From contig JABIVC010000003.1 of NCBI GenBank assembly GCA_018667355.1, forward strand, positions 9,525 to 73,524: a stretch of 64,000 nt of DNA. The letters run 5' to 3'. The position numbers were made by a program, and so were the translations under genes. The notes under the pieces are model-generated. The model saw only the letters and a list, made by a program, of their open reading frames with translations, made no database searches and was not told the DNA's origin. This stretch comes from Gammaproteobacteria bacterium. Its GTDB lineage: Bacteria > Pseudomonadota > Gammaproteobacteria > GCA-002705445 > GCA-002716945. Positions 1 to 64,000 of the stretch are shown here, piece after piece; positions within the stretch are counted from its first letter, which is position 1; every line of letters begins with the position of its first letter.

Positions 1-203
1 ATATGGTTAGAAATATTATTGGCGCTCTTATTGATATCGGTATATCTAAATATGAACCTAAACATATTAAGTATTTAATCAATTCTCATGATAGAAAAAA
101 ATGCAGTAAGATGGTTTTGCCCAATGGTTTATATTTAAAAAATATCAGTTATGATAAGAAATATAATATTATTTCCGATGACACATTTCCATTCTTTGAA
201 TGA
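1..203 (+). CDS. truA: tRNA pseudouridine(38-40) synthase TruA, 3' part (5' end outside window)
   Basis: C-terminal MVRNIIGAL...PNGLYL motif; lies directly upstream of trpF. Confidence 0.9.
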   Translation, partial: MVRNIIGALIDIGISKYEPKHIKYLINSHDRKKCSKMVLPNGLYLKNISYDKKYNIISDDTFPFFE

Positions 204-248
204 ACCCTCTATTACTTACTCCTTAATATAAATACATGTTAATATATA

Positions 249-911
249 TTGATGAAAAAGACTCTCATAAAAATATGTGGTATGACAAATACTGATGATA
301 TCAAATGCGCAAATGATATGAGCGAGATTGACTATGTTGGTATGATATTCGCAGAAAAGAGCCCTAGATGTATAAATATTGATATTGCGGAAAAACTCAT
401 TACTGCATGTGATAATAAAAAAGTTGTTGCAGTATTTATGAATCAAGAAAAAGATTATATCACTAATGTAATCAATAATCTTAATCTTGATATTTTACAA
501 TTCCATGGCAATGAGTCACTAGAGTTTTGTAATCAGTTTGAGAGACCTTTTATTAAAACTTTCCATGTCAAAAATGACTCACTAAATATTCAAGCAGAAT
601 TTATCAAGTATGCGCATGCAATATTGCTCGATACTTCGATAAATGATTTAGATGGTGGAACTGGAAGAACATTTGACTGGGAGATTATTAATAATAAATT
701 AATAGATGATGTCTCTTTATCTTTACCATACTTCATTGCAGGAGGGCTCAACTCTTCAAATATAAAAGATTTGATACTGAAATATAATCCTCCTGGTATT
801 GATGTTAGTAGCGGACTTGAATCAGATATTGGAAAAAAAGACCATCTGTTGATGAAAAAATTTATAGAAAATGTAAGAATATCTCAATTAGAATATTATG
901 AAAAAAATTAA
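249..911 (+). CDS. trpF: phosphoribosylanthranilate isomerase
   Basis: [25 protein letters not shown] and GIDVSSGLE motifs. Confidence 0.95.
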
Positions 912-2097
912 TTATAAATCATTTCCAGATAAAGAAGGTCACTTTGCTAAATTTGGCGGAAAATATGTATCTGAAACATTAATGTATCCACTTAATGAAC
1001 TTTATAAGGCTTATATTAAAATTGCCAAATCTACTTCATTTAAAAAAGAGTTACTGGGTGAATTAAAAAATTATGTAGGCAGACCCACGCCTATTTATCA
1101 TGCCTCTAGAATTAGCAAAGAACTTGGAAGTTGTAATGTTTATCTCAAGAGAGAAGACTTAAATCATACAGGAGCTCATAAAATTAATAATGCCATGGGT
1201 CAAGCTATGCTCGCTAAAGCTATGGGGAAGACACGTATAATTGCTGAAACTGGTGCTGGACAACATGGCGTTGCGACTGCTACTGCTTGCGCTCGTTATA
1301 ATTTAAAATGTGTAGTATATATGGGCAGTGATGATATCCAGAGACAAAAGGTAAATGTATATCGTATGAAACTTTTAGGTGCTGAAGTTATAGCGGTGGA
1401 CTCTGGTTCTAAAACTCTAAAAGATGCTTTAAATGAGGCATTACGGGATTGGGTTACAAATGTTGATGATACTCATTATATAATTGGATCTGTAGCTGGA
1501 CCACATCCTTATCCGATGATAGTAAGAGACTTTCAATCTATTATTGGCCGAGAATCTAAACAGCAAATGAAGAAGATCAATAAAAAAGCACACATCCTGG
1601 TAGCATGTGTAGGCGGAGGTTCTAATGCAATAGGGCTCTTCCACCCATATCTCGAAGATGACGTTGAAATTATTGGTGTGGAGGCTGGCGGATATGGTCT
1701 GAACACAGGGAAACATGCTGCTCCTCTCAATAAAGGAAAGCCTGGAATTTTACATGGCAATCGTACTTATATTATGGAAGATGAAAATGGACAGATAAAA
1801 TCTACCCATTCAATTTCAGCTGGTTTAGATTATCCTGGTGTTGGACCAGAACACTCATGGCTCAAAGATAATAAAAGAGTTAAATATGTAACAGTGACTG
1901 ATAAAGAAGCACTAAATGCTTTTTATTATTTAACTGAAAAAGAGGGCATTATACCTGCTCTGGAAACTGCCCATGCACTAGCTTATGCATTTAAGCTTGC
2001 TAAAACTAGGTCAAAAAAGAATATATTGATAAATTTATCAGGTAGAGGAGATAAAGATATTGATACGATAGCATCACTTCAAGGAATGAAAGTGTGA
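898..2097 (+). CDS. trpB: tryptophan synthase beta subunit
   Basis: [19 protein letters not shown] motif; [13 protein letters not shown]. Confidence 0.98.
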
Positions 2098-2906
2098 ATA
2101 GAGTTGGTAAAATATTTTCTCTTCAGAAAAAAAATAACAGGCCAGCCTTTATAACATATTTAGTATGCGGTGATCCTGATATAACCACAACATTAAAGAT
2201 TATGAATTTGATGGTGGATTCTGGCGTAGATATTATAGAGTTAGGTGTCCCATTTACTGATCCAATTGCTGATGGACCTGTAATACAAAAAGGTGTAGAA
2301 AGAGCTTTAAAAAACAATATTTCACTAAAGAGTGTTTTAAAAGTTGTAGAGTCATTTAGAAAAGAAAATCAGAAGACGCCTATTATCTTAATGGGTTATA
2401 TGAATCCAATTGAAAGAATGGGTTATTCTAAATTCTCAAAACAAGCTAAAGCCAAGGGAGTTGACGGAGTCCTCCTTGTAGATTCTCCTCCTGAAGAGTC
2501 AGAGGATATTAATAAAATACTGATACGAAATAATTTATGTCAGATATTTCTAGCATCACCTACAACTGAAGATAAAAGGTTAATGTCAATAATTAAATTT
2601 TCCAGCGGCTATCTCTATTATGTTTCATTGAAAGGTATAACAGGCTCATCTATTACAAATTTTAATCCAATCAAAAATAATGTTAACCGTATTAGAAAGC
2701 TATCGAATAACAGTATTCCAGTTACCGTAGGCTTTGGTATAAAAAATGCAATAGCAGCCAAAAATATTGGAAAATTTTCTGATGGTATAATTATAGGTAG
2801 TTCTATAGTAGAATTAATTGAGAAACATGTGAATGATAAAGTTATAATGTATAAAAAAATTAAGTCATTTTTAGATAATATCAGTAAAAGTATAGGTGAA
2901 AAATGA
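2094..2906 (+). CDS. trpA: tryptophan synthase alpha subunit (GTG start)
   Basis: [18 protein letters not shown]; [10 protein letters not shown]. Confidence 0.97.
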
Positions 2907-3778
2907 GTTGGCTAGATAAAATATTACCTTCAAGAATAAGAGCGGAGAAGGAAGGCAAAGGATCTGTTCCTGAAGGGCTATGGCATAAATGTCCTAATTG
3001 TGATGCAGTAATTTATAGAGCTGAATTTGAAAAAAATCTCAATGTATGTCCAAAATGTAATCATCATGGCAGAATATCAGCCCGTAAAAGAGCTGACTTA
3101 ATCTTAGACAGCGATGATAGAATGGAACTATTCCCTGATATTATGCCTGTGGATATGCTTAACTTTAAGGATAAAGAGAAATATAAAGATAAATTATCAA
3201 CTACCCAGAAAAGAACTGGCGAAAAAGATGCAATGTTAGTCTTTAAAGGTAAAATTAATAAGATACCAGCAGTCCTATGCATATTTGAATATTCCTTCTT
3301 TGGTGGGTCTATGGGATCCGTTGTTGGGGAAAAATTCGCTTTAGCTGTTAAAAAATGTATTGAAGAAAAAAAACCTCTAATTTGTTTTTCAGCAAGTGGA
3401 GGAGCTAGAATGCAAGAATCATTATTTTCTCTATTCCAAATGGCTAAAACAAGTGCTGCTCTTAATGACTTATCTCACCATGGCTTACCATATATTTCAG
3501 TATTAACAGACCCGACAATGGGTGGAGTTTCTGCAAGTCTGGCTATGCTAGGTGATATTAACGTGGGTGAGCCAAATGCCCTCATTGGTTTTGCTGGCCC
3601 CAGAGTAATTGAACAAACAGTTGGAGAAAAACTCCCAGAAGGATTTCAACGAAGTGAGTTTCTACAAGATCATGGTGCAATAGATTTTATATTAGATAGA
3701 AATAATCAAAAAGCTGGATTGGCTGAAATAATTTCATCCCTGATGAGTAACTATAATAGTGAAAAAATATCCAAGTAA
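2903..3778 (+). CDS. accD: acetyl-CoA carboxylase carboxyltransferase beta subunit
   Basis: CPNC..CPKC zinc finger; [11 protein letters not shown]; [11 protein letters not shown]. Confidence 0.97.
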
Positions 3779-5051
3779 TTTACAGGAATGGCTTGATTGG
3801 CAACAAACCCTCCATCCACAAAACATAGACTTCAAACTAGAACGTATCAAATCAGTATATGAAAAGCTAAATATTAAAAGCATTGCTGACAAAGTTATTA
3901 TTGTTGCTGGGACAAATGGAAAAGGTTCTACTGTAGCAATATTAGAGAGTATTCTCTATGAAAACAATTTATCTGTCGGAACTTTTACCTCACCTCATAT
4001 TAAACGTTATAATGAAAGAATAAAAATAAATAAAGAAGAAGTATCATCTGATGATTTAATTAAATCATTTAAAATTATTGATAAATTAAGAGATGAAACA
4101 ACTTTAACTTATTTTGAGTTTGCAACATTGACAGCGTTTTATTTATTCAGTAAAAGAAAATTAGATTATGCGGTTTTAGAGGTAGGCCTAGGTGGCCGGC
4201 TTGATGCTACGAATATTATTGACTCAAACTTATCAATAATCACATCTATAGGAATTGATCATACTGAATTTTTAGGAACTACAATTGATAGTATTGCATT
4301 AGAAAAAGCTGGTGTGATGAGACCATTTTCTCCATGTATATATGCAGATCATGAGCCACCTGCAGTATTATTAAGTTATGCTAAAAAAAATGGGTCTAAC
4401 TTTTTATATAATCAAAATGATTTTTTCACAAAAATACAAAATGATTCATGGACATGGAAAAGTTACTCAGGTAATGAGTTAGTCTTACCTCTACTCCCAC
4501 TGATAGGGGACTTTCAATATAATCATGCAGCAGCTGCATTACAAGCTTTAGAAATCACTGAGCCATCTATAATTAATGATACAGAGTCATTAAAAAAGGG
4601 TATTGAAAATATTGCGCTGATAGGCAGATATCAAAAAATAACATCTTCACCTGAAATTATTATAGATGTTGCACATAATGCAGATTCTGCAGAAAAGTTA
4701 ATGGATAATATTGGCAGGGAAGAAAAAAAGAATACTTATGCCGTAGTTGGAATATTAAAAGATAAAGACGTGTATAGTCTAATCAAGCCGATGGCGAACA
4801 GTGTTGATAGATGGTTTTGTGGTACAATAAATAGTGAGAGAGGAATGAATGCAGTAGAAATTAAATCTCGAATGTCTAGTATCATTAATGATGATGAGGT
4901 TCTAACTTTTGATAGTATTTATCATGCATGCGCTGAAGCTCTAAAATCTTTAGGTAAAGATGACCGTCTTATTGTATATGGTTCGTTCTACACTGTTTCT
5001 GAATTTTTAGATTATTATGAGTCGATCGATAAAAATAGAGGAATCATGTAA
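3759..5051 (+). CDS. folC: bifunctional dihydrofolate/folylpolyglutamate synthase
   Basis: [28 protein letters not shown]. Confidence 0.96.
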
Positions 5052-5494
5052 TGAAATATAAAAATATATACCTAATTTTTTCCTTATTATTCGTGCCAAT
5101 ATATATTTTCCATGCGCCAATTATTAGCTATATTCATAATTTTGACAAAATTACTTATTCTTTGACAATGCCTGAAAACAACTTAGAAACTGATTCAGCA
5201 GATATTACAAATTTTAAAGATCTAAATATTTCTAATGATATACCTTTGCGGAAGGTAATTTCTGAATCTTGGATTATATCGTTCCCAGAGATTAACTCTG
5301 AAAAGCTAGTTAGTAATTTTAAAAATGATCTGAAAAAAATCGGGATAACTTCTGTTATTAAATTAAACTCTTCAGCTCAAACTAAAGTAGTATCGATAGG
5401 ACCATTTGTTGATAAAGATATTGCTGAAAGCATAGCGCTTAAAATTAATAAATCCCTGGGTTACTCTGGTGGTGTTAAGAGATTAAATAATTAA
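5051..5494 (+). CDS. SPOR-domain membrane protein (divergent DedD-like)
   Basis: N-terminal TM helix; C-terminal SPOR-like VSIGPF; occupies the dedD position between folC and cvpA. Confidence 0.65.
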   Translation: MKYKNIYLIFSLLFVPIYIFHAPIISYIHNFDKITYSLTMPENNLETDSADITNFKDLNISNDIPLRKVISESWIISFPEINSEKLVSNFKNDLKKIGITSVIKLNSSAQTKVVSIGPFVDKDIAESIALKINKSLGYSGGVKRLNN

Positions 5495-5985
5495 TGTCAA
5501 CTCTGGATATTGGAATCATACTATTTGTAATCTTCTGGGGGGTTAGAGGTTTCTTCAAAGGGTTTGCATCTGAAATTATTTCTTTATTAGTATGGGTTTC
5601 TGCGTTTTACTTATCAATTAAATATTTTCATATCCCATCAGGAATGATTAATGATTATATTTCATCAGCACAGGTTTCTTCCATAATTACAGTCATTTCT
5701 ATATTCGTTATAACTTTCTTGATTGCAGCTATTCTAGGTTTTATATCCTCCAAACTTATTAATTTTATTGGATTATATAATTATAATAAGATACTCGGAT
5801 TACTTTTTGGCTCAATCAAAGGTTTGGTATTTTTGTCATTTTTTACATATATCATCTATCAAACAGACTCACAAAACTATTATATGCTCAAAGAATCAGA
5901 GTTTATGCCAATTTTTAAGGATTTTTTAGATAAATATACGCAAAGAGGCAATTCACTCTTTGATAGTTTGGAATTAAAAATATAA
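5494..5985 (+). CDS. cvpA: CvpA family membrane protein
   Basis: RGFFKGFASEIISL...KILGLLFG; upstream of purF. Confidence 0.88.
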   Translation: MSTLDIGIILFVIFWGVRGFFKGFASEIISLLVWVSAFYLSIKYFHIPSGMINDYISSAQVSSIITVISIFVITFLIAAILGFISSKLINFIGLYNYNKILGLLFGSIKGLVFLSFFTYIIYQTDSQNYYMLKESEFMPIFKDFLDKYTQRGNSLFDSLELKI

Positions 5986-5995
5986 GATATAGCAT

Positions 5996-7501
5996 ATGTG
6001 CGGAATAGTTGCGGTTTATGGGACAAATAATGTAGTTCGCGATATTTATGAATCGTTAACTGTGCTGCAACATCGTGGTCAAGATGCATCAGGAATTCTT
6101 ACGAATCATGAAGGCAAAATTCTTCTTAGAAAATCTCTGGGATTAGTGAGGGATGGGTTTGATGCTCGTCATATATCACGCTTAAAAGGTAAGCTAGGAA
6201 TTGGGCATGTTAGATACCCTACTGCAGGCCAAGCTGACAGCTCATCAGAAGCTCAGCCTTTTTATGTAAATTCACCATATGGAATAGGACTTGCGCATAA
6301 TGGGAATTTAATAAATTCTGCAGAATTAAAAAGTAACCTTTTTTCTGAAGATTTGAGACATATTAACACTAAATCAGACTCTGAAATTTTATTAAATATT
6401 TTTGCTCATGAGTTGCATTTGCATAGTAAAGAGTCCTTTACTCCAGATGATGTATTTTATGCAGTAGCTGGCGTTCATCGCAGAGTAAAAGGTGCTTATG
6501 CTGTTGTTACGTTAATATCTGATAGAGGCATAGTTGCATTTCGCGACCCAATGGGTATCAGACCATTGTGTTTTGGTACTAGAGAAATAGATGGAAAAAC
6601 TGAGACAATGATTGCCTCAGAATCTGTGGCCCTTGATAGCGCAGGTTTTAAGCTAGAACGAGATATTCTACCTGGTGAAGCAGTTTTCGTTGATATTGAC
6701 GGTAACATTCATTCACGATTATGCACAGAAAATACTGGGCATACACCATGTATATTTGAGTATGTTTATTTCGCCAGACCAGATTCAATTATTGATGGTA
6801 TTTCTGTTTATACAGCTAGAATGAAAATGGGGCAAAACCTTGCTAAAAAAATTATTAGAACATGGAAAGATCATGATATTGATGTTGTTATGCCAATACC
6901 TGACACTAGTCGAATATCTGCATTAGAACTATCTGTATCACTTAAAGTCCCATTCAGGGAAGGTTTTATAAAAAATAGATATATTGGCCGTACATTCATT
7001 ATGCCTGAGCAGTCTCAGAGAGCTAAATCTGTAAAAAGAAAATTAAATGCTATAGCTTCTGAGTTCAAAGGTAAGAATGTACTTTTAGTAGATGATTCTA
7101 TAGTACGTGGCACTACATCAAAACAAATTATTGATATGGCTAGAGAAGCTGGGGCAAAAAAAGTTTATATGGCCTCCGCTGCGCCAGCAGTTAAACATCC
7201 TAATGTATATGGTATTGATATGCCAGCTAGTAATGAATTTGCTGCCGATGGAAGGACAGAAAAAGAAATATCAAGTTTAATTGGAGCTGATAGACTTGTC
7301 TATCAAGATCTCTCTGATTTAGTTAAATCAGTTAAAGATTCAGGGTCATCTATAAAAAATTTTGATTCATCTTGTTTTGATGGCAAATATGTTACAGATG
7401 ATGTAACTGAAGAATACCTAAAAGAACTTGATGACCTGCGCAATGATGCTGCAAAAAACAAGAACCCTTCAGATTCACATGATGATGTTATGGTGTATTA
7501 G
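5996..7501 (+). CDS. purF: amidophosphoribosyltransferase
   Basis: MCGIV N-terminal nucleophile; LQHRGQD; [10 protein letters not shown]. Confidence 0.98.
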
Positions 7502-7504
7502 ATA

Positions 7505-8101
7505 ATGTCAGATACTGAGCTTTTAATAACAAAAGCAGTAGGCAAGATATTTACCGAAAGATTTCCTTCAATAAATTCAGAAAAATATATCTTAGTATTA
7601 CCATCTAAACAAATGCTTTTTCTAATCACAAGTAGTAGCATTGCCTCATCATACCCTATATCTACATCAAAGTTTGGACTTGGAAATCAAAATGATTCAT
7701 TTAAAACTCCATTAGGTCTTCATTACATTTCAGACAAGATTGGAAACGATGCACCAAAGATGACTATATTTAGAGGAAGAAAGACTTTAAAAGGTGAACT
7801 TACGTTATCTGATTTAGATCTTCCTGAAAATAAAGAAATCCGTAATAAGCACTTTTTGTCTCATGAAGATGTAATCACTTCAAGAATATTATGGCTAAAA
7901 GGCCATGAAGAAGGGATTAATAAAGGTAAAAATATTGATAGTTATTCACGATATATTTATATACACGGAACAGCTCATGAAGATAAAATTGGTACACCAG
8001 CTTCACATGGGTGCGTCAGAATGAATAATGATGATGTCATTGAGTTATTTAATAATACATTTATTGGTATGCCTGTCCTCATATCGGATTTAACAGATTA
8101 A
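7505..8101 (+). CDS. L,D-transpeptidase (YkuD family)
   Basis: IYIHGT...ASHGCVRM catalytic His/Cys motif; TPLGLH. Confidence 0.88.
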   Translation: MSDTELLITKAVGKIFTERFPSINSEKYILVLPSKQMLFLITSSSIASSYPISTSKFGLGNQNDSFKTPLGLHYISDKIGNDAPKMTIFRGRKTLKGELTLSDLDLPENKEIRNKHFLSHEDVITSRILWLKGHEEGINKGKNIDSYSRYIYIHGTAHEDKIGTPASHGCVRMNNDDVIELFNNTFIGMPVLISDLTD

Positions 8102-8129
8102 TATTACAAACAATCGTGGTGAAATTATT

Positions 8130-8489
8130 ATGACTGAAATATTAATAAAAGATCTGAAAAACATAATATCTGATCTTATAAATACTCCTATATTGATTGA
8201 TAAGTTAGATGAATTAAGAATACAATATGCAGAAATAACTGAGAAATTAGAAAATATAGATATAAATAAAGATAGCAGTCTTTTTGAAACCTTAAAAGAT
8301 CAAAGGCTTAAACTAGAAAATCCTCTAAAAAATTTCATAAACTATAAAAATACAATCATATTAATAAAAGAATGCAAAGATACTATCTCAAAAAGCAAAA
8401 ATAATGAAATTACAACTATTGCAAAAAAAAAATTAAAGGAGAGCTTACGCCTAAAAACAATATTAGAAGAAAGTTTAATAAGGTTATAA
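8130..8489 (+). CDS. hypothetical helical protein resembling the isolated N-terminal domain 1 of class I release factor (RF1)
   Basis: 119-aa ORF on the operon strand; gap-free by-eye similarity to RF1 residues about 1-100; no GGQ or PxT motif. Confidence 0.6.
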   Translation: MTEILIKDLKNIISDLINTPILIDKLDELRIQYAEITEKLENIDINKDSSLFETLKDQRLKLENPLKNFINYKNTIILIKECKDTISKSKNNEITTIAKKKLKESLRLKTILEESLIRL

Positions 8490-9146
8490 AGCCAATATTT
8501 TAATTAAATCTATAGGGTTTGTTATATTTATATCTGCATTCCATGACAGGATATCTTTTTCGGGTCCCACAAAACCAAAGTCTGCAGCTACTGTCAACAT
8601 ACCTGCATTTTTACCTGCTAAAATATCTCTCTCGTCATCTCCTATATAGACAGTATTTTCAGCAGTCACCTCTGCCATATCAATAGCTTTTAATAAACCT
8701 TCTGGATTAGGCTTAGTTTCTTTAAGCATATCACCAGTAACTAGATATTTCACATCTCTAGCAATAGTCAAACCTTCAAGTATTTTATTAACATATTTTG
8801 AATGTTTATTTGTTACAATTCCCCACTTAATATTATTCTTTTTTATATATCCTAATAATTTTGAGATACCATCTACCATCTTTGTATGAACGAAGGTATT
8901 GATTGAGTACTCTTGCAAAAAATCAGCTCTTATGGATGATGAGTCTATCGGTCTCCCATTAACTTTTGAAGCATAGTCTATAATACCAACTGCACCTTTA
9001 GAAATATGAAGCTTCAATTCATTACAACATACATTTATAAATTTTTTTTCTGTCAAGATAGTATTTAATGCATCACACATATCTTTGGAGGTATCTGCGA
9101 ATGTTCCATCTAAGTCAAATAATATACATTCTATATCTTTGTTCAT
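8484..9146 (-). CDS. HAD-family phosphatase (Gph/MupP-like)
   Basis: FDLDGT, VTNK, KPNP and YIGDDERDI HAD motifs; follows ubiG. Confidence 0.85.
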   Translation of the reverse strand: MNKDIECILFDLDGTFADTSKDMCDALNTILTEKKFINVCCNELKLHISKGAVGIIDYASKVNGRPIDSSSIRADFLQEYSINTFVHTKMVDGISKLLGYIKKNNIKWGIVTNKHSKYVNKILEGLTIARDVKYLVTGDMLKETKPNPEGLLKAIDMAEVTAENTVYIGDDERDILAGKNAGMLTVAADFGFVGPEKDILSWNADINITNPIDLIKILAL

Positions 9147-9835
9147 TTTTTTGTGGAGGTCATGAAATAATTGATTTTAGTCATACTTGATAACGAAAAG
9201 GTATGATCTATAGGGTTTAGTTTGACACCAGATACATCATCAATTTTAAATCCAGCAAGCTCCAGTAATAGCGCTAACTCTGATGGTTTAATAAACTTTT
9301 CATATTGATGTGTACCTTGTGGGACAATTTTTAAAAAATATTCTGCAATAACTTTAGCAAAAGCGAAGGAGACAATATTCCTATTAATCGTTGAGAAGAA
9401 TAATGTTGAATTCTTTTTTGTAACTTCAGAAATACTATGAATTAGCTTTTCCTGATCAGGGACATGCTCGATAAGCTCAAAACATATAACTACATCAAAT
9501 TTTTTTTTATTTTTCTCAATATAAGATTCTAGGGTAGAGCATATATATTCGATATTTAGATTACTTTCTTTAGCATGTTGCTTAGCTATGTTGATAGTTT
9601 TTTCTGACGCATCTAATCCTGTTATTTTAGCGCCTTTTTTTGATAACTCTTCAGCAAGTAGTCCTCCACCACAACCTATATCTAGAATACGAAGACCTTT
9701 AATATTGATAGTATTCTGAATATAGTCAACTCTTATTGGTGTCAGGTTATGTATTAGTTTGTATGGGCCTCTTTTATTCCACCATTCATGCGCATATATA
9801 TCAAAATTATCTATTTCTTTTTTATCAATATTCAT
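9143..9835 (-). CDS. ubiG: ubiquinone biosynthesis O-methyltransferase
   Basis: LDIGCGGGLLAE; ELIEHVPD; GTHQYEKFIKPSE. Confidence 0.95.
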   Translation of the reverse strand: MNIDKKEIDNFDIYAHEWWNKRGPYKLIHNLTPIRVDYIQNTINIKGLRILDIGCGGGLLAEELSKKGAKITGLDASEKTINIAKQHAKESNLNIEYICSTLESYIEKNKKKFDVVICFELIEHVPDQEKLIHSISEVTKKNSTLFFSTINRNIVSFAFAKVIAEYFLKIVPQGTHQYEKFIKPSELALLLELAGFKIDDVSGVKLNPIDHTFSLSSMTKINYFMTSTKK

Positions 9836-9838
9836 AGC

Positions 9839-11116
9839 TCAAACCTTAGAATTAATCAACCCAGTAAATTCATCATATAACATATTTTCATTCATTGTCA
9901 GGAGCTTTTTATTTTTTAATATTTGCTTACCTGAAATCCATACATTTTCAATATTATCAGATATAAGTTCATTCTCAATAGAGTTATACAAGCTAAGTGA
10001 ATTTACATCAATATCATCTACTTTTATAGAAATAATATCAGCACTATAATTAGCTTTAATTTTCCCCATATTAAAATTAAGACCTAGTGCATTTGCTCCA
10101 TTATGCATTATTAGCCCCAACAATTCTTTTTTATCTAGATGATTATTTTTATCTTTATTCAATTTTGATAAAAGCCAAACTAATCTCATTTCTGTGAATA
10201 AATCTAGACTATTGTTAATCGCGCATTCTCCTGTTCCGAGCGAAACTTTGATTTTATTTTTTAAAAAATATTCTGTATTACATTTCATATTATGATTTAT
10301 AATATTTGAAGTTGGTGAATGAACAACATGAACTTTATATTTTTTCATTAGATTTATATCTGATTGTATTACATGAAAAGGGTTAATTGCAGTGAATGTG
10401 CTACTCAATAAACCCATTTCTTCTAAAAACCTAATCGGCCTATGTTTATATTTCTTTTTAAATATATTTAGTTTATTTAGATCTTCATGTAAATACATCC
10501 TGACTGGGACATCTAATTCACTAATTATTTTAGAAACTTTTTCAAATCCTTTCCTTGATAACATATTAATAGAATTAAGATTTAAATATAATTTAGTAGA
10601 TGGATTGTCTCTATATTCATCAAAAAAACTAATGCTCTTCTTGAAATACTCTTGTTCTTTATTCGCCCAGTTAGTTTTATAGCTCATTATAGGTAGTCCA
10701 ATGTTTGCCCTTATTCCAGATTCAATAGCTGCCTTAAGTACTATGTCTGGATAAGTACTTGTATCTGTGAATGTAGTTATTCCATTTTTAATCATCTTAC
10801 AAATTATAACTTTTGCTGATAAGCTTAAATACATTTTATTTTTTAAATCATCTCTATTTGTAATTGTCTTATTTTTTAAATATTTTTTTGAAAAAATATA
10901 TGGTGTAGAAATATTATTATTCACTAGGCCGGGAACTATTATATGATTTTTTAGTATTAGATGACTATTTGTTGAATATTTGTTTAGTATTTCTCTTGAT
11001 GGCCGAACTTCTTTTATAATATTCCCCTCAATAGCAATTGAATGATCCTCTAATAAACAATCATTTTTTGATGATAATACCCATTTTGGACTTATTATTT
11101 TATCAATATTTTGCAT
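9839..11116 (-). CDS. MtaD/TRZ-ATZ amidohydrolase-family protein with degenerate metal site
   Basis: PGLVN, GITTFTD, VHSPTSN, SLGT, GKIKANYSADII scaffold; position next to ubiG; HxH and Asp ligands replaced. Confidence 0.8.
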   Translation of the reverse strand: MQNIDKIISPKWVLSSKNDCLLEDHSIAIEGNIIKEVRPSREILNKYSTNSHLILKNHIIVPGLVNNNISTPYIFSKKYLKNKTITNRDDLKNKMYLSLSAKVIICKMIKNGITTFTDTSTYPDIVLKAAIESGIRANIGLPIMSYKTNWANKEQEYFKKSISFFDEYRDNPSTKLYLNLNSINMLSRKGFEKVSKIISELDVPVRMYLHEDLNKLNIFKKKYKHRPIRFLEEMGLLSSTFTAINPFHVIQSDINLMKKYKVHVVHSPTSNIINHNMKCNTEYFLKNKIKVSLGTGECAINNSLDLFTEMRLVWLLSKLNKDKNNHLDKKELLGLIMHNGANALGLNFNMGKIKANYSADIISIKVDDIDVNSLSLYNSIENELISDNIENVWISGKQILKNKKLLTMNENMLYDEFTGLINSKV

Positions 11117-11235
11117 ATTAATTATTATACTAAATTTAATATGATTTTAGAGTTAAATCTGTCAAATACCCATAATATCCATTTAAAAGCTATTCTAGCT
11201 ATCTTATAAATTATGTCGTGTATACCAAAGGTTTA

Positions 11236-11244
11236 TGATAAAAT
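11236..11244 (+). promoter_or_regulatory. candidate extended -10 promoter of gyrA (TG-A-TAAAAT)
   Basis: TGATAAAAT ending 37 nt upstream of the gyrA ATG; chance matches are likely in AT-rich DNA. Confidence 0.35.
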
Positions 11245-11281
11245 AGTTATTTAATAACGTATAAATGAATATCAGCAATAT

Positions 11282-13819
11282 ATGCCAGAAAATCAAGAAA
11301 TAAGATTCGAGCAAGAAATGAGACAATCTTATCTAGATTATGCTATGAGCGTAATAGTAGGTAGGGCATTACCAGATGTTAGAGATGGTTTAAAACCTGT
11401 CCACAGAAGAGTTCTATTTTCTATGCATGAACTGAATAACGGCTGGAATAAATCTTATAAAAAATCTGCAAGAATTGTTGGTGATGTAATAGGTAAGTAC
11501 CACCCTCATGGTGACTCTGCTGTTTATGACACGATAGTAAGATTAGCTCAGCCTTTCTCAATGAGACACCCGCTAATTGATGGACAAGGTAATTTTGGTT
11601 CGGTAGACGGGGACTCTCCAGCTGCTATGCGATATACCGAAGTTAGAATGTCAAAATTATCTCAAGAGTTATTACAAGATATTGATAAAAATACTGTTGA
11701 TTTTTCACCTAACTATGATGGTTCTGAAAAAGAGCCCACTGTATTACCAACGCGTATACCCAACTTACTAGTTAATGGGTCTACAGGTATTGCTGTTGGT
11801 ATGGCAACAAATATACCTCCACATAATCTTACTGAGGTTGTTGATGCAACAATTGCCATAATTAATAATCCATTATTATCAGATAAAAATAATATCGATG
11901 AATTAATAAAAGTGAGCGGTCTTCAAGGTCCAGACTTCCCAACATATGGTGAAATAAAAGATGATGGCGGTATCAGAAATGCACTTCTTAATGGCAGAGG
12001 TTCTTTTAAGATTAGAGCAAAGCATGTTATCGAGAAAAAAGATAATGATAGAACATCGATTGTATTTACAGAATTACCATATCAAGTGAACAAAGCTAGA
12101 TTAATTGAAAATATCGCACAGCTTGTAAGAGATAAAAAAATTAATGAAATTAGTCATTTGAGAGATGAGTCAGATAGAGATGGAATGAGATTGGTTATTG
12201 AATTGAAACGTGGAGAGCAACATGAGGTTTTATTGGGAGCCTTATATAAACATACTAATGCTCAAACATCATATTCGGTGAATATGGTTTGTCTAGTTGA
12301 TGGTGAACCAAAGACATTAGGTTTCACTGAAATATTAAATGAGTTCATTAAACATAGGCGAGAAGTTATAACAAAAAGAACGCTTCATGATCTTGATAAA
12401 GCCAAAAATAAAGCACACATACTTGAAGGTCTTGGAGTAGCATTAATAAATGTCGATGAGATAATCGCGTTGATTAAAAAATCAAAAAACTCGTCTGAAG
12501 CAAAGACTGCCTTGATATCAAAAAAATGGGAGCCTGGTCAATTAACTAAATATTTGGGTATCGTAGATAAGCAAACTAATGTCTTTATTAAGAGTGATTC
12601 TCAATATGGTTTGCATGGAAAATTATATAAATTATCACCAGTTCAGGCACAAGCAATACTAGATTTAAGACTTCAAAAACTAACTGGTTTAGAACAAGAA
12701 AAAATATTTACTGATTATGAATTAACAATCAATGAGATTAAAGCTTATATTAAAATTCTTACTAATATAGAAGAGCTTGATAGTGTAATGAAAAACGAGC
12801 TTGAGGATGTAAAAAAAGAATATGGTGAATCAAGAAGATCAATCGTTTCAAATGATGAGGGAGAGTTAAGAAAAGAGGATTTGATTAAGAAAGAAGATAT
12901 TATAGTAGTCTTAACAAAAGCTGATTATGTTAAACGTCTCCCAGCTGCTGACTTCAAGAGTCAAAAAAGGGGCGGAAGAGGAATCAATGCAACAAAATTC
13001 AAGGATGGCGATGAGGCAAAACTGTTATGCCAAGCTCATACGCATGATATTATATTATGTTTTTCAACATTAGGAAAAGTCTATGCGATACGAGCTTTTG
13101 ATATCCCTGACCCAAGTAGACAAGCTCGAGGTAGACCGATTAATAATGTATTACCACTTGAAAGTAATGAATCAATTAGCACTTTTGTTGTAGTGAACTC
13201 ATTTGATGAAGATGCTTATTTATTCATGTCAACAAAAAATGGAATGATTAATAAGATTCCTATTAATTTATTTAAGAAAATACGTACTACAGGCTTGAAA
13301 GCAATTCTGCTTAAACCAGGAGATATTTTACTGGGCGCACATTATACAGATAAAGACGACCTAATCATGTTAGTTGCCGATAATGGTAAGGCAATTAAAT
13401 TTTCAGAGTCTGATGTTAGAGAAAGATTCAGAGGCACATTGGGTGTAAAAGGTATTAATTTGTCGAAGAACTCAAAACTAGTTTCTATAATAAAACCTTG
13501 CGGAGGAGAGATAATCACTGTTACTGAAAATGGATATGGAAATAGAGTTTCTATTGAAAATTACAATACTCAAAAAAGAGGTGGTGTTGGAGTGATTGGC
13601 ATCAAAACAAGTACCCGTAATGGAAAAGTTGTTGGTGCAGTCAATGTTGGCCCTGATGACCAAATAATTATGATTACAAACAAGGGCAAAACTATTAAGA
13701 TATCTATAAATGATATGCCTATAATTGGAAGAAATACACAGGGAGTTAGATTGCAAGTTTTACAGGATGGTGAAAAGCTTGTGGCAATATCAACTGAAAC
13801 AATTGTAAGCGATGAGTGA
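11282..13819 (+). CDS. gyrA: DNA gyrase subunit A
   Basis: [29 protein letters not shown]; GyrA box QKRGGRG. Confidence 0.98.
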
Positions 13820-14885
13820 AGATTTAAAAAAAATTAGGACCCTTATAGATAAGATTGACAAACAGATTGTCAAAACTTTAAATGAGCGTGCAAAACTTGC
13901 AAAAAAAATTAAAAAAGCCAAAGCGTCGTCCCAAAAGAAAGATATATTTAGGCCGGAGAGAGAAGCTCAAATACTCAGAAAGATAGGATCAATCAATACA
14001 GGCCCACTACAATCTACGCACTTACAGTCGATATTCAGAGAGATTATATCTTCATGTCTATCGCTAGAAACAAGCTTAAAAGTAAGTTGTTTAGGACCAG
14101 AACAATCATATAGTAATCTTGCATTAACTAAGTTTTTTGGTTCATCAGTAGAGATTAAGTTTAATAATTCTATATCTGAGATTTTTGATGATGTATCCAA
14201 AAGAAATGTGGACTATGGAATTGTTCCTATTGAAAACTCAAATCAAGGTAGCATAAAAGAAACTATTGAACATCTAATCAAAGACAATAGTCGATTATGT
14301 GGAGAAGTAAATCTTGATATTAAGCATTGCTTATTATCCTCTTCTAAAAAGGTTAGCCAGATTAAGAAGGTTTATGCTCATGAACAAACTTTTTTACAAT
14401 GTAATCAATGGCTCAACAAAAATATGCCAGATGTCAGAAGAATCTTCACTACCAGTAATTCAGCTGCGGTTCAAAAAGTTTCTATACTTAAAAACTCTGC
14501 TGCTATAGCCAGCAAGAATTGTTCTCCTGTTTATAAGGTTGATATCCTAAAGAACAACATACATGATAGTGCTGATAATACGACTAGGTTCATTGTCATT
14601 GGGAATGATGATATAAATATTAGTGGTTCTGACAAAACGTCAATTCTAATTTCCATCGATAATAGAGCTGGTGCATTAAATGATTTGCTTATGCCGTTGT
14701 CAAAGAATAATATTAGTATGTCAAAGATAGAATCCATACCAACAAAGATAAATAATTGGGAATATATGTTTCTATTAGACATAGATGGTCATATAGAAAA
14801 TAAGACTGTAAATAAAGCACTTATGGAAATACAGAAAAAAAGTTCCTTTTATAAAAATTTAGGTTCATATCCTAAAAGTATCTGA
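13812..14885 (+). CDS. pheA: chorismate mutase/prephenate dehydratase (P-protein)
   Basis: N-terminal CM domain (FRPERE); VPIENS, NTTRF; ACT domain. Confidence 0.93.
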
Positions 14886-14887
14886 CA

Positions 14888-15997
14888 ATGGTTAATAAAA
14901 CATCATCATCAACATATCAGCCAGGTAGGAATATTAATGATATTCAGAAAACCTACGGGATAAAGAAAGTAATTAAGTTAGCTTCAAATGAAAACCCATT
15001 AGGACCGAGTAAAAAGGCAGTAATAGCAGCTAATACAATTACTAAATATTTGAATAGATACCCTGATAGCAAATCTATCAATCTCAAGAAAGCAATCCAA
15101 GAAAAAATATCTAAGAAAAATATTACAGAAGATAATATAATTATTGGTAACGGCTCAAACGAAATATTAGAATTAGTCGCCCGGAAGTACCTTTCACAAA
15201 ACTCTGAAGTTTTATTTTGCAAACATTCTTTTCTGGTATACAAGATTATCTCTAATACAATGAGCGCTAAAATCATTGAGTCAAAACCAATTTCTACTAA
15301 AGATAATAGTTTTATGGGTGTAGATTTAGACTCTATGAAATCTAAAATTACAAGTAAAACAAGAGTAATCTTCATCGCAAACCCTGGTAATCCAACCGGT
15401 GTTGCTCTACCTATTAAAGACATTGAAGTATTTATTAAAAAAATCTCTAAAAAGATAATTGTAGTTATAGATGAAGCTTATTATGAGTATTCTTCTTATT
15501 ATGGTTTTAAGAGCGGTATATCCTTATTAGGAAAATATCCAAATATAATAATCACTAGGTCTTTTTCTAAAATATATGCATTAGCAGGAATACGCGTAGG
15601 TTATGGGCTAGCATCGAAAGAGATTATAAATAAATTTAATGACATTAGACAACCTTTCAATGTTAATTATATTGCTCAAAGAATGGCTAAAGAGTCTCTT
15701 TCTGATGATAAATACCTTAAGAAAAGTTTAGATCTTAATAATATTGGGATGCAGTTCTTAAAACTAGAATTTGACCAGTTAAAAATATCATATCTTAAAA
15801 GTAGTACTAATTTCATTACATTTTATTTAGGTAATAAGACGCAACAAGTGTATGAGATGTTATTGTCTGAAGGTGTGATATTGAGGTCGTTGGAGAACTA
15901 TGGACTCCCGAGTTATCTGAGGGTTACTGTCGGCACAAAAGATGAAAATATCATGTTTATAAAAAAATTAAAAAAATCGTTAAAGAGAATATTATAA
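14888..15997 (+). CDS. hisC: histidinol-phosphate/aromatic aminotransferase
   Basis: KLASNENPLG, NPGNPTG, DEAY, RSFSKIYALAGIRVG. Confidence 0.93.
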   Translation: MVNKTSSSTYQPGRNINDIQKTYGIKKVIKLASNENPLGPSKKAVIAANTITKYLNRYPDSKSINLKKAIQEKISKKNITEDNIIIGNGSNEILELVARKYLSQNSEVLFCKHSFLVYKIISNTMSAKIIESKPISTKDNSFMGVDLDSMKSKITSKTRVIFIANPGNPTGVALPIKDIEVFIKKISKKIIVVIDEAYYEYSSYYGFKSGISLLGKYPNIIITRSFSKIYALAGIRVGYGLASKEIINKFNDIRQPFNVNYIAQRMAKESLSDDKYLKKSLDLNNIGMQFLKLEFDQLKISYLKSSTNFITFYLGNKTQQVYEMLLSEGVILRSLENYGLPSYLRVTVGTKDENIMFIKKLKKSLKRIL

Positions 15998-16846
15998 ATG
16001 TATAATTCTATTTATATATTTGGTTTGGGCATGATGGGTGCTTCACTGGCATCATCTATCAAGCGTAAAAAACTAGCAAAAAAGATTTTTGCTTATGATA
16101 CTGATGTTAGTAGTCTAAAATATGCTAAAAACAAAAAAATAATTAATAATTTTGATAGCGATGATTTCAAATACCTTAGTGAATCTGATTTTATAATTAT
16201 ATGTGTGCCAATGAGTGCATATAAAAAAATTTTTACAATCATCAATAAACATAAAAGTCCTAATGCTATTATTACTGACATTGGTAGCACTAAGGAGAAT
16301 ATAATTGCTATTGCAGAATCTACTCTATCAAATAATAGTGATTGTTTCATCGGATCACATCCTTTAACTGGCAAGGAAACAAGTAAGATAATATCATATG
16401 AAGAAAATCTTTTTGATAAGGCCGTTGTTTTAATGACACCAACCAGAAAAAAAAATAAGGCTTTAATTAATAAGGTATCTAAGTTTTGGAAATCACTCAA
16501 ATGTCAAGTGAAGAGTATATCACCGCAGCTACATGATCTTGTTTTATCAGAAACAAGTCATTTGCCACATCTTGTTTCTTTCGCATTAGTAAATATTATT
16601 TTAAATACTAAATCTATAAAAAATATTAAAGATTATACGGGTGGAGGTTTCAGAGATTTTGCTAGACTTGCTCATAGTGATGGACGAATGTGGAATGATA
16701 TTTGTAGAACTAATGAAAAAAATATTATTTCTTCAATTAACTTACTAATAAAGGAATTAGGCTCGATTAAAAAAATAATTAAAAATAATGATAATTCTCT
16801 GCATCAATATCTTAACGGAATTAAAACTAAGTTAGATAAGAAATGA
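15998..16846 (+). CDS. tyrA: prephenate/arogenate dehydrogenase
   Basis: GLGMMGAS Rossmann motif; TDIGSTK; SHLPH; GGFRDFARLA. Confidence 0.92.
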   Translation: MYNSIYIFGLGMMGASLASSIKRKKLAKKIFAYDTDVSSLKYAKNKKIINNFDSDDFKYLSESDFIIICVPMSAYKKIFTIINKHKSPNAIITDIGSTKENIIAIAESTLSNNSDCFIGSHPLTGKETSKIISYEENLFDKAVVLMTPTRKKNKALINKVSKFWKSLKCQVKSISPQLHDLVLSETSHLPHLVSFALVNIILNTKSIKNIKDYTGGGFRDFARLAHSDGRMWNDICRTNEKNIISSINLLIKELGSIKKIIKNNDNSLHQYLNGIKTKLDKK

Positions 16847-18147
16847 CAAAAAATTCTAATCTAATAATTAATAGCTCCAATAAACTAGAAGGGTCAATAA
16901 CCATTCCTGGTGATAAATCGATAACACATAGAGCAATTATGCTGGGGGCATTATCTGATGGCAAAGTTATGATATCTAATAGCCTCTTATCAGATGATTG
17001 TATGTGCACCCTCGCTGCGTTTAAACAATTTGGGATTAATATTCAAATTAGTGGGGATACAATTACTATAATAGGTGAGGGCTTAAATGGCCTTTCAAAG
17101 CCAGAATATCAAATTGATGCTGGTAACTCAGGTACGTTAGCAAGACTGATATCTGGTATACTCTCAACACAATCCTTTCATAGTTCTATAACTGGAGATA
17201 AATCATTGGTTACTAGACCCATGGATAGAATTATAAAGCCGCTTGAATCTTTTGGTGCCATGGTTGAATCAAAAAATGGGATGCTTCCAATTAAATTCTC
17301 ACCATCATCTTCTATGAAATCTATTCGATATCATAGCAAGATACCTAGTGCCCAAGTCAAGTCATCATTAATTTTAGCTGCACTTGGAATACATGGAGAA
17401 TCAATTATCAGTGAAGACATTCATACTAGGGATCATACAGAAAGACTTTTGTCATATTTGGACTACCCTATTACCATAGATGATAAAACTATAACTATTC
17501 AAGGTTGTAAAAAAATAATATCAAAAGATATTATAGTCCCAGCTGATATCTCGTCTGCTGCATTTTTGATAGTAGCGGCTTTAATAAAAAAAGATTCTAA
17601 TATCTTATTAGAAAAAATTGGAGTCAACCCATTACGAACTGGAATTATTGATGTTTTATTAAAAATGGGAGCCAACATAAAACTTATTAATCATCGAGTT
17701 ATTTGTAATGAACCTGTTGCAGATATTAAAGTAAAGTATTCAAAATTAAACCCAGTCAGTATTTCTGGTAAAATAATCTCACGTTTGATTGATGAGTTAC
17801 CTATCTTATTTATTGCATGCGCGACTTGCAATGGCCTATCATTTATAGATGATATAAAAGAACTCAGATATAAAGAAAGTGATAGGATAAAGACAATGGA
17901 GAGTGGTCTTAAAAAATTAGGTATAACATTAACTTCAACTGAAAACTCTTTAGAAATTAATGGCGGCCGTTTTACTGGCGGTATAATTGATAGTTATGGA
18001 GATCATAGAATCGCAATGTCATTTTTAATCGCTGGTTTAGTCTCTGATAAGCCTATAACAGTACTCAATACGAGTAATATTAATACATCTTTCCCTGGCT
18101 TCGAGGAAATCTTAAGGGACCAAAATATAGATATTTATAATATATGA
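16843..18147 (+). CDS. aroA: 3-phosphoshikimate 1-carboxyvinyltransferase (class II)
   Basis: PGDKSITHRA, GNSGT, SAQVKS, RDHTER, KESDRI, DHRIAMS. Confidence 0.97.
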   Translation: MTKNSNLIINSSNKLEGSITIPGDKSITHRAIMLGALSDGKVMISNSLLSDDCMCTLAAFKQFGINIQISGDTITIIGEGLNGLSKPEYQIDAGNSGTLARLISGILSTQSFHSSITGDKSLVTRPMDRIIKPLESFGAMVESKNGMLPIKFSPSSSMKSIRYHSKIPSAQVKSSLILAALGIHGESIISEDIHTRDHTERLLSYLDYPITIDDKTITIQGCKKIISKDIIVPADISSAAFLIVAALIKKDSNILLEKIGVNPLRTGIIDVLLKMGANIKLINHRVICNEPVADIKVKYSKLNPVSISGKIISRLIDELPILFIACATCNGLSFIDDIKELRYKESDRIKTMESGLKKLGITLTSTENSLEINGGRFTGGIIDSYGDHRIAMSFLIAGLVSDKPITVLNTSNINTSFPGFEEILRDQNIDIYNI

Positions 18148-18815
18148 TTAATGTACCTATTATCACAATAGATGGATTAGCTAGTTCTGGAAAAACTACT
18201 ATATCTAAATTATTATCCCATCACTTAGGATTCTATACCTTAGATAGTGGAGTTTTATATAGAGCATTTGCATATATCAAGACAATAGAGGGCGTAGATG
18301 AATATACTACAGATACTATATCTAGAATAATTAACAAAATTAACATGGTCCCCACAAAAACCCTTGGTTTTGATATTTTTTATAATAAAAATAATATTAC
18401 TACGCATCTATATAATGAAGAGGTTGGATTAGCGGCATCTAATATATCAAAAAATGAAGACATTAGGGAAGGCTTATTATCAATTCAGCATGGTTCTGTC
18501 CAAATGCCAGGTTTGATAGCTAACGGTAGAGATATGGGAACAAAAGTTTTCCCTGATGCAATGTTGAAGATTTATTTTACTGCCAATATAGATGTTAGAG
18601 CAAAGAGAAGGTATGCGCAGTTAATAGAGTCTGGTTCTAGCCCAAATCTAGAAAATATAAGAAAATCATTGGAAGAAAGAGATCAAAAGGATATGAATAG
18701 AGACGTTTCGCCATTAAAAGCTGATAAAGATGCTGTAATAATTGATTCTAGTGCATTAAATATTGATACTATCCTTGATAAAATCCTTGGATTGTATAAG
18801 ATATCAAGAGTTTGA
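18144..18815 (+). CDS. cmk: cytidylate kinase
   Basis: ITIDG..SGK, LDSGVLYRA, GRDMGT. Confidence 0.93.
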   Translation: MINVPIITIDGLASSGKTTISKLLSHHLGFYTLDSGVLYRAFAYIKTIEGVDEYTTDTISRIINKINMVPTKTLGFDIFYNKNNITTHLYNEEVGLAASNISKNEDIREGLLSIQHGSVQMPGLIANGRDMGTKVFPDAMLKIYFTANIDVRAKRRYAQLIESGSSPNLENIRKSLEERDQKDMNRDVSPLKADKDAVIIDSSALNIDTILDKILGLYKISRV

Positions 18816-18837
18816 ATTAAATGAGGAAAATAAATTA

Positions 18838-20175
18838 ATGGAATCCCAATCAGAATTTGAAGTATTATTTCATGACAGTATGAGTAATATTGACATGACT
18901 CCTGGTAGCATAGTTACCGCAACAGTCATAGAAATAAGAAATGACTATGTTGTCATAAATGCAGGTCTAAAATCTGAAGGTATTATCCCAAAAAGTCAAT
19001 TTCTTAATGTAAAGGGTGAGCTGGAAATAGCATTAGGTGATGAAGTTGAAGTTACACTCGACATGATTGAAGATGGATATGGTGAAACTATCATGTCACG
19101 TGAAAAAGCAAAAAGAACAAAGATATGGGACGAATTAGAGAAAGTTCAGGCAAGCAAAGAAAATATAGAGGGTCGAGTTTCAGGTAAAGTTAAAGGTGGC
19201 TTCACTGTAGATCTATTAAATATAAAAGCATTTTTACCAGGCTCATTGGTTGATGTTCGTCCAACTAAAGAAACTGATTATATAGAAGGAAAGGTCTTAG
19301 AATTTAAAATTATTAAGATGGATAAAATAAGAAATAATATTGTTTTGTCTAGAAAAGCTGTTCTTATGGATCAAAACTCAAGTCCAGAAGAAATTGCAGA
19401 AAAATATACCGAAGGGAAAGTTGTAAAAGGATTTATTAAAAATCTTACAGATTATGGTGCATTTATTGATTTAGGTGGCATCGATGGTCTTTTGCATATA
19501 ACAGATATTTCATGGAAAAGGATTAACCATCCAAGTGAATTATTACGAGTGGGTGATGAAATTAGTGTAGTTGTTCTAAAATATGATACTGAGAAAAATC
19601 GAGTTAGTCTTGGCATGAAACAATTGCTAGATGATCCATGGGACAAAATCCCAGAAAAACTAGAATTAAATACTGTATATAAAGGTAAAGTAGCAAATAT
19701 TGCTGACTATGGTGTCTTTGTTGATCTTGGTGATAATGTTGAGGGACTAGTTAGAACATCAGAACTCAATTGGACTAATAAAAATATCAATCCAAGCAAG
19801 GTTGTTAATTTAGGTGATGAAATTGAAGTCAAGGTTATGGAAATTGACAATGAGAAGAGAAGAGTTTCATTGAGCCATAAGCAGTGTCTGGAGAACCCAT
19901 GGTCTAATTTTGATGATAATAATAGTAAAGGAGACATCATCACTAGTCAAATTAAGTCAATAACTGACTTTGGTATTTTTGTTGGTTTAGATGGTGGTAT
20001 AGATGGCCTAATTCATATAACAGATCTAACATCCGAGGATAAACAAGAAGAAGCTATAAGATCATACAAAAAAGGTGATGATATATCATCGATAATTCTT
20101 TCGATCGACGCTGAAAGAGAAAGAGTTTCTTTGGGTGTTAAGCAATTAGAGACAGATAAATCAGAGACTGAATAA
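18838..20175 (+). CDS. rpsA: 30S ribosomal protein S1 (five S1 repeats); start moved to ATG 18838
   Basis: LKSEG, AFLPGS, DGLLHITD S1 repeats; GAGGA Shine-Dalgarno upstream of ATG 18838. Confidence 0.95.
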   Translation: MESQSEFEVLFHDSMSNIDMTPGSIVTATVIEIRNDYVVINAGLKSEGIIPKSQFLNVKGELEIALGDEVEVTLDMIEDGYGETIMSREKAKRTKIWDELEKVQASKENIEGRVSGKVKGGFTVDLLNIKAFLPGSLVDVRPTKETDYIEGKVLEFKIIKMDKIRNNIVLSRKAVLMDQNSSPEEIAEKYTEGKVVKGFIKNLTDYGAFIDLGGIDGLLHITDISWKRINHPSELLRVGDEISVVVLKYDTEKNRVSLGMKQLLDDPWDKIPEKLELNTVYKGKVANIADYGVFVDLGDNVEGLVRTSELNWTNKNINPSKVVNLGDEIEVKVMEIDNEKRRVSLSHKQCLENPWSNFDDNNSKGDIITSQIKSITDFGIFVGLDGGIDGLIHITDLTSEDKQEEAIRSYKKGDDISSIILSIDAERERVSLGVKQLETDKSETE

Positions 20176-20176
20176 C

Positions 20177-20467
20177 ATGGTGTTAAATAGATCAGAATTA
20201 ATTTCCAAACTTTCAAATAAATTCAAATCTTTTACTACTTCTGATATTGATTACTCTGTCAAAAAAATTCTAGAGCATGTCTCAAAGTCTTTATATTCTG
20301 GCGACAGGGTTGAGATTAGAGGTTTCGGTACATTCTCGCTACATAATCATAATTCGAGAACAGCTAGAAACCCGAAAACTGGTGAACTAGTAGCTTTAGA
20401 GCAAAGAAATAGTGTTCACTTTAAACCCAGCAAAGAACTTAAGGCAAGAGTAAATAACAAGGATTAA
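20177..20467 (+). CDS. ihfB: integration host factor beta subunit
   Basis: RVEIRGFGTF, RNPKTGE, HFKPSKEL. Confidence 0.93.
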   Translation: MVLNRSELISKLSNKFKSFTTSDIDYSVKKILEHVSKSLYSGDRVEIRGFGTFSLHNHNSRTARNPKTGELVALEQRNSVHFKPSKELKARVNNKD

Positions 20468-20520
20468 CGCTTATTTTATCTTCAATTAACTATCCTAATA
20501 GAATAGTATAATATATAACT

Positions 20521-20817
20521 ATGTTTAGAGTTTTAATATTTCTTGTCACAGTATCTTTGTTAGCTTTGTCTGTAACGATATCTATGCTTAATCCACTGGA
20601 TTTAGAAATAGATTTGTATTTTCATAAATATACCGCTCCTTTACCACTTTTCTTATTCATAAGCTTTCTGATGGGGTCTTTTTTGGCGTTACTATTCTTC
20701 TTATCTGCGTATATAAAGCATAAACATGAAGCTATGAATCTAAGAAAATCATTAAAAACCAAGGAAGATGAAATTGATAGTCTCAGAAGGAACCCGCTTA
20801 GAGATGATCACGAATGA
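20521..20817 (+). CDS. lapA: lipopolysaccharide assembly protein A
   Basis: Two TM segments plus coiled tail; sits between ihfB and lapB. Confidence 0.8.
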   Translation: MFRVLIFLVTVSLLALSVTISMLNPLDLEIDLYFHKYTAPLPLFLFISFLMGSFLALLFFLSAYIKHKHEAMNLRKSLKTKEDEIDSLRRNPLRDDHE

Positions 20818-21983
20818 CCTACATAGTAATTGGATTAACGTTGGTAATAGTATTATCAGCTTACTTTTATCTTAAACCTAAACCAGCAGTAACAAAAAAT
20901 ATATTTAATGCTGAATATTATAGAGGCTTAAACTATTTATTAAATAATGAAGAAGAAAAGGCCTTTAAAATATTTGCTGCACTAATGGATGTTGACAGTT
21001 CTACTATTGAAACACATCTTGCTTTAGGTGGTTTATACAGGAAAAGAGGTGAGTTTGATAAGGCAATTTTAATTCATCAGAACTTACTTTCAAGGCCTAC
21101 ATTAGAAATAGAGCTAAAGAATCAAGCTTTATATGAATTAGCTAAAGATTTTTTTTCTGCAGGACTGTATGACCGTTCAGAGAGGATATTTAAAAATTTA
21201 TCTGAAATTAAAAGTTATAAAAATTCATCTTTAGAGTATTTGCTTAAGATATATGAGGTATCTAAAGATTGGGAAAAGGCTATAGAGCTAGTAAAATCTA
21301 TGGATAGTATAATTAATAATGAAAAAACGTCAGTACTTCTCTCGCAATATTATTGTGAAATCTCTAATAATTATAATAAGCAAAACCAAATTGAAAAATC
21401 TATAGCTATATCTAAGAAAGCACTGAAAACTAACATAGGCTGTATACGAGCAAATTATCAATTAGCTAAATATTATTCAAAGAATGATATAGGGATATCA
21501 GTACAGTATTATTATTCTATAATTCTTCTAAATAAAAAGTTCTCAAAATATGTTGTCAGTAAGATAATATCATTAGCTAAAGAGATTCAGAACACGGGTT
21601 TAATTCTAAAAACACTAATGAATATATCTAAAATCAAAGAAATACCATTTATACCAGATATATATTTTTTTATTCTTTACGAGAAAGATAAGACGGAAGC
21701 AATGAACTATATTAATTCTTTTGACAGGAAAAATGTTATTGATAATTTTATAATAACACATACTCTTGCTTCAACAGAAGAACATACTAATCTTAATGGT
21801 ATAGTCCATGACTTAGTTAATTCTTATAAGAATATTTTTTCATCAAGTTATTACTTTATTTGTAATAATTGTGGATATAAGTCTAATGAGTTAAACTGGA
21901 TGTGTCCTAGCTGCAATACATGGGAAACAATAGTTCCTAAATCAGCCATTGATATAATAGTGGATGGAAAGAATAGTGAATAA
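20814..21983 (+). CDS. lapB: lipopolysaccharide assembly protein B
   Basis: YYRGLNYLLN, ETHLALG, TPR repeats; C-terminal CNNCG..CPSC rubredoxin-like motif. Confidence 0.93.
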   Translation: MTYIVIGLTLVIVLSAYFYLKPKPAVTKNIFNAEYYRGLNYLLNNEEEKAFKIFAALMDVDSSTIETHLALGGLYRKRGEFDKAILIHQNLLSRPTLEIELKNQALYELAKDFFSAGLYDRSERIFKNLSEIKSYKNSSLEYLLKIYEVSKDWEKAIELVKSMDSIINNEKTSVLLSQYYCEISNNYNKQNQIEKSIAISKKALKTNIGCIRANYQLAKYYSKNDIGISVQYYYSIILLNKKFSKYVVSKIISLAKEIQNTGLILKTLMNISKIKEIPFIPDIYFFILYEKDKTEAMNYINSFDRKNVIDNFIITHTLASTEEHTNLNGIVHDLVNSYKNIFSSSYYFICNNCGYKSNELNWMCPSCNTWETIVPKSAIDIIVDGKNSE

Positions 21984-22653
21984 TAAGATAATCGTTGCTT
22001 TAGATTATAGCGATATAAAACAAGCTCTCAGTTTGTCTGAAAAATTAGACCCAACATATTGTAGATTAAAGGTTGGAAAACAACTCTTCACGAAATATGG
22101 CCCAAGCATAGTAAGTGATCTTCAAAAAAATAATTTTGATATATTTTTGGATTTAAAATTTCATGATATTCCTACAACAGTCTATAAAGCATGTGTTGAA
22201 GCATATAATCTTGGCGTATGGATGCTAAATATTCATCTTTTGGGTGGTTATGAAATGGCAATTGCAGCCAAAGAAGCCAGGGATAAAGTTAACAAGGAAG
22301 CTAAAATCATCGGGGTAACTCTATTAACTAGTCATTCCAATGATAGCATGTCTCATCTTGGTATGCAGTCGAGAGATGATGTTGTTAAGGGTTTGTCAAT
22401 GATTGCAAGCAAAGCAGAAATAGATGGAGTTGTATGCTCTCCTGGTGATATAAAGGCCATCAATACATTTAGTAATAACCTAGATTTTGTTACTCCTGGG
22501 ATTAGACTTGATAATGAAACAGATGATCACTCCAAGTCATACAATCCTAAAAGAGCTTTAGAATTAGGAAGCTCTTACTTAGTTGTTGGTAGGCCAATAA
22601 CGGAAGCTAATGATCCAATGAGCGTTATAAGTCAGATTAAATCGATGATTTGA
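21964..22653 (+). CDS. pyrF: orotidine-5'-phosphate decarboxylase
   Basis: IIVALD, FLDLKFHDIPTT, VTPGIR, VVGRPIT. Confidence 0.96.
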   Translation: MERIVNNKIIVALDYSDIKQALSLSEKLDPTYCRLKVGKQLFTKYGPSIVSDLQKNNFDIFLDLKFHDIPTTVYKACVEAYNLGVWMLNIHLLGGYEMAIAAKEARDKVNKEAKIIGVTLLTSHSNDSMSHLGMQSRDDVVKGLSMIASKAEIDGVVCSPGDIKAINTFSNNLDFVTPGIRLDNETDDHSKSYNPKRALELGSSYLVVGRPITEANDPMSVISQIKSMI

Positions 22654-23638
22654 ATTCATTTTGCATTTCTTTATAATCATTCGCGTTATGAAACTTCGCA
22701 CCATATATTTGTATGATTTTTGAAGCACAGTAATTTGCGAATTCCATCGACTCAAGAATATTCTTGTCTTTATATTTATGCATAAATGCTCCAAGAAACA
22801 TATCACCAGCCCCCGTAAAGTCTTTAGAGTCAACTTGATGTCCATCAACTCTATGAGTTTCTTTGCCGTCATAGCATATAGCTCCTTCACATCCTAATGT
22901 TATAATATACATATCAGTCAACCCTTTAAGAAATGTTTGAGCATCATTTAGATTATTTGTTTGTGAAAAATTTAATGCTTCTTGTTCATTACAAAAAACT
23001 ATATGAGCATTATTGTTAAAAAGTTTCATCATGTTATCTCTAAAAAATGAGACAATATTGGGGTCTGATAGGGTAATAACAGTTTTTGTATCATTTTGAT
23101 TGGCACTTTTTATTGCTGATATTCCTACATTAAGTGTTTCTTCTGATGTAACTAAATATCCTTCGATTAATAAATAAGTAGAATCTTTAATTGACTCTAT
23201 ACTTATATCATTTTCATTTAATAAACTTGATGACCCTAAATAGGTATTCATTGTTCTTTCATTATCAGGCGTAATTAAAACTAGACATTCGCCACTCTTC
23301 TGGTCATTAATTTTTGGGATTACAGTGTTCACGCCAGACTGATTTAGGCAATTAATAAAATTTAGCCCAGAATCATCGTCTGATACTTTACCAGAAAAAC
23401 ATACATGATCGGAAAACTGAGCCATGGCATAAACTGTATTTGCTACAGACCCACCTGGTATGATTTTTTCTGGAGGCCTCATTGTTTTTAATTTCTCATG
23501 CAGGTCAAAGTGTTTATCGTATTCGTTTAGAAGCATACATCCTTTTTCAAGACCAAGATCTTCGAGGATCTGATCATTAATTTTATATTCATAATCTAGT
23601 AATGCATTGCCGATACCATATAGCTTATATTTACTCAT
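22637..23638 (-). CDS. PfkB-family carbohydrate/adenosine kinase
   Basis: GIGNALLD, PGGSVANT, ERTMNTYLG, DFTGAGDMF. Confidence 0.88.
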   Translation of the reverse strand: MSKYKLYGIGNALLDYEYKINDQILEDLGLEKGCMLLNEYDKHFDLHEKLKTMRPPEKIIPGGSVANTVYAMAQFSDHVCFSGKVSDDDSGLNFINCLNQSGVNTVIPKINDQKSGECLVLITPDNERTMNTYLGSSSLLNENDISIESIKDSTYLLIEGYLVTSEETLNVGISAIKSANQNDTKTVITLSDPNIVSFFRDNMMKLFNNNAHIVFCNEQEALNFSQTNNLNDAQTFLKGLTDMYIITLGCEGAICYDGKETHRVDGHQVDSKDFTGAGDMFLGAFMHKYKDKNILESMEFANYCASKIIQIYGAKFHNANDYKEMQNEFKSSI

Positions 23639-23677
23639 TCCTTATATTCCTTATAATAATTAATTAGATATTGAATC

Positions 23678-23759
23678 TACTCCTACCCCGACTCGAACGG
23701 GGACATCCGAAGATACGAGATTTTGAATCTCGCGTGTCTACCAATTCCACCATAGGAGC
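23678..23759 (-). tRNA. tRNA-Leu(CAA), CCA end not encoded
   Basis: Reverse complement GCTCCTA-TGGTGGAATTGGTAGACAC-G-CGAGA TT CAA AA TCTCG-variable arm-CCCCG TTCGAGT CGGGG-TAGGAGT-A folds as a class II cloverleaf. Confidence 0.95.
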
Positions 23760-23873
23760 AGAAAATCATTATTATATCAGAATGAAGATTATTCATTAAA
23801 TATTTGTTCTTATAATATAAACAACGCGTTATAAAATTTTAAATATTAATAGTATATCTAAAATTATGATATT

Positions 23874-24083
23874 ATGTTTTGTATGGAAACGTTGCTTATT
23901 TATTTTGTTTTAATTTCTTTATTAGTCATTATAGGTGTCTATTTTTATAAACAAATCATGCTTTCCAAGCAAATATCGCTCAAAGACACTACTCTTGAAA
24001 ATATTGAAGAAAAGCTTAAAAAACATAAGTTAATCGGTGGAAGGCACAAGAGAACTAATAAGAAAAACCCTCCGATTGTTTAA
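23874..24083 (+). CDS. small hypothetical single-pass membrane protein
   Basis: Hydrophobic N-terminal helix plus basic tail; fills the gap between the tRNA and the next gene; likely start at 23883. Confidence 0.5.
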   Translation: MFCMETLLIYFVLISLLVIIGVYFYKQIMLSKQISLKDTTLENIEEKLKKHKLIGGRHKRTNKKNPPIV

Positions 24084-24527
24084 TTAAGAGTTTTCTTTTT
24101 TCGCTGATTGAGCTAATTTAGCCATTTCTGGGGTGTATGCTGCTCCTTGCCAGAGCATACTATAGACGATTTCTTCATTACCATTTTCACATACATCAAT
24201 AACTTTTTGAAACAAGGGCTGAAATGTGTCGCTTTTATGGGAATTTTCATGATCCTCATATGATGTCCAGAATGTTATAATTAATGCTTCACGCCCCTTA
24301 AGTTCTGAGCTTAATGCTTTACCAATATTTGATCCTTCGTTGGATATTTGACCACTATTTAGAACAACCATGCCCCCAATAAATCCTGTATCCGAATGAT
24401 ATGTTTTAACATTTTCACACATCACTGCCACTCTTTCTTGAAGGTCGTCTAGCGTGTAGTTATCTTTGAGTATAACTCTGTTAATTGTTACTATTCCATC
24501 ATGCGGGAAGTTATTTATTAAGCTCAT
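24084..24527 (-). CDS. single-domain sulfur oxygenase reductase-like (dimeric alpha-beta barrel) protein
   Basis: VTINRVILK, VMC37, GFIGG, TFWTSYEDH93ENSH97 and GNEE119IVY mirror SOR N-terminal motifs. Confidence 0.65.
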   Translation of the reverse strand: MSLINNFPHDGIVTINRVILKDNYTLDDLQERVAVMCENVKTYHSDTGFIGGMVVLNSGQISNEGSNIGKALSSELKGREALIITFWTSYEDHENSHKSDTFQPLFQKVIDVCENGNEEIVYSMLWQGAAYTPEMAKLAQSAKKENS

Positions 24528-24560
24528 GGTTTATTAAACCAAAGATGAGCTAAAAAATCA

Positions 24561-24580
24561 ATATTAGAATATACTAATAT
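24561..24580. promoter_or_regulatory. perfect palindrome ATATTAG-AATATA-CTAATAT, candidate ArsR-family operator over the -10 of the SOR-like gene
   Basis: 7-6-7 inverted repeat read directly; minus-strand ATGTCA-N17-TATATT promoter has its -10 in the palindrome centre. Confidence 0.55.
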
Positions 24581-24589
24581 ATAATTTTA

Positions 24590-24617
24590 TTGACATAAGA
24601 TAGATTAAAAGTATTAT
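24590..24617 (+). promoter_or_regulatory. sigma70 promoter of the queA operon
   Basis: TTGACA (24590-95)-N16-TATTAT (24612-17). Confidence 0.55.
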
Positions 24618-24628
24618 TTTGCATTATT

Positions 24629-26751
<2,123 letters not shown>

Positions 26752-26764
26752 AAATGAGGTTAAT

Positions 26765-27088
26765 ATGGATTTTATAAATATAGCACATGCAGCTACAGAT
26801 ACTCAGGAACCATCAGCTTTAGGATTCCTATTACCAATTTTTATTCTGATTCTAATGTATTTTGTATTAATTAGACCACAGTCAAAAAAACTTAAAGAGC
26901 ATAAGATGATGCTAGAAGAGTTGAAGGTAGGAGATGAAGTTTCTACGATTGGAGGAATACTCGGTATAATTCTGAAGATTGGAGAGTCTTATATTCAACT
27001 TAAAATTTCTAATGATGTTGTAATTAAACTTCAAAAATCTTCAGTTAGCAAAATATTGCCTAAGAATTCTCTGGAGTCAATAAAATAG
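26765..27088 (+). CDS. yajC: preprotein translocase subunit YajC (start moved to ATG 26765)
   Basis: YFVLIRPQSK, LKVGDEVSTIGG; GAGG Shine-Dalgarno upstream. Confidence 0.93.
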   Translation: MDFINIAHAATDTQEPSALGFLLPIFILILMYFVLIRPQSKKLKEHKMMLEELKVGDEVSTIGGILGIILKIGESYIQLKISNDVVIKLQKSSVSKILPKNSLESIK

Positions 27089-27089
27089 C

Positions 27090-28880
27090 ATGACATCATA
27101 CCCTCGCTGGAAGTTTATCATGGTTGCTTTGGTACTTATCGTATCCATCATATATTCTATTCCGAATCTATATACTTCGCATCCAGCATTAGAGGTTATT
27201 GATAGCGAAGAGATTAATTTGTCTCAGGTAATTAATGTCATTGATTCTAAAATCAAACCTGAAAATGTAATCAGTAAAGACAATAAATTTATATTTAAGT
27301 TTAGTAATTCTAAAAAACAATTAGAAGCATATAATAAACTAAGCTTGTCAAATATCAGAACAGATTATACATTGACTAGTTATACCAATTTACCTGATTG
27401 GTTAAATTCTATTAATGCTTATCCTATGTTTTTAGGTTTAGATCTCAAGGGCGGTGTACATTTTTTACTTCAGGTTGATAGGGATAATATTAAAACAAAT
27501 TTACTCAGAGAAATTAGTGATGAAGTTAAGGATCTTATGATTGAAAATAAGTTTAGATATGATTCATTTTATAAGACTAATGACAAAATTATTGTTAATT
27601 TTGATACTGAAAAACCCATTGATGAAATTATCAAAATTACAAAAGAGACGATACCAGACATAGTAGTATCTAAAATTACTAATGGTAAAGAAATAAATCT
27701 TGAAATCATACCTTCTGAGGATTTAATCAGCAGAGATATTGATAGTTCTGTGGCAAAAAATTTAACAATCTTGCGCAGCAGAGTGGACGAATTAGGAGTG
27801 GCTCAACCCATACTTCAAAAACAAGGCAAAGATAGAATCATTGTTCAACTACCAGGATTGCAAGATTCTACGAGAGCTAAAGGAATACTTGGCTCTACCG
27901 CAACATTGGAATTTAGGCTAACTAAAGGTACACCAGAAGATTGGTATGCTTCTAAAATATCTGGTACACCAGTTATTAATTCATCAGTTTTATATAAACA
28001 TCGTGATAACTCACCTGTGTTACTCTCGCGGAAGGTTATTGTAGCTGGTGAAGACATTAAAGGTGCTAATAGTGGATTTGATTCATCAACAAATACACCA
28101 GCAGTTTTTGTAAACTTAAGTGATTATGGTGCTTCACGTATGCTTGAGACTACGTCTAAAAATATCGGTAGTAGAATGGCTGTGATATTCGTTGAAAAAA
28201 ATAAAAAAGAAGTAATAAATATTGCGGTAATAAGAGAGGCTTTTAGTAAAAGCTTTCAAATCACAGGTCTAGATATAAATGAGGCAACTGATTTAGCTAT
28301 ATTATTGCGATCTGGTGCCTTAAGCGCACCTATGGAAATTGTTGAAGAAAGAACTGTGGGTCCAAGTCTAGGAGCATCTAATATTTTAGCAGGTAAAAAT
28401 TCAATGTATTTTGGCGTATTTTTGGTTGGATTATTTATGCTAGCCTATTATAGATTATTTGGGTTAATAGCAAATATCGCACTTGTTGCTAATATAATAA
28501 TTATTACAGCTATACTCTCAATTTTTCAAGCTACATTAACGTTGTCTGGAATAGCCGGAATAGTTCTAACAGTAGGTATGGCAGTTGATGCAAATGTTTT
28601 AATTTTTGAGAGAATTAGAGAGGAAATTACTAATGGGAACACTCCAAATGCAAGTATATATGCAGGCTATAAAAAAGCTTTCTCAACAATTTCAGATGCT
28701 AATATCACAACATTGATAGCTGCCATAGCGTTACTGACAATCGGAACTGGGGCAGTAAAAGGGTTCGCTATAACACTAGTGATTGGAATATTATCTTCTA
28801 TGTTCACGTCTATCGTTGGAACACGAGCACTAGTAAGTCTCATCTATGAACGAAAAAATAATAAAGGTCTCTCAATATAA
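27090..28880 (+). CDS. secD: protein translocase subunit SecD
   Basis: LGLDLKGG, RVDELGVAQP, GMAVDANVLIFERIRE. Confidence 0.97.
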   Translation: MTSYPRWKFIMVALVLIVSIIYSIPNLYTSHPALEVIDSEEINLSQVINVIDSKIKPENVISKDNKFIFKFSNSKKQLEAYNKLSLSNIRTDYTLTSYTNLPDWLNSINAYPMFLGLDLKGGVHFLLQVDRDNIKTNLLREISDEVKDLMIENKFRYDSFYKTNDKIIVNFDTEKPIDEIIKITKETIPDIVVSKITNGKEINLEIIPSEDLISRDIDSSVAKNLTILRSRVDELGVAQPILQKQGKDRIIVQLPGLQDSTRAKGILGSTATLEFRLTKGTPEDWYASKISGTPVINSSVLYKHRDNSPVLLSRKVIVAGEDIKGANSGFDSSTNTPAVFVNLSDYGASRMLETTSKNIGSRMAVIFVEKNKKEVINIAVIREAFSKSFQITGLDINEATDLAILLRSGALSAPMEIVEERTVGPSLGASNILAGKNSMYFGVFLVGLFMLAYYRLFGLIANIALVANIIIITAILSIFQATLTLSGIAGIVLTVGMAVDANVLIFERIREEITNGNTPNASIYAGYKKAFSTISDANITTLIAAIALLTIGTGAVKGFAITLVIGILSSMFTSIVGTRALVSLIYERKNNKGLSI

Positions 28881-29782
28881 TGTTCAAAATTATCAACTCA
28901 TCTATTAATTATAATTTTTTAGGACAAAGAAAAATTGCTATTGCTATTTCTATTTTTTTGATAGTGATAAGCTTAGCTAGTTTTGCAATAAAAGGCTTAA
29001 ACTGGGGAATTGATTTCTCCAGCGGATATATTGTTCAGTTAAAGTTTGAAAAAGAAGTAAATGTTTCAGAAATAAGAACTATCTTTGAAGATAATGGTGT
29101 CACTGACTCTGTCATGCAGTCATTTGGTTCGAATAATGAAGTAATTATTAAACTCAAGGAGGAGAGTAATTTCAATAAAGAATCAGTTAATACATTCCTT
29201 ATAGACACATTATCTAGCAAACATCCCTTTAAAATACTTAAACTTGATTTCGTAGGAGCGCAGATTGGTGATGAGCTCAGAGAGAAGGGTGAATGGGCTA
29301 TGCTAGTAGCTCTACTAAGCATCCTTGTCTATATTGGCTTTCGTTTTGAATTCCTTTTCGGCATTGGTGCAATAATAGCTTTAATTCATGATGTGGTTAT
29401 AACTCTAGGCTTGTTTTCTCTTTTTCAGATTGAATTTGATTTGAGCGTACTTTCAGCTATTTTAGCAGTCATTGGTTACTCATTGAATGATACGATTGTT
29501 GTTTATGACCGCATTAGAGAAAATATTAATGTAATAAAAAGTAATTCTTATATAGATATATTGAATATATCTATTAATCAAACTCTCACCAGGACTATTA
29601 TTACATCAATGACAACATTATTCGTTTTAATTTCACTCTTTGTATTAGGTGGCCCAGCGGTCGAGCATTTTGCCTTAGCTATGATGATTGGGATTCTAAT
29701 AGGTACTTATTCATCTATATTTGTAGCGAGTACAAGCTTATACTTCCTAGGAGCAAACGCTGAGCAGAGGAGTGATATTTAG
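28880..29782 (+). CDS. secF: protein translocase subunit SecF
   Basis: GIDFSSG, HDV, GYSLNDTIVVYDRIRE. Confidence 0.97.
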   Translation: MFKIINSSINYNFLGQRKIAIAISIFLIVISLASFAIKGLNWGIDFSSGYIVQLKFEKEVNVSEIRTIFEDNGVTDSVMQSFGSNNEVIIKLKEESNFNKESVNTFLIDTLSSKHPFKILKLDFVGAQIGDELREKGEWAMLVALLSILVYIGFRFEFLFGIGAIIALIHDVVITLGLFSLFQIEFDLSVLSAILAVIGYSLNDTIVVYDRIRENINVIKSNSYIDILNISINQTLTRTIITSMTTLFVLISLFVLGGPAVEHFALAMMIGILIGTYSSIFVASTSLYFLGANAEQRSDI

Positions 29783-30558
29783 CAAATCTCAGGCAATATT
29801 TTTTTATGCAACCATTCTTTAGATGCAATTAATGTCTTAGAGTTATAAATATCATCACCACCTTTAAAATCTGTAACAAATACACCAGACTCTCTACAAA
29901 TAAGTATACCCGCGGCTGATTCCCAAATACTTATATCTGGATATATTATTAAATCAACATTACCTTCTGCCATATATACTAACTCAGTTGATTTTGAACC
30001 TATAACCCTTTCCTTTCCATCTAGCATATTCTCAATATTTAATTTAATTTTTGAGTCATTGATTACATATAATATTTTGGCTTTAGAGACGCTCCTATTA
30101 CGTATTTTAACATTCTCATGAATAGCTCCTTCGCCTTTAATTGCAGTTACTAAATCATCTTGAATAGGGTTATAGATTATTGCTGCCTCTGCGACACCTT
30201 TGTAAAATATAGTAATAGAAATATTAAACAATGGAAGTTTATTAACAAAATTATCATAACTATCAAGAGGGTTTATGACCCATACATACCTTTCTTTATC
30301 ATCATCAATATTATTTATCACATTTCCTTCGCCAGCAATGCTGTTAACTATTTTATAGTCGATATAGGTTGGACCTAGTGTATCAGTATCACCATATGGA
30401 TAAGAGTCAGCGATAACCTCTGCTATATGTTGATATAGTAAATCACCAATTTTGTCATAAGACCTCAGATCATCCTGATCTTTCGATTTATATATCTTTG
30501 AAATAATCTCTGAAGCTGACCTGCATGCTTTTAATGCTATATTTAATCTTGGTTGCAT
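29779..30558 (-). CDS. suhB: SuhB / inositol monophosphatase-family protein with degenerate catalytic motifs
   Basis: MQPRLNIALKA N-terminus; WVINPLDSYDNF; WESAAG; divergent from trmJ as in the ancestral arrangement. Confidence 0.85.
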   Translation of the reverse strand: MQPRLNIALKACRSASEIISKIYKSKDQDDLRSYDKIGDLLYQHIAEVIADSYPYGDTDTLGPTYIDYKIVNSIAGEGNVINNIDDDKERYVWVINPLDSYDNFVNKLPLFNISITIFYKGVAEAAIIYNPIQDDLVTAIKGEGAIHENVKIRNRSVSKAKILYVINDSKIKLNIENMLDGKERVIGSKSTELVYMAEGNVDLIIYPDISIWESAAGILICRESGVFVTDFKGGDDIYNSKTLIASKEWLHKKILPEIC

Positions 30559-30596
30559 ATTGTTTTAATTCAGTAAAATAACCATAATACTACAAT

Positions 30597-31310
30597 ATGT
30601 TTTCAAATGTTCATATAGTTTTAGTTAATACATCTCATCCGGGAAATATCGGATCAACTGCTCGTGCTATGAAAACCATGGGTTTTAAAAAATTAATCCT
30701 AGTCAATCCAAAAGAATTTCCATCTGAAAAATCTAATGCATTAGCAGTAGGTTGCACCGACGTTCTCAAGACAGCAAAAGTGTTTCCTAGTCTTGATGTT
30801 GCTATAGGAAGCAGTAATATCAATATAGGACTATCTGCAAGAACCAGAAAAGCTTCAATACCCGTGTTAAGTGTTGACGATTGCGTTAAATATGTCTTAT
30901 CAAATAATAGCTTGAAGTATAATATTATTTTTGGTAGTGAAGCCTCAGGTTTATCAAACAGTGATTTACTTAAATGTGATTATATAGTTTCAATACCAAC
31001 ATATAAAGATTATAGCTCTTTAAATCTATCAGCTGCTGTTCAGTTGATTACTTATGAGCTTTATCAGAAATCAAATATACATAAATTAATTACTAAAAAA
31101 TCTACTAGTTATGCAACTACAAAAGAAAAAAACTATTTCATTGAATCTTTGATAGATCTTATGAATGAAACTAACTTTATGAGCGTCAAAAATTCTAAGT
31201 CATTGACTAAAAAAATACATATATTATTTAATAAGGCTAACCTTGAATCTGATGAGGTTAATATGTTGCTTGGAATGATTAATTCTATCTATAAAAAGCT
31301 CAATAAATAG
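30597..31310 (+). CDS. trmJ: tRNA (cytidine/uridine-2'-O)-methyltransferase
   Basis: TSHPGNIGSTARAMKTMG, FGSEASGL, SLNLSAAV. Confidence 0.94.
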   Translation: MFSNVHIVLVNTSHPGNIGSTARAMKTMGFKKLILVNPKEFPSEKSNALAVGCTDVLKTAKVFPSLDVAIGSSNINIGLSARTRKASIPVLSVDDCVKYVLSNNSLKYNIIFGSEASGLSNSDLLKCDYIVSIPTYKDYSSLNLSAAVQLITYELYQKSNIHKLITKKSTSYATTKEKNYFIESLIDLMNETNFMSVKNSKSLTKKIHILFNKANLESDEVNMLLGMINSIYKKLNK

Positions 31311-31339
31311 TTGATAAGATTACTAGGTTATAGGATAAT
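31307..31339 (+). promoter_or_regulatory. IscR type-1 operator overlapping the iscR promoter
   Basis: 25-mer ATAGTTGATAAGATTACTAGGTTAT resembles the IscR type-1 consensus; TTGATA-N17-GATAAT promoter. Confidence 0.65.
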
Positions 31340-31345
31340 TACTCT

Positions 31346-31813
31346 ATGAAACTCACAACTAAAGGACGTTATGCAATAATCGCTATGGTTGATTTAGCCA
31401 TAAATGGAGTAGATGAACCTGCGCCCTTGAAAGAGATTTCCATTAGACAAAAAATCTCTCTTTCTTATCTGGAGCAGCTTTTTTCTAAACTGAGGATATC
31501 TGAGTTAGTTAAAAGTATACGTGGACCAGGTGGAGGCTATATGCTCAATAAAAGCCCTTCAAATCTAAATTTACTGGATATAATAACAGCTGTGGATGAA
31601 AAAATTGATCAGACTCAATGCGGCGGTGCAATGAACTGTATTAATGATAAACCTTGCCTGACTCATTTTATCTGGACAGATTTGAATAATAAAATTAATG
31701 ATTATATGAGAGAGATAACGTTGAGCGATATAACATTAAGAAAAGACGTACAAGGTATTATATTTTTAAGGGAGAATAAAAATGTCATCAGGAATCAAAG
31801 ATCAGAAAAATAA
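31346..31813 (+). CDS. iscR: Fe-S cluster assembly transcriptional regulator
   Basis: [27 protein letters not shown]; C-x5-C-x5-C-x2-H ligands. Confidence 0.95.
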
Positions 31814-33029
31814 ATTAAGCATACCTATTTATTTAGATTATTCGGCAACTACACCAGTTGATGAGAGAGTAGCTAAGGCAATGTCTGACTGTCTGACAAA
31901 AGAAGGAACTTTTGGAAATCCTGCATCTCGATCTCATCCATATGGATGGGATAGTGAAAAACTTATAGATAAAGCAAGAATTAATGTTGCTAACTTATTA
32001 GGTGCTGACAAAAGAGAAATTATATGGACAAGTGGGGCAACAGAATCAGATAATCTTGCAATCAAAGGAGCCGCATATTTCTATAAAGAAAAAGGAAATC
32101 ATCTTATTACTCTGTCTACTGAACATAAGGCTGTTTTAGATACAATGAGATTTCTAGAATCTGAAGGTTTTGAAGTCACATACTTAAATCCAAAAGATAA
32201 CGGTTTGGTTGATCTTGATGAATTAAAAAAAGCTATTAAGCCCACTACTATCCTTATATCTATCATGCATGTAAATAATGAAATTGGGGTAATACAAGAT
32301 TTAGAATCTATCGGTAAGTTATGCAAAGAAAATAAAATAGTCTTTCATGTAGATGCTGCGCAAAGTCCAGGAAAAGTTAAGATAGATGTAAATAAGTTTA
32401 ATATAGACTTATGTGCATTATCTGCTCATAAAGCATATGGGCCTAAAGGTATCGGAGCATTATATGTAAGAAGAAAACCTAGAGTTAGGTTGCAGCCACA
32501 GATGCATGGCGGAGGACATGAAAGAGGTTTTAGGTCAGGCACGTTACCAACACATCAAATTGTGGGTATGGGAGAAGCATTTAAATATGCTAAAACCGAA
32601 ATGACCAAAGATAATAAAAAAATTAAGAAACTTAGAGATATGCTCTGGGATGGCTTAAAAGATATGGAAGAAATATACCTAAATGGTGATTTTAACCAAC
32701 GAATACCTGGTAATTTAAATATTAGTTTTAACTTTGTTGAAGGTGAGAGTCTTATTATGGCAATAAAGGATATTGCGGTGTCATCTGGATCAGCATGTAC
32801 ATCTGCTAGTTTAGAACCTAGTTATGTATTAAGAGCCCTTGGAAGAGAGGATGAATTAGCACATAGTTCTATCAGAATGACTATAGGTAAATATACCACT
32901 GAGGAAGAAATTCTACATACTATAGACTTGTTAAAAAATGCAGTTTCAAGACTCAGATCTTTATCTCCTTTATGGGATATGTATAAAGATGGTATAGACC
33001 TGAAAACTGTTAAATGGGCATCACATTAG
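31782..33029 (+). CDS. iscS: cysteine desulfurase
   Basis: [29 protein letters not shown]-terminal W..H. Confidence 0.97.
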
Positions 33030-33033
33030 ACTT

Positions 33034-33357
33034 ATGAGTATTACGATTACAGATACCGCGGCAAAACATGTTTCAGCCCATCTTTTATCAAGAGGTAAGG
33101 GAATAGGTCTTAGATTGGGTGTAAAGACAACTGGTTGTTCAGGCTTAGCGTATGTAATAGAATTCGCAGATAAAATTGAAACTGATGATAAAATATTTGA
33201 AGACAAAGGTATTAAGCTAATTATTAATCCTAAAAGTTATGCTTACTTAAAAGGAACTGAACTAGATTTTGGCAGAGAAGGTCTTAATGAGGGTTTTAAA
33301 TTTAATAATCCAAATGTAAAAGATAAATGTGGGTGTGGCGAGAGTTTTAATGTTTAA
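33034..33357 (+). CDS. iscA: Fe-S cluster A-type carrier
   Basis: KTTGCSG, CGCGESF. Confidence 0.96.
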
Positions 33358-33872
33358 TGGATATATTAAAGAAGAACTTTTTTGAATTATTTAATATAAA
33401 CATATCCATCGATATAAATAAATCAGAACTTGATGAAAAAGTTAAAATCTTCCAAACTCAGTTCCATCCAGATAAATATGCTAATGGCTCAGACTTAGAA
33501 AAGAGACTAGCTCTTCAGATTTCTTCACATGTTAATGATGGGTATAAAGTTTTAGGAGATATTGTTTTGAGAATTGAATATATTCTTAAAATTAATAATT
33601 TCACTAAAGATGAATCTAAAACTATTAATGATATTAATTTTTTGCGAGAGCAAATAGAGTATAATGAGCTAGTAGAATCATTGGAAGAAAATTTTGACAA
33701 AGATATAATTGATGAGCATCTTTCAAAAATTAGATTATTATTAAAAAATACAATAGATAGTATTAAATTATTTTTTGATTCTGAGGATTATGAAAATATG
33801 TGGCAAAATCTGTCAAAACTAAGGTTTTATACAAAAAACATCAATGAACTTATCAAGATGAGAAATAAATGA
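33357..33872 (+). CDS. hscB: Fe-S co-chaperone
   Basis: J-domain NFFELF..FHPDKY; operon position. Confidence 0.92.
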
Positions 33873-35707
33873 GTTTGCTTCAAATATCAGACCCTTCTAT
33901 AAAGAACGATGACTTGAAAAAATTTGTTGTTGGAATAGATCTTGGTACAACAAATTCTTTGATAGCGTCATATGATTCAGGTTTAATCATTTACGAAGAT
34001 AATAATTCTAGCCTTATACCTTCCGTAGTTACGATAAATAGTAAAGGAAATATATCTATTGGTGCAGACGCAATAAAGAATTCAGATGATGATAAATCAA
34101 TATGTCTTGAATCTATTAAAAGAATAATGGGTTTATCTTATACAGATATAGAAGAGCTATCCCTTAAAGGTGACCTGCCTTTAATAAAGTCAGATAATAA
34201 TCTACCTAGTGTAATTGTTAATAATGAAAAATATTCAGCTATTGATATTTCCTCTAAAATACTACTGTATCTAAAAAAGTTAGCTGAAGATAATGAAAAT
34301 AAACCTCTGGATGGTGCCGTTATTACAGTACCTGCATATTTTAACGACATCCAAAGACAAGCAACGAAAAATGCTGCAAAATTAGCAGGAATCAATGTTT
34401 TGCGATTATTAAACGAGCCTACAGCGGCTGCATTAGCTTATGGTCTCGAGTCAAATGAAACAGGTTCGTTTATTATATATGACTTTGGAGGAGGCACATT
34501 TGATGTTTCTGTACTCACCTTGGAAAAAGGTATTTTTAAAGTTTTATCTACAGATGGTAATACACATCTTGGGGGCGATGATATTGATTATGAAATATCG
34601 AATTGGTTGCTAAACAATCATTCTTTTTTAAAAGGTTATAAAACTGCTGACCTCAAGAAGTATTCTAGAATTCTAAAAGAGTCAATTATCGATAAAGAAT
34701 TTACCTCTATGGATATTGATGGTAATACTATTTCTTTATCACAAAATAATTTCTCTAAAATTATTGACCCCATATTAGACAAGACTTTTGATATTGTTGC
34801 AAATGCTTTAGACGCATCAGGTTTATCAAAACATGATATTAAAAATATAATATTGGTTGGAGGTTCAACGAGAATTCATTGCATCAAATATATCTTAGAA
34901 AAAAAATATTCATGTGATGTTCTAAATGATATTGACCCTGATAAAGTTGTTGCTCATGGAGCAGCTATACAGGCATCTGTATTATCTGGGAATAATAAAG
35001 AGAATATTCTCCTTTTAGATGTACTGCCTCTCTCATTAGGTGTAGAAACTTATGGTGGCCTTTCTGAGAAGGTAATACTTAGAAATACGCCAATTCCCAT
35101 TAAACTAAGGAAAACATTTACGACGTTTAAGGATGGCCAGTCAAAAATTTTGATTAATATTATTCAAGGTGAACGTGAACTTGTTAACGATTGTAATTCG
35201 CTTGGAGAGTTTATTTTAAAAGATATTCCGTCTATGGTAGCTGGTGGTCCTAGAATAGATGTAGATTTTCAAATTGATGCTGATGGAATTCTTTCAGTTT
35301 CTGCTACAGAGACTACAACTGGTAATTCATCGATGATTGAAGTTAAGCCATCATATGGGTTATCTGAATCAGATATTAGTAGCATGATAGAGGAATCTAA
35401 TCAGAGCGCGGAAGCTGACATGCAATTAAGACGCCTTAATGAATCAATCGTAGAAGGCAAGAGGGTTATATATGCACTAGAGCAAGCACTGAATAGTGAT
35501 GGAAAGGAACTCCTCTCTACTGACGAATACAATATAATAACCAGAGAGTTAATAGCTCTAAAATCAAGTATAAATGGTGATGATTCTGAACTCATTGAGG
35601 ACAAGATTGTGTGTGTAGAAAAGGCATCAGAGTTTTATGTAGAAAGAAGGATGAATAGTAGTATAAAGTCACTTATTGCAGGTAAAGGTATAGATGATAT
35701 ACTGTAA
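33869..35707 (+). CDS. hscA: Fe-S chaperone Hsp70
   Basis: [37 protein letters not shown]. Confidence 0.94.
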
Positions 35708-35713
35708 AACGAA

Positions 35714-36052
35714 ATGCCAAAGATAACTTTTTTACCTAATCAAGATGTTTGCCCAGATGGTGCTATAGTCGAAGCACCAAAAGGAACGAGCATCTGTAAA
35801 GCAGCACTTGATAATGGAATACCTCTTGAGCATGCATGTGAGTTATCATGTGCCTGTACAACCTGTCATATATATATTGTTAAAGGCATGGAGTCATTAG
35901 CTGATGCAACAGAAGATGAGGATGATTATCTAGATAAGGCTTGGGGTTTGCAACCAAACTCACGCCTAAGCTGTCAGGCGCTTGTCAGTGATACTGATAT
36001 AACAGTAGAGATTCCAAAATATACAATTAATCATGCATCAGAGAGGCATTAA
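35714..36052 (+). CDS. fdx: ISC 2Fe-2S ferredoxin
   Basis: [18 protein letters not shown]. Confidence 0.96.
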
Positions 36053-36249
36053 TGAATATCAAATGGACAGATTCCCTGGATATTGCAATAGCCCTGGATG
36101 ACAAGTACCCAAATATCGATCCATTAACAATTAGATTTACAGATTTACATGCCTGGGTTTGCGAACTCGATGATTTTAATGATGATCCTGACAAATCAAA
36201 TGAAAAGATATTAGAAGCCATACAAATGGCTTGGATAGAGGAAAAATAA
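36052..36249 (+). CDS. iscX: Fe-S assembly protein IscX
   Basis: [26 protein letters not shown]. Confidence 0.96.
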
Positions 36250-36654
36250 ATGACAAAAGAACAAACGTTATCTATGATAAAACCTGATGCAGTCCAGAGA
36301 AATCTTATTGGACCTATAATTTCACTAATAGAGGCAAGTAATCTAGTTATTAAGCAGATGAAAATGCTTCAGTTATCGATTGAACAAGCTGAGAATTTCT
36401 ATAGAATTCATAAAGATAGGGATTTTTACTCGAAACTGATTGAATATATGACCTCTGGTTGTGTTGTAGTCCTCGCATTAGAAGGTGATAATGCAATTAA
36501 AGTCTATAGAGATTTAATGGGTTCGACTAATCCTCTTGAGGCAAAAGAAGGAACTATACGTAGATTATATGGTACTAATATCACTCATAATTCTGTTCAT
36601 GGTTCTGATAGTCTAGAAAATGCTATTATAGAGATTGATTTCTTTTTTAAATAA
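36250..36654 (+). CDS. ndk: nucleoside-diphosphate kinase
   Basis: IKPDAV, GTIR, NSVHGSDS. Confidence 0.96.
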   Translation: MTKEQTLSMIKPDAVQRNLIGPIISLIEASNLVIKQMKMLQLSIEQAENFYRIHKDRDFYSKLIEYMTSGCVVVLALEGDNAIKVYRDLMGSTNPLEAKEGTIRRLYGTNITHNSVHGSDSLENAIIEIDFFFK

Positions 36655-36669
36655 CGAATATCTTGAATC

Positions 36670-37953
36670 ATGAAAAAAAATACAATTAAATCAATCAAGG
36701 GCTTTAAAGATATTTTGCCTGATGAGATTAAGTACTATAGATACTTTGAACTCATCTCTCAAAAAGTTTCTAAACAGTTTTCGATTGAAGAGTTAAGGAC
36801 TCCTATAATAGAGAAATCTGAGTTATTTAATAGATCTATTGGAGAAGGTACAGATATTGTTAATAAAGAGATGTATGATTTTATTGATAAAAGCGGTGAT
36901 TCTATTTGTTTAAGGCCCGAAGGTACTGCTTCTATTGTTAGATCAGTCATAGAGCATGCTCTAGTTTATGACCGTGGGTTAAAAAAACAGAAATATTGGT
37001 ATCATGGGCCAATGTTTAGACATGAAAAGCCTCAAAAGGGGAGATACAGACAATTTAGTCAATTCGGCGTTGAGTATTATGGTTTTTCTGACAGCAATAG
37101 TGAGCTTGAATTAATAATGATGGGAAACTCTTTGCTGCATAGTCTTAATATAGAGCAGGCAACACTACATATAAATTCTCTTGGCAATAAAGATGATAAA
37201 AAAAGTTATGAGAAGATAATCTTCAATCACCTTGGTAAATATAAAAGTAGTCTCGATGAATACCAAAAAGATACATTGGCTAAAAACCCCCTAAGACTTT
37301 TAGATAGTAAAAACGATAATATTAAAGAGTTATTATTAAATGTACCTACACTGTATGAAACATTATCAGATGCATCAAAATCTAGGTTTGATATATTATT
37401 GAAAAAACTAGATGATCTTGAAATCCATTATCTTTTAGATAATTCCATAGTTAGAGGATTAGATTACTATAATGATACAGTCTTTGAATGGAGACATCAG
37501 TCTCTTGGTAGTCAGAATGCAATCTGCGCAGGTGGTAGATATGATGAGTTAGTCAACTCAATAGGGGGTGATGATGTTCCAGCTGTTGGTTTTGCAATGG
37601 GAGTAGAAAGGATAATAGAAATATTGAAGCTCACCGATAACTTGAAAATTGAACCAAACATTGTTATCCCAATAATTAATACCTCGTCTGAAGAAAAATC
37701 TTATGCACATTTGATTTCTAAAAACTTGAGACAACACTTTGATAAAATTAATTTTTATAATACCGATTCTTCAGTTAGCTTAACATCGCAATTAAAACAT
37801 GCGATGAGAATCAATGATAAATTTATTATTATAATAACCGATGCTAATATCAAAAATAACAATTTAACTATTAAGAGCAATGAAGATAGGATGTCTGATA
37901 CAATCGTTAGCTGGAAGGAGTTAATTGCATATATGAGTAATAAATATGAGTAG
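36670..37953 (+). CDS. hisS: histidine--tRNA ligase
   Basis: LRPEGTA, FRHEKPQKGRYRQF, VRGLDYY, AGGRYD. Confidence 0.97.
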   Translation: MKKNTIKSIKGFKDILPDEIKYYRYFELISQKVSKQFSIEELRTPIIEKSELFNRSIGEGTDIVNKEMYDFIDKSGDSICLRPEGTASIVRSVIEHALVYDRGLKKQKYWYHGPMFRHEKPQKGRYRQFSQFGVEYYGFSDSNSELELIMMGNSLLHSLNIEQATLHINSLGNKDDKKSYEKIIFNHLGKYKSSLDEYQKDTLAKNPLRLLDSKNDNIKELLLNVPTLYETLSDASKSRFDILLKKLDDLEIHYLLDNSIVRGLDYYNDTVFEWRHQSLGSQNAICAGGRYDELVNSIGGDDVPAVGFAMGVERIIEILKLTDNLKIEPNIVIPIINTSSEEKSYAHLISKNLRQHFDKINFYNTDSSVSLTSQLKHAMRINDKFIIIITDANIKNNNLTIKSNEDRMSDTIVSWKELIAYMSNKYE

Positions 37954-38563
37954 TGAATATACAGAAGAAGAAGATAAGTTAATATCATGGTTCAAGGATA
38001 ATTATAAAAACATTATTATTGGTCTGATATTTGGGACTTCATTAGTTTTTGGTTTTAAATACTATGGAGATATAAATACAAATAAACAGTATGAAATGTC
38101 ACTTAGGTATCAAGAGGCTATAAAAGATTATCAAAATGACAAGTATGAAAAAGTATTGTCTTTATCAGAAGAATATCAACTAACAGAGCCATCTAATATA
38201 TATACTTCCATGATAAATTTATATGCCGCTAAAATATATCATGACAAGGAGATGTACAAGGAATCATTGGAATCTTTGACATTCATTGTAAATAACTCTA
38301 ATTCTAAAGAACTACATATGATTGCTAACACCAGATATGCGCGGATATTAATATTGCAAGAAAGGTATGATGAAGCAGAAAAATTTATTATATCGATACC
38401 AGGTTACAATGTTAATATCTTATTAGTTGAACTGCTTGGTGATATCAGCTACTCACAGTCTAATATCAATAAAGCAAGAGAGTACTACAAAGCATGTTTA
38501 GATCTTGAGACGACACCTAATAATAGGAAGATAATAGAGAATAAGCTTAATTCCATTCAATGA
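37946..38563 (+). CDS. yfgM: YfgM family TPR membrane protein
   Basis: EEE..L.SWFKDN, TM helix, ELLGDI; sits between hisS and bamB. Confidence 0.85.
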   Translation: MSSEYTEEEDKLISWFKDNYKNIIIGLIFGTSLVFGFKYYGDINTNKQYEMSLRYQEAIKDYQNDKYEKVLSLSEEYQLTEPSNIYTSMINLYAAKIYHDKEMYKESLESLTFIVNNSNSKELHMIANTRYARILILQERYDEAEKFIISIPGYNVNILLVELLGDISYSQSNINKAREYYKACLDLETTPNNRKIIENKLNSIQ

Positions 38564-39768
38564 TTATGAAAAAGTATATAATAATAACTATATCACTATT
38601 TTTATCAAGCTGCTCTATGTCAAACCCTTTGTCATATTTTGATTTAATCAATAGTCATAAAGAATTTCAAAATGTAAATGTAAAACTACTGTGGTCAATA
38701 GATATTGGTGAGGATAGAAATTATAAAACAGGAACTTTGCAGCCAGCCTTTTTAGATAATACTTCATATACTATTGATTCAGAAGGACTTGTTACCGCCA
38801 TTGATTTGTTATCTGGAAATATAAAATGGATTTATGACTTAGACTTGAACGTATCATCTGGATTATCGATTCATAAGGACATACTTTTTTTTGGTACAAG
38901 TGATGGAAAATATTATGGCTATAAAATAGATAGTCTATCATCTTCATATGGATTTCTTGATAGGTTGGATATAACTTCTTTGATTAGAGATTCTTCAGCT
39001 GATCCGGATGTTCTTGTTCAGCTTGTTAGCGAGGTTTCATCTCCAGGACTTGGAATAGATAATTTAATCTTTGTCAAGTTAGATGATGGTGATACTGTTG
39101 CAATAAATATTGATAATTCTAATATAGAATGGCAGTACAAAGGTAGAAATGTGCCTCTGAGCATGAAAGGGTCGGGTTCAATAGCAAAACTAAACAATAA
39201 TTTATTTATTGCAAGAGATGATGGAAACTTAATCTCTCTTAGAATGAAGACAGGTAAGTTAAATTGGCTAATGTCTATTTCTCCCAGATCTGGCCGAAAT
39301 GAATTGGAGTCACTACGTGATATAGAAATGACACCTTATGTTAAGGACGGTGTCCTTTTTGTAGGTTCCTTTCAAGGAAATCTTATCTCAGTAGATGCTC
39401 TTACTGGTAACTTGATATGGTCTATACCAATGTCTGTGCTATCAAATATTGATATTGATAATAATTATGTATACATTGCAGATAGTAATGGTTCTATATT
39501 TGCTTTAGATAGGTTCTCTGGTTTTACAAAGTGGAAATTAGATTTGGATGATAACTTGGTAGGAACTCAGTCTTTTTCATATAATAAATATATCATTAAT
39601 ATTTCAACAAAAGGACACGTGATGGTTATCAATAAATCTGATGGTCAACTTATGACTTCGCTTAGTCTTATCAATGATGTCGACAATCAGGTTAAGGGGT
39701 TATTATTAGATAAAACTCTTTATATACACAGTAAAGATGGTAGACTCAACGCAATTAAGATTGACTAA
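38560..39768 (+). CDS. bamB: outer membrane protein assembly lipoprotein BamB
   Basis: Lipobox LSSC; PQQ-like beta-propeller repeats; operon position. Confidence 0.85.
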   Translation: MIMKKYIIITISLFLSSCSMSNPLSYFDLINSHKEFQNVNVKLLWSIDIGEDRNYKTGTLQPAFLDNTSYTIDSEGLVTAIDLLSGNIKWIYDLDLNVSSGLSIHKDILFFGTSDGKYYGYKIDSLSSSYGFLDRLDITSLIRDSSADPDVLVQLVSEVSSPGLGIDNLIFVKLDDGDTVAINIDNSNIEWQYKGRNVPLSMKGSGSIAKLNNNLFIARDDGNLISLRMKTGKLNWLMSISPRSGRNELESLRDIEMTPYVKDGVLFVGSFQGNLISVDALTGNLIWSIPMSVLSNIDIDNNYVYIADSNGSIFALDRFSGFTKWKLDLDDNLVGTQSFSYNKYIINISTKGHVMVINKSDGQLMTSLSLINDVDNQVKGLLLDKTLYIHSKDGRLNAIKID

Positions 39769-39776
39769 TTGTACCT

Positions 39777-41087
39777 ATGAATGAAAGTATTGCCATTGTC
39801 GGCAGAACAAATGTAGGAAAATCACTACTATTTAATAAATTAACTAAAGCTAGAAAATCTTTGGTCATGAATCAGCATGGTGTTACCAGAGATATTAATT
39901 CTGGCTATCTAGAGATAGATGGTAAAACTATTTATATAGAAGATACAGGAGGTATTCCTGAAATTGCCGACGAATTTAGTCAATTGATTATTGATAAAGT
40001 ATTAAAGTCCATTTCTCAAGCAAAACTAATATTATTTGTTGTATCTGCAGCAGATGGGTTAACTAATCAAGACCGCGAGATATGTAGAATGTTACGAAAA
40101 CTTGATAGAAAAACTGTGCTGTTAGTAAATAAATGTGATTTAACTAGAAAATCACAGCCTATTAGCGAGTTTTATGAGTTAGGAATAAAAGAGGAATTTA
40201 TAATATCTGCTAAAAATAATATTGGTTTACTAGAATTAAAAGAAAAAATAGCAAGTATAGGATCTGACAAAACATTTGTAGAAAAAGATATTTTCAGAAG
40301 AATATCTATTATTGGAAAGCCTAATGCTGGTAAATCTACACTCATCAATACTCTATTGAATGAAGAGAGAATGATTATCTCTGATATAGCAGGCACAACA
40401 TTAGATGCTATTGAAATACCCTTCACTTTTAAAAATAATAATTTCTTATTATATGATACAGCTGGTATTACAAGAAAGTCTAAGACACTGACGACGATTC
40501 AGAAATTCAGTATTGGGTCTACTTTAGATACTATTAAAACAACTGATATTTGTGTATTTATGATTGATGCAGAAGAGGGTATAACAAAACAGGATAAGAT
40601 TATACTTAATATAATAAAAAAATTTAATAAAGCGTTCATAATTGTGCTTAATAAAATTGATACAAAATCAAGACAAGAGATTAAGGAGCTAAAGAGAGAA
40701 TTAGAGTATTTTTCTAACATTATAGATAATGCTTCTATAATACTAATATCTGCAATAAATAATCAAAATATTAAAAAGTTACTCTATACTATCAGTAATA
40801 TTTCTTACTCTATATATAAAAGATATAAATCATCTTTGCTAACCCAGATATTGAATGATGCATTAGAAGAGCATCAGCCTCCGATGATAAATAATCGTAG
40901 AATTAAACTCAAATTTGCACAACAAGCAAAATCTGATTCCCTATCAATTATAATCTTCGGTAATCAGACTGATAAATTACCGACTTCGTATGAGAAGTAC
41001 CTTAAAAACTTTTTTATTGAGAAATTGAAACTGGTTGGCGTGCCATTAAAAATTACTTTATCTAAACAAAAAAACCCATTCGAGTGA
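39777..41087 (+). CDS. der: ribosome biogenesis GTPase Der (EngA)
   Basis: Two G domains (GRTNVGKS/DTGG and GKPNAGKS/DTAG); C-terminal NPF. Confidence 0.96.
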   Translation: MNESIAIVGRTNVGKSLLFNKLTKARKSLVMNQHGVTRDINSGYLEIDGKTIYIEDTGGIPEIADEFSQLIIDKVLKSISQAKLILFVVSAADGLTNQDREICRMLRKLDRKTVLLVNKCDLTRKSQPISEFYELGIKEEFIISAKNNIGLLELKEKIASIGSDKTFVEKDIFRRISIIGKPNAGKSTLINTLLNEERMIISDIAGTTLDAIEIPFTFKNNNFLLYDTAGITRKSKTLTTIQKFSIGSTLDTIKTTDICVFMIDAEEGITKQDKIILNIIKKFNKAFIIVLNKIDTKSRQEIKELKRELEYFSNIIDNASIILISAINNQNIKKLLYTISNISYSIYKRYKSSLLTQILNDALEEHQPPMINNRRIKLKFAQQAKSDSLSIIIFGNQTDKLPTSYEKYLKNFFIEKLKLVGVPLKITLSKQKNPFE

Positions 41088-41096
41088 ATGGGTTTT
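41068..41096. terminator. probable bidirectional intrinsic terminator overlapping the der stop codon
   Basis: AAAACCCATTC-GAGT-GAATGGGTTTT 11-bp stem with A/T runs, between convergent genes. Confidence 0.75.
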
Positions 41097-41120
41097 CATA
41101 CTCTATAGTTAAATCCTTTA

Positions 41121-41393
41121 TTATTCAGCTGTTTTTGGGCTGATAATATTTTTAACCTCAGATATTTTGTTTGCTGGAAATCCGCCTGTAGAAGCATGTT
41201 GCTTTATAAGTTCTTCGTTTTCTGCATTATATACACAGTAAACTTTATCTCCTGTTACATAGCTATGGACCCATTCAATCCCAGTACCCATATCTTTCAA
41301 TATCCCACACGATTTTTGCGAAATACCTTGTAAGTCAGCTTGTTCTAAATCACCAGCTCCTGGGATTTCTCTTTCTATTACATATTGTGGCAT
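41121..41393 (-). CDS. DUF4242 (SCO4226-like) small putative metal-binding protein
   Basis: YVIEREIPGAG, WVHSYV..DKVYCVY, HA..GGFPANKI; strong AAGGAGG Shine-Dalgarno. Confidence 0.85.
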   Translation of the reverse strand: MPQYVIEREIPGAGDLEQADLQGISQKSCGILKDMGTGIEWVHSYVTGDKVYCVYNAENEELIKQHASTGGFPANKISEVKNIISPKTAE

Positions 41394-41436
41394 TATACCC
41401 CTCCTTTTTTATGATATATTCTATTCTGCTATGTAT

Positions 41437-42288
41437 TCATTCAACCTTCAAGGAGAAATAATCAATTATTTGGTTACTTAAAAAATACTCTGGATTTATA
41501 TATGTTTTATTAAGTAATAAAGACCAATGTAAGTGAGGGCCTGATGATTTACCTGTATTACCTATCTTACCAATGTTTTCCCCTTTACTCACAACCTGCC
41601 CTTTTTTAACGAGTATTTCGTCAAGATGTATGAATATACTTTTTAGTCCTTTTCCATGGTCTAGTAAAATAAATTTCCCATTATAGTAATAATTACCCGT
41701 TAGTATAATTTTCCCACCAGATGGAGCAATTATCAAAGTACCTTTTTTTGCACCAATATCTAAACCATTATGAGGATTTCCTTCTTCACCATTATAAAAT
41801 CTTTTTGTACCAAATCTTCCAGTAGTAATTCCATCAGCAGGAATGATAAAGCTTAGATCAGGAATATTATTATACCAATAATCTTTTGCTACCTTTAGAT
41901 TTCTTCTTTCAGTATCAATCCTATTTTTATTCTCAAGACTAGGTTTTATATATTTTTTATCAACAATTATATTCTGAACATCAAAAAATTTTGGCTTGAC
42001 TATAAAATGTAGATTGTATGAATTATCATCAATCATTATATTAATATTATTTTTTCCTAATTTCATCCCATATGGAATTCCATATAACAAATAAGATTTA
42101 TCTTTATAACTTATGGTTAATAATTGCTGATTATCTAAGAACGCATCAGGCGTAAGTTTATCATTACTAATCTTATGTATATACACACCCCCTTTAGTAT
42201 TTAATATCACATTGCTAGATGCATTCAATATTACGGAAGAGGGAATAAAGAAAATAAAAATAGCGAGAAATAAACTAAAAGGTTTCAT
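41437..42288 (-). CDS. M23 family peptidoglycan metallopeptidase
   Basis: Signal peptide; HNGLD (HxxxD); GPHLHW (HxH). Confidence 0.92.
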   Translation of the reverse strand: MKPFSLFLAIFIFFIPSSVILNASSNVILNTKGGVYIHKISNDKLTPDAFLDNQQLLTISYKDKSYLLYGIPYGMKLGKNNINIMIDDNSYNLHFIVKPKFFDVQNIIVDKKYIKPSLENKNRIDTERRNLKVAKDYWYNNIPDLSFIIPADGITTGRFGTKRFYNGEEGNPHNGLDIGAKKGTLIIAPSGGKIILTGNYYYNGKFILLDHGKGLKSIFIHLDEILVKKGQVVSKGENIGKIGNTGKSSGPHLHWSLLLNKTYINPEYFLSNQIIDYFSLKVE

Positions 42289-42291
42289 TGC

Positions 42292-42678
42292 TTAGATTAG
42301 GATATTATTTTTATCCTTCCAACCCTTTTTTATATTTTTAGTAGTAATTGTCGTTATTATACCACCCCTAACTTTCCAGTATCCAATTACTGATATATAT
42401 CTTGGCTTTATAAGCATTGATATATCTTTTAGAACATTATTTGTATTGTCTTCATGAAAAGCACCAACGTCTCTAAAAGAACCCATGTATAACTTAATAG
42501 ATTTTAATTCTACACATAACTTGTCTGGCACATAATTTATAACAAATTCAGCAAAGTCAGGCTGTCCTGTTAGAGGACAGAGGCATGTAAATTCAGGTAT
42601 TTCCATTGTTATGAGATAGTCTTCTTTTATATGAGGATTTTCAAATACATCCAAAAACTTATTTTTTGATTTCACCAT
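42292..42678 (-). CDS. queF: 7-cyano-7-deazaguanine reductase, short (unimodular) type
   Basis: PEFTCLCPLTGQPDFA, VELKSIKLY, FHE, RGGI. Confidence 0.94.
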   Translation of the reverse strand: MVKSKNKFLDVFENPHIKEDYLITMEIPEFTCLCPLTGQPDFAEFVINYVPDKLCVELKSIKLYMGSFRDVGAFHEDNTNNVLKDISMLIKPRYISVIGYWKVRGGIITTITTKNIKKGWKDKNNILI

Positions 42679-42740
42679 TGTTTTCTCCTGATAGTAGTAT
42701 TATACCTGAGATAATATTATAATCTATTAAAGGGATATCT

Positions 42741-48378
<5,638 letters not shown>

Positions 48379-48382
<4 letters not shown>

Positions 48383-49779
48383 AAGGTATCAGGGATTCCA
48401 TTGTCTATTTGTTTATTAATCGTATTATCTTGTGAGTCTAAGAATACAAGGATATCATAATATTGTCTAATATTTTGTACATACTTCAATGTTTCCCAAC
48501 CTCTAGCATATCCATATTTTGTTTTTTTATAATACTTAGATTGACTTAATTTTAAAATATATGGTTCTAATACTGTCCAGTCACCAGAATCAACATTATC
48601 TTCATTAGCCATTTGCATAGCATCTTCAATATGTTTAAAACCAATATTATATGACGCAATGGCAAACCATATTCTATCTTTATTATTTATTATTTCAGGA
48701 AGATTATTTAATAACTTTCTTAAATATTTTGCTCCGCCTTCTATACTCTGCACAGGATCTTCTCTATCTTTAATCTTAACTTCTTTAGCAGTATTTTTTG
48801 TTAACATCATTAGCCCTCTAACACCTGTATATGAAACAGCATCTTTATCCCACTTTGATTCCTGATATCCAATGCTTGCTAATAATCTCCAATCATGTTG
48901 ATATTTATCTGCATATTTTTTAAAATGAAATTCATATAAGGGGAATATATTTATTAAATCACTAAGAAAACTCCTTGTCCCTACAAACGTATATTGAAGC
49001 TTGTCAGTAAAGTGTTTCATATAAATATTTTTTAATTTATTATCTTTAAGTAACTCCGTAAAATATTCTGAAATCTTATTTTCAAATACATAACTAGTAT
49101 TCTCTGGTATAGCCCATGATGAATTGATATTTTCTCTGATTTTGAAAGCAATTTTAATTTGCGGATAATATTTATTATAGATTTGTAACTCATTATAACT
49201 GACAACTGTAAAATCAATTTCATTATCTTTTAATAAATTTATCATTTCATCAATGTTCTTATCTTTGGCGATAGTATAGTTAATATCTATATTTTTAGTG
49301 AATATATTAAAACTATCTTTAATAGAACTGGAGTCTATAATTTCAATTCTTGACTTTCTAAGATCACTTATTTGATTTGGTTTAATCATGTAATCAGAAT
49401 TATAGACAATATAATGACTTACTTTATTATATGAATAGGAGATCTTAACATCATTCACGACACCCATATTTGCAAGCATATCAACCTCTCTATTATTAAG
49501 TGCTATTTTTGCTTGCTGAAGATTATCCATTGTTATTACTTTTAATTTAACACCTATAAATTTTGCGAAATCACTTATCAAATCATATGTATATCCATTT
49601 TCTTCATTTTGAATTTCATAGTAATTTGTCGGCCCAAATCTTGTAACAACTCTTATTTCGCCATTTTTAATTATACGAGAAAAATCATTTTTATTAAAAG
49701 GATTATAATCTTTAACTAGGAATAGAAGACCACTAATAAATATTGAAATAAAAAATATCCTAGTTAAGAATTTGATCAT
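48379..49779 (-). CDS. mltF: membrane-bound lytic murein transglycosylase F
   Basis: SBP-like N-domain; [28 protein letters not shown]. Confidence 0.92.
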
Positions 49780-51638
49780 TAGACATTTTTATTCTTTTTC
49801 ATATCAGCAGCAGTCGATGATTTTTTAGCAGAATTATTATTCTTGTTAAAGTAAGGCTTCTTTTTATTAAAAGATTTATATTTATTATTGCTATATTTTG
49901 AATAATTGTTCTTATTATTATATTTCCTTCTTCCGTTAAACTGTCTGCCTCTGTATACTTTTTTAGGTTTCAAACCGATTAATGATTTGAAAAAATCTAT
50001 AACTTTTTTAAATATACTTTTCTTTTTATGATTAAAAGGTTTTTTTTGTTTTATAGATGGTTTTGGTGGGACACTTTTAGGTGTTACTGCTTTAACTAAT
50101 GCTTCTTCATAATGCGAACTTGTTTCATTTAAAGTTTTTTTATCTTTATTATTATGCTTTGCAATAGATGCCTTAAAAGCTTCTGTTTCCATATTTTTTT
50201 TATCTATTAGATAATTTGCCCCTTCAATAGTATTATCAGGCATAATTTTAACATCAATCTTTTGTCTTTTTTCAATACCCTCAACTATTTCTTTTTTTTC
50301 ATTGAGTAAATATGTAGCTAACCTTACCGGAAGGTATACAGTCATCGGCTTGTCTGTCTTCATTGCCTCTTCCTCTAGTAATCTTGCTAGATTTATAGAT
50401 AATGTTGACAAAGATTTAATCTCACCACTGCCACCACAAGTAGGGCAACTCTCAGTATTATTATCAATAATAGAAGACTTGAGCTTTTGCCTAGATATTT
50501 CCATTAAGCCAAACTTAGATATCCTGGTAAACTGCATTTTAGCTTTATCTATTTTTGAGAGATGAGCCATTTTTGACATTACAGATATTTGTGAATTGAG
50601 TGACATCATGTCTATAAAATCTACTACTATCAATCCTCCGATATCTCTCAATCTCAGTTGAACAGCTAATGAGTCCGCAGCTTCCAAGTTTGTATTAAGC
50701 GCAGTTTCTTCTATGTCACCACCTTTAGTTGATTTAGCAGAGTTTACATCTATGCTCGTTAAAGCTTCAGTTGTATCGAAAACTATATTACCACCTGATG
50801 GTAATGTAACTTTTTTTCTATAGACGCTCTGAACTTGTCCTTCAATACCAAAATTACTAAATAGGGGAACAGATTTTGTATAGTGTTCAATCTTAATTTT
50901 TGAATGCGGAATAAAATGATCTTTGCCATTTATAAAATTATTATAATATTTTTCATCATCAATTATAACTTCTTGAACTGTCTCATTGATATAATCTCGA
51001 ATGACTCTAGCCAACATACTACTTTCTTCATATATTAAAAAAGGAGCTTTCTTTAATACTGAGCTTTCTAAGATTTGCTCATATATTTGAATTAGATAAT
51101 TCATATCCCATTCAAGTGTTTCTTTCGTGCTATCTAACCCTGAAGTTCTGAGTATTATACTCATGTTTTCTGGGATATCTAATTCACTGAGTAATTTTTT
51201 TGCAGACATTCTATCATTACCTTCGAGTCTTCGTGAGACCCCTCCAGTGTTTGGATTTTTAGGTAATAGAACTAGATATTTGCCAGCAAGACTTAGGAAT
51301 GTGGTTAATGCTGCTCCTTTGCTCCCTCTCTCTTCCTTATCAACTTGAATAACAATTTCTTTCCCAGGCTCAATACAATCTCTAGCAGATCTTGATTTTC
51401 CAGGAACAAAAATATCCTCAGCTATTTCTTTAAACGGTAAAAAACCATGTCTGGTTCTACCAAAATTTACAAATGCAGCTTCTAGACTAGGTTCTACTCT
51501 AGAAATTGTTCCCTTGTAAATATTGGACTTGATGTTCTTTGATGGTAAGTCTATATCTAGCTCTGTAAGTTTGTTGTCCTCGACAATAGCTAGCCTGACC
51601 TCTTCTCTCTGAGAGGCATTTATTAATATTTGTTTCAT
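49779..51638 (-). CDS. rne: ribonuclease E (compact)
   Basis: EPSLEAAFV, KEERGSKGAALTT, IDVNS, DIGGLIVVDFIDM, CPTC zinc link; amphipathic SIFKKVIDFFKSL. Confidence 0.95.
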   Translation of the reverse strand: MKQILINASQREEVRLAIVEDNKLTELDIDLPSKNIKSNIYKGTISRVEPSLEAAFVNFGRTRHGFLPFKEIAEDIFVPGKSRSARDCIEPGKEIVIQVDKEERGSKGAALTTFLSLAGKYLVLLPKNPNTGGVSRRLEGNDRMSAKKLLSELDIPENMSIILRTSGLDSTKETLEWDMNYLIQIYEQILESSVLKKAPFLIYEESSMLARVIRDYINETVQEVIIDDEKYYNNFINGKDHFIPHSKIKIEHYTKSVPLFSNFGIEGQVQSVYRKKVTLPSGGNIVFDTTEALTSIDVNSAKSTKGGDIEETALNTNLEAADSLAVQLRLRDIGGLIVVDFIDMMSLNSQISVMSKMAHLSKIDKAKMQFTRISKFGLMEISRQKLKSSIIDNNTESCPTCGGSGEIKSLSTLSINLARLLEEEAMKTDKPMTVYLPVRLATYLLNEKKEIVEGIEKRQKIDVKIMPDNTIEGANYLIDKKNMETEAFKASIAKHNNKDKKTLNETSSHYEEALVKAVTPKSVPPKPSIKQKKPFNHKKKSIFKKVIDFFKSLIGLKPKKVYRGRQFNGRRKYNNKNNYSKYSNNKYKSFNKKKPYFNKNNNSAKKSSTAADMKKNKNV

Positions 51639-51771
51639 TTATAATCCTGTAATTCATTTTCTCTTTTTTGTTATGATTTTTAATTAAGTTGGTGCAAGCA
51701 CTAGCTTATTCTGAATATGGTAACTCTTACCCTATAATATTTAGCAAATATTGTTTAATTTACTTATATAT

Positions 51772-51806
51772 ACTGCTGTGTGGTTATGTATTCTAATATC
51801 AGCAGT
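51772..51806 (-). promoter_or_regulatory. hairpin in the long rne 5' region
   Basis: ACTGCTG...CAGCAGT 7-bp inverted repeat in the largest intergenic gap of the window. Confidence 0.4.
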
Positions 51807-51929
51807 CTTTATCTTCAACAGTTAAGCCGTTTTTTGGCTATTTCCTTTAAACAATATAAAAATCTTTGAATTAATATATCAATGATCTACACTATCTTCA
51901 ATTAATATTACATATAATTGCCACTCATA

Positions 51930-52868
51930 ATGTCTGATTCTAATCATATAAAAGTCAGAAAAATAGTAATTCCTGCCGAACAGCAAGGCCAAAGATTAGA
52001 TAATTATCTGAGAAAAATACTTACAGGCGTACCGAATAGCCTGATATATAAGATAATACGTGATGGCCAAGTTAGGGTTAATAGTGGAAGAGTAAGACCT
52101 TTATATAGATTAAAAGCTAAGGATATTCTTAGAATACCTCCGGTTTCAGTTGATTTAACGTCTCAGACTATATCAAATTTCTTAACAAGAGGTCTGAAAA
52201 AGATTATTTTATATGAAAACGATGATTTCATGGTTATCAATAAACCCCCTGGAATAGCTGTTCATTCTGGCTCAAAAATTGAACATGATATAATGTCATC
52301 ACTCAAATCAGTTGATAAGTATAAATCTCTTTCGCTAGTCCACAGATTAGATAAAAATACTAGCGGGTGTTTGATACTTGCGAAAAATTATCAGACTGCC
52401 TCGGCATTAGGAAAAATATTTATGTCTGGTGCAGTTGAGAAAAATTATATTTCTTTATTGTCTGGGACTTTGACAGGAGATCGGATTGCAGTAGAACATT
52501 CTTTGACTAGAAACAAAGGTAACGCATCTAATTCCGTATCCATATCGGAGGATGGAACAGGTAAAGTCGCGTCATCATATATTTCGTTATTGAGGCAATA
52601 CAAGGAATGTTGTCTGGTAAACATTAAAATTGAAACTGGTAGAATGCATCAAATTCGTGTGCATGCATTGAGTATAGGACAACCCGTATGTGGTGATACT
52701 AAATATGGTGATAAAGAAGTTAATAAAAGATTAAGAGAATATGGACTGAAGAGAATGTTTTTACATTCAAAAAATCTCTCATTCTTTTATAAGAGAAGAC
52801 ATATTATTGAAGCCCCTCAGCCAGATGATCTTACGTTAGTTATTGATAATTTAAAAAATGGTCTATAA
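51930..52868 (+). CDS. rluC: 23S rRNA pseudouridine synthase RluC (start probably ATG 51930)
   Basis: GQRLDNYL S4 domain; VHRLDKNTSG; TGRMHQIRVH; divergent from rne. Confidence 0.93.
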   Translation: MSDSNHIKVRKIVIPAEQQGQRLDNYLRKILTGVPNSLIYKIIRDGQVRVNSGRVRPLYRLKAKDILRIPPVSVDLTSQTISNFLTRGLKKIILYENDDFMVINKPPGIAVHSGSKIEHDIMSSLKSVDKYKSLSLVHRLDKNTSGCLILAKNYQTASALGKIFMSGAVEKNYISLLSGTLTGDRIAVEHSLTRNKGNASNSVSISEDGTGKVASSYISLLRQYKECCLVNIKIETGRMHQIRVHALSIGQPVCGDTKYGDKEVNKRLREYGLKRMFLHSKNLSFFYKRRHIIEAPQPDDLTLVIDNLKNGL

Positions 52869-52900
52869 AATTAATTATAGCTTATAGATAGAGTGATAAT

Positions 52901-53800
52901 ATGGAAGATAATAATCTCACAAAAATTTTGGTTGATTCTTTGGTTAAAGAACGAGAGTCTGAGAGGAAATTTAAGTTTATTAGAAGAGTGATAGTTTTTG
53001 TACTATTCATTTTGATACTTATATCAATCTTAATGGCTTCTTCAGATATAAATTATTCAAAAGAACATGTGGCACTAATAAATATAAATGGTGAAATATC
53101 AGCAACTGGCCCCGTGAATGTTGAAAGTGTTATTCCTTACATCAAAAAAGCTATCAATAATGACTACTGTCTAGGAGTAGTTTTAAAAATTAATAGTCCT
53201 GGCGGTAGCGCTACACAGTCGAAAATCATATTTGATGAAATAAATAAACTCAAGAAAATCAATGACAAAAAAGTTTATGCAGTCATAGAAGATGTAGGAG
53301 CATCGGGTGGTTACTATATTGCTGCTAGTGGAGAAATGATATTTGCAAATGCATCTAGTATAGTAGGATCTATAGGAGTGCGATTGGATAGCTTTAACTT
53401 ATCATCATTAATGAAGAAGTTAGGTATTGAGGCTCAAGTTATATCTTCTGGCGAAGATAAAACAATGTTGGATCCATTCAATAAACTATCTGAAAAGCAT
53501 AAACTTCACTTGGAATCACTCCTTTCAAGTATTCACAATCAATTTATAAGTGATATTAAAAAATCAAGAGCAAGTAAGATAAATGAAAACAATGTTTTTA
53601 CTGGTTTATTTTGGACAGGTACAGAAGCTCTAAAGATTGGATTAGTTGATGAAATAGCATCTATATATGATGTAAATGAGAAATACTTTGATACTGCTGA
53701 ACTTATTACCTATAACAAAAAAGATAATTTATTAAATGAATTAATGAATGCAAACTTTAAGATATCTTTAGAAAATTCTATTCATGGGATTAAGTATTGA
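52901..53800 (+). CDS. sppA: S49 family signal peptide peptidase (short SppA type)
   Basis: INSPGGS, ASGGYYIA, VGSIGV, GLVDEI. Confidence 0.9.
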   Translation: MEDNNLTKILVDSLVKERESERKFKFIRRVIVFVLFILILISILMASSDINYSKEHVALININGEISATGPVNVESVIPYIKKAINNDYCLGVVLKINSPGGSATQSKIIFDEINKLKKINDKKVYAVIEDVGASGGYYIAASGEMIFANASSIVGSIGVRLDSFNLSSLMKKLGIEAQVISSGEDKTMLDPFNKLSEKHKLHLESLLSSIHNQFISDIKKSRASKINENNVFTGLFWTGTEALKIGLVDEIASIYDVNEKYFDTAELITYNKKDNLLNELMNANFKISLENSIHGIKY

Positions 53801-54716
53801 AAACATGAGGTATCAGGTATTTATCAAAAATATTGATAGTCACAAAAATACTTACTCTTTTGCTCTAGAATCCATAAATAAAAAATATTTGCCCATATAT
53901 TTTGATATTCCATTTACCATGGATACATATAAAAAAACATTTGGCAAAACAATAATTCTAGGAGGGGCTCCTGGGTATTTTGGAGCCATTGCTATATCAG
54001 GTAGAGCAGCTTTATACTCAGGATCAAGGTATGTTGAAATCATGACAACTAAAGAGCATTCTGAGGTTTTACCAATATATCAGCCAGAATTAATCACATC
54101 TTACAAGCTATCTGATTTTCATAAGAAAATTTTATCTTATAAGAATTTGCTCATAGGACCGGGTATGTCTGATGATAAATGGTCACATGATCTGTTTACG
54201 CTTATGAAGAAATACTTATGTAGTCAACACTCAGAGATAAAATGTATTATAGATGGAGGTTTTTTGTCCATTCTCTCTAAAAAACCTTTTAAATACGATA
54301 ATTGGGTTATGACTCCTCATATCGGAGAGGCAGCTAAGCTATTAAATAAGAAACCTAGAGACATAGAAATTAACCGCATAAAGTCAGCAAAAGAACTGCA
54401 ATCTGTTTATGGAGGGATTATAGTTCTCAAGGGACCAAAAACTATTGTCCAAACAAAATCTAACACTTATGTATGCAATCATGGAAACTCAGGAATGGGT
54501 ACCGCTGGCATGGGTGATTGTTTAGCGGGAACAATTTTATCTTTAATTACATTAGCAAATAAAGATGATATTGATACATCTATATTGTTTTCTATAGGCA
54601 TTCATTCTCTAGCAGCTGATATGATTAATGATAACATCGGCCCCATAGGTCTCTTGGCATCTGATGTTATTATTAAGATTAATAAATTATTAAATACTAT
54701 CAAAGTAAAATTATGA
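53784..54716 (+). CDS. nnrD: ADP-dependent NAD(P)H-hydrate dehydratase (YjeF C-terminal domain only)
   Basis: IGPGM, MTPHIGEA, VLKG, GTAGMGDCLAG; no YjeF_N domain. Confidence 0.88.
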   Translation: MGLSIENMRYQVFIKNIDSHKNTYSFALESINKKYLPIYFDIPFTMDTYKKTFGKTIILGGAPGYFGAIAISGRAALYSGSRYVEIMTTKEHSEVLPIYQPELITSYKLSDFHKKILSYKNLLIGPGMSDDKWSHDLFTLMKKYLCSQHSEIKCIIDGGFLSILSKKPFKYDNWVMTPHIGEAAKLLNKKPRDIEINRIKSAKELQSVYGGIIVLKGPKTIVQTKSNTYVCNHGNSGMGTAGMGDCLAGTILSLITLANKDDIDTSILFSIGIHSLAADMINDNIGPIGLLASDVIIKINKLLNTIKVKL

Positions 54717-55150
54717 AACCTATTCATCTATATAGTTATTATCATATTTCTGACATAGCAGTTTATACCAAATTGTTTGATAAAATAAAATTTATGCGAG
54801 AAGGTGTCGTAATTATTTATCTTCATGGTCCAGTAGGAGCAGGTAAAACTACATTTATAAAATCTTATTTAAGTTATCTTGATGAAGATAGTGATGCCAC
54901 GAGCCCTACATTTTCTCTAGTTAATGAATATACAGCAAAAGGTATCAAGATATTTCATTATGATTTATACAGAATAAATTCTGTTAAAGAACTATATGAA
55001 ATTGGAATGGACTATTATTTCGAGCAAGAAGGACTTCATTTTATTGAATGGCCTGATAAATTTATTAACGAACTCCCACCCTCTAATTTTGATATACATT
55101 TTAACTTATTAGAGTCATCTCGGTTAGTTAAAATATCTGATAAGACATGA
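54713..55150 (+). CDS. tsaE: t6A biosynthesis ATPase
   Basis: GPVGAGKTT, SPTFSLVNEY, HYDLYR, IEWP. Confidence 0.94.
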   Translation: MKPIHLYSYYHISDIAVYTKLFDKIKFMREGVVIIYLHGPVGAGKTTFIKSYLSYLDEDSDATSPTFSLVNEYTAKGIKIFHYDLYRINSVKELYEIGMDYYFEQEGLHFIEWPDKFINELPPSNFDIHFNLLESSRLVKISDKT

Positions 55151-56085
55151 ATCATGAGAGAAAGACAATAGTTTCTTTGCTTGGTCCAACTGGTATTGGA
55201 AAATCTTCACTAGCCTTAGAATTAGAAAATAAGCACCCTTTTGAAATTGTCAGTGTAGACTCTGTCATGATTTATAGAGATATGAATATTGGAACTGATA
55301 AACCTTCAAATGAAATTCTGTCGTCTACGAAACACCATTTAATAGACATACGTAATCCTAATGAGAGTTATAATGTCGGTCAGTTTTATAATGATATAGG
55401 AGCAATTATAAAAAATGTACATAATAATAATAAGGTACCACTATTGGTTGGTGGCTCGATGATGTACTTTAACTCTCTATTTAACGGCCTTTCTTTGTTG
55501 CCTGGAAAAAATTTAATTGAGAGGGAATTTATCGATTACTTACTTCTTCATTATTCTTGCGAAGATTTACATTCTTGCTTAGAAGAAATAGACCCATTAT
55601 CCTATGAGAATATCAATATCAATGATATGCAACGTATACAAAGAGCACTTGAAGTATATTTATGTACGGGCAAGCCTTTGACATCTTTTTATAATAAGCG
55701 AATCAAATTATCAGATAAATATAATTTATTAACATTTAGATTAATATCTGATGATCGTTCTCTGATACATGATAAAATTTTTTCACGTACTAAAAACATG
55801 TTTGATAATCATTTCATCGATGAAGTAATTTATATCCTTGAGAAATATTCTCTTGTCAAAGAAAATCAATCAATGAGATCAATCGGGTATAAACAAGTGC
55901 TCAGTTATCTTCATGGTGATATTAATAAAAAAGATCTTGAAGATAAATGCATTTTTGCAACACGACAGTTAGCAAAACGTCAAATTACCTGGTTAAAACA
56001 GTTTAATGAGAGTATCCCTATTGAAATAAGGGAAAATTCTTTCAAAAACATCTGCAAGGAAATAGACAATCATTTGCTTTTTTAG
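55147..56085 (+). CDS. miaA: tRNA dimethylallyltransferase
   Basis: GPTGIGKS, SVDS..IYR.MNIGTDKP, RALEV, AKRQITW. Confidence 0.96.
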   Translation: MNHERKTIVSLLGPTGIGKSSLALELENKHPFEIVSVDSVMIYRDMNIGTDKPSNEILSSTKHHLIDIRNPNESYNVGQFYNDIGAIIKNVHNNNKVPLLVGGSMMYFNSLFNGLSLLPGKNLIEREFIDYLLLHYSCEDLHSCLEEIDPLSYENININDMQRIQRALEVYLCTGKPLTSFYNKRIKLSDKYNLLTFRLISDDRSLIHDKIFSRTKNMFDNHFIDEVIYILEKYSLVKENQSMRSIGYKQVLSYLHGDINKKDLEDKCIFATRQLAKRQITWLKQFNESIPIEIRENSFKNICKEIDNHLLF

Positions 56086-56146
56086 TAAATAGTGTCACTA
56101 TAAAGTGTAGAGAAAATAGATTTCATTTATTCTAGGATATATTTTT

Positions 56147-56365
56147 ATGCAGGAACATTTACAAGATAAATTTCTGAATAAGATAAGGAAAGAAAGAATT
56201 GGCGTATCAATATTTCTGGTTAATGGTATAAAACTTGAAGGGAATATTGAATCATTTGATTCTTATATTATTTTATTGAAAAATAAAAGTACTCAGTGTG
56301 TATATAAGCATGCTATATCTACAATAGTCCCATCACATCCTGTTAAATTAGAAATTGATGACTAG
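56147..56365 (+). CDS. hfq: RNA chaperone Hfq (core domain only)
   Basis: [23 protein letters not shown]. Confidence 0.96.
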
Positions 56366-56402
56366 GTTACTTTATATTAAAATAATGACAAGGAGATGTT
56401 AA

Positions 56403-57524
56403 ATGGCATGGAATGAACCAAATGGTAGCAAAGATCCCTGGGGTAGGAAATCAAATCCTAATTCAGAGTTTGATAGTGCCCTCAAAGATTTAAATAAATA
56501 CTTTAAAACTCTTCTAGGCGGAAGTTCTGACGGTCCTAGTCCTAGTAAAAAAAATACTTCTATATTAGCTATAATTATATTGGTACTATATTTGCTGAGT
56601 GGAATATATATAGTTAATGACGGCGAGCGAGGCGTTGTTCTTCAATTCGGTGAATTCAATAATATTACTATGCCTGGGCCACACTGGGTTCCAAGGATAA
56701 TTCAAAAAGCAGAAATAGTTGATGTATCTAAAATCAGGTCAATACAACAAAAAGCTGTGATGTTAACAGAAGATGAAAACATTGTGAGTGTTAATTTTGC
56801 AATTCAATATGATATAAAAGATGCTAGCGACTATATTTTTAATCTCAGAGATCCCGATGAAACTTTAAGTGCTGCAGGAGAAAGCTCAATTAGAGAGATT
56901 TTAGGTAAAAATAAAATGGATTTCATAATTACAGAAGGGAGAGAGATAATTGCTTCTGACACCAAAATTTTACTACAAAGTGTGCTGGATACTTATGAAG
57001 CTGGCATTAATGTTCAAACCGTTAACATCCTAGAAGCGCAACCACCTGAGCAAGTTCAAGATGCATTTTCAGATGCTATCAGGGCGCGTGAAGATGAACA
57101 AAGATATATAAACGAGGCTGAAGCGTATAGAAATGAGATTATTCCGTTAGCTCGAGGTAAGGCAGTGCAAATTATCGAGGAAGCTAAGGCCTATAAAGTG
57201 AAGCTTATCAAATCAGCAGAAGGTGAAGCATTGAGATTTACCAAATTATACAAGGAATATCAAAAAGCTCCGGAAGTAACACGAGAAAGGTTGTATCTTG
57301 AATCAGTAGAATCAGTACTTGGTAACTCGACTAAGATTATGATTGATGTTGATGGCGGAAATAACTTACTATATTTGCCACTAGACAAAATATTAGAGCC
57401 CAGAATGATGGGTGGTTCAAATAATACAGATGCAAATGTAGTCAACAACAATTCCTTATCAAATAAGATTCAGAGATCCAGGGATAATTTTAATTCAAGA
57501 AAGAGAGATTTATATAGTGAATAA
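56403..57524 (+). CDS. hflK: FtsH modulator HflK
   Basis: MAWNEP..DPWG, MLTEDENIV, APEVTRERLYLE. Confidence 0.96.
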   Translation: MAWNEPNGSKDPWGRKSNPNSEFDSALKDLNKYFKTLLGGSSDGPSPSKKNTSILAIIILVLYLLSGIYIVNDGERGVVLQFGEFNNITMPGPHWVPRIIQKAEIVDVSKIRSIQQKAVMLTEDENIVSVNFAIQYDIKDASDYIFNLRDPDETLSAAGESSIREILGKNKMDFIITEGREIIASDTKILLQSVLDTYEAGINVQTVNILEAQPPEQVQDAFSDAIRAREDEQRYINEAEAYRNEIIPLARGKAVQIIEEAKAYKVKLIKSAEGEALRFTKLYKEYQKAPEVTRERLYLESVESVLGNSTKIMIDVDGGNNLLYLPLDKILEPRMMGGSNNTDANVVNNNSLSNKIQRSRDNFNSRKRDLYSE

Positions 57525-58383
57525 TAGAAATATATTGTCAGTAATTTTAGTGTTAATAATTGTAGTTTCTTCTTCTACTTTTATCGTAGATGAAAGAGAG
57601 GTAGCTATTAAATTTAGACTAGGTGAAATTGTCAAATCCTATCAAGATCCTGGATTATATTTCATGATTCCTTTCGTGAATAATGTCAAGAAGTATGATT
57701 CGAGATTACTAACAATGGATTCAAAGCCAGAACAATTTCTTACCAGTGAGAAAAAAAATGTAATTGTAGATTCTTTTGTTAAGTGGAAAATTACCGGGCC
57801 AGAGAACTTTTATAGATCATCCAAAGGTGATGAAAGAATAGGAATAAATAGATTATCTCAAATTATTAATGACCTTACAAAAAGTGAATTCAGTAAACGT
57901 ACCATAAATGAAGTAGTATCTGGTGATAGAGCTGCACTTATGCGTGTCGTTACTACAGAAGCTAATAAAGCATCTTTAGCCCTTGGAATTACAGTTGTAG
58001 ATGTGAGAGTGAAAAAAGTTGATTTACCGGATGAGGTCAGTAACTCTGTTTATGCCCGCATGGTAAAGGAAAGAGCGACTGTAGCTAAGACCTTCAGGTC
58101 CGAAGGTAAAGAAGAAGCTCAAGGTATTACTGCATTAGCAGAACGTGAATCAGAAACAATAATTGCAGAAGCATATAAAACTTCTCAGGAAATTAAAGGT
58201 GAAGGTGATGCGATATCAACAGAAACTTTTGCAAAGGCATATAACTTAAACCCTGAATTTTATTCTTTCTATAGAAGTCTTGCTGCATACAAGCAGACAT
58301 TCAATGCTAAACAAGATGTTTTAGTAATACAGCCCGATTCCGATTTCTTTAAATATTTTAATAATTCTTCAGGTAAGAAATAA
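57517..58383 (+). CDS. hflC: FtsH modulator HflC
   Basis: PGLYFMIPF, FLTSEKKNVIVD, PEFYSFYRSL. Confidence 0.96.
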   Translation: MNNRNILSVILVLIIVVSSSTFIVDEREVAIKFRLGEIVKSYQDPGLYFMIPFVNNVKKYDSRLLTMDSKPEQFLTSEKKNVIVDSFVKWKITGPENFYRSSKGDERIGINRLSQIINDLTKSEFSKRTINEVVSGDRAALMRVVTTEANKASLALGITVVDVRVKKVDLPDEVSNSVYARMVKERATVAKTFRSEGKEEAQGITALAERESETIIAEAYKTSQEIKGEGDAISTETFAKAYNLNPEFYSFYRSLAAYKQTFNAKQDVLVIQPDSDFFKYFNNSSGKK

Positions 58384-58574
58384 TAGATTTTTTATTCTTA
58401 TTGATACTTGCATTATCTTTATCGATAATTCTAGAAGGAATGTTATTATTTGTCTCTCCTGAAAATTTTAGGAAATTACTTCTTTATTTTAATACTTTTA
58501 GCAATAACTCTTTGAGAATATTTGGTCTTGTCTGTATGATATTGGGGTTGACTATATTTTTATTATTAATCTAG
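58383..58574 (+). CDS. yjeT: DUF2065 / YjeT small membrane protein (absent from the ORF track; start ATA 58383 or TTG 58401)
   Basis: Manual translation IDFLFLLILALSLSIILEGMLLFVSPENFRKLLLYFNTFSNNSLRIFGLVCMILGLTIFLLLI*; EG...P..R and LR.FG motifs; position after hflC. Confidence 0.8.
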   Translation: MDFLFLLILALSLSIILEGMLLFVSPENFRKLLLYFNTFSNNSLRIFGLVCMILGLTIFLLLI

Positions 58575-58582
58575 AAGGTATT

Positions 58583-60839
<2,257 letters not shown>

Positions 60840-61595
60840 ATGACTGATCAAGATAGTTTAAATTTAATATATGGCATACATACATGTAATGCTCAGTTAA
60901 AATTGAATCCTGGAAATATAAAAAAAATTTACCTTAAGAAAGCACCAGTCAATAACCAAATTTCAAAGATAGCAAAACAAGCTGAAAACTTTAATATATT
61001 GATTGAGGAAGCTGAAAAAGATTTCTTGACAACTCTATGTCTTTCATCAAAACATCAAGGTGTGGTTTGTGAGTTAAACAATAAACTATTATCAAGTTTT
61101 GATATTGACTTATACCTTCAAACTGAGAAAAAACCTTTTATTGTTATATTTGATTCAATACAAGACCCTAGAAACCTTGGCTCATGCATTAGGTCATCAA
61201 ATGCAGCCGGTGTTTCCTTGATTATCAAGAGGAAGTCTAACTCATGTGAGATATCGCCATTAGTTCATAAGACAGCTTCAGGTGGCTTACAAGGTCTGTC
61301 ATTACTTGAGACCAATAATCTAGCAATGATTATTAAAAAGCTTAAAACTAATAATATTAGGGTTATAGGGACGGCTGATAGCTCTGAGTCAACAATATAT
61401 GAAATGGAACCATGTGATACGGGTGTGGCTGTAATACTTGGGTCTGAAGGAGTAGGAATTAGTAAATCATTGTTAGAGCTATGCGATGATATATGTAAAA
61501 TACCAATTTATGGTTCTGTAGAGTGCCTAAATGTTGCTGTTGCTACTGGAATTACCCTGTATCAAATAAGAAAAATGATTAAAAAAACTAAATGA
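60840..61595 (+). CDS. rlmB: 23S rRNA Gm2251 methyltransferase
   Basis: IYGIH, HQGV, QDPRNLGSCIRS, GSEGVG, LNVAVATG. Confidence 0.92.
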   Translation: MTDQDSLNLIYGIHTCNAQLKLNPGNIKKIYLKKAPVNNQISKIAKQAENFNILIEEAEKDFLTTLCLSSKHQGVVCELNNKLLSSFDIDLYLQTEKKPFIVIFDSIQDPRNLGSCIRSSNAAGVSLIIKRKSNSCEISPLVHKTASGGLQGLSLLETNNLAMIIKKLKTNNIRVIGTADSSESTIYEMEPCDTGVAVILGSEGVGISKSLLELCDDICKIPIYGSVECLNVAVATGITLYQIRKMIKKTK

Positions 61596-61647
61596 ATATT
61601 TGAAATATTATAGATACTAAAGTAGTATTCGCATATCGGATGAAACT

Positions 61648-61977
61648 ATGAAAAATTACGAATTATTATTGATGTTTAACATAAATCAGGACGAGTCAAC
61701 TTTAAAAACAGTTGACAAGTATAAAGATATTATTACTTCCAAGGGTGGTACTATTGATCGATACGAAGATTGGGGAACAATGAAGTTGGCATACAACATA
61801 AATAAAGTTAACAAAGCACGATATATCTTGTTGAATTTCCAAACAAATAATGAAGTTCTAGATGAATTAGCTGGCTTGATTAAATATAATGATAGCATCA
61901 TAAGACATATGTTTATTGCGCAAGATAAGAAGATTACAGAACCATCTATTATGATGGCAAATAGAGAAAGAGCCTAA
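61648..61977 (+). CDS. rpsF: 30S ribosomal protein S6
   Basis: MKNYEL, EDWG..KLAYNI, IIRHM. Confidence 0.95.
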
Positions 61978-61981
61978 GACT

Positions 61982-62197
61982 ATGAGTGAAGAATATACTA
62001 AGAAAAAGTCTAACTTAATAGCTGACATCGACTATAAAAACATAGGTTTCTTGAAAAAATATATAACAGAGTCCGGCAAAATATCACCTCGAAGGGTAGC
62101 TGGAACTACAGGAAAAGAACAAAGAAGAGTAAATAAAGCAATTAAGATTGCGAGACATTTGGCATTATTACCTTTCTGCGATAATCACAAACAATAA
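61982..62197 (+). CDS. rpsR: 30S ribosomal protein S18
   Basis: [27 protein letters not shown]. Confidence 0.96.
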
Positions 62198-62721
62198 TGG
62201 ATATACTACTTTTAAAAAAAATTAAGAGCTTAGGTGAGATTGGAGAAAAAGTTTCCGTTAAATCAGGGTATGCTCGTAATTATTTAATACCTAATAAGCA
62301 TGCGGTGTTGCCAACAAAAGCCAACTTAGCTGTTGTTGAAGAAAAAAAGCAGGAATTAATTAAACAAGAGGAAGAGTTAAAATCTTTAGCGATTATTCAG
62401 CAAGATAAATTTAAAGATTATGTTCTATCATTTGAAGTAAATGTTCAAGAAGACGCTGATAACCTTTTTGGATCAATTACTCTTCAAAATATATTAGATC
62501 GCTTGATTGAGGATGGATATGAGGTCACAAAGAAACAGGTCAGCCTTCCATCTGGAGCCATTAAAAATTTTGCCGAAGATTATATAGCCACAGTGAGTCT
62601 TTATGCTGACATCAGTGTGACTATCCCAATTAAATTAATCCGTAATAATGTTAAAGCTCCAGAACCTTTAATTGATGGAGACACTACCGCAGAGCTCTCT
62701 ACTGACGAAACAAAATCATAA
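62197..62721 (+). CDS. rplI: 50S ribosomal protein L9
   Basis: VKSGYARNYLIP, LFGSIT. Confidence 0.95.
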   Translation: MDILLLKKIKSLGEIGEKVSVKSGYARNYLIPNKHAVLPTKANLAVVEEKKQELIKQEEELKSLAIIQQDKFKDYVLSFEVNVQEDADNLFGSITLQNILDRLIEDGYEVTKKQVSLPSGAIKNFAEDYIATVSLYADISVTIPIKLIRNNVKAPEPLIDGDTTAELSTDETKS

Positions 62722-62801
62722 TAAATTTTATTAAATTCCCCATTTAATTTAAAAGTATATTGAAATTTATTGCTACTGCTAGCTTATTAATTAGTTCACT
62801 T

Positions 62802-62848
62802 TTTGGACAACGTTATTCCACAATTTATCCACAGCTTCTTGTCTATAA
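62802..62848. promoter_or_regulatory. DnaA-box cluster upstream of dnaB
   Basis: Perfect TTATCCACA at 62825-62833 plus three degenerate boxes. Confidence 0.65.
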
Positions 62849-62877
62849 AATCTATTATTATTCAGTTAGAATAAATT

Positions 62878-64000
62878 ATGGAAACTAAATTACCAACCAC
62901 GCCAAAATCGTTAGAAGCTGAACAAGCTTTTCTTGGTTCTTTAATCATGGATTCTACCTCATGGGATCAAATATCCCATATGGTTCAGATAAAAGATTTT
63001 TTCGATAGTAAGAATAAGATTATATTCAATGAAATATACGATTTAGCTTCTGCTGGCCAAGTTATAGATGTGGTGGTACTCGAGGATTGTTTAAGAAGTA
63101 AAGGAGTTCTTGATAGAATTGGCGGGATGCAATACATTAGCCAATTAGCACATAAGGTTCCTACTTCGGCTCATATTAAAGCATATGCTGAAATCATAAA
63201 AGAAAAATCAATAATGCGTGAACTTATTGGAATAAGTACAAAAACAATTCAAACTATTCATCAAAGCGAGCAAGGCGATATTAAAGATGTTCTTGATAAG
63301 GCAGAGTCTGATATTTTTGCGATTACATCTGATTCAAAAGTTAATGATGGATTGCATAAAATTGGACCTATAGTAAATTCATACATAGATGCTGTTTATA
63401 GTAAAAAAAATAACAATGAGTTAGATTATCTTCTAACTGGGTATAATGAATTCGATAAACTAACAGCGGGTTTACAAAAATCTGATTTAATTATAATTGC
63501 TGGTAGACCATCAATGGGTAAGACAGCTTTTGCTATGAATGTCGCGCAAGATATTGTTTTTAAACAAAAAAAGAAGGTAGGTTTTTTTAGCCTTGAAATG
63601 TCCTCTCAGTCCATAGCTTTGAGAATGCTGTCTTCACTTAGCTCTGTATCTATGCAAAAAATTAGAACAGGGGATTATGAATCATCGCCCCAGGATACAA
63701 AAGCTGTAACATCTGCAATTGAAATGATGAATGACTGTGATTTTTACATTGACGATACTGCAGCAATATCACCAATGGATTTACGATCGAAAGCCAGGAG
63801 AATGAAAAGAGAGGCTGGAATTGACTTAATAGTCGTAGACTATTTGCAGTTAATGTCTATCCCAAGGTATTCTGAAAATAGAGTTAATGAAGTAGGAGAA
63901 GTGACGAGGGCGTTGAAAGCAATTGCAAAAGAGCTTGATATTCCAGTTATAGCATTATCACAATTGAATAGAGGTGTTGAGACAAGAAATGATAAGCGTC
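62878..64000 (+). CDS. dnaB: replicative DNA helicase, 5' part (runs off the window; absent from the ORF track)
   Basis: Manual translation METKLPTTPKSLEAEQAFLG..., IIAGRPSMGKTAFA, FFSLEM, IVVDYLQLM, ALSQLNR. Confidence 0.97.
   Translation, partial: METKLPTTPKSLEAEQAFLGSLIMDSTSWDQISHMVQIKDFFDSKNKIIFNEIYDLASAGQVIDVVVLEDCLRSKGVLDRIGGMQYISQLAHKVPTSAHIKAYAEIIKEKSIMRELIGISTKTIQTIHQSEQGDIKDVLDKAESDIFAITSDSKVNDGLHKIGPIVNSYIDAVYSKKNNNELDYLLTGYNEFDKLTAGLQKSDLIIIAGRPSMGKTAFAMNVAQDIVFKQKKKVGFFSLEMSSQSIALRMLSSLSSVSMQKIRTGDYESSPQDTKAVTSAIEMMNDCDFYIDDTAAISPMDLRSKARRMKREAGIDLIVVDYLQLMSIPRYSENRVNEVGEVTRALKAIAKELDIPVIALSQLNRGVETRNDKR

What the first reader, a model, noticed from the sequence alone, without database searches (positions are those of the whole stretch)
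8130..8489. Stand-alone release-factor domain 1 protein, a possible RF3 or ribosome-stalk adaptor or decoy
Seen: residues about 24-119 (DKLDELRIQYAEITEKLENIDINKDSSLFETL...LENPLKNFINYK...IKECK...EITTIAKKKLKE...LEESLIRL) align without gaps to my recollection of the RF1 N-terminal pattern DKL.....RYEEL...L.DP.V..D...F..L.KE...LE..V..Y..YK......EAK.......D.EM...A.EEL.......LEE.L..LL. The ORF stops just where RF1 continues into LLPKDP and domain 2, and it has no GGQ or stop-codon recognition loop. Known: domain 1 of RF1/RF2 contacts RF3 and the L11 region and is not needed for peptidyl-tRNA hydrolysis itself. Inference: a clean domain-boundary copy kept in a heavily streamlined genome suggests function, such as modulating termination or recycling, rather than decay. 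Generic coiled-coil similarity could mislead.
Basis: partly seen in the sequence, partly recalled or inferred. Interest (0 to 1): 0.7.

Follow-up and report, generated by a model that had tools for sequence, protein, structure and literature searches.

The report
Orphan copy of release-factor-1 first domain
A small gene found in only one marine bacterial species is a genuine copy of just the first domain of release factor 1, but it looks like a recently captured, fast-changing gene fragment and not a conserved regulator of translation termination.

Summary
Window 8130-8489 (+) is an intact 119-codon ORF, and it is a true homologue of RF1 domain 1. It aligns without gaps, from its first residue, to the N-terminal 119 of 121 residues of the 370-aa "long-type" prfA of related genera (up to 45% identity, E 2e-22). 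It ends 2 residues before the (E/D)KDP(N/D)D linker.

- No RF3 was found over the family cut-off in any of the 37 genomes of the family, so an RF3 adaptor or decoy has no partner.
- The ORF is the only stand-alone copy among those 37 species. It sits in a variable slot between convergent ykuD and HAD genes. That slot is empty in relatives or holds ytoQ.
- Its last codon and stop are the HAD gene's own palindromic TTATAA.
- It has lost three polar residues kept in at least 90% of the 21 prfA compared. Its pI is 8.6 against about 5, it has the lowest GC of any gene, and its tree branch is 9 times the median.
- It is fixed in the species, keeps its frame, and keeps helix α1 as well as real prfA do.

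Best reading: a lineage-specific prfA 5' fragment that became an orphan gene, with function unproven.

The parts
8130..8489 (+). ORF119: 119-codon stand-alone homologue of RF1 domain 1 (long-type prfA N-domain, including its 17-20 residue N-terminal extension)
   Evidence: ORF listed. Homology to prfA N-termini. AlphaFold model with mean pLDDT 83.9 and helices at 6-15, 20-41, 49-88 and 92-118. Top Foldseek match is RF1 7m5d_A, E 0.036, TMq 0.58.
8116..8122 (+). GTGGTGA, a possible ribosome-binding site 8-14 nt before the ATG
   Evidence: Read from the sequence. The G-rich stretch lies where G frequency peaks upstream of 583 long ORFs of this genome. Only 26% of those ORFs carry a Shine-Dalgarno-like 4-mer against 12% of shuffles, so this is weak evidence.
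8193..8255 (+). Codons 22-42 (helix α1 of the domain), the best-kept segment
   Evidence: 17-18 of 21 residues are identical to the prfA of four of the six species compared (G016, G017, G011, G012, G020); G001 has 14 of 21. Real prfA pairs of different genera give 15-18 of 21. Third codon positions are only 48-57% identical. In the 8 full-length population variants, only 1 of 10 variable sites lies in residues 1-53.
8250..8309 (+). Codons 41-60: the family's conserved polar motif (P..Y.D....L..LNKE) is degraded here (I..N.D....L..LKDQ)
   Evidence: Block identity is 0.30-0.33 for ORF119 against 0.63-0.64 among real prfA pairs. Y46N and E58Q are losses of residues kept in at least 90% of 21 prfA.
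8394..8429 (+). Codons 89-100: the turn between the two long helices and the start of the last helix, where acidic residues are replaced by N and K (D91N, E99K)
   Evidence: block 91-100: 0.25 against 0.51. That this turn corresponds to the L11-contacting tip of RF1 is my inference from passages of PMC3677378.
8423..8432 (+). Run of 10 A inside the ORF, a slippage-prone site
   Evidence: Read from the sequence. One of the two truncated cluster members (P0009, 103 aa) changes frame here.
8484..8489 (.). Palindromic TTATAA: last codon plus stop of ORF119 on the + strand, and last codon plus stop of the HAD gene on the - strand
   Evidence: The same TTATAA ends the HAD gene in relatives that lack ORF119 (G003, G008, G009).
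7505..8101 (+). Upstream neighbour: L,D-transpeptidase (YkuD), ending 28 nt before ORF119
   Evidence: Pfam PF03734, E 1.3e-21. Synteny.
8484..9146 (-). Convergent downstream neighbour: HAD-family hydrolase
   Evidence: Pfam PF13419, E 4.5e-35. Synteny.

Best explanation
ORF119 is a lineage-specific partial copy of the 5' third of a long-type prfA gene, running from the start codon to the end of domain 1. It landed in a variable slot between the convergent ykuD and HAD genes of this one species.

The copy reads straight into the HAD gene's palindromic stop. This happens to end the protein at the domain boundary and leaves a self-contained helical bundle.

It is probably transcribed with purF-ykuD and translated from its own G-rich site (inferred). 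It has become fixed in the species as an orphan gene.

Its scaffold is retained: helix α1 and the hydrophobic core. The polar motifs that real RF1 N-domains conserve have been lost, and the charge has turned from acidic to basic. It is therefore unlikely to reproduce RF1's ribosome contacts, and it cannot act through RF3, which the family lacks.

I therefore read it as a young, fast-evolving by-product of gene-fragment capture with no established role in termination. It is either drifting or at an early stage of acquiring another use.
For: Origin:
- 45% identity and a gapless alignment to the long-type prfA N-domain from residue 1, including the N-terminal extension.
- Identity to the own short-type prfA is only 28%.

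Restricted distribution:
- It is the only stand-alone copy in 37 of 37 family genomes searched, both with the protein and with an N-domain profile. The second short-frame hit, in G044, lies at a contig end.
- Its only match of 65-209 aa among 5.8 billion proteins is its own cluster.
- The 13 hits among 1.84 billion representatives: of the 12 fetched, 10 are broken or chimeric prfA N-termini, one is a piece of ORF119 itself and one is an unrelated repeat protein; the 13th, a 2,324-aa protein matched at 31% identity, was not fetched.

Variable slot:
- Empty in G001, G002, G006, G007, G008, G010, G011, G012, G014 and G015.
- Holds ytoQ in G003, G005 and G009.
- The stop is donated by the HAD gene.

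No RF3: 0 of 37 genomes over the cut-off.

Divergence:
- End branch 1.44 against a median of 0.16.
- Loss of Y46, E58 and D91, each kept in at least 90% of 21 prfA; pI 8.6 against 4.9-5.9.
- GC 22.1%, below all 584 long ORFs of the genome.
- 8.4 variable residues per 100 aa, against 4.0 and 5.5 in the two neighbours.
Against: Signs of constraint:
- The frame is intact although 5.9% of single-base changes would create a stop.
- 8 of 10 cluster members keep 119 aa. The main variant is on 56 contigs, and 14 runs hold at least half of the stretch's sampled words.
- Helix α1 is as conserved as in real prfA while third positions are saturated.
- Changes fall preferentially on variable columns (AUC 0.60-0.69). 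This resembles the divergent but real prfA of G002 (AUC 0.64), which changes 11 of 32 otherwise invariant columns, exactly as ORF119 does.
- Codon usage is gene-like, at the 24th percentile of real gene windows.

These points fit a protein under some selection. They also fit a recent fragment from an unsampled donor. My tests cannot separate the two.
Confidence: 0.55

Rival explanations
1. ORF119 is a selected small helical protein with a new or partial role. The conserved N-terminal extension and helix α1 would bind whatever partner recognises that surface in long-type RF1. The rest of the bundle would serve only as a scaffold and be free to change.
For: - Residues 22-42 are 81-86% identical to the prfA of five of the six species compared (67% to G001). 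This is as high as between real prfA pairs, and 5-10 of the 14-18 identical residues use different codons.
- Among population variants, 1 of 10 variable sites lies in residues 1-53 and 9 in residues 54-119. My binomial estimate is about 0.025, with the halves chosen after looking.
- Hydrophobic core columns are kept: 10 of the 13 columns conserved in at least 90% of prfA.
- The frame is intact, codon usage is gene-like and a G-rich site lies upstream.
- The model is confident, with pLDDT 83.9.
Against: - It occurs in one species only.
- No partner is known, and no expression data were obtained.
- It has the lowest GC in the genome and about twice the amino-acid polymorphism density of its neighbours.
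- The conservation of α1 could simply be inherited from a recent donor.
Confidence: 0.25
2. One reading: the free domain 1 docks on the ribosomal L11/L7-L12 stalk region, or on RF3, and modulates termination or recycling as an adaptor or decoy.
For: - Homology to RF1 domain 1 is real.
- In E. coli, domain 1 helices α2 and α3 touch the L11 N-terminal domain, and α2 touches RF3 (passages of PMC3677378).
- Domain 1 is dispensable for peptide release (passages of PMC1586002).
Against: - RF3 was found over the cut-off in 0 of 37 family genomes.
- The conserved polar motifs at residues 41-60 and 89-100 are the parts most degraded. Net charge goes from -4 to -7 in most of the prfA N-domains computed (-1 in G015) to +2 in ORF119.
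- It is not conserved beyond one species.
Confidence: 0.1
3. The ORF is not translated at all. It would be an inert relic that has not yet acquired a stop codon.
For: - No RNA contig covered it in two metatranscriptome runs, although depth was very low.
- Promoter-like sites are no more frequent than in shuffles: 12 found against a shuffled mean of 12.3.
- It has extreme AT content.
Against: - It lies 28 nt after ykuD on the same strand with no terminator-like site between them, so it is probably co-transcribed.
- The correct frame scores 0.377, against 0.03 and 0.08 for the other two frames of the same strand.
- It has an ATG start preceded by a G-rich site.
- The frame is kept in variants up to 7% divergent.
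Confidence: 0.1

Closest known systems
Bacterial class-I release factor RF1 (prfA; TIGR00019; Pfam PCRF PF03462 plus RF-1 PF00472), specifically its N-terminal domain 1
   Same: ORF119 is homologous over its whole length to domain 1 of the long-type prfA of related genera. The predicted fold is a helical bundle whose best structural match is RF1.
   Different: It lacks domains 2-4, so it has no stop-codon reading and no GGQ hydrolysis. It scores below the PCRF cut-off. It has lost residues kept in at least 90% of the 21 prfA compared and is basic instead of acidic.
RF-H (PrfH) and ArfB/ICT1: natural class-I release-factor derivatives with missing domains
   Same: They show that the release-factor architecture is modular and that domain 1 can be separated from the catalytic part (PMC1586002, passages).
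   Different: Those proteins keep the GGQ domain and lack domain 1. ORF119 is the reverse, with domain 1 only. They are conserved families, while ORF119 occurs in one species.
Gene fragments and orphan genes born from partial copies in variable intergenic slots of streamlined marine genomes
   Same: It is a single-gene insertion in an otherwise syntenic core region, limited to one species, AT-shifted and fast-evolving. A different gene (ytoQ) occupies the same slot in sister species.
   Different: The fragment starts exactly at the parent's start codon, ends at a domain boundary and has kept an open frame. Most fragments do not.

Membership tests
RF1 / class-I release factor (TIGR00019, PF03462 + PF00472) | Score over the curated family cut-offs | tested here: not met
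   TIGR00019 23 bits against a 423-bit cut-off. PCRF 18.4 bits against 24.
RF1 / class-I release factor (TIGR00019, PF03462 + PF00472) | GGQ peptidyl-tRNA hydrolysis domain (PF00472) | tested here: not met
   PF00472 matches only prfA (C11) and prfB (C7) in the genome. The ORF ends before domain 2.
RF1 / class-I release factor (TIGR00019, PF03462 + PF00472) | Stop-codon recognition domain 2/4 | tested here: not met
   The ORF has 119 residues and stops 2 residues before the domain 1-2 linker.
RF1 domain 1 (homology and fold only) | Significant sequence homology to domain 1 of bona fide RF1 | tested here: met
   E 1.9e-22 at 45% identity to the G016 prfA N-terminus. A profile containing ORF119 and 20 prfA N-domains hits PDB RF1 chains at 1.7e-14; the profile is dominated by the prfA rows.
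RF1 domain 1 (homology and fold only) | Helical-bundle fold superposable on RF1 domain 1 | tested here: inconclusive
   The model has pLDDT 83.9 but was built from an alignment of prfA N-domains. The Foldseek top hit is RF1 7m5d_A with probability 1.00, TMq 0.58 and rmsd 3.5, but E is 0.036 and no match reaches 0.001.
RF1 domain 1 (homology and fold only) | Conserved polar residues of the domain (Y46, E58, D91 in ORF119 numbering) | tested here: not met
   All three are replaced (N, Q, N), although each is kept in at least 90% of 21 prfA.
RF3-dependent termination module | Presence of prfC (RF3) as partner | tested here: not met
   0 of 37 family genomes have a TIGR00503 match over the cut-off. 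The own genome's best hit is 79.9 bits against 466.95. The own genome is 94% complete.
Decaying pseudogene fragment | Frame disruption (stops or frameshifts) or loss in part of the population | tested here: not met
   The frame is open. 8 of 10 cluster variants are full length, and the 2 short ones, each seen on 1 contig, change frame at A-rich runs.
Decaying pseudogene fragment | Relaxed selection (dN/dS near 1) | tested here: inconclusive
   No DNA variants could be obtained. Protein polymorphism density is 1.5-2 times that of the neighbours. Helix α1 is not relaxed.

The most novel reading that the evidence does not exclude
In a bacterial order that has lost RF3, a free-standing RF1 domain 1 is maintained by selection. 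It would act in trans at the ribosome, through its conserved helix α1 and N-terminal extension, to tune termination or ribosome occupancy. This would be the first natural domain-1-only member of the release-factor superfamily, and a live example of a new gene being born from a fragment of an essential translation factor.
Probability: 0.12. Interest if true: 0.7.

Novelty: new variant of a known kind. Interest (0 to 1): 0.3.

Why it matters
If the protein is made and selected, it would be a natural domain-1-only release-factor derivative. That is the mirror image of PrfH and ArfB, which lack domain 1. It would also be a tractable case of gene birth from a fragment of an essential gene in a 1-Mb genome.

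As the evidence stands, it is mainly a well-documented example of fragment capture in a variable slot of a streamlined marine genome. It also warns that a clean domain boundary can be created by a neighbouring gene's stop codon.

Two side results may be of more general use. The whole order lacks RF3. Its prfA N-domains evolve very fast and come in two types, even within one genus.

Tried and rejected
- **DNA-level selection test:** the single metagenome scan returned one locus 100% identical to the window. Laid contigs of run X14 showed 0 differences over the ORF. Raw-read run X21 gave only 30 laid reads, mostly 90-95% alike and mostly on purF. No pN/pS was possible.
- **Expression:** the two RNA runs (X15, X16) placed low-depth contigs (2-4x) almost only on purF; X16 also placed one mismatched piece inside the HAD gene, and none lay on ORF119. 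This is uninformative either way.
- **Longer relatives in the 5.8-billion-protein set:** 1,135 candidates, none scored. The tool itself calls this weak evidence.
- **Viral origin:** 46 pattern matches in viral contigs, none confirmed.
- **RNA element:** no Rfam match at E up to 1 in 7400-9300.
- **Promoters and terminators:** not above shuffles.
- **Uniform-decay scan statistic:** it returned p = 0, but the null could not reach the observed value by construction, so I discard that p-value and use only the block identities.
- **Protein atlas:** the nearest clusters are short PCRF-labelled clusters at score 0.90. This is a lead only, and they may be contig-end fragments.
- **Earlier scan notes:** none near the finding. 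One unrelated note turned up by sequence words.
- **Ancestral-duplicate scenario:** I considered ORF119 as a relic of the genus's own ancestral long-type N-domain, kept since the long-to-short switch. I rejected it as less parsimonious, because it needs loss in at least 7 congeners and an otherwise empty slot.
- **Complex prediction:** no job was sent, because I do not claim a binding partner.

Full report
**What is there**

Window 8130-8489 (+) is an ATG-started ORF of 119 codons. It begins 28 nt after a YkuD-type L,D-transpeptidase gene (7505-8101, +). Its last 6 nt overlap a convergent HAD-hydrolase gene (8484-9146, -). No other ORF of 40 aa or more overlaps it.

The window lies in contig C6 of a 1.03-Mb genome with 31.5% GC, assembled in 17 contigs and rated 94% complete. 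A source names the purF cluster member as coming from a gammaproteobacterial MAG. Runs that hold the stretch are marine or seawater metagenomes.

**Is it RF1 domain 1?**

Direct profile matches are weak:
- PCRF: E 0.002, 18.4 bits, below the 24-bit cut-off.
- TIGR00019: E 3.1e-5, residues 21-116 on positions 5-99.
- PDB RF1 1zbt: E 0.21.

The decisive result came from relatives. A tblastn search of 41 genomes (G000 and 40 relatives) gave as best hits the N-termini of about 370-aa open frames (G016 E 1.9e-22, 45% identity; G017 1.2e-21; G011; G012; same-genus G001 and G002). Those frames are the relatives' canonical prfA: they sit directly after hemA and carry GGQ.

These long-type prfA carry a 17-20 residue N-terminal extension, which ORF119 shares. 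In a MAFFT alignment ORF119 fills 119 of the 121 N-domain columns without a gap. It ends 2 residues before the (E/D)KDP(N/D)D linker.

Supporting structural evidence:
- A profile of ORF119 plus 20 prfA N-domains hits solved RF1 chains at 1.7e-14, but the profile is dominated by the prfA rows.
- An AlphaFold model built on that same alignment, and so not independent, has pLDDT 83.9 with helices at 6-15, 20-41, 49-88 and 92-118.
- Its best Foldseek match is RF1 7m5d_A (probability 1.00, TMq 0.58, rmsd 3.5, E 0.036). No match reaches E 0.001.

**The rest of the termination machinery**

The own genome has a hemA-prfA(350 aa)-prmC operon on C11 and a prfB on C7. There are no further PF00472 hits.

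RF3 was not found. TIGR00503 gives at best 79.9 bits against a cut-off of 466.95 in the own genome. No match is over the cut-off in any of the 37 genomes of the family. The best hits, about 200 bits in roughly 700-aa frames, I read as EF-G from their size, without checking. Passages of PMC1586002 state that domain 1 is the least conserved RF domain, that it is not needed for release, that it is thought to bind RF3, and that RF3 is missing from small genomes. An RF3 adaptor or decoy therefore has no partner here.

**Where it came from**

ORF119 is only 28% identical to its own genome's prfA N-domain, which is a short type without the extension. It is 34-44% identical to long-type N-domains.

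N-domains evolve much faster than the rest of prfA in this family. For example, G000 against G001 is 35% identical in the N-domain and 87% in domains 2-4. Both N-domain types occur within the genus.

In a maximum-likelihood tree ORF119 falls on the long-type/g6 side with weak support (64/94). Its sister is unresolved. Its end branch is 1.44, against a median of 0.16.

**Distribution**

- It is the only stand-alone copy in the 37 species of the family, which is also the whole order as held, by protein search and by profile search.
- The only other extra short-frame hit, in G044, lies at a contig end.
- Among 150 further genomes of the class, the listed rows show only frames of 344 aa or more. 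The one exception is the single hit of G187 in a 147-aa frame, which I did not inspect. 65 matches were not listed, and one genome in that tally (G075) is unpublished.
- Among 5.8 billion proteins, the only match of 65-209 aa is its own 90% cluster.
- Among 1.84 billion representatives there were 13 hits. Of the 12 I fetched, 10 are truncated, frameshifted or chimeric prfA N-termini, one is a piece of ORF119 itself and one is an unrelated repeat protein. The 13th, a 2,324-aa protein at 31% identity, was not fetched.

**The slot**

The order purF-ykuD-[slot]-HAD(-)-ubiG(-) is conserved in the 14 family loci examined.
- The slot is about 0-30 bp in G001, G002, G006, G007, G008, G010, G011, G012, G014 and G015.
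- In the three closest relatives (G003, G005, G009) it holds an unrelated 148-aa gene, ytoQ (PF11071, E 5.5e-67). G000 carries that gene elsewhere, at C15:144451-144897.
- In G008 the two convergent genes share one palindromic TTATAA as last codon plus stop.
- In G000 the same TTATAA supplies ORF119's last codon and stop.

The clean domain boundary is therefore partly an accident of where the fragment abuts the HAD gene. Upstream, nothing resembles the hemA 3' end that precedes real prfA. Instead there is a GTGGTGA 8-14 nt before the ATG.

**Is it under selection?**

For constraint:
- The frame is open although 5.9% of single-base changes would create a stop. Chance for such an ORF is about 3e-6.
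- Codon usage scores 0.377 in frame, the 24th percentile of real gene windows, against 0.03 and 0.08 in the other two frames of the same strand.
- The main variant is on 56 contigs up to 310 kb long, and 8 of 10 cluster members keep 119 aa at up to 7% divergence.
- 14 runs hold at least half of the stretch's sampled words, though 11 of the 20 rows that hold it are flagged as possible sources of the assembly.
- Residues 22-42 (helix α1) are 81-86% identical to the prfA of five of the six species compared (67% to G001). Real prfA pairs from different genera show 71-86%, with third positions near 50%.
- Only 1 of 10 variable sites in the population lies in residues 1-53.
- Changes avoid conserved columns, with AUC 0.60-0.69.

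Against constraint, or for changed constraint:
- Three polar residues kept in at least 90% of 21 prfA are replaced (Y46N, E58Q, D91N). So are 7 of the 20 columns invariant in all nine long-type prfA. The pI is 8.6 against 4.9-5.9.
- The loss is concentrated in blocks 41-60 and 91-100, at 0.25-0.33 identity against 0.51-0.64 in real pairs.
- From passages of PMC3677378, RF1 helices α2 and α3 and the tip of α3 contact the L11 N-terminal domain, and α2 contacts RF3. That the degraded blocks correspond to these surfaces is my inference.
- GC is 22.1%, lower than all 584 long ORFs and in the lowest 0.3% of size-matched windows.
- Amino-acid polymorphism density is 8.4 per 100 aa, against 4.0 (YkuD) and 5.5 (HAD).

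A caution applies. The real, full-length prfA of G002 is almost as divergent: AUC 0.64, with 11 of 32 otherwise invariant columns changed, the same count as ORF119. Much of ORF119's divergence could therefore have arisen inside an unsampled donor's functional gene.

**Verdict**

ORF119 is a genuine RF1 domain-1 homologue. It is best explained as a 5' prfA fragment captured in a variable slot of one species and now fixed as an orphan ORF.

- The RF3 model is excluded by the absence of RF3.
- A faithful L11-stalk decoy is unlikely, because the conserved polar motifs are the parts lost.
- A residual or new function centred on the N-terminal extension and helix α1 cannot be excluded. That is the interesting minority reading.

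**Literature**

I found no description of a domain-1-only release-factor derivative. This rests on three full-text searches, of which I read only the listings, and on passages of two papers. No supplements were consulted.

Noticed in passing
L001 (G000 prfA) against L008-L026 and L052: prfA N-domains in this family come in a long type (about 370 aa, with a 17-20 residue N-terminal extension) and a short type (350-364 aa). Both occur within the window's genus. The N-domain is only about 35% identical between types, while domains 2-4 stay 72-96% identical.
   Followed up: partly
Whole genome G000 and all 37 family genomes: No prfC (RF3) match over the TIGR00503 cut-off in any of the 37 genomes of the family/order. 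The best hits, about 200 bits in roughly 700-aa frames, I read as EF-G without checking.
   Followed up: yes
L028:1021-1464 (G003); also L029 and L030; G000:C15:144451-144897: In the three closest relatives, the ykuD/HAD slot that holds ORF119 in G000 holds a ytoQ gene (PF11071). G000 has its ytoQ (84% identical) at another place, after a glmS-like gene.
   Followed up: partly
Window 8484-8489; L031 (G008): In G008 the convergent ykuD and HAD genes share a single palindromic TTATAA as last codon plus stop on both strands. This is an extreme case of gene packing.
   Followed up: partly
Window 8423-8432: There is a run of 10 A inside ORF119. Two of the 10 cluster members are truncated (79 and 103 aa) by frame changes at A-rich runs. 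These may be sequencing errors or real slippage alleles.
   Followed up: no
Window 53699-53890 (+): A very weak PCRF match (E 0.32, 9.9 bits) lies inside a 950-aa open frame. I take it as chance and did not examine it.
   Followed up: no
G187:C64:8719-9018: The only N-domain profile match in this class-level genome lies in a 147-aa open frame. It is probably a prfA cut by a contig end or a frameshift, and I did not inspect it.
   Followed up: no

Follow-up and report, generated by a model that had tools for sequence, protein, structure and literature searches.

A half-size protein family related by sequence to the catalytic half of sulfur oxygenase reductase is almost confined to dsrA-bearing genomes

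Profile comparisons place the protein encoded at 24084–24527 (minus strand) of the window, by which we mean the whole 64-kb stretch of gammaproteobacterial DNA analysed here, as a stand-alone protein homologous to the N-terminal, catalytic half of sulfur oxygenase reductase (SOR), and the family to which it belongs is almost confined to genomes that carry dsrA. Both the open reading frame and its likeness to SOR are real and beyond chance. New here are the findings that the 1.03-Mb host is a sulfur oxidiser with SoxY and dsr genes and that the half-size family tracks DsrA. To our knowledge, SOR has hitherto been treated as an isolated enzyme family found mostly in thermophiles.

The gene, its product and its host

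The ORF listing shows a single ORF at 24084–24527, with an ATG start and a product of 147 amino acids in which the residues of interest are C37, H93, H97, C113 and E119 (numbering on the translation). A reading of this DNA made from the sequence only had proposed a half-size SOR-like protein here, and all the strings that it quoted are present in the translation at the numbering given. The sequence shows no signal peptide; the product is probably a cytoplasmic, homodimeric alpha+beta-barrel protein of the ABM fold. One RNA library contains a 258-nt contig that matches 24128–24385 with zero differences, a match which by itself is no proof of transcription or of its level. Contigs from RNA libraries cover the 64-kb stretch sparsely.

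The host genome (1.03 Mb in 17 contigs, 94% complete, 31.6% G+C) encodes SoxY, six rhodanese domains and a dsrABEFHCMKLJOPN cluster (by Pfam content DsrA, DsrB, DsrE, DsrF, DsrH and DsrC, followed by DsrMKLJOP-like and DsrN-like proteins), which together mark it as a small-genome sulfur oxidiser of the Dsr type. The large subunit of RuBisCO was not found in this genome. Near-identical proteins come from sources described as marine gammaproteobacterium.

Relationship to SOR

Taken as a single sequence, the window protein matched the Pfam SOR family PF07682 at E 5.9e-4 (19.2 bits; residues 12–125 on model positions 3–118), the NCBIfam model SulOxRed (NF047630) at E 1.5e-4 (20.8 bits) and, in a phmmer search of the PDB, the SOR structure 6m35 at E 2.8e-3. 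These scores lie under the curated cut-offs for SOR (25 bits in Pfam and 400 bits in NCBIfam); no family outscored SOR in the Pfam and NCBIfam scans of the window protein, and the Pfam ABM family (PF03992) reached E 0.15 and 12.7 bits against a cut-off of 23.1.

We then relied on a family profile, A2, built from 14 clean and diverse members. Searched against PDB sequences, A2 returned SOR entries for all of its top nine matches (E 8e-4 to 7e-3), over SOR residues 6–127. The reference set comprised 10 full-length genes for SOR or SOR-like proteins, taken from genomes of the same class and with Pfam SOR matches of E 1e-60 to 1e-141. In hhalign, A2 aligned with the 10 full-length SORs at 91.3% probability (E 9.3e-7, 114 columns) and with their N-terminal half at 93.9% (E 1.5e-7), and subfamily 2 (described below) on its own aligned with the N-terminal half at 90.2% (E 1.6e-6). 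The two SOR halves match one another at just 58%, and the family is thus nearer to the catalytic half of SOR than the halves are to each other. The expectation of a single-repeat SOR relative is borne out by these searches, with the correspondence falling on the catalytic N-terminal half. A further suggestion, that the segment around GFIGG also resembles the C-terminal half of SOR, was not upheld, since the second stretch was insignificant in phmmer (4.1 bits) and A2 aligned with the C-terminal half at a probability of 4.1%.

Individual members of A2 vary in how close they come to the established models. Matches to Pfam SOR at E <= 0.01 were obtained for 4/14, and matches to Pfam ABM for 2/14 (P0161 at E 1.4e-8 and P0183 at E 0.001). 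P0161 is the sole A2 member to pass the Pfam SOR cut-off (28.2 versus 25 bits) and, in a scan of the 13 A2 members other than the window protein and of three subfamily-2 locus proteins, it was above the Pfam ABM cut-off as well, at 35.3 bits; this member therefore bridges both families.

Active-site residues

In the hhalign columns, C37, H93, H97, C113 and E119 fall on Cys31, His86, His90, Cys101 and Glu114 of SOR. Across 80 species-level loci of subfamily 2, C37, H93, H97 and E119 were each present in all 80, and C113 in 76, with alanine in the remaining four; among 120 close relatives of the window protein the counts were 119 for C37, 120 for H93, 119 for H97, 120 for E119 and 119 for C113. 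The claim that the persulfide cysteine and the 2-His-1-carboxylate set are kept is in this way substantiated by alignment on SOR and by invariance in 80/80 loci. The observation that only one cysteine lies where SOR has its CxxC motif was likewise correct: C113 corresponds to the first cysteine and the second is missing, so that the Cys101/Cys104 pair of SOR is represented in the half-size protein by C113 alone. For SOR, the iron ligands are given as H86, H90 and E114, with the essential cysteine roughly 9–13 A away, the H86A, H90A, E114A and C31A mutants as inactive, and the C101A and C104A mutants as having about a ten-fold loss (PMC7398979).

Predicted fold and dimer

An AlphaFold2 model computed from A2 (pLDDT 88.8) has the ferredoxin-like order of elements with an added C-terminal helix; its secondary structure runs E12–20, H26–44, E49–56, E80–87, H90–97, H102–110 and E118–123 (beta-alpha-beta-beta-alpha-alpha-beta). 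The predicted fold is that of a ferredoxin-like, ABM-type alpha+beta barrel. Foldseek matched the model to 125 PDB chains at E <= 0.001, with ABM proteins (SnoaB, FasU, IsdI and TT1380) at the top. On re-alignment with VIA, SnoaB led with a Z of 14.5 and an rmsd of 1.4 A over 97 residues; SOR 2cb2 ranked 42nd by Z (11.2) with the longest alignment, 126 residues, among the 50 rows listed. This structural alignment lands on the C-terminal half of 2cb2. The sequence-only reading had named, among the outcomes that would speak against it, best structural matches to unrelated ABM proteins together with a lack of conservation of the four residues: the best structural matches are indeed generic ABM proteins, whereas the four residues are conserved.

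A homodimer had also been anticipated, and the prediction agrees, scoring 0.79 where the best control scored 0.00. The mark used for such predictions was reached by 20/30 solved homo-pairs and by 1/23 solved single chains; because many ABM dimers have already been solved, a pass here may reflect likeness to them. The dimer runs agreed in at least 87% of contacts, with a partner pLDDT of at least 81, and in the predicted dimer strands 48–64 pair with 119–133 of the other copy.

Comparison with known enzymes

SOR (PF07682, NF047630; structures 2cb2, 6m35 and 7x9w) is the nearest family by sequence to the half-size protein. The two have in common a ferredoxin-like half-barrel fold and equivalents of Cys31, His86, His90, Glu114 and Cys101, and both are cytoplasmic and come from sulfur oxidisers. 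They differ in that SOR has about 300–310 amino acids in two ferredoxin-like halves, whereas the 147-amino-acid protein is equivalent to the N-terminal half only; SOR is a two-half monomer and the half-size protein a predicted homodimer; and the second cysteine of CxxC, present in SOR, is absent from the half-size protein. SOR also assembles into a hollow sphere of 24 subunits and disproportionates sulfur in an O2-dependent way, and for the half-size protein the assembly modelled was a dimer. SOR is itself built from ABM-like halves.

The ABM proteins (PF03992; SnoaB 3kg0, ActVA-Orf6 1lq9 and IsdG/IsdI) provide the best structural match and are alike in size class and in the predicted homodimeric barrel, but sequence identity to them is just 4–18%, and the half-size protein has in addition a long conserved loop (57–79) with an S-x-EGS motif and a C-terminal helix. 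Its invariant Cys/His/His/Glu set matches SOR and is not known to match the active sites of these ABM enzymes. Persulfide dioxygenases (ETHE1/PDO/Blh) use non-haem iron and O2 to convert persulfide sulfur to sulfite, and in some bacteria are controlled by repressors of the BigR/SqrR type; they have a metallo-beta-lactamase fold and an unrelated ancestry, and are proposed here as a functional analogue only.

Family, subfamilies and annotation

Among 4349 candidates of 80–258 amino acids (90%-identity clusters), 4339 were relatives at E <= 0.001. A 50%-identity library contained 147 representatives at the same threshold, the longest of 235 amino acids, with many fragments and frame-shifted calls among them. 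When longer proteins were sought, just two came up, each consisting of a single domain and an unrelated extension.

The family splits visibly into two subfamilies. Subfamily 1 includes the window protein, and its best 120 matches share 82–100% identity. Members of subfamily 2 have about 128–136 amino acids and 31–38% identity to the window protein; this subfamily was confirmed in at least 587 stretches of species-representative genomes, whose titles name Gamma-, Beta- and Alphaproteobacteria, and its hosts include Ectothiorhodospiraceae, Chromatiaceae, Gallionellaceae, Rhodocyclaceae, Thiotrichales and Arenicellales.

Neither Pfam nor NCBIfam has a model for the half-size family, and the databases name its relatives 'hypothetical', 'Uncharacterized protein' or 'ligand-binding protein SH3'. 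In literature searches a half-size SOR or this family was nowhere described; supplementary tables of proteomic or transcriptomic studies might mention it. In Allochromatium vinosum, one study lists the gene for Alvin_1688 ('antibiotic biosynthesis monooxygenase'), a protein that may or may not belong to the family, as lowered on pyrite, beside DsrC, DsrF and a SirA-family protein (PMC11267869). Given that the half-size protein falls short of the curated scores and of the architecture of SOR, it stands outside SOR proper and is best filed as a new family in the ABM superfamily, sister to SOR.

Association with DsrA

The distribution of the family was examined in 300 class-level genomes, one or two per taxonomic family (G271 was unscored; G319 was counted for SoxY only, is family-negative and alters nothing), with presence of the half-size family called at E <= 1e-5. 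The family was present in 57 of the 300, SoxY in 143, DsrA in 93 and RuBisCO in 125; the half-size family is thus far more widespread than full-length SOR, which was found in 10/301. Seven of the 10 genomes with full-length SOR also carry the half-size family, at separate loci.

DsrA was present in 53/57 family-positive and 40/243 family-negative genomes, an odds ratio of 67. The corresponding figures were 51/57 and 92/243 for SoxY (odds ratio 14), and 49/57 and 76/243 for RuBisCO (odds ratio 13). The association with DsrA persisted within SoxY-positive genomes, where DsrA was found in 47/51 family-positive against 38/92 family-negative genomes, and within RuBisCO-positive genomes (46/49 against 33/76). 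Within DsrA-positive genomes there was no link of the family with SoxY (47/53 family-positive versus 38/40 family-negative) or with RuBisCO (46/53 versus 33/40). A second sample, of 216 phylum-level genomes, contained eight family-positive ones, seven of them outside the class, and all eight had DsrA; the family was found in 0/162 DsrA-negative genomes. The Fisher values of 2e-28 and 1e-5 overstate the significance, the sampled genomes being related, and incomplete genomes may hide genes in these presence/absence counts.

The proposed link to sulfur metabolism is thus supported by the sox and dsr genes of the host and by the co-occurrence of the family with DsrA, the latter emerging from the phylogenetic profile against sox and dsr that had been suggested as a check. 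The converse does not hold: 40/93 DsrA-positive genomes were without the half-size family, and in the window's own taxonomic family, where 22/24 genomes have the gene, genus g4 is without it, though G012 has DsrA. Dsr therefore works without the half-size protein.

Gene neighbourhood

The gene is solitary in the window: the divergent queA-tgt-yajC-secD-secF group lies on one side, and a convergent ORF for a 69-amino-acid membrane protein lies on the other, together with a tRNA-Leu and the gene for a pfkB kinase. At a distance of 7 kb there is an isc cluster. All-against-all clustering of ORFs in 80 subfamily-2 loci gave no cluster of neighbours in more than five loci. The Pfam content of 135 flanking ORFs (of the 145 nearest, 10 longer than 620 amino acids being left out) was mixed: in 3/80 loci (L027, L034 and L069) the gene immediately upstream, on the same strand, is DsrC-like, a 5'-nucleotidase-C protein of SoxB-like size is encoded beside the gene in L051 and L086, and these were the only sulfur-related recurrences among the 135. 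The idea that the gene forms part of a sulfur module thus finds no conserved sulfur-gene neighbourhood behind it, either in the window or in the 80 subfamily-2 loci.

The upstream region

The 101-bp gap between the half-size gene and the divergent queA contains a palindrome, TATTAG-N6-CTAATA, at 24562–24579, which extends to 20 nt with the flanking A/T pair at 24561 and 24580. This element, pointed out by the sequence-only reading, is real and is conserved in 8/8 congeneric genomes; in three of them both arms change symmetrically, to TATAAG-N6-CTTATA, so that the dyad is kept. The 1.03-Mb genome has two exact copies, against 0–1 in five shuffles. A version with one mismatch lies upstream of the half-size gene in a second genus, and other genera of the taxonomic family have a different conserved upstream motif, CAAATT-N7-AAATTTG. 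A palindrome regulon assembled from one-mismatch copies was rejected as too weak (27 copies versus 15–18 in shuffles).

A consensus scan placed a promoter-like site for the half-size gene at 24568–24596 on the minus strand (ATGTCA, 17 nt, TATATT; 9/12), its -10 element coinciding with the palindrome centre, and one for queA at 24590–24617 on the plus strand (TTGACA, 16 nt, TATTAT; 11/12), which abuts the palindrome. The region has seven promoter-like sites where 6.9 are expected, and at this chance frequency the site at 24568–24596 is by itself no evidence of function. The queA promoter-like site accounts for the conserved ATGTCAAT block and, as the palindrome abuts this better promoter, it could act on either gene. 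An inverted repeat in the leader, GCTCAT...ATGAGC, spans 24522–24550 on the minus strand and includes the start codon; its folding energy of -11.0 kcal/mol (z -2.95) is particular to this genome, the structure not being kept in the seven congeners (z from -2.6 to +0.9), so that the leader hairpin put forward with the palindrome is not supported.

The second exact palindrome lies about 35 bp before a gene for a 115-amino-acid ArsR-family regulator, at 1024–1371 of locus L105 on contig 15; after it come genes for a membrane rhodanese, secB and gpsA. Among solved structures, the best match to the regulator is BigR (3pqj, E 6e-19, with both BigR cysteines aligned), and next come YgaV and 6o8k–6o8o, which we take to be SqrR. 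With BigR as its closest solved relative, a persulfide-sensing repressor becomes a plausible controller. The two palindromes showed no co-variation, the regulator copy being invariant in five genomes, two of which have a changed half-size-gene copy, and the regulatory link is for that reason only a lead: a BigR/SqrR-like repressor possibly controls the half-size gene via the palindrome.

Candidate function and alternatives

Of the possible functions, sulfane-sulfur chemistry has the best support, from the association with Dsr and from the sulfur-oxidising host. We see an even chance that the half-size protein is an iron-dependent oxygenase or disproportionase acting on persulfide or sulfane sulfur bound to C37. 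A mononuclear non-haem iron would be held by H93, H97 and E119. C37 would be persulfidated, taking its sulfane sulfur either from low-molecular-weight persulfides or from a carrier, for example rhodanese, TusA or DsrC. With O2, the iron site would convert the C37-bound sulfur to sulfite, and a SOR-like disproportionation to sulfide and thiosulfate may occur alongside. Such an enzyme would handle sulfane sulfur on an accessory or overflow route alongside Dsr, without being an essential component of Dsr, and its expression might be set through the palindrome over the -10 region by the BigR/SqrR-like repressor. Chromatiaceae, Ectothiorhodospiraceae and Rhodocyclaceae include anaerobes or facultative anaerobes, and dependence on O2 is accordingly not assured.

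A broader proposal joins several of these elements: a 'mini-SOR', that is, a widespread homodimeric iron enzyme that would oxidise or disproportionate persulfide sulfur in the cytoplasm of Dsr-type oxidisers, abundant marine ones with 1-Mb genomes among them, be switched on through a BigR/SqrR-type persulfide sensor and represent the single-domain form that pre-dated the duplication in SOR. As a joint claim we hold this to be doubtful.

An O2-independent role would make the protein a sulfur carrier or accessory of Dsr-type oxidation, or a metal or redox helper, with the His/His/Glu residues structural, regulatory or binding another metal. The association with DsrA serves this reading equally, and it gains from the invariance of C37, from the DsrC-like gene directly upstream in 3/80 loci, from the loss of the second cysteine of the SOR CxxC motif and from the ecology of the hosts, among which are phototrophs and denitrifiers that oxidise sulfur and often live in the absence of O2. 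A carrier would nevertheless hardly explain why the full 2-His-1-carboxylate set is invariant in 80/80 loci, and the sulfur carriers known to us (TusA, DsrE, rhodanese and DsrC) have other folds; we rate this explanation as rather unlikely. Still less probable, in our estimation, is an ABM monooxygenase or stress protein with a non-sulfur substrate (a quinol, haem or another small molecule), for which the link to Dsr would be one of host ecology or ancestry. The top Foldseek and VIA matches, which are cofactor-independent oxygenases and ABM proteins, point in that direction, as do the Pfam ABM matches of P0161 (E 1.4e-8) and P0183 (E 0.001), 2/14 of A2, and the heterogeneity of the neighbouring genes. 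Against this, the association is specific to DsrA and persists in RuBisCO- and SoxY-positive genomes, while those traits add nothing within DsrA-positive genomes; SOR is the nearest family by sequence, with every SOR active-site residue aligned except the absent second CxxC cysteine; and the ABM score of the window protein is only E 0.15.

The database label would make the family an SH3-type ligand-binding protein, which we consider next to impossible. Database names are all that speaks for it, and relatives elsewhere are named 'hypothetical'. We rejected this candidate, as no SH3 family was found in Pfam or NCBIfam and the confident model is of the alpha+beta ferredoxin-like type and not an SH3 barrel; as a name for this family, 'ligand-binding protein SH3' is wrong, a mis-annotation that has been propagated.

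Implications for bacterial sulfur oxidation

A half-size SOR relative with the Cys/His/His/Glu set of SOR occurs in roughly one in five of the class-level genomes sampled, and its subfamily 2 alone in at least 587 species-level genomes. At minimum, its recognition corrects the SH3 mis-annotation and marks out a family for Pfam and NCBIfam to define. If active, the protein would offer a simple dimeric model of SOR chemistry and a test case for the evolution of the SOR cage, and would extend the cytoplasmic network for sulfane sulfur in globally abundant sulfur oxidisers by one enzyme; the family may thus be an unstudied part of bacterial sulfur oxidation.

Second copy of the palindrome and upstream elements in other genera

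The TATTAG-N6-CTAATA palindrome in the gap between the SOR-like gene and the divergent queA (24562–24579) has only one other exact copy in the host genome. That copy lies outside the window, in a region of contig 15 (locus L105; region 976–1794), ahead of a gene for a BigR/SqrR-like ArsR-family regulator of 115 amino acids. This regulator matched PDB 3pqj with an E-value of 6e-19, with both BigR cysteines aligned; and its gene is followed downstream by genes for a membrane-anchored rhodanese, secB and gpsA. The palindrome preceding it is unchanged across five congeneric genomes.

In other genera of the host's family, the TATTAG palindrome upstream of the SOR-like gene is replaced by a different conserved element, TTGCAA-(A/T)T(T/C)-AAAAAGAAATTTG, found at loci L115, L117, L118, L121, L122, L124, L126 and L127; in two of these a perfect dyad, CAAATT-N7-AAATTTG, is present.

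Neighbouring features in the window

An ORF of 69 amino acids (23874–24083, forward strand) that has no Pfam match runs convergently towards the SOR-like gene and stops one base short of it. Its hydrophobic N-terminal stretch looks like a membrane helix and varies among eight congeners, in which its last 35 residues (LKDTTLENIEEKLKKHKLIGGRHKRTNKKNPPIV) hardly differ. A tRNA-Leu(CAA) gene is encoded at 23677–23760 on the reverse strand, and searches of RNA libraries drew contigs from many other organisms to its conserved part (23719–23752).

The window also carries an iscR-iscS-iscA-hscB-hscA-fdx cluster (31346–36052), in which no recognisable iscU was listed between iscS and iscA: the ORF at 31782–33029 is followed by one at 33034–33357, which matches Fe-S_biosyn.

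Full-length SOR proteins

SOR is regarded as a cytoplasmic enzyme. A full-length SOR in genome G099 (L092 1363–2400, forward strand; Pfam E-value 4e-134) has an open frame whose start resembles a twin-arginine signal (RRKFLK, then a hydrophobic stretch), suggesting that this protein is exported. A second class of full-length SOR-like proteins, of about 315 amino acids (L093–L098; Pfam SOR E-values of about 1e-61 to 1e-64), was present in 6 of the 301 sampled genomes; these are 32–34% identical to canonical SOR and retain its Cys, His, His, CxxC and Glu.

The host genome

The host genome (1.03 Mb, 94% complete) encodes SoxY and a full dsrABEFHCMKLJOPN-type cluster, and no RuBisCO large subunit was found in it; the same pattern was seen in a 99% complete congener. 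This would make the organism a sulfur oxidiser with a very small genome that lacks the Calvin cycle.
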